The notes beneath the pieces are model-generated. The model made no database searches. It saw only the letters and a program-made list of their open reading frames with translations, and was not told where the DNA came from. Positions 1-64,000 of a DNA stretch of 64,000 nt are shown here, piece by piece. The stretch is taken from positions 5,125 through 69,124 of the forward strand of contig PLZU01000021.1 in NCBI GenBank assembly GCA_003152275.1, written 5' to 3'. Source of the stretch: Actinomycetota bacterium. Lineage in GTDB: Bacteria; Actinomycetota; Thermoleophilia; Gaiellales; Gaiellaceae. Numbering within the stretch: position 1 is the stretch's first letter; each line of letters begins with the position of its first letter. A program made the translations under genes and the position numbers.

Positions 1-237
1 CCCCAGCGTCTCAACAAGAGCGCGCGCAACAGCGGCGGCATCGAGCATCTCGATGCCGCCGCTGTACCAAGCCACAGGCTCAGATCGCGTCTCCACCCAC
101 TCGCGGGCCAACGTCGTCTTCCCGTACCCCGCGGGGGCGCACAGCAAGATGATCCGAGCCTCGGACTCGTCGAGCAGCGTCGTCAATCGAGGCCGCTTGA
201 TGATGTAGCTCTGCGCGGCTGGCCGCGTCGTGACCAT
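1..237 (-). CDS. LAL/MalT-type LuxR-family regulator, N-terminal ATPase fragment (gene continues past window start)
   Basis: Hand translation of the minus strand from ATG at 237: MVTTRPAAQSYIIKRPRLTTLLDESEARIILLCAPAGYGKTTLAREWVETRSEP... Walker A GYGKTT sits in a MalT/LAL-like context. Absent from the ORF track because it is cut by the window edge. Confidence 0.6.
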   Translation of the reverse strand, partial: MVTTRPAAQSYIIKRPRLTTLLDESEARIILLCAPAGYGKTTLAREWVETRSEPVAWYSGGIEMLDAAAVARALVETLG

Positions 238-375
238 GCCTCTGCCCTCATCCATTTCGCCTGCCGGGCCGACGCCTCGCCCGAACGCTGCCGATGCCCT
301 CCCATTGTGAACCCTGCTACGAAGCTTGCAAAGGGGGACCGCGCCCGGGGCAGAAGCGCCGGGCGCGGCTTGCCG

Positions 376-645
376 TCAGCCCCCAACGCCGGCAATCGCC
401 ACCGGCGCAAGCTCACAAGCAAGGGGGTCTTCGCCTGTGAGCGTCCTGAACGCGGCAGGAATCTGCCGTCTCCGCGGCACACCGAGCTTCTGGCGAAGAA
501 CATCGCAATGCGCCTTCGCTGTCCGCGGCGAGATGCCAAGCCGCTCTCCGACCTCTTCGTTCGAGCAGCCGAGTGCGATCAGTTCGACCACCTCGCGTTG
601 CCGCTGGGTCAGCGAGAGGTCCGTGCCGTTCGAGGTGCTTTTCAT
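376..645 (-). CDS. stand-alone LuxR/GerE-type HTH transcriptional regulator (89 aa)
   Basis: LTQRQREVVELIALGCSNEEVGERLGISPRTAKAHCDVLRQKLGV matches the GerE/LuxR HTH signature. TAGCGT lies 7 nt upstream of the ATG. Confidence 0.85.
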   Translation of the reverse strand: MKSTSNGTDLSLTQRQREVVELIALGCSNEEVGERLGISPRTAKAHCDVLRQKLGVPRRRQIPAAFRTLTGEDPLACELAPVAIAGVGG

Positions 646-652
646 GGACGCG

Positions 653-658
653 ACGCTA
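653..658 (-). promoter_or_regulatory. -10-like TAGCGT, 7 nt upstream of LuxR ATG (leaderless-type)
   Basis: Plus strand acgcta; TANNNT consensus. Confidence 0.4.
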
Positions 659-725
659 CGCCGCCCGTCACGCTCGAACCATCGGTCGATAGGAGTATTC
701 GCGGTGTAAGACCTCGAAACGGGGT

Positions 726-1736
726 CTAGACCCGCGCCGCGCGAAACCGCCCGCGCACAAAGCTCGCGTCGTGCCCGCGGGCGTTCGCCTCGGCGAGCTC
801 CTCCTGCGTCAGGGCCCCGATCCGCAGCAGCAGGTCGAGCTCGTCGCGCAGATGCGTGTGCATCATCTCAGGGCCGTCCGTTGCGATCGTGAAGCGGACG
901 CCGTTCTCGACGAACGCGCGGAAGACATCGTGCACGGCGGCCTCGTCGGCCAGCGCCTTCGTCAGGAGATTCGACGTCGGACAGATCTCGAGCACGACCT
1001 CCGCCTCGCGCAGCCCGCGCATCAGCTCGTCGTCGCCCGCCGCCAGGATCCCGTGCCCGATCCGGTCGGGGCGCAGCACCTCGAGCACCTCGCCGATCTC
1101 CTCGCGGCCCATGTCGCCGCCCTCTTCGCCGACGTGGATCGTCACGCCGAGCCCGGCCTCGCGCGCCGTCTCGACCATCGGCTGCACCTGCCGGTAGTCG
1201 TAACGCGCGCCGCCTGGCCGCGGGCCGGCGATGTCGATACCGACGATCCCGCGCGCCGCCCACCCGATCGCCTTCTCGACGATCACCTCGTTCTGCCGCG
1301 GCGTGAACGTGCGGTCCATCATCAGGATCAGCCCCGCACGCACCTGCGGGTACTCGAGACTCGCACGGTCGAGGCCGCGGATCGCGGCGAGGATGATGTG
1401 GTCGAGGTCGCGCTCGCCGCCGCGGTTCCGCTTCATCGGGTTGAAGCGCAGCTCGAGCGTCGTGATCCCCTGCGAGCGATACGCGCCGCCGATCGCCGCA
1501 TGCACCGACACCTCCACCGCGAGCGGGCTCGACTGAATCAGCTCCGTCCAGTGGTAGATCGCGTCGAGCGCATTCAGGTCGGGCACGCCGCGCGGGTCGC
1601 TCACCGTCACCAGCCGGTCGAAGTCCCAGTAGTCCTTCACCGGGAGCGCGATGCCCTGCTCGTGCGCCAGCGTCCAGAGAATGTCGGAGGACACCGAGCC
1701 TCCGAGATGCGTATGGAGCTCGGCGAGACCTTCCAT
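726..1736 (-). CDS. add: adenosine deaminase family amidohydrolase
   Basis: 336 aa. N-terminal ELHTHLGGS metal-binding motif, plus HVGEEGG, ICPTSN and ATDGP motifs of adenosine/adenine deaminases. Confidence 0.85.
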   Translation of the reverse strand: MEGLAELHTHLGGSVSSDILWTLAHEQGIALPVKDYWDFDRLVTVSDPRGVPDLNALDAIYHWTELIQSSPLAVEVSVHAAIGGAYRSQGITTLELRFNPMKRNRGGERDLDHIILAAIRGLDRASLEYPQVRAGLILMMDRTFTPRQNEVIVEKAIGWAARGIVGIDIAGPRPGGARYDYRQVQPMVETAREAGLGVTIHVGEEGGDMGREEIGEVLEVLRPDRIGHGILAAGDDELMRGLREAEVVLEICPTSNLLTKALADEAAVHDVFRAFVENGVRFTIATDGPEMMHTHLRDELDLLLRIGALTQEELAEANARGHDASFVRGRFRAARV

Positions 1737-1742
1737 CGAGCG

Positions 1743-1748
1743 ATTCTA
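1743..1748 (-). promoter_or_regulatory. -10-like TAGAAT, 6 nt upstream of add ATG (leaderless-type)
   Basis: Plus strand attcta. Overlaps the MATE stop codon. Confidence 0.45.
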
Positions 1749-3047
1749 ACCCCAGCCCGTGACGACCCACCGGCGACCGGCGAACCGCACGCCGAGCAGC
1801 ACGAGCCGCGCCGCGATCAGGACGTCGAGGGCCGCCCACACACCGACGATGCCCCAGCCGAGCTCCAGAGCGAGCGACGCAAGCACGATGAACACCGCAC
1901 TCGCGGCGAGCATCGACCACATGAGATAGCGCGTGTCGCTCGCGCCGATCAAGATCCCGTCGAGCGCGAATACCGCGCCGCCGAGCGGCTGCATCAGCAC
2001 GAAATACGGCCACAGCAGCGCCGCCTGATGCAGTACCGCGTGATCGCCCGTGAACGCACGCGGCACGAGGTGCGTCAACGGCAACAGCACGAGCGAAAAC
2101 GCGGCGCCAACGACGACCGACCACGCAATCATTCTCAGCGCAGCGGCATACGCGCCGCCGGCATCGCCTGAGCCGAGCATCCGGCCGACGGTCACCTGCC
2201 CCGCAATCGCGACCGAGTCGAGAATCAGCGCGAGCAAGAGAAAGAGCTGCGACGCGATCTGGTTCGCGCCGAGCTGTGCGTCGCCCATACGCGCGCACAC
2301 CGAAGCCGCAAAGAGAAACGACGCGTAGAGCGCCGCCGTGCGGACGAAGATCTGCCGCCCGACACGCAACATCGGCTTCATCTCGCGCAGGCTCGGCCGC
2401 TTCGAGGCCGCGTGCGGACGCAGCAGCTCCACGACGAACGCGACGCCCATCCCCGCCTGCGCGATCGCCGTCCCCGCCGCCGACCCGGCGATGCCCCAGT
2501 GGAACCCGTAGACGAAGAGCACCTCGAGCACGATGTTCACCGCGTTCGCGGCCACCACGATCACGAGCGGGCGACGCAGGTTCGAGACGCCGCGCAGGTA
2601 GCCCTGCCCCGCGAGCGCGAGGAGCGCCGCCGGCAATCCGAGCGCCCCGATCCGGAAGTACGTCAGCGCGTACGCGCCCGATTGCCCGTGCGCACCGAGC
2701 CCATGCAGTAGTGGAGCCGCCAGCGCCTCGCACACGACGACGAGCACGACTCCGATTCCGAGCGAGACCCACAGGGCCTGCGCCGCGAGCCGCGCCGCGC
2801 GCTCGGGCTGCCCCGCGCCCACGGCCCGCGCGACGACCGCCGTCGTCCCGTAGGTGAGGAAGTTGAAGATCGTGAAGGCGCCCGCGAGCACCGTCCCGGC
2901 GAGCCCGAGCGCCGCGATCTGCGGCCGCCCGAGATGGCCGACGATCGCCGTGTCCGCCAGCACGTAGAGCGGCTCCGCGGCCAGCGCCCCGAGGGCGGGG
3001 AGGGCCAGGCGGAGAATCTCGCGGTCGTACGGGGAGCGGAGGCGCAC
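1746..3047 (-). CDS. MATE family efflux transporter
   Basis: Polytopic membrane protein with MATE N-terminal signature DREILRLALPALGALAAEPLYVLADTAIVGHLG. The track ORF runs to 3143 but overlaps the divergent GT gene. GTG at 3047 gives the usual short N-terminus. Confidence 0.85.
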   Translation of the reverse strand: MRLRSPYDREILRLALPALGALAAEPLYVLADTAIVGHLGRPQIAALGLAGTVLAGAFTIFNFLTYGTTAVVARAVGAGQPERAARLAAQALWVSLGIGVVLVVVCEALAAPLLHGLGAHGQSGAYALTYFRIGALGLPAALLALAGQGYLRGVSNLRRPLVIVVAANAVNIVLEVLFVYGFHWGIAGSAAGTAIAQAGMGVAFVVELLRPHAASKRPSLREMKPMLRVGRQIFVRTAALYASFLFAASVCARMGDAQLGANQIASQLFLLLALILDSVAIAGQVTVGRMLGSGDAGGAYAAALRMIAWSVVVGAAFSLVLLPLTHLVPRAFTGDHAVLHQAALLWPYFVLMQPLGGAVFALDGILIGASDTRYLMWSMLAASAVFIVLASLALELGWGIVGVWAALDVLIAARLVLLGVRFAGRRWVVTGWG

Positions 3048-3062
3048 CGCGCGCGGACGATA

Positions 3063-4190
3063 ATGGCGCAGGTGAAGGTGGGCATCGTCGTTCCGTACTC
3101 GTGGTCCTTCTGGGGCGGCGTCGTCGAGCACGCCGAGCTCCAAGCCGAAGCGCTCACCGCGCTCGGCTGCGAGGTGCGCACGATCATGGGCAACGATCCG
3201 CCCGGCCAGTTCACGCGCGTGCTACACCCCCGGCACGGACGCCACGGCACGCCGCCTCCCGAGGTGATCCCGATCGGCCGCTCCGTGATCGTGCCGGCGA
3301 ACGGGACGCTCCCCAACATCATCCTCAGCCCGCGCTCGGTGTTCCGCGTCAGGCAGGCGCTCGAGCGGGAACGCTTCGACGTCGTGCACATGCACGAGCC
3401 GATGACGCCGACGCCCTGCATCGCGACGCTCGCGATGTGCACCGCGCCCATGGTCGGCACCTTCCACGCGAACGGCGATCTCGGCTGGATGAAGCTCGCC
3501 ACGCCGGCGTGGGGCTTCCTCGCCGAGCGGCTCGACCACCGCATCGCCGTTTCCGAGCGCGCACGCGAGTCCGCTCACCGCTGGCTGCCCGGCGACTACG
3601 AGATCGTCCCGAACGGCGTGCTCATCCCGCCGCACGCCGAGCCTGCCGGACGCCAGAACCGCATCGTCTTCGCGGGCCGGCACGAAGGGCGCAAAGGGCT
3701 GCAAGTCCTGCTAAAAGCGTGGCCGGAGATTCGCGCTCGCACCGGCGCGACCTTGCACATCTGCGGCGCCGACCCGCTCGCCGTCCGGCTGCTGATGACG
3801 CGCCTCCGCACGCCCGAGGAAGGCGTCGAAGTGCTCGGTTTTCTGCCGCAGGAGGAGTTCACGCAGGAGCTGCTCTCCGCGAAAGCGCTCGTCGCGCCCT
3901 CGCTCGGCGGCGAGAGCTTCGGGATCGTGCTCGTGCGCGCGATGGCCTGCGCCACGCCGGTGGTTGCCTCCGACATCCCGGGGTACCGTGACGTCATGAC
4001 GCCCGAGACCGCGGTGTCGTTCCCGCCGGGCGACGAACAGGCGCTCGCGAATGCTGTCGAGGCCCTGCTCGCCGACGAGCCGCGCCGGCAGATGATGGGC
4101 GTCGCGGGCCGTCAGCTCACACAGGACCGCTACGCCTGGGACGCGATCGCCCGTCGTCTCGTCGAGATCTACAGCGCGGTCGCCGCATGA
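3063..4190 (+). CDS. GT4-family glycosyltransferase, PimA-like
   Basis: MAQVKVGIVVPYSWSFWGGVVEHA, HMHEP and GGESFGIVLVRAMACATPVVASDIPG resemble mycobacterial PimA (from memory). Start moved from 2934 to ATG 3063. Confidence 0.8.
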   Translation: MAQVKVGIVVPYSWSFWGGVVEHAELQAEALTALGCEVRTIMGNDPPGQFTRVLHPRHGRHGTPPPEVIPIGRSVIVPANGTLPNIILSPRSVFRVRQALERERFDVVHMHEPMTPTPCIATLAMCTAPMVGTFHANGDLGWMKLATPAWGFLAERLDHRIAVSERARESAHRWLPGDYEIVPNGVLIPPHAEPAGRQNRIVFAGRHEGRKGLQVLLKAWPEIRARTGATLHICGADPLAVRLLMTRLRTPEEGVEVLGFLPQEEFTQELLSAKALVAPSLGGESFGIVLVRAMACATPVVASDIPGYRDVMTPETAVSFPPGDEQALANAVEALLADEPRRQMMGVAGRQLTQDRYAWDAIARRLVEIYSAVAA

Positions 4191-5272
4191 AGCTCAGGCG
4201 CCTGATCGAGCGCCTGCCCACATCGAACGCGACGCGCTTTGCGATCACGATCATTTTCATGGGAGTCGTCGCCGTGCTGCTCTGGTGGCGCGGCCCAAGC
4301 TGGAGCGCGATCGGCGATGCCTTCACGGTCGTCCGCTGGCAGTGGGTAGCGGTCGCAGTCGGCCTCAATCTCGCCTCGGTCGTGGCGCGCGCGATCGCCT
4401 GGCGGACCGTCATCAATCAGGCGATGCCCGAGCCGCATCCAGGCAACCTGCTCGTGTTCTCGGCCTTCTCGGTCGGGCTCTTCGCAAACGCCGTGCTGCC
4501 GGGCCGGATCGGTGAGCTCGCCCGCGTCGCGGTGCTGACGCGCAAGCTGCCGAAACGCAAAGGCGTTTGGGCGACGCTCGTCGGCACGGTGTTTGCGCAT
4601 CGCGTCTTCGACCTCGTGCCGGTCGTTCTCCTGATCGCCTACGTCGTCTTGACGGCGAAGATCCCCTCCTGGGCGATCACGAGCCTCGTTGGGTTCGTCG
4701 GCGTCGGCTCCTTGCTCTTCACGTTCGCGTTCGTGAGTGCGCGGCGGCCGCACGTCGCGAAGGTCGACCATCTGCGCGGGGCGCGCCGCATCGTGACGAT
4801 GGCCCGACAGGGTCTCGGCGTGATGCGCTCACCCCTCCGAACGCTGCTCGCGATCCTCTTCCAGATCGCCGGGTGGATGTGCCAGCTCCTCGCCGTGTGG
4901 GCGGCGATGCGCGCGTTCGACATCCACGCGCCACTCCCCGCCGCGGGCGTCGTGCTTCTGCTGATGAACGTCGCGACCGTGTTTCCGCTCTGGCCCGGCA
5001 ACGTCGGGCTCACGCAGATCGCGATCGCGACGCCGCTGAGCAGCAGCTACGGAGTCGCCTATGCCCATGGCGTCGCCTACGGCTTCGGCCTCCAGGCGAT
5101 CGAGGCCTCGGTCGGCATCGGCGTCGGCCTCGTGTTCCTCGCGCGCGAGGGGCTCTCGTTCGCGATGCTGCAGGTGATGCCGTCCGCCGATCAGGCGGAG
5201 ATGCGCGACCAGGACGTCGACCCCGAGGAAGAGCGCGATGCCGAGATCGAGCGCGCTGGCGTGCCCGGCTAG
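4187..5272 (+). CDS. flippase-like / lysyl-PG-synthase TM-region family membrane protein
   Basis: 361-aa polytopic membrane protein. ATGA start-stop overlap with the upstream GT gene. Confidence 0.65.
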   Translation: MKLRRLIERLPTSNATRFAITIIFMGVVAVLLWWRGPSWSAIGDAFTVVRWQWVAVAVGLNLASVVARAIAWRTVINQAMPEPHPGNLLVFSAFSVGLFANAVLPGRIGELARVAVLTRKLPKRKGVWATLVGTVFAHRVFDLVPVVLLIAYVVLTAKIPSWAITSLVGFVGVGSLLFTFAFVSARRPHVAKVDHLRGARRIVTMARQGLGVMRSPLRTLLAILFQIAGWMCQLLAVWAAMRAFDIHAPLPAAGVVLLLMNVATVFPLWPGNVGLTQIAIATPLSSSYGVAYAHGVAYGFGLQAIEASVGIGVGLVFLAREGLSFAMLQVMPSADQAEMRDQDVDPEEERDAEIERAGVPG

Positions 5273-6110
5273 CTTCAAAGGCGTTCTCTCGGCACGCACC
5301 GCCGCGGCTGCGCTCGCAGACGGCTTCGAGCGCGCGGGTGTCGAATGCACGCAGCTGCCGCTCGCAGACGGCGGCGAGGGAACAGTCGACGCGCTCGGCG
5401 CGCGGCGGGACGGCGCGACCGTCGTCGAAGCGGCGCAAGCGATTCCGTTCGATCCTGCGCGCCTCGACGTCATGGGTGCATCGAGCCGTCCGTTCGGCGA
5501 GCTGCTCGCCGTGCTCGAGGCCGAGCGCTTGCTCGTCGGCCTCGGCGGCACCGCGAACATGGACGCCGGCGCGGGGCTGCTCGAGGTGCTCGACGCGCTG
5601 CCGGCGCCGACGACCGTGCTTTGCGACGTGCAGACGACGCTCTACGATGCGCCGCGCCTCTTCGGGCCGCAGAAGGGGGCGACACCCGAGCAGGTGGCGG
5701 AGCTCGAGCGGCGCTTTCGTTCAGCCGGCGCGCTCGCGCCGTTCGCGGCGCTGCCCGGCTCCGGTGCGGCCGGCGGCCTCGGGGCGGCGCTCGCCTCGCT
5801 CGGGGCCGAGCTCGTGCCGGGTGCAGCGACGATCCTCGACCTGCTCGGCTTCGACCCGCACGGCTACGACCTCGTCGTGACGGGGGAGGGGCGTGTCGAC
5901 GCGACGACCGCGGAGGGCAAAGCGCCGGCGGAGGTCGCGCGACGCTGCAGCGAGGCCGGCGTGCCGTGCGTCGTCTGCGCGGGGCTCGTCCTTGAGCCGC
6001 TCGCCGGCGTCGAGACGATCGCGCTCTCCGGCGATCCGGCGCGAGCCGCGGGCGACCTCGTCGAGCTAGGCCTGCGGCTCGGGGCGCGCCTGCTCGACGC
6101 GGCGCGCTAG
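5238..6110 (+). CDS. glycerate kinase family protein (short form, 290 aa)
   Basis: SFKGVLSA ... PLADGGEGTVDAL at the N-terminus and VVTGEGRVDATTAEGKAP near the C-terminus are GlxK/GarK-type motifs. About 90 aa shorter than the typical members I remember. Confidence 0.7.
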   Translation: MPRSSALACPASFKGVLSARTAAAALADGFERAGVECTQLPLADGGEGTVDALGARRDGATVVEAAQAIPFDPARLDVMGASSRPFGELLAVLEAERLLVGLGGTANMDAGAGLLEVLDALPAPTTVLCDVQTTLYDAPRLFGPQKGATPEQVAELERRFRSAGALAPFAALPGSGAAGGLGAALASLGAELVPGAATILDLLGFDPHGYDLVVTGEGRVDATTAEGKAPAEVARRCSEAGVPCVVCAGLVLEPLAGVETIALSGDPARAAGDLVELGLRLGARLLDAAR

Positions 6111-6287
6111 CTCTTCGACCTTGCCCTGCGCGCCGTCGAGCTTCTCGCGGCAGAACGCGTAGAGGTGCTCGCCGCGCTCCCACAGCGCGAGCGCCTCGTC
6201 GAGCGACGCCTGCCCCTGCTCGAGCCGCTCGACGATCCGCTCGAGCTCGGTCTGGGCCTGCTCGAACGTGAGCTCGGTCTCGCTCAT
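6066..6287 (-). CDS. xseB: exodeoxyribonuclease VII small subunit
   Basis: 73 aa. FEQAQTELERIVERLEQGQASLDEALALWERGEHLYAFCREKL is the typical XseB helix-hairpin. ATGA overlap with the xseA stop. Confidence 0.9.
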   Translation of the reverse strand: MSETELTFEQAQTELERIVERLEQGQASLDEALALWERGEHLYAFCREKLDGAQGKVEELARRVEQARPEPQA

Positions 6288-7639
6288 CCTCGCTCCGGCA
6301 CCGGCAAAGCCGGTACCTCCACTCCTGTTCCCGCTCCGGCGCCGGCCAAGCCGGCGCCTTCGCTTATTGCCGGCTCCGTCGAGCCTACGCCGGCATGTGA
6401 GCCTCCGTCGAGCCTACGGCTCTCCACATCCTCGACGCGGGCACCGAACGAACCGTCTGCGACGCGCACGTCGACGCGCACTCCAGGCGCGACGTCGGTG
6501 CTCGCGGTGACGACCTTGAACTCCGTCCGGACGATCGCGTACCCTCGCTGGAGTGTTTTCTGAGGTGACAACACACGGAGTCTACCCGCGGTCGAGTCGA
6601 GCGCCGCCCGCTTGCGCTCGACCGCAAGCGCCGGCGCCCGCCTGAGGCGTTCGTGCGCGCGCTCGACGCGCTGACCCTGGCGTTCCAGGACGAGTCTCGG
6701 CGCGGCCCGTAGCCGCTCCGCCGACCGCTCCAGGCGCTGCGCGTCCCGCTCGAGCGTGCGCCGAACGCAGCGTGCGAGCGACTCGCGCGCGCGGTCGAGC
6801 AGGCCCGACAACTCAGAGAGCTCGGGGACGACGAGCTTGCCTGCCATCGTCGGCGTCGACGCGCGCACGTCGGCGGCGAGATCGCAGAGCGGCGTGTCCT
6901 GCTCGTGCCCGACCGCGGAAACGATCGGCACCGGGCAGGCCGCAACCGCCCGGACGAGCCGTTCGTCGCTGAAGGGGAGCAGGTCCTCGAAGCTGCCGCC
7001 CCCGCGCGTGAGCACGATCACGTCGACGCCCGGCTGCTCGCAGAGCTCGCGCAGCGCAGCGACGATCTCGAGCGCGGCGCGCGGTCCCTGCACGTAGGTT
7101 TCGGCGACGAGCACGTTCGCAGCGGGAAATCGGCTCTGGATCGTCGTGAGCACGTCGCGCTTTGCGGCGGCGTCGTTGCCCGTCACGAGCCCGATCCGGC
7201 GCGGCAGGAGCGGTAGCGGGCGCTTGCGCTCCGCGGCGAAGAGCCCTTCGCCCGCGAGCTTGGTCTTCAGCTGCTCGAGCGCTGCGAGATGCGCGCCGAC
7301 ACCGAAGCGCTCGACCGTGAGCGCCCGCAGCCGGAAGTCGCCCTTCTGCGCGTAGAGCTCGGGCCGGCCGTAGACGTGCACGCGCTCGCCGTCGGCGAGG
7401 TCGAGACGCAACGCGTCGAACTGCCCGCGCGGCATCTGTACCGCGACGCACGAGCCGTCGGCGGGATCTTTGAGCGTGAAGAAGACGCTCGCCCAGCGCG
7501 TGTGGCGCTTCAGCTCCGTCACCTCGCCCTCGACCCACACGGTCGGTAGCCGGCCGAGCCATTGCGCGACGCCGAGGTTGAAACTCGCGACGGAGTAGAC
7601 GGTGCGGTCGTCGTACGGGAGCGGCGCGACCTTGCTCAC
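6284..7639 (-). CDS. xseA: exodeoxyribonuclease VII large subunit
   Basis: 451 aa. N-terminal OB-fold segment VYSVASFNLGVAQWLGRLPTVWVEGEVTELKRH, then IGLVTGNDAAAKRDVL and VLTRGGGSFEDLLPFSDE motifs. GTG start at 7639. Confidence 0.9.
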   Translation of the reverse strand: MSKVAPLPYDDRTVYSVASFNLGVAQWLGRLPTVWVEGEVTELKRHTRWASVFFTLKDPADGSCVAVQMPRGQFDALRLDLADGERVHVYGRPELYAQKGDFRLRALTVERFGVGAHLAALEQLKTKLAGEGLFAAERKRPLPLLPRRIGLVTGNDAAAKRDVLTTIQSRFPAANVLVAETYVQGPRAALEIVAALRELCEQPGVDVIVLTRGGGSFEDLLPFSDERLVRAVAACPVPIVSAVGHEQDTPLCDLAADVRASTPTMAGKLVVPELSELSGLLDRARESLARCVRRTLERDAQRLERSAERLRAAPRLVLERQGQRVERAHERLRRAPALAVERKRAALDSTAGRLRVLSPQKTLQRGYAIVRTEFKVVTASTDVAPGVRVDVRVADGSFGARVEDVESRRLDGGSHAGVGSTEPAISEGAGLAGAGAGTGVEVPALPVPERG

Positions 7640-7668
7640 GCCCGCCAGCGTACTCGGCGGCGCTACAG

Positions 7669-7881
7669 CTAGAGCAGGATCTCGGCGGCGGTTGCGTGCT
7701 CGCAGCCGCTCGTCACGAGCTCGACGGCGAGATGAAGATCGGCCTCGCTTGCGGCGAGCCGTTCGGCCAGGCCGAGCGGGTAGCCCGCCTCGATCAGCAC
7801 GTGAAGCCTCCAGCTCTCGACCTTCGAGCGCTCGCTGATTTCAGGCTCTGCGACTTCGGTCATCTCGGTCATCTCGCTCAT
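7669..7881 (-). CDS. hypothetical small acidic protein (about 70 aa)
   Basis: ORF lying between the coiled-coil gene and xseA on the same strand. No recognisable motif. Start uncertain (M1, M4 or M7). Confidence 0.45.
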   Translation of the reverse strand: MSEMTEMTEVAEPEISERSKVESWRLHVLIEAGYPLGLAERLAASEADLHLAVELVTSGCEHATAAEILL

Positions 7882-7955
7882 GGCTCCGTAGGTTCGTGCT
7901 CCCTACGACGAACCCTCCACGCGTTTGTTGGCAGGAAAACGTTTGGGATCGGTTA

Positions 7956-9293
7956 TCAGGTGCTTTGCAGCGCACCCGCGGATTCGACGCGGCGGAGGAG
8001 CTCCTGCAGCCGCGCCTCGATCACCGCTCGTTCGGCCTCGGCGTCGGCGCCGAGATCCTCCAGGCGCCGCCGAATATCGGCTTCGAGCCCCTGGATCCGC
8101 TCGTCGAGCGCGCCGAGCCGCTCGTCGCGCCGGCGCTCGAGCGCGGTCGTCGCATCCGCCAGCCGCCGCTCCAGTCGCTGCGCACCCGCGTCGCCGACGT
8201 GCGCGAGCCGTTCGGCGAGCACTGCCTCCGCTTCGCGCGCGAACACCTCGACTGCGCGGTCGAGCTCGCGTGACAAACGCCGCGCCGCATCTTCTCGGCT
8301 CGTCTTCACGAGAGCCGCGAACTGTTGCGCTGCGTCGTCGGAGTACGTCGCGGTCGCGCGCTCGACGATGCGCTCGAGCTGCTCGATCTGTCTGCGCTGC
8401 ACGTCCTCGAAGCCCGCGTGGATTCGCTGCGCCGCCTCGGCCTCTTCGCGCTGAATCCGCTCCATGAGCTCGCGCTCGCGTCGGCGCATGCGCTCGTCGA
8501 GCTCGTGGAGCGCGCGGCGCCGGTCAGCCGCGTGCGACTCCACCTCTGTATGCGCCGTGGCGAGGACATCTTCGAGCGCCTTGTCGAGCTCGGCACGCAG
8601 GCGCTGGATCGCGGAGCGCAGCTCCTCGCTCTCGGCGGCGAGCCGGTCACCGTCGGCGGCGAGTCGCAGCTCGGCGTCGGAGACGAGTTGCTTCTGACGC
8701 TGACTGAGGTCTGCGATGTGGAGTTTCGTCGTCTCAGCGGCGCGGTCGAGGTCCTGCGCCCAGCCGGCGAGCCGCTGCTCGACCTGCGTTTGCGTGTTGG
8801 TTAGCGCGTCGGTGAGCGAGGCGGCGGCGGCGCGCTCGCGCTCCGCGAACTCGCGGCGGTGATCGTCGGCGAGCTTGCGCTCCTCCTCGACGAGCAGGGA
8901 CACCGAGTCGGCGCGCGCGCGGGCGAGTGTGCGCTCGAGCTCGGCGGCGCGATCCTCGGCCTCGCGGTCGACGAGGGCGTGCAGACGAGCCTGCGCCTCT
9001 GCCAGATGCGCATCGATCTGCTCCGATCGAGCGAGCGCGCGGCGAACCACGATTGCGGCCGACGCCGCCAGCAGGCAGCCGGTGAGACCGCCCGCTGCGA
9101 CGGCGAGCTCGCGCGGATGGGAGTGCCGCAGCGCGAAAAAGAGCCACGCGCCGATCGCAGCGCCGAACTCGAGCGACGTCAGCGCGACGAGCGCGAGCCG
9201 GGGCAGAAAGCGCATTGCGGCGCCGACGAGAGCGAGCGCGGCGACGCCGATTCCGACGGCGAAGACGATGTCGAAGGCGTTCGTCAGCAGCAT
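7956..9293 (-). CDS. membrane-anchored long coiled-coil protein (445 aa)
   Basis: C-terminal part of the 1046-aa track ORF. ATG 9293 has TACGAT 6 nt upstream. Hydrophobic N-terminal helices are followed by about 340 aa of E/R/A/L-rich helical sequence. Confidence 0.65.
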   Translation of the reverse strand: MLLTNAFDIVFAVGIGVAALALVGAAMRFLPRLALVALTSLEFGAAIGAWLFFALRHSHPRELAVAAGGLTGCLLAASAAIVVRRALARSEQIDAHLAEAQARLHALVDREAEDRAAELERTLARARADSVSLLVEEERKLADDHRREFAERERAAAASLTDALTNTQTQVEQRLAGWAQDLDRAAETTKLHIADLSQRQKQLVSDAELRLAADGDRLAAESEELRSAIQRLRAELDKALEDVLATAHTEVESHAADRRRALHELDERMRRRERELMERIQREEAEAAQRIHAGFEDVQRRQIEQLERIVERATATYSDDAAQQFAALVKTSREDAARRLSRELDRAVEVFAREAEAVLAERLAHVGDAGAQRLERRLADATTALERRRDERLGALDERIQGLEADIRRRLEDLGADAEAERAVIEARLQELLRRVESAGALQST

Positions 9294-9299
9294 GGCCCC

Positions 9300-9305
9300 A
9301 TCGTA
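9300..9305 (-). promoter_or_regulatory. -10-like TACGAT, 6 nt upstream of coiled-coil gene ATG
   Basis: Plus strand atcgta. Confidence 0.4.
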
Positions 9306-9310
9306 GGGAT

Positions 9311-9988
9311 TTAGCCGGACCGGGCCAGCAGGAGCGCCCCCGCCAGCAGGGGCAGCGCCGCGGCGAGCAGCTGGAGCGCCACTTCGGCCGGCCGGGCGGA
9401 CGCTGTGTCCCCGGTTTGCCGGCGTGCGAAGCGCACCTGAGTTGAGAGCGTCCGCTGCGCAAGGCTCGCGAGCACTGCGAACGCCGCGGCCGCCACCGCC
9501 TCGCCGCGCAACCGCTCGGCAGACGCGAAGTACGCGGTGAGGACCGGGAACGCGCCCCAGGCGAGTGCGAACCAGATGTCGGAGTGGAACGCGCCGCCGA
9601 AGAGCTCGAGGTTGTACGCCACGACAATAAACGCGCCCACGGCGACGAAAACGAGCAGCCACCAGGTGGAGCGCGACGCAACGACAATGCCGATCGCGCA
9701 CGCCGCACCGATCGAGATGACCGCGAGCGCGACGAGCAAGGGGCCGGGAATCCGCGTCTGCAGCGGACGGCCGCTCAGCTCGTCGAGCGCGTGCGCGCCG
9801 ACCCCGAGCGCGAGGAAAAACGCGAGCACTGTCCAGCCGAGCACGCCCCATTTCATGTCTGGCGCGAGCGCCGCCCCGATCGCAACGTACGACAGATGCC
9901 AGAGCGTGTACGGCGGGTGCAGCAGCGTTGCGTAGTCGCGCCAGCCGCCGGGCCGCAGCGCGTAGAACGCGGGGCGCGCCTCGCTCAC
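9311..9988 (-). CDS. integral membrane protein, function unknown
   Basis: GTG 9988 overlaps the methyltransferase stop (GTGA). Multiple hydrophobic helices and a GAHALDELSGRP loop. Confidence 0.6.
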   Translation of the reverse strand: MSEARPAFYALRPGGWRDYATLLHPPYTLWHLSYVAIGAALAPDMKWGVLGWTVLAFFLALGVGAHALDELSGRPLQTRIPGPLLVALAVISIGAACAIGIVVASRSTWWLLVFVAVGAFIVVAYNLELFGGAFHSDIWFALAWGAFPVLTAYFASAERLRGEAVAAAAFAVLASLAQRTLSTQVRFARRQTGDTASARPAEVALQLLAAALPLLAGALLLARSG

Positions 9989-10713
9989 GTCCGCGTGCCC
10001 CAGACGACGATCCCGCCGCCGAGGGAGAGGCGCCGCGCGTGCACGTCGCGTAGCCCTGCTTCGCGCCAGAGCTCGAGCACACGGTCGACCGGATACTGCT
10101 CGTAGAACCCGCGGATGCTCGGCCCGAGGAAGCTGCCGACTTCGCGCCACGCAGGCGAGACGAGCGCGCCGGCGCCGGGCAGTCCCACGCGGACGTACAG
10201 CTCCCAGAGTGGCCGCCAGACACCGCGCGGAACAGCGAACTCGAGCATCGCGACCGTGCCGCCCGGCCGCACGACGCGGGCAAGCTCTCGCATGGTGGCG
10301 GCGGGGTCGTCGACGTAGCGCAAGAGATAGGTGAACGTGAGCGCGTCGAACTCGGCATCGCCGAAGGGCAGTGACTCGGCCCGTCCCTCGCGGAGGTCGA
10401 TCCGCCCGCCGAGCCCGGCCTCGATGACGCGCGCCCGCCCGGCGGCGAGCATCTCCGCACTCTGGTCGACGCCGACGACCTCGCGCGAGGGCGCCCTCCG
10501 CGCGAGCTCGATCGAAACCGCCGCGGTGCCGGAGGCGACATCGAGCACTCGCGTCGCGCCGGCCGGGACGCGCGAGACGAGGAAGGAGCGCCAGCGCGGG
10601 TCTTGCCCAAAGGAGAGCAGTCGCGCGTAGCGGTCGTACGTCGGCCCGAGCGGCGCGAACAACTCGCGCGCGTGGCGCGTCCTCGCAGAGACCTCGGCCA
10701 CGCGCCCGAGCAT
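9985..10713 (-). CDS. class I SAM-dependent methyltransferase, UbiE/MenG-like
   Basis: VLDVASGTAAVSIEL (motif I), FDALTFTYLLRYVDD and VRPGGTVAMLEF. Start trimmed to ATG 10713. Confidence 0.8.
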   Translation of the reverse strand: MLGRVAEVSARTRHARELFAPLGPTYDRYARLLSFGQDPRWRSFLVSRVPAGATRVLDVASGTAAVSIELARRAPSREVVGVDQSAEMLAAGRARVIEAGLGGRIDLREGRAESLPFGDAEFDALTFTYLLRYVDDPAATMRELARVVRPGGTVAMLEFAVPRGVWRPLWELYVRVGLPGAGALVSPAWREVGSFLGPSIRGFYEQYPVDRVLELWREAGLRDVHARRLSLGGGIVVWGTRT

Positions 10714-10718
10714 ACGCT
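10713..10718 (+). promoter_or_regulatory. -10-like TACGCT, 6 nt upstream of GTG 10725
   Basis: Abuts/overlaps the start codon of the divergent methyltransferase gene. Confidence 0.4.
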
Positions 10719-10724
10719 TGGGCG

Positions 10725-11279
10725 GTGGCCCTCGACGACGACCTCGAGCAGATCGCGGAAGCAGCCGCCGCGTTCGCGGCGCCGGGCGAGCGCGTGACAG
10801 GAATCCTCGCGGCGGAACCGCTCCGCTACGGACGCGTCTTCCTCTGCGCCTACGAGTCGGGCGACGAACGGCCCGCCTGGCTCGCGCTCGACGCCGGGGG
10901 CGCACCCGTCGAGAGCCTCGCAGCGGTGCGCGAAGCCGCGAAGCTCGCGGCGCTCTGCGAGGTCGCCGAAGAGAGCGCCGGCGGCGGCGACCTGCCGCAG
11001 CTGCGGGAGCGGCTGCGCGAGATCCGCGAGACCGAGGCGCCGGAGGGGATCGAAGCGGCCGAGACGCGCGCCGCCGAGCTCGCCGAGACCCTGCAAGCAG
11101 AGCCCCGGCTCGCGACGACCGACTATCTCGACCGCCTCGGCGCCGCAGCGCGGCGGCTCGAGCAGGCGCTCGGCGACGATGCGGGCTCCCCGTTCGCTGC
11201 CGCGATGCAGCAGGCCCTGCCCGCCGTGGACGCCCTCGCGGCAGAGGTCGAGCGGCGCTACAAGGGACCGCTAGCCTAG
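10725..11279 (+). CDS. hypothetical protein (184 aa, acidic, helical)
   Basis: GTG start with TACGCT 6 nt upstream. No motif recognised. Confidence 0.55.
   Translation: MALDDDLEQIAEAAAAFAAPGERVTGILAAEPLRYGRVFLCAYESGDERPAWLALDAGGAPVESLAAVREAAKLAALCEVAEESAGGGDLPQLRERLREIRETEAPEGIEAAETRAAELAETLQAEPRLATTDYLDRLGAAARRLEQALGDDAGSPFAAAMQQALPAVDALAAEVERRYKGPLA
11272..11277 (+). promoter_or_regulatory. -10-like TAGCCT, 6 nt upstream of ATG 11284
   Basis: TANNNT overlapping the upstream stop codon. Could be coincidental. Confidence 0.3.
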
Positions 11280-11283
11280 GTGC

Positions 11284-11601
11284 ATGGAAGGCGGCGGTGG
11301 CAGTGGTGGTGGCGGTGGTTTCGGGTTCCCGTTCGGGGGCGATCCCGAGGACCTCATGCGCGGCCTGCGCGAGTTCGCTGAGCAGCAGGCCGAGAGCGTG
11401 CAGGAAGCGCAGCGCGAGCAGTTCGCGACGCTCACGCTGAACACGGCGGTCGAGCTGACCTCCGCGGCGCTCCAGCAGATCCAGCCGACAGGCGGCGTCG
11501 ACGAGCAGGCGGTCGCCCTGCGGGACGCGATGCGCGTCCTCTTCCCTGAAGCGGTTGCACTCGTCAGTGCAGCGCGTCAGGGCTTCATGCGCGAGTCATA
11601 G
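11284..11601 (+). CDS. hypothetical protein with Gly-rich N-terminus (105 aa)
   Basis: Codon-by-codon check shows high third-position GC. MEGGGGSGGGGGFGFPFGG is followed by a helical region. Confidence 0.5.
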   Translation: MEGGGGSGGGGGFGFPFGGDPEDLMRGLREFAEQQAESVQEAQREQFATLTLNTAVELTSAALQQIQPTGGVDEQAVALRDAMRVLFPEAVALVSAARQGFMRES

Positions 11602-11614
11602 AATCGCGCAGCCC

Positions 11615-12520
11615 GTGACGCTGCTCGACAAGGCCCTCGTCCGCATGCTCCCGGTCGTCCCCAAGCCGGTCGTGCAGCTCTTCTCCTCGCGCTACATCGC
11701 AGGAACGACGCTGGACGAAGCGGTCGAGGTCGTGCGGGCGCTGAACCGTGACGGGAAGCTGGCGACGGTCGACGTGCTCGGCGAGGAGATCACGCGCGAG
11801 AGTGAGGCCCGCGCGATCGCGCAGGCTTACCGCGACGTCTTCACGGCGATCGAGCGCGAGCACCTCGATTCGAACGTGAGCGTCAAGCTGACCGCGCTCG
11901 GGCTCAACCTTTCGTACGACCTCTGCCGCGACGACCTCGAGTCCGTGCTGCGCGAGGCCGCACGGCTCGGCAACTTCGTGCGTATCGACATGGAGGATTC
12001 GTCGACGACATCGGAGGCGCTGCGCATGTACCGCGAATTGCGCGAGGGCGGTTTCGACAATGTCGGGGTCGTGCTGCAGTCGTACCTTCGCCGCACACTC
12101 GACGATATCCACGCGCTCGCAGACCTGAAGCCGAACGTCCGTCTCTGCAAGGGCATCTACGTCGAGCCGGCCGCGATCGCGTTCACTGACGACGACGCCG
12201 TGCGCGCGAACTACGTGCGCTCCCTCGACGCGCTGCTCGAGGCGGGCGCATACGTCGGCATCGCGACGCACGATGAGTGGCTGATCGGAGAAGCCTTGAA
12301 GCGCGTCGACGGCATGAGCCCGAGCGACTACGAGTTCCAGATGCTGCTCGGCGTGCGCGAGCGGCGCGCCGCCGAGCTCGTCGCCACCGGCCACCGCTTG
12401 CGCGTGTACGTGCCGTTCGGCGAGCAGTGGTACCAGTACTCGCTGCGCCGCCTGCAGGAGAACCCCGCTATGGCGGGGACGATCGCGAAAGCGACCGTCG
12501 GGCGCGTCTTCGGCCGCTAA
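11615..12520 (+). CDS. proline dehydrogenase (monofunctional)
   Basis: SSRYIAGTTLDEAV, ATVDVLGEEI, VSVKLTALGL, VRIDMEDS, LQSYLRR, RLCKGIY and YVPFGEQWYQYSLRRLQENP are PRODH TIM-barrel motifs. Start set to GTG 11615. Confidence 0.85.
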   Translation: MTLLDKALVRMLPVVPKPVVQLFSSRYIAGTTLDEAVEVVRALNRDGKLATVDVLGEEITRESEARAIAQAYRDVFTAIEREHLDSNVSVKLTALGLNLSYDLCRDDLESVLREAARLGNFVRIDMEDSSTTSEALRMYRELREGGFDNVGVVLQSYLRRTLDDIHALADLKPNVRLCKGIYVEPAAIAFTDDDAVRANYVRSLDALLEAGAYVGIATHDEWLIGEALKRVDGMSPSDYEFQMLLGVRERRAAELVATGHRLRVYVPFGEQWYQYSLRRLQENPAMAGTIAKATVGRVFGR

Positions 12521-13122
12521 CCGCGGCGCGCGTACAGCAGGAACGTGCCCGGCAGCCGCCGGTCGCCCGGGTACTCCTCGAGCGCCTCGACGTGGAAGCC
12601 GGCTCGCGCGAGCGCGGTCACGATCTTGCCGAGGCGCCAGAAGCCTTCCTCGAAGTAGTCGTACTGCCAGCGCTGAAATGCGTCCACGCAGAGCGCGACC
12701 GGATGGTCGTCGTAGACGAGCAGCTCGCCGTGATCGTGGACAGCGTCGACGATGCCGTGCGCCCAGGCGTCGAGATCGGTCACGCGCCCGAGCACGCCTT
12801 CCGGTGAGTAGACGAGATCGAACCGCCCGCGCCGCAGCTCGCCCGGCAGCGCCTGCACCTCCGCCTGAACCCAGAGGATCTTCGGCCAGCGCTCGCGCGC
12901 CGCATCGAGCATCGGCTCCGATGGATCGACTGCGGTGACGACCGCGCCCTGCTCGGCGAGCTCCGCACTTGCCTCGCCCGTCCCGCATTGCAGATGCAGG
13001 ACGCGCTTGGACGAGAGGTCGCCGAGCGTCGCCTTCACGATCTGCGGCAGCCCGGGCCGTGCGCCCCGTCTGCGCGTGTGCGCGTCGTTGAACGCGCGGC
13101 GATTGTGATCGGTCGGTTCCAT
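12517..13122 (-). CDS. class I SAM-dependent methyltransferase
   Basis: VLHLQCGTGEASAELAEQGAVVTAVDPSEPML. Start set to ATG 13122, which shares one nucleotide with the upstream SDR stop. Confidence 0.75.
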   Translation of the reverse strand: MEPTDHNRRAFNDAHTRRRGARPGLPQIVKATLGDLSSKRVLHLQCGTGEASAELAEQGAVVTAVDPSEPMLDAARERWPKILWVQAEVQALPGELRRGRFDLVYSPEGVLGRVTDLDAWAHGIVDAVHDHGELLVYDDHPVALCVDAFQRWQYDYFEEGFWRLGKIVTALARAGFHVEALEEYPGDRRLPGTFLLYARRG

Positions 13123-13853
13123 CAGGCCGGAAGCGAAAAGCCGCCGTCGACAATGATTGTCTGCCCGCACACCATCGCGGCGTCGTCCGAACAGAGAAAG
13201 GAGACCGCTCCCGCGATGTCGCCCGCGCTGACGAGCCGGCCCGCGGGCGTGCGCTCGGCGGAGCGGAGCATCTCCTCTCTATTGGGGAAGTGTTCGAGGG
13301 CGCCGGTGTCGACGACTCCGCCGGAGACCGCATTGACCCGGATCGCGGGCGCCAGCTCGACCCCGAGATACCGCACGACCGCTTCGAGCGCGGCCTTTGA
13401 GGTGCCGACGAGCACGTAGTTCTCGAGCACCCGCTGCGAGCCGAGGCTCGAGATGGCGACGATCGACGAGCCGGCGGGCATCGACGGCGCCGTGGCGCGC
13501 GCGAGCGCAAGCAGCGCGCGGGCGTTCGCGTTCAGCGTCCAGTCCCAGTGGTGGTCGGTGGTGTCGAGCGCCGGCCGGATCACGCCGGTCGCCGCGTTGT
13601 GCACCACGACCCGGTAGGGCCCGTGCGACGCGAGCTCGGCGACCACCTGCTCTTTCGACACCTCGCCGCGCACGAGCACGGGCTCGGCGCCCGCGGCGCG
13701 AATCTGTGTGGCGGCCTCTTCGGCGGCGGCGTCGTTTCGCATGTAGCCGAGCACGGCACGCGACGCGCCGTCCCGGACGAGCCGAAGCGCGATTGCCAGG
13801 CCGATCCCCCGCGTGCCGCCGGTCACGAGAACCGACGATCCGTCGAGGCTCAT
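13122..13853 (-). CDS. SDR family oxidoreductase (FabG/FabL-like)
   Basis: VLVTGGTRGIGLAIA (TGxxxGIG), NAA, and a Y-x3-K element (VLVGTSKAALE). 243 aa. Confidence 0.85.
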   Translation of the reverse strand: MSLDGSSVLVTGGTRGIGLAIALRLVRDGASRAVLGYMRNDAAAEEAATQIRAAGAEPVLVRGEVSKEQVVAELASHGPYRVVVHNAATGVIRPALDTTDHHWDWTLNANARALLALARATAPSMPAGSSIVAISSLGSQRVLENYVLVGTSKAALEAVVRYLGVELAPAIRVNAVSGGVVDTGALEHFPNREEMLRSAERTPAGRLVSAGDIAGAVSFLCSDDAAMVCGQTIIVDGGFSLPA

Positions 13854-14128
13854 CGCCGGTGCGGGAGCGGCTCGTCCACCGGCGCCGTGCTGGGCAGCCC
13901 CGACCAGCCGGGCCGCGAACGCGGCTCGCGGCCGCCGTCGTGGGCCTTGGACGACGCGTAGCCGAGGCGGTCGAGCAGCTCCATCTTCTCTTCGGCGTAC
14001 CGGCGCACCGGATCGTCTTCCGGCAGGTCGAGCACGAGCTGGCGGATGCGCGCTCGCAGCTGGTACGCGAAGTGCGGGGTCGCGGGCCCGACGAGGGCGT
14101 CGATCTCGGCGAAGGTGGCCTCTGCCAT
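13850..14128 (-). CDS. hypothetical protein (92 aa)
   Basis: Start trimmed to ATG 14128 (TAGGGT 7 nt upstream). ATGA overlap with the SDR start. Confidence 0.5.
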   Translation of the reverse strand: MAEATFAEIDALVGPATPHFAYQLRARIRQLVLDLPEDDPVRRYAEEKMELLDRLGYASSKAHDGGREPRSRPGWSGLPSTAPVDEPLPHRR

Positions 14129-14135
14129 CGCCGCA

Positions 14136-14141
14136 ACCCTA
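14136..14141 (-). promoter_or_regulatory. -10-like TAGGGT, 7 nt upstream of ATG 14128
   Basis: Plus strand acccta. Confidence 0.4.
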
Positions 14142-14153
14142 ACCGACGCTAGC

Positions 14154-15107
14154 GTGCGAGTCGTGCGCAGAGCCTCCGCCGTGGACGCGATGTTGTTCGG
14201 GACGGTGCTCCTGTGGGCGCTCAACATCACCGTCACGAAGTACATGTTCGAGCACGGCTGGAAGCCGCTCGCCTACGGGACGATCCGCTACTTCGTCGCG
14301 ATCTCGCTCTTCTGGGCCTTCACCTATTACCGGGAGCGCTCGTTCCGGATCGCCCGGAGCGACGTCTGGCTTGTGCTCCTGGCCGCGCTGATGATCTTCC
14401 TGAACCAGCTCTGCTTCGTCTACGGGGTCAAGCTCGCCCACGCGTCGACCGTAGCGCTCCTCCTAGGGACAACCCCGATTTTCATCGGGCTCATCTCACT
14501 CGCCCTCGGCCTCGAGCAGCTGCCGCGCGCGTTCTGGATCGGCGCCGCGATCACGTTCGGCGGTGTCGCGCTGATCGCGGTCGCGAACGGCAGCGTCGGA
14601 TCGAGCCTGAAGGGGACGTTGATCTCGATCGCGACCGCGGGGACGTGGGCCTGCTACTCGGTCACGATCGCGCCGCTGATGCGCCGCTACTCGCCGTTTC
14701 GGATCAGCGCGCTCGTGCTCGCGATCGGCTGGGTGCCGCTCGCGCTCGTCAGCATCCCGCAGGTCAGCGCACAGCAGTTCTCGTTCGGCTGGAAGGTGTG
14801 GCTCGGACTCGGCTACGCGGTCGTCGGTCCGCTCTTTCTCACGAACATCCTGTGGTTCACCGCGATCCTCCGCGTTGGCGCGTCGCGCGCGTCGCTCTTC
14901 GCGAACATGCAGCCGTTCTTCGCAGTGTTCTTCGCGCTAATCCTGCTGTCGGAGTCGCTGCATACGCTCGAGATCGCCGGCGGCGTGCTGATCTTCGCGG
15001 GGATCGCGTTCGAGCGGATCACGCGAAGACCCCTAGCTGCGGATGCGGTGGCCGCTGGCGGCGATGCGACCGAGGCCGACATCCGCGAAGCGGTTGGGCG
15101 GGAGTGA
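14154..15107 (+). CDS. EamA/DMT family transporter
   Basis: 10-TM pattern with two EamA-type halves. Start uncertain (GTG 14154 or ATG 14190). Confidence 0.8.
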   Translation: MRVVRRASAVDAMLFGTVLLWALNITVTKYMFEHGWKPLAYGTIRYFVAISLFWAFTYYRERSFRIARSDVWLVLLAALMIFLNQLCFVYGVKLAHASTVALLLGTTPIFIGLISLALGLEQLPRAFWIGAAITFGGVALIAVANGSVGSSLKGTLISIATAGTWACYSVTIAPLMRRYSPFRISALVLAIGWVPLALVSIPQVSAQQFSFGWKVWLGLGYAVVGPLFLTNILWFTAILRVGASRASLFANMQPFFAVFFALILLSESLHTLEIAGGVLIFAGIAFERITRRPLAADAVAAGGDATEADIREAVGRE

Positions 15108-15413
15108 CGTCGCCACGACAAGCTTCATCCCGTTGATGCAGCGCCACGCCTGCTGCTCGTTCGAGGTCTGCCCCCAGTAGACCTTGTTGCCGGCGAGCTG
15201 GAAGCTCTTCACCATGCCTGCCCGGCAGTTCCCCTTGAAGGGCGCGACGACGAACACGATCTCCCGGCCGGCCTTGTTCGTGAAGAAGATCCGCAGTGCT
15301 CCCTGATGCGTCCAGCTTTCGTAGTGCCAGCCGATCGCGAGGCGGGCAGGCACGTAGGCGACAAGCGGCGCTTTCTGCGCGATCTGGTGCTGCACGGGAA
15401 CCGGGACGACCAT
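15033..15413 (-). CDS. hypothetical protein (126 aa)
   Basis: High third-position GC on codon check. TAGCCT lies 6 nt upstream of the ATG. The 3' end overlaps the EamA tail by 75 nt. Confidence 0.5.
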   Translation of the reverse strand: MVVPVPVQHQIAQKAPLVAYVPARLAIGWHYESWTHQGALRIFFTNKAGREIVFVVAPFKGNCRAGMVKSFQLAGNKVYWGQTSNEQQAWRCINGMKLVVATSLPPNRFADVGLGRIAASGHRIRS

Positions 15414-15419
15414 GGCCGG

Positions 15420-15425
15420 AGGCTA
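15420..15425 (-). promoter_or_regulatory. -10-like TAGCCT, 6 nt upstream of ATG 15413
   Basis: Plus strand aggcta. Confidence 0.4.
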
Positions 15426-15455
15426 GTCGCGGCCTGTTAGGGAATACTTCGGGCC

Positions 15456-16550
15456 ATGTCTGAAGATTTCATGCCGCTCCTCGGCTGGGACTACATCGAG
15501 CTCTGGGTCGGCAACGCAAAGCAGGCGGCGTACTTTTACGAGCACGCGTTCGGCTTCACGCGCACGGCGTACGCGGGCCCCGAGACGGGCGTGCGCGACC
15601 GTGCGTCCTACGTGCTCGAACAGGGCGACATCCGCTTCGTCGTCACGTCGCCGCTGCGCGAGGATTCCGAGATCGCGAAGCACCACGCGCGTCACGGTGA
15701 CGGCGTGAAGGAGATTGCGCTCACAGTGCCGGACGCCACCGAGGCGTATCGCCAGGCGGTGCAGCGTGGGGCGCGAGGCGTCGTCGAGCCTAAGCACGAC
15801 GAGGACGAGTTCGGATCGCTCGAGACCTCGGCGATCGCGACGTACGGCGACACGGTGCACACGTTCGTGAACCGCGGCGACTACACCGGACCCTTCAAGC
15901 CCGGCTACGTGTCGGTGTCGTCCAACGGTCAGGCGGCAGGCGTCGGGCTGATGAACATCGACCACGTCGTCGGCAACGTTGAGCTCGGGCGGATGAACCA
16001 CTGGGTCGAGTACTACGAGCGTGCATTCGGCATGACCGAGATGATCCACTTCTCCGACGAGGACATCTCGACCGAGTATTCGGCGCTCATGTCCAAGGTG
16101 ATGGCGGACGGCGAAGGCAAGATCAAGTTCCCGATCAACGAGCCGGCCGAAGGCAAGCGCAAGAGTCAGATCGAGGAGTACCTCGACTTCTACGGCGGCC
16201 CCGGCGCGCAGCACATCGCGATGGCGTCGACGAACATCGTCGCGACGGTGGAGCAGCTGAAGGAGCGTGGCATTCTCTTCCTCGAAACGCCCGACTCGTA
16301 TTACGAGGACGTGCCCGATCGCGTCGGCGAGATCGCGGAGTCCTACGAGGACCTGCGGAAGCATCGCATCCTCGCCGACCGCGACGATGACGGCTATCTG
16401 CTGCAGATCTTCACGAAGACCGCGCAGGACCGGCCGACGGTGTTCTTCGAGGTGATCGAGCGGCACGGCGCGCGCGGCTTCGGCGACGGCAACTTCAAGG
16501 CGCTGTTCGAGGCGATCGAGCGCGAACAGGCGCTCCGCGGCAACCTCTAG
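15456..16550 (+). CDS. hppD: 4-hydroxyphenylpyruvate dioxygenase
   Basis: 364 aa. GWDYIELWVGNAKQAAYFY, IDHVVGNV, INEP, GGPGAQHIA and QIFTK...FFEVIERHGARGFGDGNFKALFEAIE are HPPD hallmarks. Confidence 0.92.
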   Translation: MSEDFMPLLGWDYIELWVGNAKQAAYFYEHAFGFTRTAYAGPETGVRDRASYVLEQGDIRFVVTSPLREDSEIAKHHARHGDGVKEIALTVPDATEAYRQAVQRGARGVVEPKHDEDEFGSLETSAIATYGDTVHTFVNRGDYTGPFKPGYVSVSSNGQAAGVGLMNIDHVVGNVELGRMNHWVEYYERAFGMTEMIHFSDEDISTEYSALMSKVMADGEGKIKFPINEPAEGKRKSQIEEYLDFYGGPGAQHIAMASTNIVATVEQLKERGILFLETPDSYYEDVPDRVGEIAESYEDLRKHRILADRDDDGYLLQIFTKTAQDRPTVFFEVIERHGARGFGDGNFKALFEAIEREQALRGNL

Positions 16551-16563
16551 CCTGCCGTCTGAA

Positions 16564-16569
16564 TACGCT
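16564..16569 (+). promoter_or_regulatory. -10-like TACGCT, 6 nt upstream of CDF GTG 16576
   Basis: Suggests the CDF-FAH-FAD oxidase unit can be transcribed separately from hppD. Confidence 0.4.
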
Positions 16570-16575
16570 TCGCCG

Positions 16576-17934
16576 GTGATTCCGCAGCGGCGGACGGCGC
16601 TCATCTCCGTGCTGGCCGCGATCGCTCTGATCGGGCTGAAGCTCGGGACGGGCATCGCGACGCACAGCCTCGGCCTCCTCTCGGAGGCCGCCCACTCGGG
16701 CACCGATCTCGTCGCCGCACTGCTGACGTTCTTCGCCGTCGGCGTCTCGGCTCGCCCCGCCGACGTCGGCCACCAGTACGGACACGGCAAGGCGGAGCAT
16801 CTCTCGGCGCTCGCAGAAGGCGCGATCCTCGTGATCGCGAGCCTCGTGATCGTCTGGCGCGCGATCGTGCGGCTCTCGGGGGGCGCGCATCATCACGTGA
16901 ACGTCACCTGGTGGGCGCTCCTTGTGATCGGAGTCGTGATCGCGCTCGATGTGGCGCGCACGATCGCTTCATGGCGTGCAGCGCGGCGCTACCACAGTGC
17001 TGCGCTGTCCTCGAACGCGCTGCACTTCGCGAGCGACCTCGGCGGCTCGCTCGCCGTGCTCGTAGGGCTGCTGCTCGTGCGCGACGGGTACCCGAATGCG
17101 GACTCGATCGCGGCGCTCTTCGTCGCCTGCATCGTGCTCGCCTCTGCGGTGCGCCTGATGCGCAGCAACGTCGGCGTGCTGATGGATCTCGTACCGACCG
17201 ACGCCGAGACGGCTGCGCGTGCGGCGATCGCGGGAATCGAGCCTGCCGTCGAGCTGCGGCGCCTCCGCATGCGGCAGGCCGCCGGCCGGGTGTTCGCCGA
17301 CGTCGTGATCGGCGTGTCGTACGACGCGGCGGTCGGGCAGGGTCACGCAGCCGCGAGCGCCGTCGAGCGCGCGCTCGAGTCAGCCTTGCCCGAAGCCGAC
17401 GTCGTCGTACATGTGGAGCCCATGGAGAGCGACGCAGCAGTGCGCGAACGCGCGCTCGCAGCCGCGCTCGGCGTGCCTCGCGTCCGCGAGGTACACAACG
17501 TGAGCGTGCTCGCGGTCGGATCGGGAAACGAGCTCTCGCTGCATCTAAAGCTCCCCGGCGACCTGTTGCTCGACGAAGCGCACCAGGTTGCCGAGCAGGT
17601 CGAGCGCGCGATCCTGGACGCGGTGCCCGAGCTCTCCGCCGTGCAGACACACCTCGAGCCGCTGGCCGAGGAGACGGCCGGAAAGCCCGCAGACAACGTC
17701 CCGGCCGACCGTGAGACCGTGGCGCAGATCGTGCGCGACGCCACCGGTGCCGATCCGGAGGAGCTGCACTTCGTCCGCATCGACGACGGTCTCGTCGCCT
17801 ACCTGACGGTTCGGCTCGGCGGTGCCACTGCGCTCGCGGACGCGCACGCGCGGGCGAGCGAGATCGAGGAGACGATCCGCAGCCGGCTTCCCGAGATCGC
17901 AGACGTGATCGTGCACACGGAACCGCTGCCGTGA
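16576..17934 (+). CDS. cation diffusion facilitator (CDF) transporter with three tandem C-terminal cytoplasmic domains
   Basis: HSLGLLSEAAHSGTDLVA and HFASDLGGS are TM metal-site motifs. Three consecutive approximately 75-aa repeats follow, each ending H-x-EP. GTG start with TACGCT 6 nt upstream. Confidence 0.85.
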   Translation: MIPQRRTALISVLAAIALIGLKLGTGIATHSLGLLSEAAHSGTDLVAALLTFFAVGVSARPADVGHQYGHGKAEHLSALAEGAILVIASLVIVWRAIVRLSGGAHHHVNVTWWALLVIGVVIALDVARTIASWRAARRYHSAALSSNALHFASDLGGSLAVLVGLLLVRDGYPNADSIAALFVACIVLASAVRLMRSNVGVLMDLVPTDAETAARAAIAGIEPAVELRRLRMRQAAGRVFADVVIGVSYDAAVGQGHAAASAVERALESALPEADVVVHVEPMESDAAVRERALAAALGVPRVREVHNVSVLAVGSGNELSLHLKLPGDLLLDEAHQVAEQVERAILDAVPELSAVQTHLEPLAEETAGKPADNVPADRETVAQIVRDATGADPEELHFVRIDDGLVAYLTVRLGGATALADAHARASEIEETIRSRLPEIADVIVHTEPLP

Positions 17935-18566
17935 AGCTCTGCATGTTTTCGCCACGCGACCGTGACCTGCCACGCGGCTGGCCCGGCCGGATCGAAGGCG
18001 ACCGCGTCGTCCAGCTCGCCGCCCAAACACTGCAATCGTTCTTCACCGGTGGCGGCAGCGCCCGTGAGCACGACGAGTTCGCGCTTGAGGACGTCGTGCT
18101 GCGCGCGCCCGTATTGCATCCGCCGACCGTGCGGATCTTCGGCGGTGACGGCGACTTCTCGTTCGCAAACTCCGCTGCGATCTACGGGCCGGAGGACGAG
18201 ATCCCGTTGCCGGCCGGCGTCGAGCAGGTGGAGTCCGACCTGCGGATCGCCGCAGTGATCGGAGCCGAGGGCGCGATCGGCGGCTTCACGCTCATGAACG
18301 ACTGGGTCGCGCCGGACCTCCCTGGAGCGAAGGCGCGCGACTTCGCGATCTCGCTCGGGCCGGCGGTCGTGACGCCCGACGAGTTCCCGTCGCGCGACGA
18401 CTGGCTTGCGCTCGTCGAGCACGCGGGGCGGAACACCCGTCTGCTGCCCGGTGACATCCTCGCCGCCGGGAGCATGCGCGACGGTCCCTTCGGTCCGGGC
18501 GACGTCGTCGAGCTGAAGCTCGACGAGATCGGCGTCTTGCGGAACGCCGTCGTCGCCAGGCGATGA
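17931..18566 (+). CDS. fumarylacetoacetate hydrolase (FAH) family protein, short form
   Basis: 211 aa. ELRIAAVIG-type and FTLMNDW, PGDILAAGS and ELKLDEIGVLRN motifs of the FAH fold. GTGA overlap with the CDF stop. Confidence 0.8.
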   Translation: MKLCMFSPRDRDLPRGWPGRIEGDRVVQLAAQTLQSFFTGGGSAREHDEFALEDVVLRAPVLHPPTVRIFGGDGDFSFANSAAIYGPEDEIPLPAGVEQVESDLRIAAVIGAEGAIGGFTLMNDWVAPDLPGAKARDFAISLGPAVVTPDEFPSRDDWLALVEHAGRNTRLLPGDILAAGSMRDGPFGPGDVVELKLDEIGVLRNAVVARR

Positions 18567-19537
18567 CGAAGGTCGCCGTCGTCGGGGCAGGCGTCATGGG
18601 CTGCGCGGCTGCGTGGGCGCTCGCGGCGCGCGGGGCTGAGGTCACGCTCTATGAACAGTTCGGCGCCGAGCACACGCGCGGGTCGAGTCACGGCCGCACG
18701 CGGATCTTCCGGCTCGCTTATCCCGAGGAGCTGTGGGTGGAGCTCGCCCAGGAAGCGCTCGCCGGCTGGCGTGAGCTCGAGCTCGAGTCGGGGCGCGACG
18801 TGCTCGCGCCGCATGGGCTCGTCGAGCTCTGCTCGAGCGTCGACGTAAGCTCGCGTGACGTGCTCGCGGCGCGGGGCATCGAGCACAAGTTGCTCGACCG
18901 GGACGAGCTTCGTGCGCACCGCGTCGAGCTGCCGGACGGCTGGGTCGCGCTCTGGCAGCCGGATGCGGGTGTCGTGCTCGCGGACGAGGCGCGACACGCG
19001 TTCCTCGATGTTGCGCAACCGAATTGGGAGACGCAGCACCGCGTCGAGTCACTCGACGCTCTCGACGCCGAGGTCGTGGTCGTCACCGCCGGCCCCTGGA
19101 TCACGGAGCTCGTCCCCGATCTGCCGGTTCGTGTCACCCGCGAGACGGTCGCCTACTTCGCGCGCGACGGTACGCCGGTGCCGTCGGTGGTCGAGCTCGA
19201 CGACGAGTCGCGGCGTCATGCGATGTACGCATTGCACGATCCGAAGTTCGGGTTGAAGGCCGGTGCGCATCACGCCGGTCACGTGGCCGATCCCGATGTG
19301 GAGGAGCCGGCCGACCCCGTGATCGTCGCTCGGATCGTCGAATGGGTGCGCGAGCGCTTCCCCGACGTCGACCCGCATCCGGTCGCTGCGGATTCCTGTC
19401 TTTACACATCGACCGAGGACGAATCGTTCGTGCTCGAGCGGCGCGGTCGCCTCGTCGTTGGCTCGGCGTGCTCGGGCCACGGCTTCAAGTTCGCGCCCGC
19501 CGTCGGGCGGCGGCTCGCGGACTTGGCGCTGGGCTAG
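18563..19537 (+). CDS. FAD-dependent oxidoreductase, sarcosine oxidase/SolA-like
   Basis: VAVVGAGVMGCAAAWALAARG (GxGxxG), RGSSHGRTRIFRLAY and C-terminal GHGFKFAP. ATGA overlap with the FAH stop. Confidence 0.75.
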   Translation: MTKVAVVGAGVMGCAAAWALAARGAEVTLYEQFGAEHTRGSSHGRTRIFRLAYPEELWVELAQEALAGWRELELESGRDVLAPHGLVELCSSVDVSSRDVLAARGIEHKLLDRDELRAHRVELPDGWVALWQPDAGVVLADEARHAFLDVAQPNWETQHRVESLDALDAEVVVVTAGPWITELVPDLPVRVTRETVAYFARDGTPVPSVVELDDESRRHAMYALHDPKFGLKAGAHHAGHVADPDVEEPADPVIVARIVEWVRERFPDVDPHPVAADSCLYTSTEDESFVLERRGRLVVGSACSGHGFKFAPAVGRRLADLALG

Positions 19538-19549
19538 GCTTCGCCCGCG

Positions 19550-20767
19550 ATGCCGTTCTATCAGCGCCTCGGCGACGTTCCCCGCAAGCGGCACATCCAG
19601 TTCCGCGAGAACGGGACGCTGCTCACCGAAGAGGTGATGGGGCTCGAGGGCTTCACCGGCAACGAGTCGATCCTGTACCACCTCCAATCGCCGTGCCGCG
19701 TGATGGAGCTCGACGGGTTCCAGCCGATCGAACGCAAGGAGTGGGTGCCCGACCAGCACGCGCACCGGCACTTCGCCACGTTCGACATCAAGCCGGAGGG
19801 TGACGAGATCAACGGCCGCCGCCTGCTGATGTGGAACAACGACGTCGAGATCTCGCTCTGCCGCCCGACGACGAAGATGGATTACTTCTTCCGCAACGGC
19901 GAAGGGGACGAGGTCGTGTTCGTGCACGAGGGCGGGGGTGTGGTCGAGACGATCTTCGGCGACGTTCCCTACAAGGAAGGCGACTACGTCGTCATCCCGC
20001 GCGGCACCACGTACCGCTTCGCGGCAGAAGGGCCGCAGCGCTATCTCGTCTTCGAGACGCCGGGGCTGATCGAGATCCCGCGGCGTTACCGAAACCAGTA
20101 CGGGCAGATCATGGAAGGCGCGCCGTACTACCACCGCGACATCCATCCGCCGACCGAGCTGCACACGGTGCGCGAGAAGGGCGAGTTCCCGGTCAAGGTG
20201 CGCGTGCGCGGCGGCTACCAGACCTACGTCGTCGACTACCACCCGTTCGACGTCGTGGGATGGGATGGTTTCGTATTTCCTTGGACGTTCTCGATCCACG
20301 ACTTCGAGCCGATCACGGGCCGTATTCACCAGCCGCCGCCGTCACATCAGACGTTCCAAGGCCAGAACTTCGTGATCTGCTCGTTCTGCCCGCGCAAGCT
20401 CGACTTCGACCCGGAGGCCGTGCCGATCCCGTACCACCATTCGAACCTGCAGTCGGAGGAGATGATCTATTACGTCTCCGGCAACTTCGGCTCGCGCAAG
20501 GGCGTCGAGGTCGGCTCGATCACGCTGCATCCATCAGGGCTGCCGCACGGGCCGCAGCCGGGTCTCGCGGAGAAGGCAATCGGTCTGCATGAGACGCACG
20601 AGCTCGCGGTGATGTGCGACACGTTCAATCCGTTGAAGCTGACGAGGTTCGCGAAAGACCTCGACGACGGCGTCTACTGGCAGTCGTGGTACGCGAACGC
20701 TGAGAGCGGTGTCGACGAGTCAGTCGACGGCGACGCGAGCGGCGCCGGCCTTACGTCGCACCTGTAA
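19550..20767 (+). CDS. hmgA: homogentisate 1,2-dioxygenase (compact Gram-positive type)
   Basis: 405 aa. GFTGNESILYH, cupin segments, YHHSNLQSEEMIYYVSG and ITLHPSGLPHGPQPG. Confidence 0.9.
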   Translation: MPFYQRLGDVPRKRHIQFRENGTLLTEEVMGLEGFTGNESILYHLQSPCRVMELDGFQPIERKEWVPDQHAHRHFATFDIKPEGDEINGRRLLMWNNDVEISLCRPTTKMDYFFRNGEGDEVVFVHEGGGVVETIFGDVPYKEGDYVVIPRGTTYRFAAEGPQRYLVFETPGLIEIPRRYRNQYGQIMEGAPYYHRDIHPPTELHTVREKGEFPVKVRVRGGYQTYVVDYHPFDVVGWDGFVFPWTFSIHDFEPITGRIHQPPPSHQTFQGQNFVICSFCPRKLDFDPEAVPIPYHHSNLQSEEMIYYVSGNFGSRKGVEVGSITLHPSGLPHGPQPGLAEKAIGLHETHELAVMCDTFNPLKLTRFAKDLDDGVYWQSWYANAESGVDESVDGDASGAGLTSHL

Positions 20768-20771
20768 GTCT

Positions 20772-20960
20772 CTAGAACTGGCGGGCGCGGCTGCTGTAGT
20801 CGAGCCGGTACGGATTCATGGGCCTCGGCGCGCCTTGCACCCAGTCGGGGTGGAATTTCTTCCGATGCTCTGCGACCGAGGCTTTCATCTTCGCGGGCGA
20901 CGCGACGCTCCAGGATGCGCTGCACCCATCGATCTCGCATTTCAGCTGTACGGCTGCCAT
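20772..20960 (-). CDS. small C2H2-like putative zinc-binding protein (62 aa)
   Basis: MAAVQLKCEIDGCSAS...VAEHRKKFHPDW gives C-x4-C-x18-H-x4-H. Start trimmed to ATG 20960 (TACTCT 8 nt upstream). The track N-terminal extension is Arg/Gly junk overlapping the divergent gene. Confidence 0.4.
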   Translation of the reverse strand: MAAVQLKCEIDGCSASWSVASPAKMKASVAEHRKKFHPDWVQGAPRPMNPYRLDYSSRARQF

Positions 20961-20968
20961 GTCTTGCC

Positions 20969-20974
20969 AGAGTA
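20969..20974 (-). promoter_or_regulatory. -10-like TACTCT, 8 nt upstream of ATG 20960
   Basis: Plus strand agagta. Confidence 0.35.
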
Positions 20975-20981
20975 GCGGGCG

Positions 20982-21024
20982 CTTTACGAAGTCGTTACGA
21001 AGGCGAGGCGCACGCTTTACGGAG
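20982..21024. repeat. three phased 10-bp direct repeats CTTTACGAAG / CGTTACGAAG / CTTTACGGAG
   Basis: Repeat starts at 20982, 20993 and 21015 (offsets 11 and 22 bp), in the divergent spacer between the Zn-finger-like ORF and the secreted-protein gene. Confidence 0.5.
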
Positions 21025-21073
21025 CCGACCCACGGTGCGATACGCAAACCACCCCGTCCCATGGAGGAAGTCC

Positions 21074-21655
21074 ATGAAGCGTTTCGCCCCCCTCGCACTG
21101 ATCGTCCTTGCGCTCGCCCTCGTTCCGGCGGCGTTCGCGGACAACGGCACCCCAGTGCCCACGCAGCCGACGACGACTGCGCCGGCGACCACCCCGCCGG
21201 CGACCACCCCGCCTGCGCAGCAGAACGCGGGCCGCCCGGGCATCCAGATGCGGATCGAGATCCTGCGCCTGCGGCTCCAGATCGTCCAGCTCCGCTTCCA
21301 GCTCCACTGCGGCCAGAACGGCAACGCCTCGCAGGACAAATGCGTCGCGTTCGCCCAGAAGGTCGTTGATCGCCTGACGAAGCTCGACGGCAACGTCCAG
21401 GCGAAGCTCGCCGCGTTGAAGGCCTGCACTCCCGACAGCACCGACCCGAAGTGCAAGAACGCCGACAAGAAGATCGCGGTTCTCACCCGGGTCGACACGC
21501 ACCTGCAGAACGTGATCCAGAAGCTCGAGGCCTGGCTGAACGGCACGGGCTCCTCGAGCTCCTCGAACTCGAGCTCGAGCTCATCGAGCAGCGACTCGGC
21601 CCTCGACCAGGCCGCGGCCGGTCTGAGTCAGGCCGCAGCCGGCTCGAACGGCTGA
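21074..21655 (+). CDS. secreted protein with signal peptide, Pro/Thr linker, helical Cys-containing core and poly-Ser tail
   Basis: MKRFAPLALIVLALALVPAAFA signal peptide. GGAGGAAG Shine-Dalgarno ends 3 nt upstream of the ATG. Start trimmed from 20915. Confidence 0.6.
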   Translation: MKRFAPLALIVLALALVPAAFADNGTPVPTQPTTTAPATTPPATTPPAQQNAGRPGIQMRIEILRLRLQIVQLRFQLHCGQNGNASQDKCVAFAQKVVDRLTKLDGNVQAKLAALKACTPDSTDPKCKNADKKIAVLTRVDTHLQNVIQKLEAWLNGTGSSSSSNSSSSSSSSDSALDQAAAGLSQAAAGSNG

Positions 21656-21665
21656 GGCCCACGGA

Positions 21666-21671
21666 TACGGT
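21666..21671 (+). promoter_or_regulatory. -10-like TACGGT, 6 nt upstream of alkA-like ATG 21678
   Basis: TANNNT consensus. Confidence 0.4.
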
Positions 21672-21677
21672 CCGGGC

Positions 21678-22496
21678 ATGGCGTTTCACGCCGTGCCCGG
21701 GCCATTCGATCTCGCGCTCACCACCGAGCGCTTTCGCGCGTTCGGAGTCGACAAGGCGGCGATGTGGCACGAAGACGGCCTGCACGTCGCCGCCGGTGGG
21801 GCGGCCGGTGCGCGGGAGCTGCGGATCGAGGCGGCGCCCGGCGGAGTCGATGTCGAGCCGCTCGATGCAGAGACGGAGCCGGTCGTGCGAACGGTGCTCG
21901 GGCTCGCATTCGACCTCGAGCCCTTCTATGCGTGGGCGGCTGCCGACGACGTGCTCGGCCCCGCGACGCGCCGGCTCCAAGGCTTCCGGCCGACGCTCGC
22001 GCGCGACCCCTTCGAGATGATCGTCGGCGCGATCACCGCGCAGCAAGTGTCCCTCCACTCGGCCGGCGCGACCCGGAACCGCTTGATCGAGCAGTTCGGC
22101 ACACAGGTCGGCAACGTCTGGGCGTTCCCGTTGCGCGAGCGGATCGCGGCCGCGAGCGAAGAGGAGCTCTTCGCACTGGGCTTCTCGCGCCGGAAAGCGG
22201 AGTACACCGTCGGGCTCGCACGCTCCGACTTCGACCTCCACGAGCTCGCAGTGCTGCCGGACGACGAGGTGAAGTCGAGGCTCGTCGCCCTGCGCGGCAT
22301 CGGCGAGTGGACGGCTGACTGGTTCCTCGCGCGTCATCTCGCGCGCCCGAACGCCTGGCCTTGGGGCGACCTCGCGCTGCGCAAGGCGGTGGCGCATCTT
22401 TATGGTGGGCTCGACGTACGGGAAGCGCGCGAGCGCTTCCACCCGTTCGAGAATCTCTCTGCCCACTATCTCCTGCTCGCGCACCGCCTCCAGTGA
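21678..22496 (+). CDS. DNA-3-methyladenine glycosylase II (AlkA-like, HhH-GPD)
   Basis: FEMIVGAITAQQVSLHSA, HhH LRGIGEWTADWFL and catalytic-Asp region WPWGDLALRKA. TACGGT lies 6 nt upstream of the ATG. Confidence 0.8.
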   Translation: MAFHAVPGPFDLALTTERFRAFGVDKAAMWHEDGLHVAAGGAAGARELRIEAAPGGVDVEPLDAETEPVVRTVLGLAFDLEPFYAWAAADDVLGPATRRLQGFRPTLARDPFEMIVGAITAQQVSLHSAGATRNRLIEQFGTQVGNVWAFPLRERIAAASEEELFALGFSRRKAEYTVGLARSDFDLHELAVLPDDEVKSRLVALRGIGEWTADWFLARHLARPNAWPWGDLALRKAVAHLYGGLDVREARERFHPFENLSAHYLLLAHRLQ

Positions 22497-23431
22497 TTCG
22501 CCCCGCAACCCCTGACGACCTGGCGCTCGTGCGCGAGCTCTGGCACGCCTTCGGTGCGGAGGTCCCCGACGCGGAGTGGCGCGACGACGATTCGGAGGAA
22601 GACCTGCGCGAGATCAGGGCGGCGGTGGGCAAGGACATCGTCCTGCTCGCCGACGACGTCGGCCTCGCCGTCGCGACGAAGCAGGGCGACCGGCTCGGAG
22701 TGCTCGACCTTCTGTACGTGCGCCCCAAGGCACGGGGCAATGGTGTCGCGCGCGAGCTCATACGCGAAGTCGCCGTGCAGTTGCGCGCGCGTGGCATCGA
22801 CATGCTCGAGCTCGAGGTGCTCGCAGCGAACGGCGATGCCCGTGCGGTGTACGAGCGCTGGGGCTTCGCGCCCATCGAGTTGACACTCGCGACCCCTGTC
22901 GACGCGCTCGTTGAACGGCTCAACCGGAGTGATGGGCCCACCTTTGGCTCGATCCACGTGCAGACCGACGACACGGGCTCGGTCGAGCGCGAGGTGCACA
23001 AGGCCTTGCCGCGAATGGGCCATTCCGAGCAGACGATGGTGGGTGGCGCACACAACGGTTGGGTAACAGTGCGCGACGAGCTGTGCGACCGCGACCCGGA
23101 CGTGCTCCAGCGGCTCGCCAAGGAGCTGTCGTACACGAACGGCGGAGTCGTGCTCGCACTCGGCGTCGAGGATGGCGCGCTCGTGCGCTACACGCTCTAC
23201 GACCGCGGCACAGCGATGGACGAGTATGCGTCCGTGCCGGAGTTCCGCGGGCCGCTGCCGCCCGGCGACGTGATTGCGCTCGGCGCGAACCCGACGGTCG
23301 TCGCGCGTCTCACGGGCGCTGATCCTGCACGCGTGCGGGAGATCGCGCGAACGGCGGCGTCGCCGGCTGAGCTACCGCCCGCGCTTGAGCTGCATGCGCA
23401 GATCGCGGAGTTGATGGGTGTGCAGGTCTGA
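22493..23431 (+). CDS. GNAT N-acetyltransferase fused to an uncharacterised about 160-aa C-terminal domain
   Basis: LLYVRPKARGNGVARELI and ANGDARAVYERWGF are GNAT motifs A/B. GTG 22493 overlaps the alkA-like stop (GTGA). Confidence 0.7.
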   Translation: MIRPATPDDLALVRELWHAFGAEVPDAEWRDDDSEEDLREIRAAVGKDIVLLADDVGLAVATKQGDRLGVLDLLYVRPKARGNGVARELIREVAVQLRARGIDMLELEVLAANGDARAVYERWGFAPIELTLATPVDALVERLNRSDGPTFGSIHVQTDDTGSVEREVHKALPRMGHSEQTMVGGAHNGWVTVRDELCDRDPDVLQRLAKELSYTNGGVVLALGVEDGALVRYTLYDRGTAMDEYASVPEFRGPLPPGDVIALGANPTVVARLTGADPARVREIARTAASPAELPPALELHAQIAELMGVQV

Positions 23432-24006
23432 TGCTCACGCTCTACGACGCCGCGCGCTGCCCGTACTGCGCTCGCGTGCGCATCGTGCTCGCCGAGAAGG
23501 ACGTCGAGTACGAGCCGATCGAGATCGATCTCGCCGATCGTCCTGCGTGGATCTACGAGAAGAACTCGACAGGACGCGTGCCGGTGGTCGAGGAGAACGG
23601 CTGGCTGCTGCCGGAGTCTGCCGTGATCATGGAGTTCCTCGAAGAGCGCTACCCTGAGCCTCCGCTGCTCGCGGCCGACGCTGCCGACCGCGCGCTCGCG
23701 CGACTCTGGATCTTCCGGCACGACGACTTCACGAAGCCGTACTACGCGCTGCGCCGCGGCGAAGACGGCGCGGCTGCGCGCCTTGATGCCGAGCTCGCCA
23801 AGCTCGACGTTGCACTCACGCAACGTCCGTGGCTCGGAGGGTCAGAGTACGGGCTCGCCGACATCGCGTACGTTCCGTGGGTGTTGCGCGCGCGCGACAT
23901 GCTCGGCGTCGCTCTCGAGGGGTTCCCCGCAGTTGCCGCATGGCTCGAGCAGCTCGTCGAGCGACCGTCGATCGCGATGGAGGTCGAGGTCGTTGCAGCA
24001 CTCTGA
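23431..24006 (+). CDS. glutathione S-transferase family protein (CPYC, omega/Grx2-like)
   Basis: LYDAARCPYCARVRIVLAEKDVEYEPIEID, VPVVEENGWLLPESAVIMEFLEE and a GST C-terminal helical domain. Confidence 0.8.
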   Translation: MLTLYDAARCPYCARVRIVLAEKDVEYEPIEIDLADRPAWIYEKNSTGRVPVVEENGWLLPESAVIMEFLEERYPEPPLLAADAADRALARLWIFRHDDFTKPYYALRRGEDGAAARLDAELAKLDVALTQRPWLGGSEYGLADIAYVPWVLRARDMLGVALEGFPAVAAWLEQLVERPSIAMEVEVVAAL

Positions 24007-24790
24007 CATCCCACGCGTCGTTGACGCGGCGTGGCTTACCGCCCATCTGGGCGACGACGATGTGGTCGTCGGCGATGTGCGCGGCCCGAACGCGCACACG
24101 CGCGGACACATCGCTGGTTCGCGCCCCCTCGTACTCGGTTCGCCGCCGCCCGCAGCCGACGCGGCTGCAGTCGCGGAGCTCGCGAAGGAGGTCGCGTTGC
24201 GCCTGCGCCGGCACGGCATTACCGGCGCCGAGCGCCTCGTGCTCGTCGATCGCGGCGACGGCGTCGGTGCGATGCCCGCGGCGCAGATGGCGGAGCTCGC
24301 CGGGCATCCGCGAGTCACGATTCTCCTCGGAGGCATGGCTGCGTGGCCGGGTGAGCTCGTCGAAGGACCGGTCGAGCTCGAGCCGGTGCGCGAGGCGGCG
24401 CTCGAGCCGTACCCGCGCGCGCTGCCGACCCGGCAGGAGATCGAGTCGCGGCTTGGCGATCCCTCGCTCATGCTGCTCGACGTCCGGCGCGAAGAGGAGT
24501 ACACGGGCAAGCGCGGCAGCCAGTGCGACCCGCGGCAAGGACACATCCCGGGCGCGAAGCGCGTCGAGGTGGGCGAGCTCTTCGACGCGCCGGGGCAGCC
24601 GATCGCGCCGGAGCAGATCCGCGCGCTTGTCGGTGCGCCCGAAGGAGCCGAGGTCGTCGCGTACTGCCACTCCGGCTCGCGCTCCGCGCTCGCAACGCTC
24701 GCGCTGCGCAGCGCCGGCTACGACGCGCGCAACTACGCCGGGTCGTGGCACGAGTGGAGCCGGTACCCCGAGCTTCCGCTCGAACGCTAG
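23993..24790 (+). CDS. two-domain rhodanese sulfurtransferase
   Basis: Active-site loop YCHSGSRSA and the HIPGA motif. Start uncertain (TTG 23993 proposed; the track ORF from 23783 overlaps the GST gene). Confidence 0.8.
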   Translation: MQHSDIPRVVDAAWLTAHLGDDDVVVGDVRGPNAHTRGHIAGSRPLVLGSPPPAADAAAVAELAKEVALRLRRHGITGAERLVLVDRGDGVGAMPAAQMAELAGHPRVTILLGGMAAWPGELVEGPVELEPVREAALEPYPRALPTRQEIESRLGDPSLMLLDVRREEEYTGKRGSQCDPRQGHIPGAKRVEVGELFDAPGQPIAPEQIRALVGAPEGAEVVAYCHSGSRSALATLALRSAGYDARNYAGSWHEWSRYPELPLER

Positions 24791-25512
24791 GCAACTCTCG
24801 ACGGCTGCAGCCTGGTTGAAACCCGCGTAGAGGCCACGTCCAGAAACGCGGCGCAGAGCGATCGTCCGAGGTCGTTCCAGCGGCCCATCTTCTCGAGCGT
24901 TTCCGCGCGGAGGCGGTCGGCGTCCGGCGGCGGATCGTCCGTGTCCGCGACCCAGCCCTCGAGCTGCGCTGCGGTCACCTCGGGATGGAACTGCACGCCC
25001 CAGCACGCGTCGCCGAGACGGAACGCCTGCGTGCAGGCGGCGCTGCGCGCGAGCTCGACGGCGCCGGCCGGCAAGCCGTAGGTGTAGTGGTGCCACTGCA
25101 GCGCTTCGAACGTCGTCGGCAGAACGCCGACGACCGGATCGTCAGCGGCCGCGTCCGTCAGCTCGACGCCGCACCAGCCGATCTCGGGGCCGTCCGGCAT
25201 CCGGCCCACCCACGCGCCCGACGCGCGCGCGAGCAGTTGCACGCCGAGACACACGCCGAGCACCGGCGTGTGCCGGTCGAGCAGCTGCTGCAGCCAGAGC
25301 GTCTCCTCGCGCAGCCAGGGATGGTGCGCGTCCTGGTCCGCGTGCATCGCACCGCCGAACACGAGAACCGCGTCGTACGCATCGAGCGGACGCGGCGGCG
25401 ATGTGCCCCACCCGAACGACCACTCGTCGAGCCGGTGCCCGGCCTCTTCGACGACGGGCGCGAAGAGCTCGGCTCGTGCGTCTGTTCCGTGGATTACCGA
25501 GAGGACGTGCAT
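24787..25512 (-). CDS. type 1 glutamine amidotransferase
   Basis: VLGVCLGVQLLA nucleophile elbow and a downstream HPE-type His. TAAAAT lies 6 nt upstream of the ATG. Confidence 0.8.
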   Translation of the reverse strand: MHVLSVIHGTDARAELFAPVVEEAGHRLDEWSFGWGTSPPRPLDAYDAVLVFGGAMHADQDAHHPWLREETLWLQQLLDRHTPVLGVCLGVQLLARASGAWVGRMPDGPEIGWCGVELTDAAADDPVVGVLPTTFEALQWHHYTYGLPAGAVELARSAACTQAFRLGDACWGVQFHPEVTAAQLEGWVADTDDPPPDADRLRAETLEKMGRWNDLGRSLCAAFLDVASTRVSTRLQPSRVA

Positions 25513-25518
25513 GAAGCG

Positions 25519-25524
25519 ATTTTA
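25519..25524 (-). promoter_or_regulatory. -10-like TAAAAT, 6 nt upstream of GATase ATG 25512
   Basis: Plus strand atttta. Overlaps the DUF72 stop codon. Confidence 0.45.
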
Positions 25525-26475
25525 CGCCTCGCCGCCGGTGGCCGGAATCCGGTTCATATCGAGGAGCCGCCGCAGCTGTTGCGCGTTGGCCGCCGCCTGG
25601 GAGATCCGGCCCAGCGGGTTCTGAGGATCCTCCGACGTCGAGTTGTTGTTGAAAAACGCGTAGGCCTGCTCCGACTGCTGCGCGAGCTCCTGCAACGTCG
25701 GCGCCCACTCTTCGAGCTCTTCGTCGGAGTAGAGGTAGTCGAAGCGCTCGGCGGCCGAACCGCCGCGCTTGTTCCATGTGCCCATGTTCCGTCCGTGGAA
25801 CCGGACGTACGCGATTCCGTTGGTGACCGCGGGGACGGTCGGGACAAGGTTCTTTGCCGTGTCGGACTTCGGCGCATCGACCGTCACGTACGCCGCGTCG
25901 ATGCTCTCGAGGAACGACAGCGTCTCTGCGCGATTCTCGTCGTCGAGCCACGACCGGTGGCGGAACTCGATGAGCATCTCGTCGCCGCCGAGCTGCTCGC
26001 GCGCCCATTCGAGATACTCGAGCGAACGGTCCTTGTAGACGACGTACGGCGGGAACTGAAAGAGGATGCCGCCGAGCTTGCCTGTCGACCGAAGCGGCTC
26101 GAGCGCCGAGAGGAAGCGGCGGAACACCTCGCCCCGCAGCTCGCGCGGCGGCCGGTCGACGCGACCGCGATCGTCCACCGGCATCGCGTCGCGCAGATCC
26201 TCCGGCAAGACCTCGATCTTCACGGGGTGGCGTGTCATCAGGCCGAACGCCTTGATGTGCATCGTGAAGCCCTCGGGCGTCCGGTCGGCCCAGCCCTGCA
26301 CCATCGATTCTGACGGCAGCCGGTAGTACGTCGAGTCGACCTCGACCGTGTCGAAACGCTCTGCGTAGTACGCAAGGCGTTCCTTCGCGGGGAACTTCGG
26401 CGGATAGAAGTACTTCGACAGGGCCTCGTCGGCCCACGAGCACGTTCCGATGCGAACGGGGGTCAGGCCTCGCAC
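25522..26475 (-). CDS. DUF72 domain-containing protein
   Basis: IGTCSWADEALSKYFYP...YAERFDTVEVDSTYYRLP...FQFPP...EFRHRSW is the DUF72/UPF0759 pattern. Confidence 0.85.
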   Translation of the reverse strand: MRGLTPVRIGTCSWADEALSKYFYPPKFPAKERLAYYAERFDTVEVDSTYYRLPSESMVQGWADRTPEGFTMHIKAFGLMTRHPVKIEVLPEDLRDAMPVDDRGRVDRPPRELRGEVFRRFLSALEPLRSTGKLGGILFQFPPYVVYKDRSLEYLEWAREQLGGDEMLIEFRHRSWLDDENRAETLSFLESIDAAYVTVDAPKSDTAKNLVPTVPAVTNGIAYVRFHGRNMGTWNKRGGSAAERFDYLYSDEELEEWAPTLQELAQQSEQAYAFFNNNSTSEDPQNPLGRISQAAANAQQLRRLLDMNRIPATGGEA

Positions 26476-26510
26476 GTTAATGCAAAGACCTGACCCCGAA
26501 GGATCGTGCG

Positions 26511-27572
26511 TTAGGGCTTGACCTTGACGACGATGCTTTTCGCCGACCAGGGCGAAAGCGTCGCGGTGGCACAGCCGGCAGGTGCGAACGGCGTGAGCGG
26601 GCTCTGGCAGCCCGTTGCCGTGTAGTCGCGCTCACCGACCGCACCGCTGACCTGGAAGTACGTCGTCTTCTTCGGCGTCAGATGCCCGGCGGTATTCCAG
26701 GTGCCGCCCGCGCCTGTCTTCGTCGAAGACTTGGCCTTCAGCGATTTCGCGGTGAGACCCCGCGCGATCTTGATGGTCAGGCTGCCGACGGGCAGGCCCC
26801 CCTCGTTTGCCGCGCCGCTCAGCTTCCACGTGTTCGTCTTCTTCACGTAGGTGGCGTGCAGCCCGAGGCTGATCGGAACCGGCACGAACGCGCGTGCCTC
26901 GAACGTTCCGGCGAGGTTGGGAGTTCCGATGCCGGGGTTGTATGGCGTGAAGAGCGTTTCCCACTTCAACAGGCCGCCGGCCGTCGGCGTTGTGAAGATC
27001 TTGTTCACCGTGAACTTCGCGTCAAGGAGCTGCGCGCCCTCGAACGAGCGTCCAGGCGTGCCCACCGGCACATCCCATGGCGGCAGGCAGATCTTGAGGT
27101 CGTACGCGCCGAGAGCCGTGGTGGGGCCCGCGGTGGGATTCACGTAGATCGGGACGACCAGCGTCTGGCCGGCCACGGAGAGGTTCATGTTCCAGACCGC
27201 GACGTTCGTCCCGGGCGAGCAGATGTCCGCCGTGTGCTTCGCCGGATCGTCGGTCGTGACGGAGCCGCTCAGCGGCAGTGTCAGGCCGCCATCGTGCGCC
27301 AGCGCCGTCGCGTCGACGTTGCCGATCGACGTGCCGGCCGGCTGGTTCAGCGTGGCGCCGTAGCCGCTCGGCACAAAGATGTTGATCTGGGCGATCGCCT
27401 GCGTCGCCGCGGGGATGCTGACGTGAATCGTGGTCGACTGCGAGCCGGCCAACACCATCGGTGTGTGCCAGACGGAGATCGACGCGGTGTTGGCGGCGAA
27501 CGCGGCGTTCGCGAAAACGAGCGTCGCGATTGCGGCCGCGCCCACCAATACCGTGCGCAAAGGTCCTGTCAT
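26511..27572 (-). CDS. secreted hypothetical protein (353 aa, beta-rich, Lys-rich C-terminus)
   Basis: Signal peptide MTGPLRTVLVGAAAIATLVFANAAFA. No family recognised. Confidence 0.6.
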   Translation of the reverse strand: MTGPLRTVLVGAAAIATLVFANAAFAANTASISVWHTPMVLAGSQSTTIHVSIPAATQAIAQINIFVPSGYGATLNQPAGTSIGNVDATALAHDGGLTLPLSGSVTTDDPAKHTADICSPGTNVAVWNMNLSVAGQTLVVPIYVNPTAGPTTALGAYDLKICLPPWDVPVGTPGRSFEGAQLLDAKFTVNKIFTTPTAGGLLKWETLFTPYNPGIGTPNLAGTFEARAFVPVPISLGLHATYVKKTNTWKLSGAANEGGLPVGSLTIKIARGLTAKSLKAKSSTKTGAGGTWNTAGHLTPKKTTYFQVSGAVGERDYTATGCQSPLTPFAPAGCATATLSPWSAKSIVVKVKP

Positions 27573-27651
27573 AGGTGCATTTCCCTTCGGGTCCAGAATG
27601 GTCTCGGGTGACTCTAAGGTCCCCGCCGCGCAGGGGTTCGCAAACCCGTCT

Positions 27652-28848
27652 TTACGAAGTCTTCAAGGGCCTTCCGAGCACGTTCCAGAAGCCATGCAGA
27701 TAGCGCACGAGGTACGTCTCGCCGATCGGGAAGTAATCCCGCGGCGTCGTCGAGAGCTTCAGTCCTGGCAGAAGGAACGGATTCGTCTCGTTCATGTGCT
27801 GGGCCGCGTGCAGCAGGCTCGCCCGGGTCAGGTTCCTGCCGGCGCGCTTCAACGCGTCGACCATCGCGTACGCGGCCATCATCCCGTAGATGTGAGCGAC
27901 CGCTTTCGGATCCTCGGACGGCAGGTAGCGCTTCATGATCTGGAGGTAGAGCTTCACGCCCGCGGAGTTCTTCTGCGTCGGGTTCGTGGGGTCGTGGAGG
28001 AATGCCGTCGAGGTCGCGCCGACGCCGACGCTCGAATCGGAGCTCAGGTGCACGATCTTCATCACGACCGGGTCGATGGAGACCGACGTGACGTACTCGG
28101 TCGGCTTCCAGCCCAGCTTCGAGGCTGCGACGAACGCCTCGGCGGCCTGCTGCGGCAGCGCGAAGATCACAAACGTGTCGGCGCCCGACGCCTTCAGCGA
28201 CTGCACCTGCGACACGACGCTCGTGTCGAGGAGTGCGTAGGACTCTGTCGCCACGATCTGGTTCGCACGCGACCCGAGGCCGCGCTTCAGGCCGGCCAGC
28301 AGTTCGTGTCCGTATTCGTCGTTCTCGTAGAGGACACCAACCTTCGCTTTCGGCTGGTTCTTCGCGATCAGGCGTCCGTAGATCAGCCCTTCACCCATGA
28401 AGCTTGGCAGCAGCCCGATCGTCCACGGGTATTTCGCATGCTCATCGCCGATCACCGCGGCGCCACTGCCGACGAACAGTTGCGGCACCTTGCGCGTGTT
28501 CAGATAGTCGCGCACGGCAAGCGCATGCTCAGTGCCGATCGAGTTGAAGATCGCGAACACGCCTTCCTGCTCGACCAGCTTCTGCGTGAGCTGCACGGTC
28601 TCGACCGGGTTGTACTGGTCGTCCTCGACCTTGTAGACGATCTTGCGGCCGTTGACGCCGCCGTGCGCGTTGACGTAGTCGAAGTACGCTTGCGCGCCGG
28701 TCAGCGTCGGGGCATACGCCGACTCCGAGCCGGTGAGCGGCCCCGTTGCGCCGAGCACGATCTGCGTCGGGGTCACGCCGGGCGTTGCCGCGCCGGCGGC
28801 AGCGGGGAAGGCGAGCAGCGCTGTGAGCGCCGCGAGTGCGAGCCTCAC
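27652..28848 (-). CDS. ABC transporter substrate-binding protein, LivJ/branched-chain amino acid type
   Basis: Signal peptide, then IVLGATGPLTGSESAYAP...YFDYVNAHGGVNGRKIVYKVEDDQYNP (type I periplasmic-binding fold). GTGA overlap with the upstream hydrolase stop. Confidence 0.85.
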   Translation of the reverse strand: MRLALAALTALLAFPAAAGAATPGVTPTQIVLGATGPLTGSESAYAPTLTGAQAYFDYVNAHGGVNGRKIVYKVEDDQYNPVETVQLTQKLVEQEGVFAIFNSIGTEHALAVRDYLNTRKVPQLFVGSGAAVIGDEHAKYPWTIGLLPSFMGEGLIYGRLIAKNQPKAKVGVLYENDEYGHELLAGLKRGLGSRANQIVATESYALLDTSVVSQVQSLKASGADTFVIFALPQQAAEAFVAASKLGWKPTEYVTSVSIDPVVMKIVHLSSDSSVGVGATSTAFLHDPTNPTQKNSAGVKLYLQIMKRYLPSEDPKAVAHIYGMMAAYAMVDALKRAGRNLTRASLLHAAQHMNETNPFLLPGLKLSTTPRDYFPIGETYLVRYLHGFWNVLGRPLKTS

Positions 28849-30239
28849 CGGGAGACGGCCTTTTTCAGTACAGACAGGTTCAGCGTCACGCGGTCGATCG
28901 TGATCGCTGCGTCGGGTTGCACCGCCGCGAGGTACAGCGCGTCGGAGGGCCCCTGCGCCAGCGAAGTCGAGCTGAGATAGAGAACGAGTTTCTTGCCGGC
29001 GGCAAAACGCACGGCTTCGTCCATGAGCTTGATCGTCACCTTGCCGCTTGCGGCGGTGAGCTTTACGCCGCCGGCCGTGATCGGCGTCGAGGTGCCCGCG
29101 ACCGCGAGGACCGCGACAAGGCGATCCCAGCTCTTCGCGCCCGAGTAGCGCACGACGACCGTTGAGTCGCCGAATGTCTCATGCGGTCCGCCGGTCACGC
29201 GGACGCTACGCACGACCTTCCCCAACGCTCCACTCATCGTCGATGTGCCCGGCAGCGTGACCGAGATCGTCGTCGTCGGGGGCACAGCCGAATAGAGCGT
29301 CGTCTTCCCGTCCCAGGGATCGTGGGCGAGCTCGATCTGCGGCTTGTCGATCCCGTTCTGCGCCCCGTCCAGGAACCGGTTGAACCACTTCACGGCCTCA
29401 CCGAAGTAGGTCGGCTGCTCAGCGGTCGGGTTCGCTGCGGGGGAGTGGCCGAGATCGCCGATGTACAGGCGCTTCGGCCCGTGCAGGGATTTGTACGCCG
29501 CGAGCGCCTGGTCGATGTCGAAGAGAAAGTCGTGGCGGCCCTGGATGAGGAGCGTCGGCGTCGTGATCGTCGGGAGTTTCGAGACCGGCGAGCGCGAGGC
29601 GGAAAGCGCAGCGGCCGCGGTCAGATCCGTGCTCGCTGCGAGCCCGGCTGACGCTGCAAGCAGCTGTGGGTCCCAGCGGCTTGTCGGAACGAGCCCGGCG
29701 AGGTATTGCACGAGCCCGGACTTCGACAGGCCTTGCGGTGCGAGCGCGGTCAGCAGATTTGTCCACGTGATGATCGGGACGGCCGCCTTGAACGGGACGC
29801 CGCTCGTGAGGGCGTTCCAGACGGCGCCGCCGCCGAGCGAGATGCCAAGCGCTCCGATGTTCGTGTCGCCGAGCTGTCCGGCAAACCAGTTGAAGAGCTC
29901 CTGCGTGTCCTGAACGTCGCGCAGTCCGTCCAAGCCGAAGAGCCCCTCCGAGGTGCCGTGTCCCCGGGCGTCGCACTCGAGGGTCTCGTACCCGGCCGGG
30001 GCGAAGAACTGCTCCGCGATCGGCTCCATGTCCTCGTGCTTGCCGCCGAGGCCGTGGAAAAGGATCACCCCTGGGCGAGGCGTCACCGGGACACCGCCGG
30101 GCGTCGTGGTCGAGCACGCGAGCTTGGCGCCGTCCGACATCGTCAGCGTCAGCTGCGTCACCTGCGTCCCACCGGCCGACTGAGCGCCCGCTGCCCACAC
30201 GAGAGCAAGCGCCATCGCGGCCATGACCCTCCCAAGCAC
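28845..30239 (-). CDS. secreted alpha/beta hydrolase, CocE/NonD (S15 X-Pro dipeptidyl-peptidase)-like
   Basis: Signal peptide, PGVILFHGLGG, CDARGHGTSEG, nucleophile elbow GISLGGG and a C-terminal beta-sandwich region. Confidence 0.65.
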   Translation of the reverse strand: MLGRVMAAMALALVWAAGAQSAGGTQVTQLTLTMSDGAKLACSTTTPGGVPVTPRPGVILFHGLGGKHEDMEPIAEQFFAPAGYETLECDARGHGTSEGLFGLDGLRDVQDTQELFNWFAGQLGDTNIGALGISLGGGAVWNALTSGVPFKAAVPIITWTNLLTALAPQGLSKSGLVQYLAGLVPTSRWDPQLLAASAGLAASTDLTAAAALSASRSPVSKLPTITTPTLLIQGRHDFLFDIDQALAAYKSLHGPKRLYIGDLGHSPAANPTAEQPTYFGEAVKWFNRFLDGAQNGIDKPQIELAHDPWDGKTTLYSAVPPTTTISVTLPGTSTMSGALGKVVRSVRVTGGPHETFGDSTVVVRYSGAKSWDRLVAVLAVAGTSTPITAGGVKLTAASGKVTIKLMDEAVRFAAGKKLVLYLSSTSLAQGPSDALYLAAVQPDAAITIDRVTLNLSVLKKAVSR

Positions 30240-30261
30240 GGGCGACAGGGTATCCCTCCTC

Positions 30262-30267
30262 TACGAT
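30262..30267 (+). promoter_or_regulatory. -10-like TACGAT, 7 nt upstream of murI ATG 30275
   Basis: Lies in the 35-nt divergent spacer. Confidence 0.45.
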
Positions 30268-30274
30268 CACCGCC

Positions 30275-31096
30275 ATGGACACGCGGCCGATCGGGGTTTT
30301 CGACTCGGGCGTGGGCGGGCTCACCGTCCTGCACGAGTGCCTCGTGACGATGCCGCACGAGGACTTCGTCTACCTCGGCGACCACGCCCGCTTGCCGTAT
30401 GGCCCTAGGCCGCTCGGCGAGGTGCGCGGATTCGCGCGCGAGATCGCCCTCTACCTCGAGGCGCAGGACGTGAAGCTGATCGTCGTCGCGTGCAACACCG
30501 CGACCTCTGCGGCACTACCGCAGCTGCAGGAGACGCTCGCGGTACCCGTCATCGCTGTGCTGACGCCGGAGGTGCACTCAGCAGTGCAGGCGACTCGCAA
30601 CCGGAGGATCGGCCTGCTCGCGACGCAGGGCACCGTCGACTCCGGACGCTACGCCGAGCTCGTGCACGCGCTTGATGCCGGAGTCGAGTTCTTCCCCGTG
30701 GCGTGCCCGCGTCTCGTGCCGCTGATCGAGGGAGACGATCCGTACGGCGAGCAGACGGAGGATGCAGTGCGCGAGTATGCGGCATCGTTGAAAGAAGCAG
30801 AGGTCGACACGGTCATTCTCGGGTGCACGCACTACCCGCTCATTCGCCCGATCTTCCAGCGTGCGTTCGGGCGCGACGTGACGCTCGTCTTCTCGGCAGA
30901 GGAAACGGCGCGCGACGTGGCTGAGACGCTTGCCCGCAAGGGGATCGAGAACGAGGTCTCGCGCGAAGGCGTCTACCGGTTCCTCACGACGGGCGATCCG
31001 GCAGCGTTTCGCGAAATGGGCAGGCGCTTCCTGCAGTTGCCGATCGGCGAGGTCGAGCACGTCGCGCTCGCGCAGCTCGAAGGCGCCGCGGCGTGA
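30275..31096 (+). CDS. murI: glutamate racemase
   Basis: IGVFDSGVGGLTV, VVACNTATS and LGCTHYP motifs. Confidence 0.92.
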   Translation: MDTRPIGVFDSGVGGLTVLHECLVTMPHEDFVYLGDHARLPYGPRPLGEVRGFAREIALYLEAQDVKLIVVACNTATSAALPQLQETLAVPVIAVLTPEVHSAVQATRNRRIGLLATQGTVDSGRYAELVHALDAGVEFFPVACPRLVPLIEGDDPYGEQTEDAVREYAASLKEAEVDTVILGCTHYPLIRPIFQRAFGRDVTLVFSAEETARDVAETLARKGIENEVSREGVYRFLTTGDPAAFREMGRRFLQLPIGEVEHVALAQLEGAAA

Positions 31097-31806
31097 GCCG
31101 CGACGACGGGCGCAAGCCCGACCAGCTGCGCCCGCTCACGATCGAGGTCGACTACCTCGAGAACCCGCACGGGTCGGCGCTCATCACGCAGGGCAAGACG
31201 AAGGTGCTCTGCACCGCGATGGTGCAGGAGGAGGTGCCGCGCTGGCTGCGCAACCAGGGCCGCGGCTGGATGACCGCGGAGTACTCCCTGCTGCCGGCCT
31301 CGACCGGCGACCGGGTGGAACGTGAAGCGTCGCGCGGCAAGCAGCAGGGCCGCACGGTCGAGATCCAGCGGTTGATCGGCCGTGCGATGCGCGCAGTCGT
31401 CGACTTCAAAGCGCTCGGCGAGCGCACGATGTGGCTGGACTGTGACGTGCTGCAAGCCGACGGCGGCACGCGTTGCGCGGCGATCTGCGGTGCGTACGTC
31501 GCGGGCAAGCGTGCGCTCGACCGTTTCGGTCTCTCGCGCGCTTTCGCCGACTCGATTGCGGCGGTGTCGGTCGGTGTCGTCGACGGCGTGCCGCTGCTCG
31601 ACCTGGACTATTCCGAAGATTCGAACGCCGACACGGACATGAACGTCGTGATGACCGGCGACGGGAGGTTGATCGAGGTGCAGGCGACCGCGGAGCGTGA
31701 TCCGTTCACGCGCGAGACACTCGACGACCTGCTCACGCTTGCCGAGTCCGGCATCGCGCGGATCGGCGACATCCAGGCGGAGGCGGTGTCCGTTGCACTT
31801 CCTTGA
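31093..31806 (+). CDS. rph: ribonuclease PH
   Basis: RKPDQLRPLTIEVDYLENPHGSALITQGKTKVLC, GRTVEIQRLIGR and DCDVLQADGGTR. GTGA overlap with the murI stop. Confidence 0.92.
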   Translation: MSRDDGRKPDQLRPLTIEVDYLENPHGSALITQGKTKVLCTAMVQEEVPRWLRNQGRGWMTAEYSLLPASTGDRVEREASRGKQQGRTVEIQRLIGRAMRAVVDFKALGERTMWLDCDVLQADGGTRCAAICGAYVAGKRALDRFGLSRAFADSIAAVSVGVVDGVPLLDLDYSEDSNADTDMNVVMTGDGRLIEVQATAERDPFTRETLDDLLTLAESGIARIGDIQAEAVSVALP

Positions 31807-32497
31807 GCTCGCCGCGATTCCGTCGCTCACCTGGCCGCATGTCCTGCTGCGACTCGTGGTCGCCGCGGCGCTCGGCGGCGCGATCGGCCTGGAGCGCGAG
31901 TTGCGCGAGCGCCAGGCGGGGTTGCGAACGCATCTCGTCGTCTGTCTCGGTTCCTCGCTCTTCACGATCGTCTCGGCCTATGGCTTTCGCGAGTTCCTCG
32001 TCCACGGCGGGTCGGTCGTGCGTGCCGACCCGACGCGCATTGCGGCGCAGATCGTGAGCGGCATCGGCTTCCTCGGCGCGGGCGCGATCATCCGGCAGGG
32101 GCTCTCCGTGCGCGGGCTCACGACCGCGGCGACCTTGTGGCTCGTCGCTGCGATCGGTATGGCCTCGGGTGCCGGCTACTACAGCGCTGCGTTGTTCGCG
32201 ACCGCGGCCGGCCTCTTGACGCTCGGCCCGCTCCGCATCTTCGCTTACAAGATCGTGCGTCGCTACCGGCCTGAGGTCGACCGTCTGATCGTCGACATAC
32301 CCGCGGGCGGCAGCCCCGTGCCTGTGCTCGAAGTGATCGAGCAGCGCGGCGGACGCGTCATCTCGCTCGAGATTGCGCAGGAGGGCGACCGGCGCTCGAT
32401 GGCCCTCGACGTCGAGCTGCATGGGATCTCCGCACCGACGATCGTCGCCGCCGTCGGCGACATCGACGGCGTGCTCGAGGTGCGTTGGACTGAATGA
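31793..32497 (+). CDS. MgtC/SapB family membrane protein
   Basis: LLRLVVAAALGGAIGLERELRERQAGLRTH and GIGFLGAGAI. TTG start proposed; start uncertain. Confidence 0.75.
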   Translation: MHFLELAAIPSLTWPHVLLRLVVAAALGGAIGLERELRERQAGLRTHLVVCLGSSLFTIVSAYGFREFLVHGGSVVRADPTRIAAQIVSGIGFLGAGAIIRQGLSVRGLTTAATLWLVAAIGMASGAGYYSAALFATAAGLLTLGPLRIFAYKIVRRYRPEVDRLIVDIPAGGSPVPVLEVIEQRGGRVISLEIAQEGDRRSMALDVELHGISAPTIVAAVGDIDGVLEVRWTE

Positions 32498-33060
32498 GGG
32501 CCATTCTCTGCTCGCGCAATGCGCACAAGGCGCGCGAGCTCGAGGTGCTCCTGCCCGGCTGGACGATCGAGCCGCTCGCAGCGGATGACTACCCGCCCGA
32601 GACGGGCGGCTCCTACTACGAGAACGCGAGTATCAAGGCGGCGTTCGGGCGCACGCGCATCCCGGGCTGGACGATCGGCGAGGACTCGGGGCTCGAAGTC
32701 GCCGCGCTCGGAGGCCGGCCAGGAATCGAGTCGGCGCGTTATGCGCCTGAGGGCGCGCCCGCGATCGCGAAGCTGCTCGGCGAGCTCGAGGGCGTCGAGG
32801 ACCGCCGGGCGCAGTACGTGTCCGAGCTCGTCGCGATCGCGCCCGACGGCGAGGAGTTTCGCGGCACGGGCGTCGTCACCGGCCGGATCGCAATGGAGCC
32901 GCGCGGTAGCGAAGGCTTCGGCTACGACCCGATCTTCACTCCCGACGGTGAGGAGCAGACGATCGCCCAGCTCGGCGACTCATGGAAGGCGCGCAATTCG
33001 CACCGAGCGCGCTCGGCGCAGGCGCTACGCGAGGCCGTCGACCGGCGCGGGTCCGCGTAG
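32494..33060 (+). CDS. rdgB: non-canonical purine NTP pyrophosphatase (RdgB/HAM1)
   Basis: NAHKARE, EDSGLEVAALGGRPGIESARY and GFGYDPIF motifs. ATGA overlap with the mgtC-like stop. Confidence 0.9.
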   Translation: MRAILCSRNAHKARELEVLLPGWTIEPLAADDYPPETGGSYYENASIKAAFGRTRIPGWTIGEDSGLEVAALGGRPGIESARYAPEGAPAIAKLLGELEGVEDRRAQYVSELVAIAPDGEEFRGTGVVTGRIAMEPRGSEGFGYDPIFTPDGEEQTIAQLGDSWKARNSHRARSAQALREAVDRRGSA

Positions 33061-33867
33061 CGCGCGGCGCTCGGCGTGCCACCAGTTCAGCTCGGCGCCC
33101 CAGACGATCACGTTCGCCATCACGTACAACCAGATGAGGAGGAGGACCGGGCCGCCGAGCACGCGCAGCGTGGGGTTCACGCCGGCAAGTCGCACGAAGA
33201 TCGGAACGATCTGGAACGACGCCTCGAGCACAACCGCCGCCGTCGCGGCGCCCGGCAGCACATCGCGCACCGTTACCTCAGCGTTCGTCAGGAGCCGGTA
33301 CGCAGCGAGCACGAACGCGAACACACCCATGAGCGAGACGGCGACCGACAACACGTAGGCTGCGACGTAATTTCCGGCGAAGCCGGGTGCATAGCGCTTC
33401 ACGACCTCGACGCCGAGCGCGCCGATGACGAGGCTGATGAAGAGCGTCGCGATCGTCGCGAACATGACGACCGCCGCGATCCCCTTGCCCTTGAGGAAGG
33501 CGCGGTTCGGACGCCCGTAGACGATGTTGAACGCGGACTCGAGCGCGCTGAACAACGAAAGGGACGACCACAGGAGCGCGACGCCGCCGATGATCCCGAG
33601 CGTCGCGGCGTTGTCCTGGACTCGGTGGACGAGCGTGAGGATGCTCTTCAGCGAAGTCGTCGGGAACGCGCGGCTGAGCTCCTTCACGAGGAAGTCCGAC
33701 GCGTCGGCGCGGTGGACGAGGCCGAGCAAGGCGAGCGACAGGAAAACGAGCGGTACGAAGGAGAGGAGCGCGAAATAGGCGACCATCGCCGCGAGGTGGG
33801 TGCCGCGGTCGGCGAAGAACTTCGCGGCGAGGGCTCGTTTGCGCAGGCGCACGGGCGCAGTTTGCAT
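33025..33867 (-). CDS. YihY/BrkB family membrane protein
   Basis: FFADRGTHLAAMVAYFALLSFVPL... and ESAFNIVYG are typical of the YihY family. Confidence 0.85.
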   Translation of the reverse strand: MQTAPVRLRKRALAAKFFADRGTHLAAMVAYFALLSFVPLVFLSLALLGLVHRADASDFLVKELSRAFPTTSLKSILTLVHRVQDNAATLGIIGGVALLWSSLSLFSALESAFNIVYGRPNRAFLKGKGIAAVVMFATIATLFISLVIGALGVEVVKRYAPGFAGNYVAAYVLSVAVSLMGVFAFVLAAYRLLTNAEVTVRDVLPGAATAAVVLEASFQIVPIFVRLAGVNPTLRVLGGPVLLLIWLYVMANVIVWGAELNWWHAERRALRGPAPVDGLA

Positions 33868-34035
33868 CCTTGGAACTCGGCCCGGGGTGTCGCTCGTCGA
33901 CTGGGCGCGATGGGCGAGTCCGAGGCAAGGACGCAGGGAGCGTTCATGGCAGCGCCATGGGCGCGACCGAGGACGCGGCCGCGGGCCGCACAGCGCGCCC
34001 AGACGGCACAGCTGTCACTCCCGGCCGAGTTCCAT

Positions 34036-34041
34036 TAGCGT
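34036..34041 (+). promoter_or_regulatory. -10-like TAGCGT, 8 nt upstream of Roadblock ATG 34050
   Basis: TANNNT consensus. Confidence 0.4.
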
Positions 34042-34049
34042 GGGACACC

Positions 34050-34436
34050 ATGGATGCAGCCCAGGCCCTTGCTGATCTGACCGAGATCTCGTCCCAGATC
34101 GAAGGGGCGGTGCTCTTCGACGAGGGCGGCGCGGTGCTGGGCTCGACGCTCGGAAGCGACGAGGCCGCCCAGGGCGTCGCTAAGGCCGCGGCCCAGCTGC
34201 TGGAGGGCGCGGGCGGGTTCCGCTCCGAGGGATCGATCACCCAGCTCGAGGCCTCGACGGCCGACGGAAGCGTGTTCGTCGTGCGCGATGGCGCTCGGCG
34301 GATCGCTGCGACGACGGGGCCGGCGCCAACGGTCGGGCTCGTCTTCTACGACCTGAAGAGCTGCCTGCGCAACGCCACGGCAGAGCCGCCGAAGCCGAAG
34401 CGACCGCGTCGAACAAAGCCGGACGATGAAGCGTAA
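34050..34436 (+). CDS. Roadblock/LC7 domain protein
   Basis: ALADLTEISSQIEGAVLFDEGGAVLGST...GSVFVVRDGARRIAATT is the Roadblock/MglB-like pattern. Start trimmed to ATG 34050 (TAGCGT 8 nt upstream). Confidence 0.7.
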   Translation: MDAAQALADLTEISSQIEGAVLFDEGGAVLGSTLGSDEAAQGVAKAAAQLLEGAGGFRSEGSITQLEASTADGSVFVVRDGARRIAATTGPAPTVGLVFYDLKSCLRNATAEPPKPKRPRRTKPDDEA

Positions 34437-34632
34437 GTTCCTCGCCGTCGTCGGCTTCGCCACGGGGATCTTTGCCGGCAGCGTGATCTTCCGGCGCTCG
34501 TTCGCGAAGCCGCGCGACCGCGTCGACATCTACTTCGACGACGGTTCGATGGTCTCGTTTGTCGATGGCTCGCCCGAGGCGGAGGAGCTTCTGCCCGTCG
34601 CCGGCAACGTGCTCGCCGCCGCACGGCGATGA
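34426..34632 (+). CDS. small single-pass membrane protein (68 aa)
   Basis: High third-position GC. One TM helix (FLAVVGFATGIFAGSVIF). Overlaps the Roadblock stop by 11 nt, with an ATGA overlap into pyrE. Confidence 0.5.
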   Translation: MKRKFLAVVGFATGIFAGSVIFRRSFAKPRDRVDIYFDDGSMVSFVDGSPEAEELLPVAGNVLAAARR

Positions 34633-35168
34633 ACGCAGCGGATCCGTTGGCCGCGGCGCTCGTGGAGCACGCGTATCTCGAGGGCGACTTTCTCCTGCGT
34701 TCTGGCAAGCGCTCGCGCTACTACCTGGACAAGTACCGCTTCGAGACGCGACCGGAGCTCCTGCGCCCGCTCGGCGAGCGGATCGCAGGGCTGGTGCGCG
34801 AGCACGCCTCCGACGCGACGCGCCTTGCCGCGCCCGAGCTCGGCGCGGTCGCGCTCGCCGCAGCGGCGTCGCTCGATTCCGGGCTGCCGTTTCTGATCGT
34901 GCGCAAAGAGGCGAAGGAGTACGGAACCGGAAACCGCCTCGAGGGCCCCTACGACGACGGCGAATGCGTCTGCCTCGTCGAGGACGTCGTCACCTCGGGC
35001 GGCGCACTGCTCGAGTCGATCGAGGCGCTGCGTGGAGTGGGTCTCGTCGTGCACACCGCGGTCTGCGTCGTCGACCGTGAAGAAGGGGGAGCCGACGCGC
35101 TGGCCCGCGTGGCTGTTCGGCTTCGGCCGGTGTTTCGTGTGGGCGAGTTGCTCGCGCACAGGAAATAG
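34629..35168 (+). CDS. pyrE: orotate phosphoribosyltransferase
   Basis: GDFLLRSGKRSRYYLD and the PRPP-binding loop VCLVEDVVTSGGA. Confidence 0.9.
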   Translation: MNAADPLAAALVEHAYLEGDFLLRSGKRSRYYLDKYRFETRPELLRPLGERIAGLVREHASDATRLAAPELGAVALAAAASLDSGLPFLIVRKEAKEYGTGNRLEGPYDDGECVCLVEDVVTSGGALLESIEALRGVGLVVHTAVCVVDREEGGADALARVAVRLRPVFRVGELLAHRK

Positions 35169-35227
35169 CCCTGTTAGGGTCGATCTCCAGTCCACGTGCA
35201 ATCGATCAAGGACAGGAGGAGAGGCGC

Positions 35228-35509
35228 GTGACCAAGCAGGAGTTCGTCGCTGAGGTGGCAAAGCGGAGCCAGCTCACCGGGCGCGATGCGGGGAAGGCTG
35301 TCGACGCATTTCTCGAAACGATCACCGACACCTTGCGCGGCGGCGGCGACGTGGCGTTCACAGGATTCGGAAAGTTCCAGACGCAGGAGCGCAAGGCGCG
35401 CATGGGCGTCAATCCACGCAACCCGACGGAGAAGGTGCACATACCCGCGGCACGCGTCCCGAAGTTCTCCGCGGGTAGCGCACTCAAGTCCGCCGTCAAG
35501 GGCGGCTAA
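35228..35509 (+). CDS. hup: HU family nucleoid-associated DNA-binding protein
   Basis: 93 aa. TKQEFVAEVA...GFGKFQTQERKARMGVNPRNPTEKVHIPAARVPKFSAG. AGGAGGAG Shine-Dalgarno upstream of the GTG. Confidence 0.92.
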   Translation: MTKQEFVAEVAKRSQLTGRDAGKAVDAFLETITDTLRGGGDVAFTGFGKFQTQERKARMGVNPRNPTEKVHIPAARVPKFSAGSALKSAVKGG

Positions 35510-35548
35510 GAACGTCCGACCGCAAGCGAAAGTACATTGGCCGGGACG

Positions 35549-36403
35549 ATGGCGACCGTGGCGGTAACACATTTCTCCGACCGGCTTGCCGACGCCGTCG
35601 AGCGCAAGAGCAGCCAGCTCGTCGTCGGCATCGACCCGGTGGTCGAGCAGATGCCCGCGGAGGTGGACGGCGACCTCTTCGCGTTCTGCTCCGGCATCGT
35701 CGACGCGATTGCGCCCCACGCGGTTGCGGTGAAGCCGCAGTCGGCGTTCTTCGAAGCGCACGGCGCCGACGGCGTGCGCGCGTTTGCGCAGGTATGTGAA
35801 TACGCGCGCGCGGCAGGCCTGATCGTGATCGCCGACGCGAAGCGCGGCGACATCGGTTCGACTGCCCGCGCGTACGCGGAAGCGTTCATCCCGCTGGCCG
35901 ACGCCGTCACGGTCAACCCGTATCTCGGCGGCGACTCCGTGGAACCGTTTCTCGAGGCGTGTCGCCGCGAGGGCGCCGGGATCTTTTGTCTCGTGAAGAC
36001 GTCGAATCCTGGTAGCGCGGACGTGCAGGACGTCGCGCTCGCGGACGGGCGCAAGCTTTGGCAGCACGTGGCCGGGCTCGTGCGCGATTGGGGGGAGGAG
36101 CTGATCGGCGACCGCGGCCTCTCGGCGGTCGGCGCGGTCGTCGGCGCGACGTTCCCACGCGAGGTCGCGGAGGCCCGAGAGCTGCTGCCGCGCTCGGTGC
36201 TGTTGCTGCCGGGGATCGGCGCGCAGGGCGGCACGCCGGCCGACGTCGCCGCGGCCTTCGCGGCCGGCCCGGCGAGCGCGCTCGTCTCCGCCTCGCGGTC
36301 GGTCATCTACGCCTACAGGGAAGGGGGCGGCGACTGGCAATCCGCCGCCGGTGCGGAGGCGAAACGCCTCGCGCGCGAGGTCTGGAGTGCCTCCGGCCGC
36401 TAG
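35549..36403 (+). CDS. pyrF: orotidine 5'-phosphate decarboxylase (type 2)
   Basis: LVVGIDP and ADAKRGDIGSTARAY motifs. Start ATG 35549 (TTG 35537 is an alternative). Confidence 0.88.
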   Translation: MATVAVTHFSDRLADAVERKSSQLVVGIDPVVEQMPAEVDGDLFAFCSGIVDAIAPHAVAVKPQSAFFEAHGADGVRAFAQVCEYARAAGLIVIADAKRGDIGSTARAYAEAFIPLADAVTVNPYLGGDSVEPFLEACRREGAGIFCLVKTSNPGSADVQDVALADGRKLWQHVAGLVRDWGEELIGDRGLSAVGAVVGATFPREVAEARELLPRSVLLLPGIGAQGGTPADVAAAFAAGPASALVSASRSVIYAYREGGGDWQSAAGAEAKRLAREVWSASGR

Positions 36404-36764
36404 GGCGCGCCGCCCCGGTAAAGGGGGCTCGTCGGCCGCGCGCTTTGCCGCGCCGGCGCTCTTTCTCCTCGCGGTGACGATCGCCGTGCTGCTGATCCGC
36501 TCCGGCCTCGGCGGCGGCTCGACCCCAGCGACGACGCGGAGCGGCCCCGTGACGCACGCGTCGACAGCAGCGACACCACCGCCCGGGACGACAAGGCAGG
36601 GCGCCACCACGACCACCTCCGGGCGGTTCTACACCGTCGCTGCCGGCGACACCTTCGGCTCGATCTCCGCGAAGACCGGCGTGCCCATCGCTCAGATCGA
36701 GCAGTTGAACCCGGGCGTCAGCTCGAACACGCTGCAGGTCGGGCAAAAGCTCCGCGTGAAGTAG
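36351..36764 (+). CDS. membrane-anchored LysM domain protein
   Basis: TM helix, Thr/Pro linker, then LysM YTVAAGDTFGSISAKTGVPIAQIEQLNPGVSSNTLQVGQKLRV. Start uncertain (36351 or GTG 36387). Confidence 0.7.
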   Translation: MRRRNASRARSGVPPAARARRPGKGGSSAARFAAPALFLLAVTIAVLLIRSGLGGGSTPATTRSGPVTHASTAATPPPGTTRQGATTTTSGRFYTVAAGDTFGSISAKTGVPIAQIEQLNPGVSSNTLQVGQKLRVK

Positions 36765-36776
36765 CGTTCCGCCCGC

Positions 36777-37895
36777 ATGTGCCGGCTGGTTCTCGTGACC
36801 GTCATCGCGCTCGTGTTCGCGGGTGCGGCACGAGCCGCAGTGCCGAGCCCGGACGCACGCGCGTTCATCGTCATGAACGCGGCTACCGGCGAGGTGCTCG
36901 CGTCCCACAACGCGTACGAGTCGATGCCGATCGCCAGCATCACGAAGCTGATGACGGTGCTCATCGCTCTGCAGCATCTGAAGCCGAGCGACGTCGTCAC
37001 GGTCACCGGCTACGCGGCACAGGTAGGCGAGTCCAGAATCCCGCTGCATACGGGCGAGCGCATCACGGTCCATGATCTACTCGCCGGCGCGCTCATTCAA
37101 AGTGCGAACAACGCCGCGGACACGCTCGCGTCGGCTGCATCCGGCGGCGACGTCCCGCGCTTCGTCGGCTGGATGAACGCACGTGCACGCGCACTCGGAT
37201 TGCGAGACACACATTTCGTCCGTCCCGACGGGTTGGACGCACCGGGACACGTGTCGAGCGCGCGCGACGTGGCTGTGCTCGCACAGGTGGCGATGCACTC
37301 GCCCATCGTGCGCGATCTCGTGCGTCAGCGCACAGACACGATCGAAGACGGGACGTTCGTCGTGCACACCTGGAACGACCTGCTCGGCGTCTTTCCGGGG
37401 CTGATCGGCGTCAAGACCGGTCATACGAACAACGCAGGCTGGTGCGAGGTCGCGGCTGCCCGGCGTTCGGGATACACGATCTATGCGGTGATCCTCGGCA
37501 GCCCGACGCGCGCGCAGCGCAACAGCGACCTGGACGATCTGCTCGCGTGGGGCGTCTCGCAATACCGCACGCTGCGGCTCGTGGACGCGCAGCCGTATGC
37601 GTGGGCGGCAGCGCCGTTCGGCCGGCCGGCGGTCGCCCTCGTCGTCCGCAAGCCGCTCGTGCGCGTCGTGCGGGTGGGACGGCCGGTCGTCGAAAAGATC
37701 GTCGCGCCGACCGCGGTCGCTCTCCCCGTCAAGCGGGGCGAGCGCCTTGGCCGGATCGAGGTCTGGGCCGGCGGAAAGCTGCTGGGAATGCGGCCGCTGC
37801 TTGCAGGACGCTCCGTTTCTCGGCCCGGTGTCGGAGGACGGCTACGGTGGTACTCGACCCGGACTGTGCACAACTTGCTCGCCCTTCTCCCGTGA
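36777..37895 (+). CDS. D-alanyl-D-alanine carboxypeptidase (S11, PBP5/DacB-like)
   Basis: Signal peptide, SxxK (ASITKLMT), SANN-like (QSANNAA) and KTG (VKTGHT) motifs. Confidence 0.85.
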   Translation: MCRLVLVTVIALVFAGAARAAVPSPDARAFIVMNAATGEVLASHNAYESMPIASITKLMTVLIALQHLKPSDVVTVTGYAAQVGESRIPLHTGERITVHDLLAGALIQSANNAADTLASAASGGDVPRFVGWMNARARALGLRDTHFVRPDGLDAPGHVSSARDVAVLAQVAMHSPIVRDLVRQRTDTIEDGTFVVHTWNDLLGVFPGLIGVKTGHTNNAGWCEVAAARRSGYTIYAVILGSPTRAQRNSDLDDLLAWGVSQYRTLRLVDAQPYAWAAAPFGRPAVALVVRKPLVRVVRVGRPVVEKIVAPTAVALPVKRGERLGRIEVWAGGKLLGMRPLLAGRSVSRPGVGGRLRWYSTRTVHNLLALLP

Positions 37896-38845
37896 TCGTC
37901 ACTGTCACCCTCAATGCGGCAGTCGATCGCACGCTCACGGTGCCGAACTTTCAGGCCGGACACCGCCATCGTGCGAGCGCGAGCCTCACTTCCGCCGGCG
38001 GGAAGGGCATCAACGTTGCACGCGCGTTGAAGCGCCTCGACTCGCCGGTGATCGCAACGGGCCTCGCAGGCGGGCGGACCGGCGACCGCATCATCGACGA
38101 GCTTGCGGCCGAGGCGATCCTGAATGACTTCGTGCGCATCTCGGACGAGTCGCGCACGTCGACTGCCCTTGTCGACCCGACCGCCGGCATGCTCAGCGAG
38201 GTCTACGAGTGGGGGCCGGCCGTGCGTCAGGACGAGCTCGAGACGCTGCTCGACAAGCTCCACTACCTCTCGCGTGTCGCGACGTACGTCGTCTTCTCCG
38301 GCTCGCTGCCGCGCGACGTCGCCGACGACTTCTACGCGGAAGCGATTCGCGACCTCAGCAAGCGCGGCGTGCAATGCGTGCTCGACACAGAAGGCGAGCC
38401 TCTCCGAATCGGCGTCGAGGCCGAGCCGTTCCTCGTCTCCCCGAATCAGCGGGAGGCGGAGAGCCTTGTCGGCCAGGAGTTCTCCGAGGACGAAGACTTT
38501 CTCGTCGCGCTCGACACGATCGCCGACCTGGGTGCGCATAACGTGTTGATCACGCAGGAGACGTCGTGCTTCGGCCTCTTCCGCGAGGAGCGGACCCTCC
38601 GCCGTTTTCGCGGCTCGATTCCGCGCGTCGAGCCGGTCGCGTCCGTCGGCGCGGGCGACGTGCTGCTCGCCGGCTTCCTCGCCGCCCGTTTCAACGGCCG
38701 CCCGTTCGACGAGGCGCTGCGCCAGGCGATCGGCTGTGCCGCCGCGTCGGTCGTCGAGCTCGGCCCAGGCCGCTTCGATCCGCGCGAGGCCCTTCGCCTT
38801 GCGTCGAGCGTGGAGCTCGAAGAGCTCCAGCCGATCTCTGCGTAG
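37892..38845 (+). CDS. 1-phosphofructokinase / PfkB-family hexose-phosphate kinase
   Basis: VTLNAAVDRT, GGKGINVA and C-terminal VGAGDVLLAGF motifs. GTG 37892 overlaps the carboxypeptidase stop (GTGA). Confidence 0.85.
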   Translation: MIVTVTLNAAVDRTLTVPNFQAGHRHRASASLTSAGGKGINVARALKRLDSPVIATGLAGGRTGDRIIDELAAEAILNDFVRISDESRTSTALVDPTAGMLSEVYEWGPAVRQDELETLLDKLHYLSRVATYVVFSGSLPRDVADDFYAEAIRDLSKRGVQCVLDTEGEPLRIGVEAEPFLVSPNQREAESLVGQEFSEDEDFLVALDTIADLGAHNVLITQETSCFGLFREERTLRRFRGSIPRVEPVASVGAGDVLLAGFLAARFNGRPFDEALRQAIGCAAASVVELGPGRFDPREALRLASSVELEELQPISA

Positions 38846-38851
38846 CTTTTC

Positions 38852-39964
38852 TTAGCCTCGGCCGTTGACGGAGAACGCGCGAATGCGCGCGCCGTGCTTC
38901 AGGTTCTCGGCCCAGGCGAGCCGGCTGCCCTCGATCGAGAGGCCGATCGGCGGCGCGGCGGCGGTGACGAGGGTCCTGACCCGGCCGGTGGCGATCTCGA
39001 CAGCTCGAATCGACCGGCCGACGTGGAACACGACGAGCTGGTCGCTGACAGTCAGGGCCGGGCTCGTCGCGATTGCGACCGGCACCGAGCCCGTCGGCGA
39101 GCCGGTGGCAGGGTCGTACCAGGCGAGCCGCAGCCCGAGCCGGGTCCGCTCGAGCGTCGCGAGCACGTGCGCCGAGAGCGCAATGGCGACTGGCGTTCCC
39201 TGCGGGCGGATGCTCGAGACCACGCGACCGTCTGCAACGTCGACGACTTTGATCGCAGCGTGGGTCCCTGCAACGGGCTTGCCGTGTTTCGTGATCGACC
39301 CGGTCTTGATGTAGGCGATCCTGCCGTCGGACGCTGCGACCGCGACCGCAGGGCTCGTGCCCTGTATGCGTTTCGGCGACTGCCGGCCGACGACGCGGTA
39401 CACGCCGCCGCCCGCGATCTTCATCGCGCACGAATCCGTGCCCGCGAGGCAACCGGCCTCATCCACGTAGTCGACCGAGGTGACGCCGTACGCGAGCGTC
39501 GCGCCGTTCCCGGCGAGGCCGCCGAACCAGAGGCCGGCGCCGCGGTCCGTGTGCGCGAGTTCCTGGAAACGGCGTTCGCGCTGGTCACCCGCTCCGGCGC
39601 CGACGACGTAGTCGAACTGGAGCGGCGAGCTCTCGTGCAGCGTCCAGAGGACGTCCGACGTTTTCCGTGCAACCGCGAGCGTTACAGGCGACGCGCCGAC
39701 GTTCCAGCGGCACGTGACGTTGTGCGCGTCGCCCTGCTTCGGCAGGTTGACCTTGAGGCCGTTATAGAGGGATCGCACGTGCGCGGCATTGCAGCCATTC
39801 GCCGACCGCGTGAACCAGGCGATCAGCCGACCGTCCTGCGCGAAGGCCGAGATCGTTCCGTTTACGGGGTACAGGGTCTCTGCGTGGGGGGCCGCACCGG
39901 CCGAGGAGACGGCTGCGGCCACGAGCGAGACCGCGGCTGCGAGCAGCACGCGCATCCCGATCAC
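38852..39964 (-). CDS. secreted hypothetical protein (370 aa, possibly beta-propeller-like)
   Basis: Signal peptide MIGMRVLLAAAVSLVAAAVSSAGA. GGAG lies 5 nt upstream of the GTG. No family recognised. Confidence 0.55.
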   Translation of the reverse strand: MIGMRVLLAAAVSLVAAAVSSAGAAPHAETLYPVNGTISAFAQDGRLIAWFTRSANGCNAAHVRSLYNGLKVNLPKQGDAHNVTCRWNVGASPVTLAVARKTSDVLWTLHESSPLQFDYVVGAGAGDQRERRFQELAHTDRGAGLWFGGLAGNGATLAYGVTSVDYVDEAGCLAGTDSCAMKIAGGGVYRVVGRQSPKRIQGTSPAVAVAASDGRIAYIKTGSITKHGKPVAGTHAAIKVVDVADGRVVSSIRPQGTPVAIALSAHVLATLERTRLGLRLAWYDPATGSPTGSVPVAIATSPALTVSDQLVVFHVGRSIRAVEIATGRVRTLVTAAAPPIGLSIEGSRLAWAENLKHGARIRAFSVNGRG

Positions 39965-39983
39965 GGTAGCTCCGCCAGGTTAG

Positions 39984-41552
<1,569 letters not shown>

Positions 41553-41565
41553 GCCGTCGAACGTT

Positions 41566-43116
41566 GTGCCGTTTCCGGCTGCAGAAGATAGGCCGGTACT
41601 GGTTATCGACTTGGGTGGTCAGTACTCGCAGCTGATCGCGCGTCGTGTGCGCGAGTGTCGCGTCTACTCCGAGCTCGTCGGCCACACGATCTCGCGGGAA
41701 GCGGTGCGTGCGCGCAACCCGTACGCGGTCATCTTGAGCGGCGGCCCCGCGTCCGTGTACGCGGAGGACGCGCCGCACGTCGACCCCGGCATCTTTGAGC
41801 TCGGCATCCCCACGCTCGGAATCTGTTACGGCATGCAGCTGATGGCGCTCGACCTTGGCGGCCGCGTCGACCGCACCGGCGTCTCGGAGTTCGGCAAGAC
41901 CGAGTTGCACGTCGAGGAGTCGACCCTGCTGAAGGACACGCCGAGCGAGCAGACCGTGTGGATGTCGCACCGCGATTCAGTCGTCGCGCCGCCCGAGGGT
42001 GCGCGTGTCGTCGCCGGTTCTGCTTCGACTCCCATTGCAGCGTTTGAGGCGCGTGACCGCGCGCTGTACGGCGTCCAGTTCCACCCCGAGGTCGTGCACA
42101 CACCGCACGGCATGGCCGTCCTGAAGAACTTCCTCTACGAGATCGCCGACGCGCCACCTGCGTGGACGCCGGCGGCCGTCATCGAGGAGCAGGTCGAGCG
42201 CATTCGCGCGCAGGTGGGAAGAGAGCGCGTGCTGTGCGCGCTGTCGGGCGGCGTCGACTCCGCTGTCGCTGCCGTGCTCGTGCACAAAGCCGTCGGCGAC
42301 CAGCTGACGTGCGTCTTCGTCGACCACGGCTTGCTGCGGAAGGACGAAGCGGCGCAGGTCGTCGAGACGTTCGGCGAGCATCTCGGCATCCCGCTCATTC
42401 ATGTGCAGGCGCAGGACCGGTTTGTCGAGCTGCTCGAAGGCGTCGAGGACCCGGAGCAGAAGCGCAAGATCATCGGCCGCGAGTTCATCCGCGTCTTCGA
42501 GGACGAAGCACGCAAGCTCGGAGACGCTCGCTGGCTCGTGCAGGGAACGCTCTACAGCGACGTGATCGAGTCCGGCGGCACGGAGGGCGTCGCTGCGACG
42601 ATCAAATCGCACCACAACGTCGGCGGGCTTCCCGACGACATGAAGATGAAGCTTGTGGAGCCGTTACGCATGCTGTTCAAGGACGAAGTGCGACGCGTCG
42701 GCGAGGAGCTCGGCATGGCGGAGCGGATGGTCTGGCGGCAGCCGTTCCCCGGTCCGGGCCTCGCGATCCGCATCATCGGAGCGGTCACCCGCGAGCGCCT
42801 CGAGATCCTGCGCACGGCCGACGCGATTCTCCAGGAGGAGGTGCGCCGGGCCGGTCTCTACCGCGACCTCTGGCAGTCCTTCGCCGTCCTCCCGGCGATC
42901 CGCTCGGTCGGCGTGCAGGGCGACGAGCGGACGTATGGCTATCCAATCGTGATTCGCGCCGTCACCTCGGACGACGCGATGACCGCCGATTGGGCCCGCC
43001 TTCCGTACGACCTGATCGAGATCATCTCGAGCCGCATCGTCAACGAGATCCCCGGCGTGAACCGCGTCGTGCTTGACGTCACGTCGAAGCCGCCGGCCAC
43101 GATCGAGTGGGAATAG
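41566..43116 (+). CDS. guaA: GMP synthase (glutamine-hydrolysing)
   Basis: GATase [11 protein letters not shown]-loop LSGGVDSAV and C-terminal dimerisation domain ending PPATIEWE. Confidence 0.95.
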
Positions 43117-43126
43117 AACGCGCCGG

Positions 43127-43156
43127 TTGACTAGCGGTTCAACGAGGGAGTAGCGT
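43127..43156 (+). promoter_or_regulatory. candidate sigma-70-type promoter TTGACT-18 nt-TAGCGT upstream of the secreted hydrolase gene
   Basis: Hexamers at 43127-43132 and 43151-43156. An about 40-nt leader with a GAAAGGGG Shine-Dalgarno precedes ATG 43201. Confidence 0.4.
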
Positions 43157-43200
43157 CGAGGAGCCCACCCGCGCCGCGGGGGGAAGAAAGGGGTTCTCCG

Positions 43201-45255
43201 ATGCCCTCAGTCCTCCGTGCCGCGCTCGCAACATTCGCGCTCGCACTCGTGCTGCCGGGAAGCGCGCTCGCCGCGACCTCGGCGGGCCAGCCGTTCCCCA
43301 CCAATCTCGACACGACGGCGGACGCGACCCAGATCACCGGGCTTCGCGTCGACCTCCCGAAGCCGGACTGCACGACGCGCGTCTCCGACTGCCAGGACAT
43401 CGCCGTGCTCGACACGCTTGACGGCTTCGACATCCAGCCGCGCATCTCGATCCCCTTCTCGGGCCCGATCGACCTCTCGACGGTGACGAGCTCGAACATC
43501 TTCCTCGTTGGGCCCGGCGACCACGTCGTGGGCATCAACCAGGCCGAATGGGAGCCGGCGACGAACACGCTGCATTTCGAGAGCAACGACGAGCTGGCCC
43601 AGGACTCCACCTATCTCCTCGTCGTGACGCGTGGCGTCCATGACGCGAGCGGCGCGCCGCTCGACGCCACGACGTTCCGGCACGACCTGAATTTCGGCCA
43701 GACGAAGGATCCGGCCGCGAAGGCGTACCGCAAGGCGCTGCTCGATGCGCTGCCGATGGCGATGGCAGGCGGAGCGTCGCCGAGCGACATCGCCGACCTC
43801 AGTCTGTTCACCACGCAGAGCATCACCGCGATCTCGCAGAAGATCCGGGCGCAGCTACGCCCTACGCCGGTGAGCTTCACGCTCGGCTTGAACGGCGAGC
43901 GGACGGTGTTTCCGGTGTCATCCCTCGCCGCCATCCAGCTGCATCGTCAGAACGGGACGTCGACCTTCGCCAACTCGTTCGTGTTCGCGGCGGCATCGCC
44001 GCTCGCTTCGTTGCTCGCCGGCGTCGGGACGATCGCGTACGGGTCATACCCGTCACCTGACTACGAGACGAGCGCCGAGGTCATCCCTGCCGTGGGGACG
44101 AAGACCGGTATTCCGGCCGTCCAGTCCGTCAACAACCTCGAGTTCAGCCTGTGGCTGCCTGCCGGCACGCCTCCTGCCGGCGGCTGGCCGACGGCGATCT
44201 TCGGTCACGGCTTCACCGACTCGAAGGACGGTGCACCGCTTGCTGTCGCAGGCACGTTCGCTCGTAACGGCATCGCGACGATCGCGATCAACGTCGTCGG
44301 CCACGGCGGAGGGGCGCTCGGAACGTACACCGCCTTTTCGACGACGGGAGCGCCAGTCACGTTGCCGAGCGGCGGACGTGGCTTCGACCAGGACGGCAAC
44401 GGCACGATCGACTCGACCGAGGGCGTCAACGCGATCGGTGCGCAATCGCTGATCGGCAACCGTGACGGCCTGCGTCAGACGACGATCGATCTGATGCAGC
44501 TCGTCAAGGATCTGAAGGCCGGTATCGACGTCAACGGCGACGGCGTTCCGGATCTCAGCACGTCACGCATCTACTACGCGGGCCAGTCGTTCGGCGGCAT
44601 CTACGGCGTGCAGCTGCTCGGCCTCGAGCCGGACATTCGCGCCGGCGTGCCGAACGTCCCCGGTGGACCGATTATCGAGATCGCCCGGCTCAGCCCGTCG
44701 TTCAGACCGCTCGTCGGCATCTCGCTGATCACCCGGACGCCGTCGCTGTACAACAATCCGGCGCCGGATCCGTTCTTCACGAACTTCAACGAGGACATGC
44801 CGCTCCGGAACCTGCCGATCGTGACGGACACGGTCCCGGGTGCGTCGGCGATCCAGACGGTGATCGAGAACACCGCGTGGGCGCAGCAGGCCGCGAACCC
44901 CGTGGCCTACGCGCCCTTTATCACCGCGCCCGTGATCATCCAGTTCGCGCGCGGCGACGAGACCGTGCCGAACCCGACGGCGACGGCAATTCTCAGGTCG
45001 GGCCACCTCGCGTCACGCGCGACGCTATTCCGCAACGATCTCGCGGTTGCGGCGAATCCGGCGGTCTCACACAACCCGCACACGTTCCTGACCAACGTCT
45101 CCGGTGCAGGCGCTGTCTATGCGTTCGAAGCGCAGCAGCAGATGGCGACGTTCTTCACGAGCGACGGCGCGACGACGATCGATCCCGACGGCGCCGGGGT
45201 GTTCTTCGAGACGCCGACATCGATCCTCCCGGAGGATCTGGACTACCTCCCGTAA
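43201..45255 (+). CDS. secreted alpha/beta-fold hydrolase (lipase/esterase-like) with N-terminal Ig-like domain
   Basis: Signal peptide, GHGFTDSKDG and nucleophile elbow YYAGQSFGGIYG. Family assignment tentative. Confidence 0.55.
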   Translation: MPSVLRAALATFALALVLPGSALAATSAGQPFPTNLDTTADATQITGLRVDLPKPDCTTRVSDCQDIAVLDTLDGFDIQPRISIPFSGPIDLSTVTSSNIFLVGPGDHVVGINQAEWEPATNTLHFESNDELAQDSTYLLVVTRGVHDASGAPLDATTFRHDLNFGQTKDPAAKAYRKALLDALPMAMAGGASPSDIADLSLFTTQSITAISQKIRAQLRPTPVSFTLGLNGERTVFPVSSLAAIQLHRQNGTSTFANSFVFAAASPLASLLAGVGTIAYGSYPSPDYETSAEVIPAVGTKTGIPAVQSVNNLEFSLWLPAGTPPAGGWPTAIFGHGFTDSKDGAPLAVAGTFARNGIATIAINVVGHGGGALGTYTAFSTTGAPVTLPSGGRGFDQDGNGTIDSTEGVNAIGAQSLIGNRDGLRQTTIDLMQLVKDLKAGIDVNGDGVPDLSTSRIYYAGQSFGGIYGVQLLGLEPDIRAGVPNVPGGPIIEIARLSPSFRPLVGISLITRTPSLYNNPAPDPFFTNFNEDMPLRNLPIVTDTVPGASAIQTVIENTAWAQQAANPVAYAPFITAPVIIQFARGDETVPNPTATAILRSGHLASRATLFRNDLAVAANPAVSHNPHTFLTNVSGAGAVYAFEAQQQMATFFTSDGATTIDPDGAGVFFETPTSILPEDLDYLP

Positions 45256-45270
45256 GCACTGATGGGGCGG

Positions 45271-45276
45271 TACGGT
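45271..45276 (+). promoter_or_regulatory. -10-like TACGGT, 7 nt upstream of VOC GTG 45284
   Basis: TANNNT consensus. Confidence 0.4.
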
Positions 45277-45283
45277 TTCGGCC

Positions 45284-45667
45284 GTGCCGCCCCGTCTCGA
45301 CCACGTCGTGATCGCGGTCTCGGACTGGGAGCGGTCGAACGCGTTCTACCGGGACGTGCTCGGCGTCGAGGTGGTCGAGCTCGATCGCGGCCGGTACGCC
45401 TACCGGCTTCCGGACGGGCAGCAGCTGAACGTGCACGGGCCCGGCGCGACGCCGCACCCGCGCGCAGCCGATCCTGTGCGCCCCGGCAACAGCGACCTCT
45501 GCTTTGCGTGGGACGGCTCGCCCGACGGCGCCGTCGAGCATCTCCGCTCGCACGGTGTCGACGTCGAGCTCGGTCCTGTCGCGCGGCCCGGTGCTCGCGG
45601 CCTCGGGACGAGCGTGTACTTCCGAGACCCCGACGGCTCGCTGCTCGAGCTGATCGTGTACGAGTAG
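45284..45667 (+). CDS. VOC/glyoxalase family protein
   Basis: LDHVVIAVSDWERSNAFYRDVLG and YFRDPDGSLLELI. GTG start with TACGGT 7 nt upstream. Confidence 0.8.
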   Translation: MPPRLDHVVIAVSDWERSNAFYRDVLGVEVVELDRGRYAYRLPDGQQLNVHGPGATPHPRAADPVRPGNSDLCFAWDGSPDGAVEHLRSHGVDVELGPVARPGARGLGTSVYFRDPDGSLLELIVYE

Positions 45668-45670
45668 CCG

Positions 45671-46177
45671 GTGGACGTCGTAGATCAGCTCGCGCACGCG
45701 AGAATCGGAGCGACGCACAACCAGTACGCACGGTCGGAGTTGCGGCGCGACCGGCTGCGCGCTTACCTCGAGTCACGCGCGCACGCCGAGGTGATTCTCG
45801 TCGGCGAGGCCGCCGGCTACCGGGGTGCACGTGTCAGCGGTATCCCGTTCACATCCGAGAGGCAGCTGACCGGCGGAGGCCCCGCCGAAGCGAGTGCGAC
45901 GATCGTGCAGCGTGTGCTCGCGGAGCTCGACGTCACCGACGACGTGCTCCTCTGGAACGTTGTTCCGACGCATCCCGGCACAGCGAGGTCGAATCGCCGC
46001 CCGACCCGCTCAGAGGTACGCGCCGCGCGTCCGTTCCTCGACGAGTTGACGCGCGGCCGTCGCGTCATCGCCGTCGGACGCGTCGCTGCGGAGGTGCTTG
46101 CAGCGCCGTACGTTCGCCATCCTTCGCACGGTGGTGCGGCTGCTTTCGCCGAGGGCATCCGTACACTCGCGCTGTGA
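45671..46177 (+). CDS. uracil-DNA glycosylase superfamily protein
   Basis: Motif A-like VGEAAGYRGARVSGIPFTSE and motif B-like HPSHGG. Confidence 0.7.
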   Translation: MDVVDQLAHARIGATHNQYARSELRRDRLRAYLESRAHAEVILVGEAAGYRGARVSGIPFTSERQLTGGGPAEASATIVQRVLAELDVTDDVLLWNVVPTHPGTARSNRRPTRSEVRAARPFLDELTRGRRVIAVGRVAAEVLAAPYVRHPSHGGAAAFAEGIRTLAL

Positions 46178-46964
46178 GGGCGGACGTCCGGCGGAACGCC
46201 TTTCTGCTCGCCGGCTCGCTCGTCTGCAACTCCGGTGCATTTCAGCTCGCGGCCGCCCTCAGCTCGCTGACGCTTGTCGCCGTGACCGGTGTGAAGGGCA
46301 TCCTCGGCCTGGGGCCCGCGATCTTCCTCGCCGCCGGCGCGATCGCCGTCGGGCCGGCTGGGCGGCTGGTGGATCGCACCGGCCGCATGCCGGTGATTCG
46401 CGGCGGCTTCGTGCTCGGCGGCATCGGCTGCGGCACGGTTGCCGGCGGCTGCGCGGCGGAGTCGGCCTTCCTCGTCGGTCTTGGTCTCGCGCTCGCCGGC
46501 GGCCTCGTCGGCCCTTGGCTCCTCGGCATCCCGTTCATGGTGGCCGGCTTCATCGTCACGTCGTTCGTACGGCCCGACCCGATGGTGATCGCAGCGAGCT
46601 ATCCGGCCGAGCGCCACGACACCGGGACTGCTGCGCCGCTGCGCGAGATCCTGCGGCGGCCGGGTGTGGCGGCGGCGATCGTGGCCGTCGTCGTGAGCTT
46701 CTCGGTCATGGCGAGCGTCATGAATCTCTCGGGCTACGTCGCGGTCGGGCGCGGCCACAACGAGGGCGACGTCTTCACGATGATCGCGGACGCCTCGTGG
46801 GCTTCTCCGATCTGTGTGCGAGCTTCGTCGCGGCCGCCCTTGCCCTGCTCGGCGGCCTGGTCTACAGCGGCGCCGGCGTGACCGCGCTGGCACTCTGCGC
46901 GGCCGCGCTCGCGGCCATTCCGGGCCTCTGGCTCGCGGCCAGGCCGAAACCCGTCCTAACGTAG
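46174..46964 (+). pseudogene. decayed MFS transporter gene (frameshift plus apparent internal deletions)
   Basis: GTG 46174 overlaps the UDG stop. MFS-like TM segments run in one frame to about 46790 (..NLSGYVAVGRGHNEGDVFTMI). The high-GC3 coding signal then continues in another frame (LVGFSDLCASFVAAALALLGGLV...PKPVLT*, stop 46964). Total length is about 263 codons, against about 400 for a 12-TM MFS. Confidence 0.55.
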
Positions 46965-46972
46965 TTTTTCGC

Positions 46973-46978
46973 TACAAT
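46973..46978 (+). promoter_or_regulatory. -10-like TACAAT upstream of rplM (leadered)
   Basis: Near-consensus hexamer 38 nt upstream of ATG 47017. Confidence 0.45.
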
Positions 46979-46986
46979 CTCGCGTC

Positions 46987-47013
46987 GGCGGACGCCTCGT
47001 CCGCCTCTTTTCT
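46987..47013 (+). terminator. hairpin GGCGGAC-GCCTC-GTCCGCC followed by TCTTTTCT, in the rplM leader / after the MFS pseudogene
   Basis: Perfect 7-bp stem (46987-47005) plus a T-rich run (47006-47013) ending 3 nt before the rplM ATG. Confidence 0.45.
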
Positions 47014-47016
47014 GTG

Positions 47017-47451
47017 ATGAAGACCTATTCCGCCAAGCCGGGTGAGATCGCGCGCGAGTGGTATCTCGTCGATGCCGACGGGCTCACGCTCGGCCGGCTC
47101 GCGACCCTGATCGCCGACACCCTGCGCGGCAAGCTGAAGCCGCAGTACACGCCGCACGTCGATACGGGCGACTTTGTGATCGTCGTCAACGCCGAGAAAA
47201 TCCACGTGACAGGCAACAAGCTCGACCAGAAGATGTACTACCGCCACTCCGGCTATCCGGGCGGGCTCAAGAGCCGCACGCTGCGAGAGCAGCTCGACCG
47301 CCGCCCGACCGAGGTTCTTCGCAAAGCGGTTAAGGGAATGCTTCCGAAGAACCGCCTGGCGCGGCAGCAGCTCACGAAGCTCAAGATCTACGCGGGCCCC
47401 GAGCATCCGCACGGCCCGCAGAACCCAAAGCCTTTGCAAAGGGAGCAGTGA
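47017..47451 (+). CDS. rplM: 50S ribosomal protein L13
   Basis: [30 protein letters not shown]... Canonical L13. Confidence 0.95.
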
Positions 47452-47452
47452 T

Positions 47453-47848
47453 TTGAGTCAGCTAGCCCAGTACCGCGGCACCGGCAAGCGCAAGACGTCC
47501 GTCGCACGCGTGATCCTTCGTCCCGGCGACGGCGCGACGTGGGTCAACGGCCGGACGCTCGATGATTACTTTCCGCGCCATATCTGGCGCACGATTGCCA
47601 CGTCGCCGTTCAAGGTGGCGGGCCTCGAGGGCCAGTACGACCTGCGCGTGCGCGTGCACGGCGGCGGGCTGACCGGCCAGGCCGGAGCCGTTCGTCACGG
47701 CATCGCCCGCGCGCTCGTGGAGGCGAACCCCGAGTTGCGTGTGGCGCTGAAGCGCGAAGGCTTCCTGACGCGCGACGCGCGCCAGGTGGAGCGCAAGAAG
47801 GCCGGCCTGCACAAGGCACGCAAGGCCCCGCAGTTCTCGAAGCGCTAG
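47453..47848 (+). CDS. rpsI: 30S ribosomal protein S9
   Basis: [12 protein letters not shown]...[19 protein letters not shown]...[18 protein letters not shown]. Canonical S9. TTG start. Confidence 0.95.
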
Positions 47849-47930
47849 TCGTTCCAGTCGAGAGGAATCGCCCGGCAGGCCGGGAGATCAAAGGAGCTCG
47901 GCGATGACGTCCAGTTCAACGAGGCGCCAG

Positions 47931-48013
47931 CTAGTACATCCGGCCGTAAGTTCGGTTGGTTATCCGGCGAGACGCCGCCGGGAAGCTGCTGAACTTGCGG
48001 CCGGGTGTACTAG
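47931..48013 (+). repeat. 83-nt stem-loop: 23-bp inverted repeat between rpsI and glmM
   Basis: CTAGTACATCCGGCCGTAAGTTC (47931-47953) pairs with GAACTTGCGGCCGGGTGTACTAG (47991-48013): 21 Watson-Crick pairs and 2 G.U pairs in plus-strand RNA. Inner hairpin CCGGCG/CGCCGG at 47964-47981. Confidence 0.6.
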
Positions 48014-48016
48014 AGT
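48011..48016 (+). promoter_or_regulatory. -10-like TAGAGT, 8 nt upstream of glmM GTG 48025
   Basis: Overlaps the last 3 nt of the inverted-repeat 3' arm. Confidence 0.35.
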
Positions 48017-48024
48017 CCCGCGCC

Positions 48025-49290
48025 GTGGCGCGCAGCTACTTCGGTACTGATGGGGTTCGTGGCATCGTCGGCGAGTTTCTGACGCCTGAATTCGTTGAGA
48101 AGCTGGGAAAGGCTTCGGCGCTCTGGTCCGGACGCGGTCGGGTCTTCGTGGGCCGCGACACGCGTGCGTCCGGCGAAGAGCTCGAGGAGGCGTTCGCGCG
48201 CGGCGTCGCGTCGGCGGGAGGTTCTGCCGTCCTCGCAGGCGTCGTGCCGACGCCCGCGGCTGCGTTGCTCCGACTCGACCTCGGGGTGATCATCACTGCG
48301 TCGCACAACCCGCCCGAGTACAACGGCGTCAAGTTCTTCGACCACGACGGGCGCAAGTTGAGCGATGCGGCGGAGGAGGAGATCGAGGCGCTGCTCGACG
48401 CGCCCGCACGCGGAGGCGGTGAGATCGATCACATCGACGTTGCCGTCGACAGCTATCTCGAGCACGTGCTCGAGCGTTTCGGCTGTGACCTCCATGGCTT
48501 GCGCATTGCGGTCGACTGCGCGAACGGCTCGTACTCCGACATCGCGCCGCGTGCGTTCGCCGAACTGGGCGCGCATGTTGAGGCGATCGGGAACAAGCCC
48601 GACGGCAACAACATCAACGTCGGCTGCGGCGCGACCGACCTCGCTGCGTTGCAGCACCGAGTGACTGCGGGAAAGTTCGATCTGGGCATCGCGTTCGACG
48701 GCGACGGCGACCGCATGCTGGCGGTGGATGAAAAAGGTGCCGCGCTCGACGGCGACCAGATCGTCGCCATCCTCGCGCTTGCTCTCGACGTCGACCTCGT
48801 CGCCGTCACGACGATGACGAACCTCGGCTTCCACCGCCTGATGGAAGAGCGGGGCATTCGGGTCATCACGACCGACGTCGGCGATCGTTACGTGCTCGAA
48901 GCGCTGTACCGCGAAGGCGGCATCCTCGGCGGCGAGCAGTCGGGACACATCATCTTCCTGCGCGACCATGTCACCGGTGACGGTCTGGCTTCGGCGTTGC
49001 AGCTGTGCGGTGCGCTCGGCGGCCGGCGGTTGTCGGAAGCTGCCTCGCAGATGGAGCGGTATCCCCAGGTCAAGCAGAACCTGCCGCGCGCGGGCCGCGA
49101 GGAGCTCCCCGAAGGCTTGCGCGAGCAGGTCGAAGCGGTGAATGCGGAGCTCGGCGGCGGCGGCCGCGTGCTTGTACGGCCCTCCGGCACAGAGCCTGTC
49201 GTCCGTGTCCTCGCGGAGGCCCCAACGCAGGAGGAGGCCGAGGCCCTCTGTGCTAGGATCGCGTCGCTCGTGACCCAGGAGCTCGGCTGA
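48025..49290 (+). CDS. glmM: phosphoglucosamine mutase
   Basis: YFGTDGVRG at the N-terminus, the ITASHNP phosphoserine loop and GGEQSGH. Start set to GTG 48025 (TAGAGT 8 nt upstream). Confidence 0.93.
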   Translation: MARSYFGTDGVRGIVGEFLTPEFVEKLGKASALWSGRGRVFVGRDTRASGEELEEAFARGVASAGGSAVLAGVVPTPAAALLRLDLGVIITASHNPPEYNGVKFFDHDGRKLSDAAEEEIEALLDAPARGGGEIDHIDVAVDSYLEHVLERFGCDLHGLRIAVDCANGSYSDIAPRAFAELGAHVEAIGNKPDGNNINVGCGATDLAALQHRVTAGKFDLGIAFDGDGDRMLAVDEKGAALDGDQIVAILALALDVDLVAVTTMTNLGFHRLMEERGIRVITTDVGDRYVLEALYREGGILGGEQSGHIIFLRDHVTGDGLASALQLCGALGGRRLSEAASQMERYPQVKQNLPRAGREELPEGLREQVEAVNAELGGGGRVLVRPSGTEPVVRVLAEAPTQEEAEALCARIASLVTQELG

Positions 49291-49293
49291 TCT

Positions 49294-49311
49294 TCCCGCG
49301 ACGCGGCGGGA
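49294..49311 (+). terminator. hairpin TCCCGC-GACGCG-GCGGGA just after the glmM stop
   Basis: Perfect 6-bp stem with a 6-nt loop and no U-tract. Confidence 0.3.
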
Positions 49312-49396
49312 CGGTTACATAGCCGGGCTCGACGCGTTGTTCCAGCCCATTTCCAGGGGTTTCCGGCGGTCTGCGGCGGACAAAAGGAAGGTCGGG

Positions 49397-51235
49397 ATGT
49401 GCGGGATCATCGGATACGTGGGCGCGAGGGAGGCTAAGCCGCTGCTCTTGAGCGGGTTGCGCCGACTCGAGTACCGCGGGTACGACTCGGCCGGCATTGC
49501 CCTCCGCGAGGACAGCGGCCTCGACTACGTCCGCGCCGTCGGCAACCTCCAGAACCTCGTCGATGCGGCGGGCCCGAACGGCTCGACTACGCGCCACGGT
49601 CTCGGTCACACACGCTGGGCGACGCACGGGTCTGTCACCGAACTGAACGCGCATCCGCTGACCGGATGCGACGCGAGCAAGCTCGCGATCGTGCTCAACG
49701 GGATCGTCGAGAACTACCGTGAGCTGCGCAACAACCTGATCGCAGACGGTCACGCCTTCACGTCCGAGACCGACGCCGAAGTCGTCGTGCACATGCTCGA
49801 GCAGGAGTACGACGGCGATCTGGTGCAGGCGTTGACGCGCGTGTACCCGCAACTCGAGGGTCACTTCACGATCGTGGCGATTCACCACGACCAGCCGGAC
49901 CTACTCGTCGGCGTGCGAAATCAGACACCGCTCGTCGTCGGCCTCGGCCAGGGCGAGAACTTCCTCGCGTCGAACGTCGCCGCGTTTCTCGCGGAGACTC
50001 GCCGCGCGGTCTTCCCAGACGACGGGGAGATCGTCGAGATCACGCCCGCGGGCGCGCGCTTCTTCCATGACGGCGCCGAGATCGAGCATCCTGCGGTCGA
50101 GGAGCTCGACTGGGATGAGGAGGCCGCAGAGAAGGGCGGCTACGAGACGTTCATGCTCAAGGAGATCTACGAGCAGCCTGATGCCGTGCGCGAGACGATC
50201 GGCGACCGCGTGCGCGGCCACCAGCTCGTGCTCGACGCGCTCGGTCTCACCGAGCTCGAGGTTCGCAACCTGCGCCGCATCGTGATCGTCGCCGCCGGCA
50301 CCTCCTACCACGCTGGCGTCGTCGGCCGCTACATCATCGAGGAGTGGGCGCGTCTACCGGTCGAGCCCGACATCGCAAGCGAATGGATCTACCGCAACCC
50401 CGTGCTTTCCAGAGACACGCTCGTGATCGGGATCTCGCAATCGGGCGAGTCGCGCGACACGGTCAACGCCGTCAAGCTCGCGCGTGAGCGCGGCGCACGC
50501 ACGCTCGCCATCACGAACATGATGGGCACCCAGATCACGCGCGAAGTCGACGCAACGCTCTACACACGGTGCGGCATCGAGATCGGCGTCGCCGCGTCGA
50601 AGACCTTCACCGCGCAAGTCGCGCTGCTCAGTCTGCTCGCTCTCAAGCTGGCGGAGATCCGCCAGACGCTGCCGCAGGACGAGATCGAGTTCATCCTCGA
50701 CCGCCTGCACGAGCTGCCCGACCGGCTCGCCGAGTTCTTGAACGACGTCGACGCCGGCCGCCACCGCATCGACGACATAGCGCAGCGCTTCCACGATAAG
50801 CCCTTCTTCCTCTACCTCGGGCGGCACATCGGGCTACCCGTCGCGCTCGAGGGTGCGCTGAAGCTGAAAGAGATCTCGTACATCCCGGCCGACGCGTACT
50901 CGGCGGGCGAAATGAAGCACGGGCCGATCGCGATGCTCGAGGAGGGGACTCCCGTCGTCGTCGTCGCAACCGACAACCACGTGTACGAGAAGATCGTCTC
51001 CAACATCCAGGAGACGCGCGCGCGCGGCGCGCACGTGATCGCGATCGCAACCGAAGGCAACGAGGACATCCAGCATCACGCGGACGACGTCATCTACGTG
51101 CCGCGCACGCCGGCGTTCCTGCAGGCCGCACTCGCCGTCGTCCCGCTGCAGCTCCTTGCTTACCGCATTGCACGGTTGCGCGGGTTGAACGTCGACCAGC
51201 CGCGCAACCTGGCCAAGACGGTTACGGTCGAATGA
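49397..51235 (+). CDS. glmS: glutamine--fructose-6-phosphate aminotransferase
   Basis: MCGIIGYVG N-terminal nucleophile, two SIS domains and C-terminal LAKTVTVE. AAGGAAGG Shine-Dalgarno upstream. Confidence 0.95.
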   Translation: MCGIIGYVGAREAKPLLLSGLRRLEYRGYDSAGIALREDSGLDYVRAVGNLQNLVDAAGPNGSTTRHGLGHTRWATHGSVTELNAHPLTGCDASKLAIVLNGIVENYRELRNNLIADGHAFTSETDAEVVVHMLEQEYDGDLVQALTRVYPQLEGHFTIVAIHHDQPDLLVGVRNQTPLVVGLGQGENFLASNVAAFLAETRRAVFPDDGEIVEITPAGARFFHDGAEIEHPAVEELDWDEEAAEKGGYETFMLKEIYEQPDAVRETIGDRVRGHQLVLDALGLTELEVRNLRRIVIVAAGTSYHAGVVGRYIIEEWARLPVEPDIASEWIYRNPVLSRDTLVIGISQSGESRDTVNAVKLARERGARTLAITNMMGTQITREVDATLYTRCGIEIGVAASKTFTAQVALLSLLALKLAEIRQTLPQDEIEFILDRLHELPDRLAEFLNDVDAGRHRIDDIAQRFHDKPFFLYLGRHIGLPVALEGALKLKEISYIPADAYSAGEMKHGPIAMLEEGTPVVVVATDNHVYEKIVSNIQETRARGAHVIAIATEGNEDIQHHADDVIYVPRTPAFLQAALAVVPLQLLAYRIARLRGLNVDQPRNLAKTVTVE

Positions 51236-51238
51236 CCC

Positions 51239-51260
51239 TGGGGGAACCATGGTTCCCCCA
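51239..51260. terminator. perfect palindrome TGGGGGAACCATGGTTCCCCCA between convergent glmS and arfB (copy A)
   Basis: 22-nt perfect palindrome (11 complementary base pairs about a central CATG; as RNA, a roughly 9-bp stem closing a 4-nt loop) in the 37-nt convergent spacer. Shares the GGGGGAACC / ATGGTTCCCCC arms with 63381-63410. Confidence 0.55.
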
Positions 51261-51272
51261 CGAGCCCCGGCG

Positions 51273-51689
51273 CTACGCGCCGTCCTTCGAGCGCCGGAGC
51301 CGCTTGATCTGACTGCGGCGTTTCTTCTGGTCGAGCCTGCGCGCGCGCGACGCTGCGCTCGGCTTCGTCGGCACACGGCGTCGTGGGACACGGAGAGCCT
51401 CGCGTAGCGACTCGATCACGCGCTCGATCGCGAGCTCCTTGTTGCGCAGCTGGCTGCGCTCGTCCTGGGCGATCGCGCGTAGAACCGGCCCCGCCTTCGC
51501 AACCACGCGGCGCTTCTGCGCATCGGACAGCGCGCTCGAGGCTTCGACGTCGAAGACGGCCTCGACTCGCGTCTCCGACTTTTGCGCGTGCTGACCCCCT
51601 GGTCCGCTCGACCGCGAAGTGCGCAGTTCGATCTCGGAGCGGGGAACCACGACGCTCCGGGTGACCCGAATAGACTCGGAATCGGCCAT
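51273..51689 (-). CDS. arfB: alternative ribosome-rescue factor ArfB (peptidyl-tRNA hydrolase, GGQ domain)
   Basis: SSGPGGQHAQKSETRVE GGQ motif plus a basic C-terminal tail KKRRSQIKRLRRSK. Start trimmed to ATG 51689. Confidence 0.85.
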   Translation of the reverse strand: MADSESIRVTRSVVVPRSEIELRTSRSSGPGGQHAQKSETRVEAVFDVEASSALSDAQKRRVVAKAGPVLRAIAQDERSQLRNKELAIERVIESLREALRVPRRRVPTKPSAASRARRLDQKKRRSQIKRLRRSKDGA

Positions 51690-52464
51690 GGCGGCAATTC
51701 TCCTTGACGTGGACGGTGTGCTGCTCGTTTCCGGTGAGCCCATTCAGGGCGCCCCGGATGCCGTTCGCCGTCTGCGGGCCAGCGGCCACCGGCTCCGGTT
51801 CGTCACCAACACGACGACCCGATCGCGCGCGCAACTGGCGGAGGCCCTGCGATCGCACGGGATCGAGGTCGAGGATGCCGAAGTGCAGACGACCGCGGAC
51901 GCCGCGGTGCGCGCGCTCAAAGGCAAGCGCGTTCTCGCGCTGACGATGCACGCACTCGTCGGCGACCTCGACGGCCTCGAGCTCGTCGGCGAGGGTTCCG
52001 AGGCGGTGCTGATCGGGGGCGCCGACGACACGCCCGAGACCAACCTCGTCTTCTCCTACATGAATCTCGCGCGCGCCTTCGGCGAGCTCGAGCTCGGCGC
52101 TCAGCTCTATTGCCTGCACAAAAACCGTTGGTGGCAGACGAAACGCGGACCGCTGCTCGACGCGGGTGCGTTCGTGGCAGGCCTCGAATACGCTGCGCAG
52201 GTGGAGGCCGTCGTGCTCGGCAAGCCGAGCTCTGCCTACTTCGCCGCTGCGTGCGAGGCGCTCGACGCCGACCCGAACATGGCGTGGATGGTCGGCGACG
52301 ATCTCGAGAGCGATGTCGCCGGCGCGCAGGGGGTGGGCATGCGCAGCGTGCTCGTGCGCACGGGGAAGTTCCGGCCGGACGCGGTCGAGCGCGCGCGAGT
52401 GCAACCCGACGGGATCGTGTCCTCGATCGCCCACCTACCGGAGTGGCTCGAGGAGCACCTGTGA
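51688..52464 (+). CDS. HAD-IIA family hydrolase
   Basis: ILLDVDGVL (DxD), FVTNTT, VLGKPS and MVGDDLESDV motifs. Start trimmed to ATG 51688. Confidence 0.8.
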   Translation: MAAILLDVDGVLLVSGEPIQGAPDAVRRLRASGHRLRFVTNTTTRSRAQLAEALRSHGIEVEDAEVQTTADAAVRALKGKRVLALTMHALVGDLDGLELVGEGSEAVLIGGADDTPETNLVFSYMNLARAFGELELGAQLYCLHKNRWWQTKRGPLLDAGAFVAGLEYAAQVEAVVLGKPSSAYFAAACEALDADPNMAWMVGDDLESDVAGAQGVGMRSVLVRTGKFRPDAVERARVQPDGIVSSIAHLPEWLEEHL

Positions 52465-52829
52465 TTCGCATCGGGACCGATCTGATCGAGATCGGGCGCA
52501 TCCGCCGCTCGCTCGACCGGTACGCGGGGTTCCGCGACCGCTGCTTCACGGAGGCCGAGCAGGCGTACTGCGAGTCGCGGCCGAACCCGGCCGAAAGCTA
52601 TGCCGGGCGCTTCGCCGGCAAGGAGGCGGTGGGCAAGGCGCTCGGCTTCGGGGTGGCGCGCGCCTTCGCCTGGAAAGAGATCGAGATCGTCGGCCGGCCG
52701 AAACCGTCCGTCCGCCTCTCCGGCCGCCTCGCTGCGGTTGCGGAGCGGAGTGGTATGCGCGAGATCGATCTCTCGATGACGCACTCGCGCGAGCTCGCGC
52801 AAGCCGTCGCCGTCGCGAGCGATGTCTGA
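52461..52829 (+). CDS. acpS: holo-[acyl-carrier-protein] synthase
   Basis: IGTDLIEIGRI, FTEAEQAYC, AGRFAGKEAVGKALG and SMTHSRE. GTGA overlap with the HAD stop. Confidence 0.88.
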   Translation: MIRIGTDLIEIGRIRRSLDRYAGFRDRCFTEAEQAYCESRPNPAESYAGRFAGKEAVGKALGFGVARAFAWKEIEIVGRPKPSVRLSGRLAAVAERSGMREIDLSMTHSRELAQAVAVASDV

Positions 52830-54204
52830 CTTCGAGCCGCTCTACACCTCGGACGAGATGAAGGCCGCCGAGGCGGGTCACGATACGTCCACGCTGATGG
52901 AGCGTGCGGGCGCCGGGGCGGCGCAACTCGCGCTGCAGATCTTCTCCGGCGCGGAGCGCTGGACCGTCGTGTGCGGTGGCGGCGCGAACGGCGGCGACGG
53001 CCGCATCGTCGCGCGACACCTGCTGGAGGCCGGCAAGGACGTGCACGTCGTCGACGCCAAGGCGGGGGAGACCGAGCTCGGCGAGCCCCACGTGATCGTC
53101 GACGCGCTCTTCGGCACCGGCTTCTCGGGCGAGCCGCGTGCCGAGGCGGCAGCGCTGATCGAGCAAATCTGGCGCACCGGCGCACGCGTCCTCGCGATCG
53201 ACCTCCCCTCCGGCGTCGATGCGTCGACCGGGGAGATCGGAGGCGCGGCGATCCGTGCAGACGAGACCGTCACGTTCCACGGACGCAAGGTCGGCCTTGT
53301 CACTGCCCCCGGCCGCTTCCATGCCGGGACGGTCCACATCGTCGACATCGGCCTCGAGCTCGGGGAGACGGCAGCGAGGCTCGCGACCATCGAACTGCTG
53401 CGATCCGTACCACGGCGATCCGAGCGCGACAACAAGTACACGGCCGGTCACGTGCTCGTCGTTGGGGGCTCGCGCGGGCTCACCGGTGCGCCGTCGCTGA
53501 CGGCACTCGCCGCGCTGCGTGCCGACGCCGGCTATGTCACGGTTGCTGCGCCGGAGTCGACCCTAGGGGTGTTCGAGCAGCGTCTGCTCGAGGCGGTGAA
53601 GCGGCCGCTTCCGGACGAGGCGGGGCTGGTCGCCGAGGGAAGCGCCGACATCGTGCTCGAGCTCGCCGCGAAGGCGTCCGCTCTCGCACTCGGGCCGGGG
53701 CTCGGTCGTGGCAGCGGACCGCAGGAGCTCGTGCGGCGCTTGCTTGCGGAGATCGCACTGCCGGTCGTGGTCGATGCGGACGCGCTCTTCGAGCTCGAGC
53801 CTGCGGACTGGGCAGGTCCCCGGGTATTGACGCCGCACGAGGGCGAGCTTGCGCGGCTGCTCGGCAAGACGTCCGAGGACGTTGCCGCGCATCGCGTGGC
53901 GAGCGTCCGCGAGGCCGTCGAGCGTTTCGGCTGTGTCGTCGTGCTGAAGGGCTCCGACACACTCGTCGCGGCTCCGGACCGCGACCTCGTGGTCTGCGCG
54001 CTTGGGCTGCCGTCCCTCGCGACGGCGGGCACAGGAGACGTCCTCACGGGGATCGTTGCGGCGTTCCTTGCGAAAGGGATGGACCCACAAGTCGCTGCGG
54101 CCGCTGCTGTGGTCGCGCAGCAGCGCGCCTCGGTCGAGGCGCCGCAGCGCTTCGGACTTGTCGCGAGCGACCTGATCGACGCGTTGCCGCGCGCGCTCGC
54201 CTAG
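52822..54204 (+). CDS. nnr: bifunctional NAD(P)H-hydrate epimerase / ADP-dependent dehydratase
   Basis: YjeF-N VVCGGGANGGDG plus C-terminal carbohydrate-kinase domain GHVLVVGGSRGLTGAP...TAGTGDVLTGIVAAF. Confidence 0.9.
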   Translation: MSDFEPLYTSDEMKAAEAGHDTSTLMERAGAGAAQLALQIFSGAERWTVVCGGGANGGDGRIVARHLLEAGKDVHVVDAKAGETELGEPHVIVDALFGTGFSGEPRAEAAALIEQIWRTGARVLAIDLPSGVDASTGEIGGAAIRADETVTFHGRKVGLVTAPGRFHAGTVHIVDIGLELGETAARLATIELLRSVPRRSERDNKYTAGHVLVVGGSRGLTGAPSLTALAALRADAGYVTVAAPESTLGVFEQRLLEAVKRPLPDEAGLVAEGSADIVLELAAKASALALGPGLGRGSGPQELVRRLLAEIALPVVVDADALFELEPADWAGPRVLTPHEGELARLLGKTSEDVAAHRVASVREAVERFGCVVVLKGSDTLVAAPDRDLVVCALGLPSLATAGTGDVLTGIVAAFLAKGMDPQVAAAAAVVAQQRASVEAPQRFGLVASDLIDALPRALA

Positions 54205-55227
54205 ATGCACCGCTCGGAGTTGAACATCGACCTCGCCGCTCTGCGTCGCAATGCGCGCACGCTCTTGCATGCACTCGCCGGTTCTGAGCTCTGGGCGGTC
54301 GTGAAAGCGAACGGCTACGGCCACGGCGCATCGGATGTCGCCGGCGCGGCGCTCGGCGCCGGCGCGACAGGGTTGTGTGTCGCAACCGTTCCGGAAGGGC
54401 TCGAGCTGCGCAGGGAGTTCTCGACCACGCGCATCGTCGTCATGGGTCCTGCGGGCAGCAACCGCGAGGTCGGCCAGGCGCGTGACGCCGCGCTCGAGCT
54501 CGTCGTTTCGTCAGACGAGATTCCCCCGGGCGTGCGCGTCCACGTGAAGCTCGACACCGGAATGGGGCGCTGGGGACTGTCGGAGCTTCGCGCGCCGCCG
54601 TTCGAGGTCGTCGGCCTGATGAGCCACCTCGCGACCGCCGACACCGACGCGGCGTACGCGGAATGGCAGATCGAGCGATTCCGCAACGCGACGGCCGCCT
54701 ACACGCACCTGACGCGCCACATTGCCCACAGCGCGGCCGCGCTTCGCTATCCGTCGTCCCGCTTCGACGCTGCGCGCTGCGGCATCGCGCTGTACGGCCT
54801 TTCCCCATTTGGCACGGATCCGGGGGAAGATGGGCTCGAACCCGTGTTGTCGTGGACGTCGTATCTCGCGCAGTGTCGCCTGCTCCGCACCGGGGAGAGC
54901 ACCGGGTACGGGCGCCGCTTCATCGCCGAGCGCGACACCTGGATCGGCCTTGTCCCGGTTGGCTACGCCGACGGCTTCCGACGCGACCTGACCGGCACCC
55001 AGGTGCGTGTCGCGGGCGAGCTGCGACCGGTCGTCGGGACGATCTCGATGGATGCGTTTGCCGTCGAGCTCGACCGCGAGCTGCCGATCGGCACCCCGGT
55101 CGTGCTCATCGGTCGCGGCATGCTCGCTGAGGATCATGCCCGCATCGCGGACACGATCACCTATGAGCTCGTCTGTGGCATCTCCAGCGATCCCGCGCGC
55201 GCCCGGCGCGTCGTTGTCGATGGCTGA
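54205..55227 (+). CDS. alr: alanine racemase
   Basis: PLP-lysine motif AVVKANGYGHGA, and YGLSP and GYADG motifs. Confidence 0.92.
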   Translation: MHRSELNIDLAALRRNARTLLHALAGSELWAVVKANGYGHGASDVAGAALGAGATGLCVATVPEGLELRREFSTTRIVVMGPAGSNREVGQARDAALELVVSSDEIPPGVRVHVKLDTGMGRWGLSELRAPPFEVVGLMSHLATADTDAAYAEWQIERFRNATAAYTHLTRHIAHSAAALRYPSSRFDAARCGIALYGLSPFGTDPGEDGLEPVLSWTSYLAQCRLLRTGESTGYGRRFIAERDTWIGLVPVGYADGFRRDLTGTQVRVAGELRPVVGTISMDAFAVELDRELPIGTPVVLIGRGMLAEDHARIADTITYELVCGISSDPARARRVVVDG

Positions 55228-55915
55228 AGACCGTTTCGCACGAACTGCGCACCAGGCTGCTGCGCTCCAGGACGCGCGCGCCGGCGAGCTGGCGGAGCAG
55301 GTGCAGTCGTTCGTCCTGCCGGCCGGGGACGAGCGGGCGATCGATGTCGGCTGCGGCGCGGGCGCGCTCGCACTCGCCCTGGCGCCGCTCGTGCGTGAGG
55401 TCGTCGGCGTCGATCGTGTCCCGGAGCTGCTCGAGCTCGCGCGGGAACGCGCTCCCGGCAACGTCGAGTTCGTCGAGGGCGACGCGACGAGCTTGCCGTT
55501 CGAGGACGCCTCCTTCGACCTCGCAGGCACGCTCCGGACACTCCATCACGTGTATCGACCGGAGCTCGTGGTCGCCCAGCTCGCCCGCGTCGCCCGCCCG
55601 GGCGGCCGTGTGCTCGTGATCGACCAACTCGCACCGATCGATCCGCTCGATGCGTACCCGATCGACCGCTTCGAGCGTGCCCGCGACCCGAGCCACGCCC
55701 GCCTGCTGCCCGACGTCGACCTCCGCCAGCTGTTCGACGCGAACGACCTTGCGCTGCTGCGCTCGCAGCAGGAAGAGGAACGCCGGGAGCTCGGGGCCTA
55801 CCTCGATCTCGCAGGCTGCGAGGGGGACGCCCGGGAGCGTGCATTGGCACTCGCACCTCACGGGCGCGAGGCCTACACGGCCACCTTAGGCTGGTACCTG
55901 CTCGAACGCCGGTAG
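55220..55915 (+). CDS. class I SAM-dependent methyltransferase
   Basis: AIDVGCGAGALALALA (motif I), FDLAGTLRTLHHV and ARPGGRVLVID. Start trimmed to ATG 55220 (8-nt overlap with alr). Confidence 0.8.
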   Translation: MAEDRFARTAHQAAALQDARAGELAEQVQSFVLPAGDERAIDVGCGAGALALALAPLVREVVGVDRVPELLELARERAPGNVEFVEGDATSLPFEDASFDLAGTLRTLHHVYRPELVVAQLARVARPGGRVLVIDQLAPIDPLDAYPIDRFERARDPSHARLLPDVDLRQLFDANDLALLRSQQEEERRELGAYLDLAGCEGDARERALALAPHGREAYTATLGWYLLERR

Positions 55916-55953
55916 ACCGAGCACGCCTTGATTCCAACCGATACAACGTACGG

Positions 55954-58038
55954 GTGCAGAGGCCGATTCTGAGGGGGCTGATCTCGCTTGCCGTAGTTAC
56001 GGCTGCGCTCGTACTGCTCTCGGCGGCGCAGGGCGGCGCGTTCCCGGGCGCGAACGGGTCGATCGCGTTCACCTGTGGCGCGAGCATCTGCACGATCAAT
56101 CCGGACGGCACCGGCCGCCAGACGTTCATCTCTGGCGCCACCGATCCCTCCTGGTCGGGGGACGGAACGGAGATCGCATACAACGACGGGTCAGGAATCT
56201 CGGTCGCCGACGCCGACGGCTCGTTTCCAACCTCGCTGTCAGAGACAACCGCGACGCAGCCGACGTTCTCGTTCGACGGCAACACGGTGGCGTTCATCAA
56301 AGGCGCTCCGGGCGACCTCTACACGGTCAATTCCGATGGGTCCGGCGGCGAAAAGCGGCTCACGAACACGATCTGGACCGAAGCCGACCCTGCATTCTCA
56401 CCCGACGGCTCGAAGATCGCGTTCGCGTCCAACGAGAACGGGAACTACGACCTCTGGATCGTCGCCGCCGACGGATTGAGCGCCCCGTTCGAGGTGACCT
56501 CGGTTGCCGGCGACGAGCGCAGTCCGTCCTGGTCCCCGAACGGCTCGACGCTCGTCTACAGCTCGGCCGGCGAGCTCTTTACCGTCGCCGCTGCCCTGAG
56601 CTCGACGCCGGTCGACCTCCACGTTCCCGGAACCGATCCCGCGTACTCGCCCGACGGCTCGAAGATTGCGTACATCACCGGCGGCAATCTGGCCGTCGTG
56701 AACGCCAACGGCACCGGTACGCAGACGATCGACTCGAGCGCGGCCGATGCTCAGCCCGACTGGCAGGAGGCGGCGCCCGGCAACGGGCCGCCGCTCAACG
56801 TGAGCTATCCGACGATCAACCTGCAGTCGGGCGACCCACAGCCCGTCCTCGGCCACTTCCTCACAGCGAGCGTCGGCACGTGGGACGGCGCGTTCTTCAT
56901 CAGCTACCAGTACCAGTGGAAGCGCTGCGACGCTGCTGATCCCCTGGACGGCACGTGCGTGAACATCGCCGGTGCGACGTCGAGCTTCTACACGCCCACC
57001 ATCGACGACGTCGGGAAGCGTTTGCGCGTGCAGGTGACCGCCACGAACGCGCTGGGATCCGTAGCGCAGAACTCCGAGTCCAGCGCGCCGACAATCGCCA
57101 CAACCGTGAAGCTCAGCGCGACTCCGCAGATCCTTGGCGGAAACACCGTCGATTCGACGTTGTCGCTGACGGCGGGGACGTGGAACGGATCGACACCGAT
57201 CGTGTTCACCTACTCGTGGCGTCGTTGCAACCCCGTCGGCGATCTCCCGACCTGCGTGCAGATTCCCGGCGCGACGAACAGCACGTACACGCCCACAACT
57301 CAGGACATCGGGTTCTCGATCCGTGTCTGGATCACGGGCACGAACCTCGTGGGTTCCGACCTCGCGATTACGAACCACACGTTCCCGGTCGTCGACAAGC
57401 AGCACTTCAGCCCAAGCGTCGTAACTGCACCGGCGATTGCAGGCACGCTGACGGTCGGGCGCCAGCTGACTGCAGACGTCGGTAGTTTCGACGGCGACCT
57501 GCCCATCGAGACGACCTTCGTCTGGCAGCGCTGCGACGCGACGGGCGCCCGCTGTCACGTGATCCCGAACGCGAAGAATGTCGTGTATTTCCCGACCGTC
57601 GCGGACGTCGGCTACACCTTGCTGGTCGCGGTGACCGCCACGAATGCGTATGGCAAGTCGGTCGTGCTCTCCACTCCAACCGAGCCGGTATCCGCGGCAC
57701 CCCCGCATGTTCGCGGTCGCCGCATTATCGGTACGAACAAGGGCGAGTATTTGGCCGGCGGAGGACACGATGACGTGATCTTCGGGCTCGGCGGCAACGA
57801 CACGCTGCTCGGCGGTGCCGGCGACGATCGCATCTACGGCGGCCCCGGCAACGACGTCATCACCGGCGGCTCGGGAGCCGACCATCTCTACGGCGGTCCA
57901 GGCTCCGACACGATCTACGCGGCCGACGGCGAGCGCGACTTCGTCGACTGCGGACCGGGCAACGACCGCGCCGTCGTCGACGCGGTCGACAAAGTGGTCA
58001 ACTGTGAGGTCGTGGTTGTGACCCCGCCGTCGCCTTAG
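55954..58038 (+). CDS. secreted multidomain protein: TolB-like PD40 beta-propeller + three Ig-like W-x-R-C repeats + RTX calcium-binding repeats
   Basis: Signal peptide. Repeated DPxxSPDGSKIA(F/Y) PD40 blades. Three approximately 100-aa repeats with Y/F-x-W-x-R-C...C...Y-x-P-T. C-terminal GGxGxD nonamers (GGAGDDRIYGGPGNDVITGGSGADHLYGGPGSD). Confidence 0.75.
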   Translation: MQRPILRGLISLAVVTAALVLLSAAQGGAFPGANGSIAFTCGASICTINPDGTGRQTFISGATDPSWSGDGTEIAYNDGSGISVADADGSFPTSLSETTATQPTFSFDGNTVAFIKGAPGDLYTVNSDGSGGEKRLTNTIWTEADPAFSPDGSKIAFASNENGNYDLWIVAADGLSAPFEVTSVAGDERSPSWSPNGSTLVYSSAGELFTVAAALSSTPVDLHVPGTDPAYSPDGSKIAYITGGNLAVVNANGTGTQTIDSSAADAQPDWQEAAPGNGPPLNVSYPTINLQSGDPQPVLGHFLTASVGTWDGAFFISYQYQWKRCDAADPLDGTCVNIAGATSSFYTPTIDDVGKRLRVQVTATNALGSVAQNSESSAPTIATTVKLSATPQILGGNTVDSTLSLTAGTWNGSTPIVFTYSWRRCNPVGDLPTCVQIPGATNSTYTPTTQDIGFSIRVWITGTNLVGSDLAITNHTFPVVDKQHFSPSVVTAPAIAGTLTVGRQLTADVGSFDGDLPIETTFVWQRCDATGARCHVIPNAKNVVYFPTVADVGYTLLVAVTATNAYGKSVVLSTPTEPVSAAPPHVRGRRIIGTNKGEYLAGGGHDDVIFGLGGNDTLLGGAGDDRIYGGPGNDVITGGSGADHLYGGPGSDTIYAADGERDFVDCGPGNDRAVVDAVDKVVNCEVVVVTPPSP

Positions 58039-58044
58039 AAGTTC

Positions 58045-58458
58045 TTAGCCCGGCAACTCTGCGTCGAGGTGCACGAACGCCTCACGCACGTTCGAACGCT
58101 CGGTGGCGAGCCCCGTGAAGGCCTGCAGCAGGCGGCGCTCGCCCTCTTCGGTCAACCGCAGATGCGCGACGCGGGCATCGGTAACCGACTGCTCGCGTGC
58201 GAGCAGCCCCGTTTCTTCGGCGCGGCTCACGAGCTCCGTCACGGTGCTCTGCGCGAGCTGCAGGCGTTCGGCGAGCTCGGTGACGGTCGACTGCTCGCTG
58301 CCGTCGGAGGCGCCCTTCACCATCAGCAGCAGCAGATAGCGCTGCGGCGTCAAGCCGGATTGCCTCGCGATTCGCTCGGTGCGACGCAGGAACTGCCGCA
58401 AGGCCGCGCGAAACGCCGCGACCGCGACAACGTCGGAGGTCGTTATGGCCGCCACCAT
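58045..58458 (-). CDS. MarR family transcriptional regulator
   Basis: GLTPQRYLLLLMV...TVTELAERLQLAQSTVTELVSRAEETGLLAREQSVTDARVAHLRLTEEGE is a winged HTH. Start trimmed to ATG 58458 (TACACT 6 nt upstream). Confidence 0.85.
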   Translation of the reverse strand: MVAAITTSDVVAVAAFRAALRQFLRRTERIARQSGLTPQRYLLLLMVKGASDGSEQSTVTELAERLQLAQSTVTELVSRAEETGLLAREQSVTDARVAHLRLTEEGERRLLQAFTGLATERSNVREAFVHLDAELPG

Positions 58459-58464
58459 GGCTGG

Positions 58465-58470
58465 AGTGTA
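58465..58470 (-). promoter_or_regulatory. -10-like TACACT, 6 nt upstream of MarR ATG 58458
   Basis: Plus strand agtgta. Overlaps the base of the 58469-58487 hairpin. Confidence 0.4.
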
Positions 58471-58487
58471 GGGGGCCAAACCCCCTA
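58469..58487 (-). terminator. hairpin TAGGGGG-(5 nt)-CCCCCTA between the SDR stop and the MarR start
   Basis: Perfect 7-bp stem. Includes the SDR stop codon. Confidence 0.45.
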
Positions 58488-59222
58488 GGGCTTTCCGGGT
58501 CGGCCGAGGACCCGCGCCAGCACATTCGGCAACAAGGCCTGCAGGACACCGCCGATCGCGTAATAGCGCGGGACTGTTGTCTCGCCGCGCCCGTGCTCGA
58601 CCGAGGCGACCACATGCTCCGCAATCTTCTCGGGCCCGATCACGAAACGCCGCATCGGCCGCGGTAGCCAGCCTTGCGGGAAACCTTCGGTCTCGACGAA
58701 GCCGGGCTTCACCGTGTGCACGCGGACACCGCGGCTCCGCAGTTGCGCAGCGGTTGCGCGTGAGAACGCGAGCTGCGCGTGCTTCGACGCGGAATAAGGC
58801 CCAGAGGGCGGGAACGCGACGACACCGGCGACAGACACGACGTTGACGACGTCGGACGGCGCAGCCGCCTCGAGCGCAGGCAGGAACGCGCGGAGGCACC
58901 AGATGCCGCCGAAGTAGTTCGTTCGCATGACGGTCTCGGGATCGCCCTCGAGAAACGTCGAGCGCGCGGGAATCCCTGCGTTGTTCACGAGCAGGTGAAT
59001 GCTTGAATGACGCTCGAGGATGCGGACGGCTGCGCGGTCGACGGCCTCCCTGTCCCCGACATCGCACAGCTCGTACTCGCCTCTGATCTCCTCGGCGAGC
59101 GCGCGCAGGCGGTCCTCGCGGCGCGCGAGCAGTACGCAATACCAGCCGCGACGCGCCAGCAGTCGCGAGATCTCCGCGCCGATGCCGGACGACGCCCCGG
59201 TGACGACCGCTATCCGCTGCAC
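58485..59222 (-). CDS. SDR family oxidoreductase
   Basis: IAVVTGASSGIGAEI (TGxxxGIG), NNAG and YSASKHA (YxxxK). GTG 59222 overlaps the protease 3' end by 13 nt. Confidence 0.85.
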   Translation of the reverse strand: MQRIAVVTGASSGIGAEISRLLARRGWYCVLLARREDRLRALAEEIRGEYELCDVGDREAVDRAAVRILERHSSIHLLVNNAGIPARSTFLEGDPETVMRTNYFGGIWCLRAFLPALEAAAPSDVVNVVSVAGVVAFPPSGPYSASKHAQLAFSRATAAQLRSRGVRVHTVKPGFVETEGFPQGWLPRPMRRFVIGPEKIAEHVVASVEHGRGETTVPRYYAIGGVLQALLPNVLARVLGRPGKP

Positions 59223-62200
59223 AAGCGCACGATGCGGACTTGCGAGGCTGACTTGTGCTTTGCGCCGACCGCGGTCGCGACGACGGAATGCTTCCCTCGC
59301 GACAGGGAAACGGTGGTGTTCCATAAGCCCTGGCCGACCTGGTGCGCGACGGCGGCGCGCTTGCCGTCGACCGTGAAGCGCACCGACTTGACTCCGCCGG
59401 GCGCGCTCGCGGCCACGGCGAGGCTCTGCTTCGCGGGCCCGCACGCACCTGCCGCGGGCAGCAGCCAGTCGACGGCGGTCCCGGCGATGACGTGCATCTT
59501 CGCTGAGCCGGTACGCGTGTTCGGCATGATGCTCGGCCCGACCGTGTCGATGTTCTTCGCCTCCTGGTAATCGGAGGAGATCATCCGCGCGTTCACAGTT
59601 CCCGCACGGAGAGCGGGAGCGTTGCTCGGCAGCGGGAAGACGGCGAGGCCCGTAACGGGGTCGTACGCGGCGGCGGCGACAAGTATCCCCTGATACCCGA
59701 TCGCAAGCGAGCTTGGGTCGACACCGGACTGCGTGTCGAACGTATGAAAGACGAGCGTCGGCCGTCCGGCCGACACGCGCGTCGTCAGCAGTTGGAGTGA
59801 CGGCGGCGTCACGTCGTTCACCCATGAGCGCAGGACATACGCGCCCGCCGCACTCTTGCCGGTGAAGCGTGCGCGTCCGGAGTCGACCGCGACATAGAAC
59901 TGGCCCTGGCGCGGGAAGGACGCACCAGCTGCGCCGACGGGCGCGAGGTAGTCGTAGGTGAGCGCGTTGACGTCGATGGGCGTGCCTGCGTCCCCCTGCA
60001 CAGTGCTCTCGTCGAGCGAGCCGAGGTACCACGGATCGATTTGCGCGCCCGGCGTTTGCGTGAGAATCGACACGCCGATGTTCACTGCCGGGCGGTCGAG
60101 GAACGTTCCGTAGACGGTCTCGGCGCCGTCCTCGTCCATCAGCGGCTGGTCGGGAGCGTTGCCGAACGGCGCGGCGGGATAGCGGTAGACGTCGACTCGG
60201 TCGACTCCCGTGCGCGTGTCGCCGGTCTGTGTGCGAAGAAGCGGCACGACCGGCGCAGCCGCGAGCTTCGGGTTGCTGACGAGGAACAGGTACGGCACGC
60301 GGCGTGTGACGTTGCCTTTGCTCAGCACGACGAAGCCGTAGTTCTCGCCTTGCGCTGCCCCCGCATTCGCGTGCGCGACGACCGCGAGATCGGCTTCGCC
60401 TCCCGGCGGGATGGCGACGGTGCCCGCCACGTCGACAGCGGTGCCTGCGGTCGCGGCCTGCGGCTCGAGCTGTACCTGCCACGTCCCCGCGCCGTCGCCG
60501 GCGTCGCTGAGGCGCACGAGCAGGCCGCGGCTCGTGGCGCCGTGCAGCACGCTCAGATCCTCGAAGGAGAGGGAGACGGGGTCCGTGAAGAGCTGCGGAT
60601 CGGCGGCGCGTGGCAGCGCGACGAGGCCGCCGCCCTCGAGCGTCACCGGCGCTTCCTGCGTACGTGCGGTGTCACCCCACGCGGGGCCTGCGGTCGAGAC
60701 GAGCGCTGACTTGACCTGCTCCGGTGTCCACGAGCGGTGCAGCTGCAGCAGGAGAGCGGCCGCCCCCGCGACATGCGGCGTCGCCATCGAGGTGCCGTCG
60801 AAGACGGCAAAGCGCGACGCACTCGTGTTTGGCAGCGTCGAAGAGAGAATCTGAGCGCCCGGCGCGGAGATGTCCGGCTTCAGGTCGTGTCCGAACGCCG
60901 TCGGGCCGGCTGACGAGAAGCTCGTGATGATGCCGCTTCGTCCGGTCTCGAGCTCGAGCGGGCTGCGCCCGATGTGCACGGTCGTCCGGCCGCCATGCGA
61001 GGCCATGTAGGCCCGCAGCCGGTCTCCGTCGAGGTTCGCGATCGAACCGCCCGGGATCGTAAAGTTGACGGGTAGCGCGTTCGCCTCGCCCTGGCGGTTG
61101 TCCGAGATGACGATTCCGATCGCGCCCGCGAGCCTCGCCTGCTCGGCCTTCTCGGCCAGCGGGCAGATGCCGCGCTGCACGAGTGCGATCGCGCCGTTCA
61201 GCGAACCGGTGGGCAGCGTTCCCTGTGGGTTGTCGAGCGCGCCTGGAGGCCCGCACAAGTGCCGCTCGACCGGCTTGCCGTCGGTGCCCACGATCGAGCC
61301 GACATCAACGAGCTGCTGGTCGGAAGAGCCCCACGCGGCGGGAGCGCTCGAGCCGTTCGCACCAATGAATGGAATGCCGACGAGCGAGTCGGGCGAGCCG
61401 GGTGCCGTGACATCGAGCGAGGGCGCGAAAACGTGCGAGTTCGAGGTCGCGGCGACCGAGATTGCGTCGGGTGCTGTGCCCGGCGAGCCAACCGAGCCGA
61501 GCCCGAAGTCGTCGCGGTCATTCCCCGCCGCGATCACGGTGACGACGCCGGCCGCAGCGGTGTTATGCACGGCCTCGATGAGCGCATCGTTCGCAGGATC
61601 GATCTGCGGCCCTCCGCCGGAAAAGTTGATCACGTCCATGCCGTCCTCTACCGCGGCTTCGAACGCTGCGATGATCTCGGGCGTGTTCGCGACGTGGCCG
61701 AGCGGCGTTGGCACTGTGAACACGCGGTAGTTGCCGAGCCACGCGCGCGGCGCGACTCCGCTCAGGCCCGTGACGGTCGGATGGTCTGCACCCGCAGGCG
61801 CGGTGGTCCCCGCGACGCCTGCGGCGATGCCGGCGACGTGTGTTCCGTGGAACGACGATGCGGGGTCGACGGCGAGGCGGCCCGGCTTGCCGGAGCCCGG
61901 GCCGGGAAAGACGCGCGCGACGATCACCTTCGGCGTCGTCGCGGTCGTGATGCCGCGCGGGAAGCCGGGGGGATACGAGTAGCCTGCAGGATTGAAGAAG
62001 GGGTTGGTCTGGTCGATGCCGTCGTCGACGATCGCGATCTTGATGCCGGTGCCGTCGGCGCCTGTCGTGCGCTGCAGAACGTCGGCACCGATCACCGACG
62101 GCGACTGATCAAGTGCGAGCGTGTAGGCGAGGCTTGGATAGACCTTCGTCACCGCCGGCAACCGCACGAGTGCCGGCAGCCGCACGGGCGGCAGCGACAC

Positions 62201-62569
62201 CGTCAACGCGTCGAGCACGACCTGGAAGCGACGGCCGATGCGGGCCTGCGGGATCGCCGCGCGGATCTGGGCTGCTGCGCGTGCCTGCTCCTGGTCGAGG
62301 CGGCGCAGGTATGCGCGCGACGACGACGAGTTGAAATCGAGCTTGCTCCGTGCGACCGAGGACAGAAGGCCGCGCTCGCCGCGCGTCGAGAGCGGCGGCA
62401 GCGCGAGATCGACGATGACACGCAGGCGAGCAGCTCCACTGGCGAGTGTCGGCACCGTGCCCACGGTGACGCGCGATCCCGTGTGCGGTACCGGCGCAAG
62501 ACGCGCCGCAGCCGACGCGACGTCCACGAGCGCCGCGCTTAAGACCAGGAGCAGGATGACGCGGCGCAA
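59210..62569 (-). CDS. secreted subtilisin-like serine protease (S8) with inhibitor-I9-like prodomain, PA-domain insert and C-terminal beta-sandwich domains (1119 aa)
   Basis: Signal peptide. Catalytic D (IAIVDDGID), H (HGTHVAGIAAG) and S (GTSMATPHVAGAAALL). TTG start. Confidence 0.9.
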   Translation of the reverse strand: MRRVILLLVLSAALVDVASAAARLAPVPHTGSRVTVGTVPTLASGAARLRVIVDLALPPLSTRGERGLLSSVARSKLDFNSSSSRAYLRRLDQEQARAAAQIRAAIPQARIGRRFQVVLDALTVSLPPVRLPALVRLPAVTKVYPSLAYTLALDQSPSVIGADVLQRTTGADGTGIKIAIVDDGIDQTNPFFNPAGYSYPPGFPRGITTATTPKVIVARVFPGPGSGKPGRLAVDPASSFHGTHVAGIAAGVAGTTAPAGADHPTVTGLSGVAPRAWLGNYRVFTVPTPLGHVANTPEIIAAFEAAVEDGMDVINFSGGGPQIDPANDALIEAVHNTAAAGVVTVIAAGNDRDDFGLGSVGSPGTAPDAISVAATSNSHVFAPSLDVTAPGSPDSLVGIPFIGANGSSAPAAWGSSDQQLVDVGSIVGTDGKPVERHLCGPPGALDNPQGTLPTGSLNGAIALVQRGICPLAEKAEQARLAGAIGIVISDNRQGEANALPVNFTIPGGSIANLDGDRLRAYMASHGGRTTVHIGRSPLELETGRSGIITSFSSAGPTAFGHDLKPDISAPGAQILSSTLPNTSASRFAVFDGTSMATPHVAGAAALLLQLHRSWTPEQVKSALVSTAGPAWGDTARTQEAPVTLEGGGLVALPRAADPQLFTDPVSLSFEDLSVLHGATSRGLLVRLSDAGDGAGTWQVQLEPQAATAGTAVDVAGTVAIPPGGEADLAVVAHANAGAAQGENYGFVVLSKGNVTRRVPYLFLVSNPKLAAAPVVPLLRTQTGDTRTGVDRVDVYRYPAAPFGNAPDQPLMDEDGAETVYGTFLDRPAVNIGVSILTQTPGAQIDPWYLGSLDESTVQGDAGTPIDVNALTYDYLAPVGAAGASFPRQGQFYVAVDSGRARFTGKSAAGAYVLRSWVNDVTPPSLQLLTTRVSAGRPTLVFHTFDTQSGVDPSSLAIGYQGILVAAAAYDPVTGLAVFPLPSNAPALRAGTVNARMISSDYQEAKNIDTVGPSIMPNTRTGSAKMHVIAGTAVDWLLPAAGACGPAKQSLAVAASAPGGVKSVRFTVDGKRAAVAHQVGQGLWNTTVSLSRGKHSVVATAVGAKHKSASQVRIVRLCSG

Positions 62570-62586
62570 GGCTGAGGAGGGTACCG

Positions 62587-62592
62587 TAGGAT
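62587..62592 (+). promoter_or_regulatory. -10-like TAGGAT, 7 nt upstream of fabI ATG 62600
   Basis: Lies in the 30-nt divergent spacer with the S8 protease gene. Confidence 0.45.
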
Positions 62593-62599
62593 CGCCCGG

Positions 62600-63379
62600 A
62601 TGGCCGGAGCATTCGAGGGCAAGCGGGCGCTCATCCTCGGCGTCGCGAACAAGCGCTCGATCGCCTGGGCAATCGCGCAGGTGCTCGCCGGCGGGGGCGC
62701 CAAGCTCGCGTTCACCTACCAGGGAGAGCGGATCGAGAAGAACGTCCGCGACCTCGCTGCCACGGTCGACACTGCACTCGTGACCGCGTGCGACGTGCGC
62801 TCGGATGAGGACATCGCCCGCGTTTTCTCAGAGGTTGGCGCTGCGTTCGGCGGCGAGCTCGACATCCTTGTGCATTCGGTCGCGTTTGCCGCAGCCGAGG
62901 ATCTCGAAGGGCGGTTCACCGACACGCCCCGCGACCGGTTCTGGCTCGCGGTGGACGTGAGCGCGTATTCGCTCGTTGCGTGCGTGCGCGCGGCCGAGCC
63001 CTTGCTGGAAAAAGCCGGAGGCGGCTCGGTCGTGACGATGACCTACCTCGGCGGCGAGCGTGCGGTTCCGCACTACAACGTGATGGGCGTCGCAAAGGCG
63101 ACACTGGACGCGTCGGTGAAATACCTCGCCTGGGAGCTCGGCGAGAAGAACATTCGCGTCAACGCGATCTCCGCCGGCCCGGTGCGCACGCTGGCCGCCC
63201 GGTCGATCGCCGGCTTCCCGACGATGGAAGCGATCGTCGAGGAGCGCGCGCCCCTACACCGCCACGTGGATGCCGACGACGTCGGCGCCGCCGCCGGCTA
63301 CCTGCTAAGCGACGGCGCGAAGAACGTGACCGGGACGACGTTGTACGTAGACAGCGGCTATCACGCCATGGGTATGTGA
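62600..63379 (+). CDS. fabI: enoyl-[acyl-carrier-protein] reductase (NADH)
   Basis: ALILGVANKRSIAWAIA, HSVAFA, YNVMGVAKATLDASVKYLA and VNAISAGPVRTLA. Canonical FabI. Confidence 0.93.
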   Translation: MAGAFEGKRALILGVANKRSIAWAIAQVLAGGGAKLAFTYQGERIEKNVRDLAATVDTALVTACDVRSDEDIARVFSEVGAAFGGELDILVHSVAFAAAEDLEGRFTDTPRDRFWLAVDVSAYSLVACVRAAEPLLEKAGGGSVVTMTYLGGERAVPHYNVMGVAKATLDASVKYLAWELGEKNIRVNAISAGPVRTLAARSIAGFPTMEAIVEERAPLHRHVDADDVGAAAGYLLSDGAKNVTGTTLYVDSGYHAMGM

Positions 63380-63380
63380 A

Positions 63381-63410
63381 CCACGGGGGAACCGCATGGT
63401 TCCCCCGTGG
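63381..63410. terminator. palindrome CCACGGGGGAACC-GCAT-GGTTCCCCCGTGG just after fabI (copy B)
   Basis: Perfect 13-bp arms with a 4-nt loop, starting 2 nt after the fabI stop. Same core as 51239-51260. Confidence 0.55.
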
Positions 63411-63571
63411 GCCCCCTCCTCGTCCGTCGCACGGCGTGGGCGCCGTGTGCGCTGCGGCGAGAGCGTGGTCTCGCCTCCGCGCGCGGAGGCCGCTCGACCG
63501 AGAGCGCTCCAGACGGGTTGCCTGCCCCGCGCGGGCGGTGGTGCCTTCGGCATCCCCGCCACGCTTCGTTC

Positions 63572-63613
63572 GCCGGAGGCTAAGACGCGCTTCGCGACGC
63601 CTTAGCCTCCGGC
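63572..63613 (-). terminator. 13-bp stem hairpin embracing the peroxiredoxin stop codon
   Basis: GCCGGAGGCTAAG (63572-63584) pairs with CTTAGCCTCCGGC (63601-63613), with a 16-nt loop. The minus-strand TAA stop (63602-63604) lies inside the stem. Confidence 0.5.
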
Positions 63614-64000
63614 CCCAAACGCTCCGCCGGCCGCCGGCGACAAAGCTTTCGCAGCCTCGAGCAGCTCGTCGAAGTCTGGGAGCTCGGAGGCGTCGTAGGG
63701 CCACGCGCCGCGCACGACCCCCTCGCCGTCGACGAGAAACGCTGAGCGCGCGGAGACGTCTCTCATCCCGCGGAAGTCGACGGCGACGCCGAAGCCGCGT
63801 GTCGCTTCGGCGTTCCAGTCGGAGAGGAGCGGAAAGTCGAGGTCGAGCGCTTGCATCCAGGCAACGTGCGTCCAGGGCGAGTCGCGCGAGATCGCGTACG
63901 GCTGCACTCCGGCGGCGCGGAACTCCTCGCTCCTGTCACGCAGGAGCTCCATCTCGTTCGTTCAGGTTGACGACCAGTCGAACAAGTAGAAGAGGAGCAG
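63602..64000 (-). CDS. AhpE/Bcp-type 1-Cys peroxiredoxin, 5'-truncated by window edge, with in-frame TGA (63962-63964) at the peroxidatic Cys position (candidate selenoprotein, or pseudogene)
   Basis: Hand translation upstream of the track start (ATG 63952) gives LLLFYLFDWSST-TGA-TNE-MELLRDRSEEF... The rest (AISRDSPWTHVAW, FPLLSDW, SAFLVDGEGVVR) is Prx-like. Confidence 0.7.
63929..63947 (-). promoter_or_regulatory. SECIS-like stem-loop 14 nt downstream of the in-frame UGA
   Basis: Minus-strand RNA GCUCCUG-CGUGA-CAGGAGC: perfect 7-bp stem with a 5-nt loop containing GU. The loop starts 22 nt after the UGA. Confidence 0.4.

Follow-up and report, generated by a model that had tools for sequence, protein, structure and literature searches.

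Selenocysteine (Sec)-containing peroxiredoxins are an established bacterial family, which has been experimentally verified in Eubacterium acidaminophilum and is characterized by a TxxU motif (PMC13188914), and several independent origins have been reported for the replacement of Cys by Sec (PMC1794560). Aerobes rarely keep selenoproteins (PMC13188914). Here we analyzed a gene at the end of a 64,000-nucleotide stretch of DNA (the window) from an Actinomycetota bacterium of the family Gaiellaceae. An earlier reading of this stretch, made from the sequence alone, had described the gene as a candidate selenoprotein, i.e. an AhpE-like peroxiredoxin with an in-frame TGA at the peroxidatic Cys codon and a SECIS-like hairpin downstream, mis-called as a 116-aa ORF. 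Our findings support the Sec-peroxiredoxin reading in that the gene is complete, the TGA is conserved, and the hairpin is constrained, tied to the TGA and of the geometry expected of a bacterial SECIS (bSECIS). Comparison of the orthologous loci makes it very probable that we are dealing with a complete 164-codon one-Sec peroxiredoxin gene, in which codon 45, a UGA, is decoded as Sec by means of the hairpin.

Like the known Sec-peroxiredoxins (PF00578, T/SxxU; e.g. PrxU of Eubacterium acidaminophilum), the predicted product has the AhpC/TSA fold with Sec in place of the peroxidatic Cys in an S/T-x-x-U motif, the in-frame UGA is followed by a stem-loop within the coding region, and orthologues with Cys exist. 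It is, however, not an equivalog of PrxU, since it scored 36.5 bits against the NF040737 cutoff of 270 (and no NCBIfam family was found above its cutoff), and its host is an aerobic soil actinomycetote, not an anaerobe. In contrast to the typical 2-Cys type, the protein is short (~152 residues) and contains no cysteine at all. With the one-Cys peroxiredoxin AhpE of M. tuberculosis (PDB 1XXU, 4X0X) it shares a similar length, an actinobacterial host, the absence of a resolving Cys and the active-site motifs E-L-x-x-L-R-D and FPLLSD, but it differs from AhpE in the predicted Sec for Cys and in a Leu for the motif Pro. The hairpin resembles the E. coli fdhF-type SECIS, and the bSECIS consensus, in lying within the coding sequence shortly after the UGA and in presenting a small G-U apical loop; it differs from the fdhF SECIS in having no bulged U and an unrelated sequence, and is a putative SelB site. 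We take the GU of the Gaiellaceae hairpin to be more distant from the UGA, by one codon, than that of fdhF. Sec-peroxiredoxins as such are already known, and the Gaiellaceae gene is a further one, from a different peroxiredoxin lineage than PrxU. Our literature search found no paper joining Gaiellales or Thermoleophilia with selenocysteine.

The coordinates and sequence elements given by the sequence-only reading proved right to the base on the minus strand (Table 1). At the end of the window the minus-strand frame runs LLLFYLFDWSST-TGA-TNEMELLRDRSEEF... and, in a longer reading of the same frame, LLLFYLFDWSST-TGA-TNEMELLRDRSEEFRAAG... down to the TAA stop at 63604-63602; the mechanical ORF list gives only a 116-aa ORF at 63602-63952. 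The N-terminus was recovered on a 126-kb metagenome scaffold (ENA ERZ28653421, WOOD18-1 scaffold_750) matched via the 116-aa product. The true ATG start is located 96 nt past the window edge, at L001 9857, 44 codons 5' of the TGA and 9 nt past the stop of the preceding gene, and the complete ORF (L001 9857-10351) comprises 164 codons with one internal TGA. The upstream part of the gene beyond the window, where more stops or frameshifts would have spoken against an intact gene, contains none, the TGA being the sole internal stop. A start codon 5' of the TGA is also present in all 80 orthologues from GTDB genomes (44-45 codons upstream in 79 of them, 50 in one), followed by ~107 codons 3' of the TGA with no second internal stop.

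Table 1. Positions, within the window, of the features of the peroxiredoxin locus.
Feature	Position	Strand	Remarks
Peroxiredoxin gene, 3' part	63602..64000	minus	399 nt; codons 33-164 and TAA stop
In-frame UGA, codon 45, at the peroxidatic Cys position (predicted Sec)	63962..63964	minus	alignment with Cys homologues; TGA conservation
Internal ATG (Met49 of the full protein) used by gene callers	63950..63952	minus	start of the called ORF
Near-invariant block, nt 17-35 from the U of the UGA	63930..63948	minus	overlaps the hairpin; per-site diversity
SECIS-type hairpin GCUCCUG-CGUGA-CAGGAGC	63929..63947	minus	stem arms 63947-63941 and 63935-63929; apical loop 63940-63936
Long G+C-rich hairpin across the TAA stop	63572..63613	minus	-39 kcal/mol, z = -6.6

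When Cys was put at the TGA, the translated fragment matched Pfam AhpC-TSA (PF00578) with E = 2e-20 and 73.4 bits (cutoff 26). An AF2 model of the Cys orthologue P0002, which is 79% identical, reached a pLDDT of 94.7 and superimposed on solved peroxiredoxins with TM scores of 0.81-0.91, the best by fold being S. solfataricus Bcp4 (0.91), with M. tuberculosis AhpE at 0.87 and M. tuberculosis BcpB at 0.86. By sequence, archaeal Prx and BCP chains matched better (E = 4e-15 to 5e-14) than AhpE (E = 2e-9). Of the earlier assignment as an AhpE/Bcp-type protein, the peroxiredoxin fold stands and membership in AhpE does not: the identity to M. tuberculosis AhpE is 29% and BCP/PrxQ proteins are at least as close in both sequence and fold, so that "AhpE-like" denotes a resemblance and not a demonstrated subfamily. 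We describe the protein as a compact peroxiredoxin of ~152 residues (164 in the window copy) between the BCP/PrxQ and AhpE types. Among the 151 distinct Sec forms, Ser or Thr occupies position -3 without exception (Ser42 in the window copy), the Arg at +72 (Arg117) is invariant, and the Pro of the PxxxT/SxxC motif (position -7) is Leu in 148, a deviation that counts against the proposed reading; 146 of these forms are free of cysteine.

The conservation of the TGA was followed in two collections, namely 80 GTDB species-representative loci, mostly from Gaiellaceae, Gaiellales or Thermoleophilia MAGs, and 79 metagenome loci that were obtained by searching with a profile of the Cys form. Gaiellaceae assemblies that carry the TGA form include OY970337.1 (L065; a 2.89-Mb chromosome), CAVVDH010000001.1 (2.8 Mb) and CAVUTE010000001.1 (1.8 Mb), and the Cys form is found in Ga0494333_288 (L163; 3.8 Mb). 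The codon at the peroxidatic position is TGA in 79/80 GTDB loci, with TGC in one, and in 77/79 metagenome loci, with TGC in two; jointly, TGA occupies this position in 156 of the 159 loci, reaching down to ~40-65% protein identity. As the TGA sequences include 151 distinct ones, these are related loci and not assembly copies of a single sequence. In this orthologue alignment, which the sequence-only reading had named as a check (Cys codon versus TGA), the reading frame stays open and the protein is conserved on both sides of the TGA. That the TGA coincides with the peroxidatic Cys is likewise true, both against solved peroxiredoxins including M. tuberculosis AhpE and against the TGC of eight orthologues. 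The 12 residues 5' of the TGA are invariant while their synonymous codons vary (e.g. Leu, CTG 98 and CTC 44; Tyr, TAC 94 and TAT 56), and on either side of the TGA diversity is higher at third codon positions than at first and second ones. We rely on these two observations rather than on the N-terminal pN/pS of 0.62, which, being uncorrected and saturated, is weak evidence alone. The organism has not reassigned TGA, which is still a stop codon and terminates 32 of the 79 called genes on the contig, and 10/80 GTDB orthologues themselves end in TGA. A scan of the window for in-frame TGA codons with coding-like sequence on their flanks returned one other candidate, at 17382 on the minus strand, which was rejected as the antisense shadow of a plus-strand gene.

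The hairpin is present as it had been described, with a perfect 7-bp stem that begins after a gap of 14 nt from the TGA and a loop that begins 22 nt past it, and its sequence occurs once in the window. Folded in isolation it has -12.2 kcal/mol and z = -2.7; in a 71-nt context z is -0.85 and a different fold is preferred. About 1.9% of the TGA triplets in the window precede a perfect 7-bp hairpin at similar spacing, and in the single sequence the hairpin is only suggestive. With the comparative data described below, it is far beyond chance. The criteria published for bSECIS elements are a loop of 3-9 nt, a stem of 4-16 bp, G in the first two loop positions, a distance of 16-37 nt from the UGA and an MFE of ≤ -7.5 kcal/mol (PMC13188914). 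The 5-nt loop CGUGA, the 7-bp stem, the G-U at loop positions 2-3, the spacing of 21 nt and the stability of -12.2 kcal/mol all lie inside these limits. A search of Rfam returned no SECIS match, its only signals being sub-threshold miRNA noise from the palindrome of the terminator; a general bacterial SECIS model may be absent from that database.

Codons +5 to +10 after the TGA (Glu-Leu-Leu-Arg-Asp-Arg) are GAG CUC CUG CGU GAC AGG, and each of them is represented by this single codon throughout the 151 distinct TGA sequences. Elsewhere in the gene, a single codon was found at 1/55 comparable conserved degenerate codons (Fisher p = 1.3e-7) and at 0/35 of the four- to six-fold degenerate comparison columns; CGT and AGG are both uncommon at the gene's other conserved Arg codons. 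In the near-invariant block diversity is ≤0.04 at 18 of the 19 positions, the exception being nt 34 (0.17), a stem position that alternates between A and G, compared with 0.3-0.6 at the third positions of neighbouring codons. All 151 TGA forms contain the motif CCUGCGUG..CAGG, and the exact 15-nt core is found in 136 of them vs. none of the eight Cys forms (p = 6e-8). Further, the RNAalifold consensus of 145 sequences is exactly the hairpin noted before, with four invariant pairs, 12 changes from U:A to U:G and one compensatory change from U:A to C:G. Since the stem hardly varies, support from covariation is thin, and the invariance of silent sites is the main argument. The eight independent TGC forms encode similar peptides with 1-7 of 21 nt changed in the hairpin block, and CGU is missing in 7/8; the hairpin, which is invariant at synonymous sites in the TGA forms, is altered in every Cys form. 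Cumulatively, the alignments indicate that the hairpin is under nucleotide-level selection and strictly tied to the TGA. Two other structures were considered and rejected: a longer hairpin favoured by the single-sequence MFE, pairing GGAGCUCCU with AGGAGUUCC, scored below shuffled controls on the 145-sequence alignment, and an extension of the lower stem (columns 16-21 with 46-51), in which 76% of cells pair, is lost in ATG-containing variants.

The constraint on the hairpin would also be compatible with recoding of the UGA to a standard amino acid, either Cys, brought by a tRNA-Sec-like tRNA(Cys) together with a SelB-type factor, or Trp, inserted by near-cognate read-through. The inserted residue is not identifiable from sequence, and a search of the window and ~0.9 Mb of related loci did not reveal the Sec machinery: neither the window nor any of the retrieved loci contained a tRNA-Sec detected by ARAGORN, and tblastn with E. 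coli SelA, SelB and SelD gave no match (of these queries, SelD and SelB were confirmed against PDB 3U0O and 5LZB). Pfam annotation of contig positions 20166-99931, ~80 kb of the 126 kb, likewise contained no sel genes. Unusual tRNAs related to tRNA-Sec are, moreover, known from soil metagenomes (PMC5389517). Nevertheless, we consider a standard amino acid improbable: Trp in the catalytic position would inactivate the enzyme, whereas Cys can be encoded directly, as several lineages appear to have done with TGC before losing the hairpin. In addition, the element satisfies the bSECIS model and there is experimental precedent for peroxiredoxins with Sec in this position (PMC13188914).

Even less probable, in our view, is that the TGA is a true stop followed by re-initiation, which would leave a 44-residue peptide and a 116-aa C-terminal fragment. 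This is how gene callers see the locus. The gene on L001 was split into 44-aa and 116-aa genes, and among the 120 best database relatives ~40 are fragments of 104-111 aa with 86-94% identity that start with MELLRDR, the other relatives being full-length Cys forms of ~152-160 residues and 58-80% identity. However, a start codon at the "Met" position (+4) exists in just 68/151 orthologues, most of the others having CTC or CTG there, and in those without it 12-83 more codons precede the next start in frame. The 116-aa model thus arises by accident from the variant present in the window, and the fragment would be devoid of the catalytic residue and of the first strands of the fold, in agreement with the earlier claim that this ORF is mis-called. 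Moreover, protein conservation runs unbroken across the TGA, and a true stop leaves unexplained both the invariance of silent sites after the TGA and its loss in the TGC forms. The MELLRDR fragments in the databases are genes truncated in the same way and deprived of the catalytic residue. Two JGI proteins carry Trp in place of the TGA codon; for P0003, the one that was checked, the DNA has TGA, and translation of this DNA under code 11 does not yield the deposited protein. No annotation as a full-length selenoprotein was found in any source. Finally, although a nonsense mutation from TGC to TGA takes one base and a single sequence cannot separate such a pseudogene (TGC/TGT to TGA) from a gene with a Sec codon, this explanation is excluded by the same TGA in 156/159 related loci, by a frame free of further stops and of frameshifts, and by purifying selection on the protein both before and after the TGA.

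If, as we propose, UGA codon 45 is decoded as selenocysteine, the hairpin 14 nt downstream would serve as a bacterial SECIS and would recruit SelB carrying Sec-tRNA(Sec) to the ribosome arriving at the UGA. The predicted active site would be composed of Sec45 together with Ser42 (position -3) and Arg117, which is invariant. By peroxiredoxin chemistry, the selenolate would attack the peroxide and be converted to selenenic acid. A protein without cysteine would need an external thiol for recycling, with thioredoxin or a small thiol as candidate reductants (γ-glutamylcysteine made by the neighbouring ligase, or a mycothiol/mycoredoxin system, may also be considered), and the prevalence of cysteine-free proteins among the Sec forms implies a one-Sec mechanism.

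The peroxiredoxin gene is located directly 3' of a gene for a YbdK-type carboxylate-amine (glutamate-cysteine) ligase-like protein, which passes the NF010039 cutoff, and this ligase gene is found upstream on the same strand in 114 of the 121 loci with enough upstream sequence. The two genes are probably co-transcribed. Genes of the Rid family and for thioredoxin (the latter ~3 kb away) are also present upstream, and fabI converges from the 3' side. The long hairpin across the TAA stop is likely a terminator that separates the peroxiredoxin gene from the converging fabI; it was missed by a simple terminator scan because it has no U-tract.

Sec and Cys forms share one syntenic position and are therefore orthologues. 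In neighbour-joining trees, Cys forms were monophyletic in 0/200 bootstrap replicates, and 6-11 switches between Sec and Cys were counted. Since one identical SECIS is common to all Sec forms, this pattern suggests that Sec was gained once and later replaced by Cys several times, an order of events that we propose tentatively, from a short alignment and simple trees. One Cys form (L084), which keeps the entire stem and has a single change in the loop, looks like a recent Sec-to-Cys replacement. This direction of change has been reported to be rare outside FdhA and SelD. Taking the family as a whole, three features were less expected: the apparent near-fixation in an aerobic soil family, the fact that the gene was consistently missed by public gene calls, and the Cys forms never being monophyletic.

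We hold it possible, though would not call it probable, that this selenoenzyme is near-fixed across the Gaiellaceae, which are abundant, mostly uncultured aerobic soil Actinomycetota, that it imposes a standing selenium need on them, and that its history consists of one Sec gain and independent Cys reversions accompanied by SECIS decay. If this is true, selenium supply could matter for the ecology of the Gaiellaceae and for culturing them. With >150 natural sequences of the Sec form and eight of the Cys form, all at one syntenic locus, the family also offers a test set for a SECIS under selection and for its decay after Cys replacement. The public gene call is systematically wrong, and correcting it would give the predicted proteomes of this lineage, which is very common in soil, their functional antioxidant enzyme back. 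Our findings point to the use of Sec in aerobic soil Actinomycetota, where selenoproteins have been thought to be rare.

Orthologues of the peroxiredoxin that carry cysteine (TGC) in place of the inferred selenocysteine (Sec; TGA) did not form a monophyletic group in any of the bootstrapped trees, where they were interspersed with Sec forms. Decay of the SECIS block, the conserved hairpin region just 3' of the UGA, varied in extent between these Cys orthologues, one of which (L084) retained the stem of the hairpin with a single loop change. Taken together, the scattered distribution of the Cys forms and the unequal SECIS decay suggest that Sec-to-Cys reversion happened repeatedly in this family.

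Silent sites of the codons on either side of the UGA were near-fixed as ACC-UGA-ACG, with ACC preceding it in 141 of the 151 distinct TGA-form sequences compared and the following ACG almost invariant. Codon context may thus influence how Sec is decoded or how termination is avoided.

Coordinates and identifiers of the features discussed
Feature	Location or entries	Strand	Remark
YbdK-type carboxylate-amine / glutamate-cysteine ligase gene	L001 (metagenome scaffold extending the window) 8639-9847		just outside window edge
Long G+C-rich palindrome	window 63572-63613	both	covers TAA stop of peroxiredoxin gene
Cys (TGC) orthologues	loci L008, L084, L085, L165, L171, L172, L173; proteins P0002, P0007, P0012, P0022, P0023		
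UGA codon context ACC-UGA-ACG	window 63962-63970; alignment A3 columns 4-12		
Trp-for-Sec gene products	P0003, P0009 (JGI); L162 187-189		
In-frame TGA region	window 16960-17550	minus	coding-like composition on both sides of TGA

Trp occupies the Sec position in two JGI products. The DNA underlying P0003 reads TGA, and so the caller evidently applied a code with TGA as Trp to that contig. About 40 further close relatives among the best 120 matches are fragments, entered at 104-111 aa. One TGA-form locus (L029, JAGWRZ010000168.1) comes from a MAG labelled Acidobacteriota, all others being from Gaiellaceae, Thermoleophilia or Actinomycetota; its contig is probably mis-binned.

Besides the peroxiredoxin, the window held only one in-frame TGA with coding-like flanks. 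We rejected it as a second selenoprotein and judged it a shadow frame, since its translation is rich in Arg/His and it lies antisense to the plus-strand gene 16576-17934.

The palindrome at the 3' end of the peroxiredoxin gene (fold energy -39 kcal/mol, z = -6.6) is likely a bidirectional terminator separating the convergent peroxiredoxin and fabI genes; lacking a U-tract, it is skipped by a simple terminator scan, and its Rfam matches were exclusively to miRNAs, sub-threshold and spurious. At the other end, the ligase gene stops 9 nt before the peroxiredoxin start, and a YbdK-type ligase adjoins the peroxiredoxin gene in 114 of 121 related loci. This family-wide conserved arrangement hints at a functional tie between a gamma-glutamyl thiol and recycling of the peroxiredoxin.
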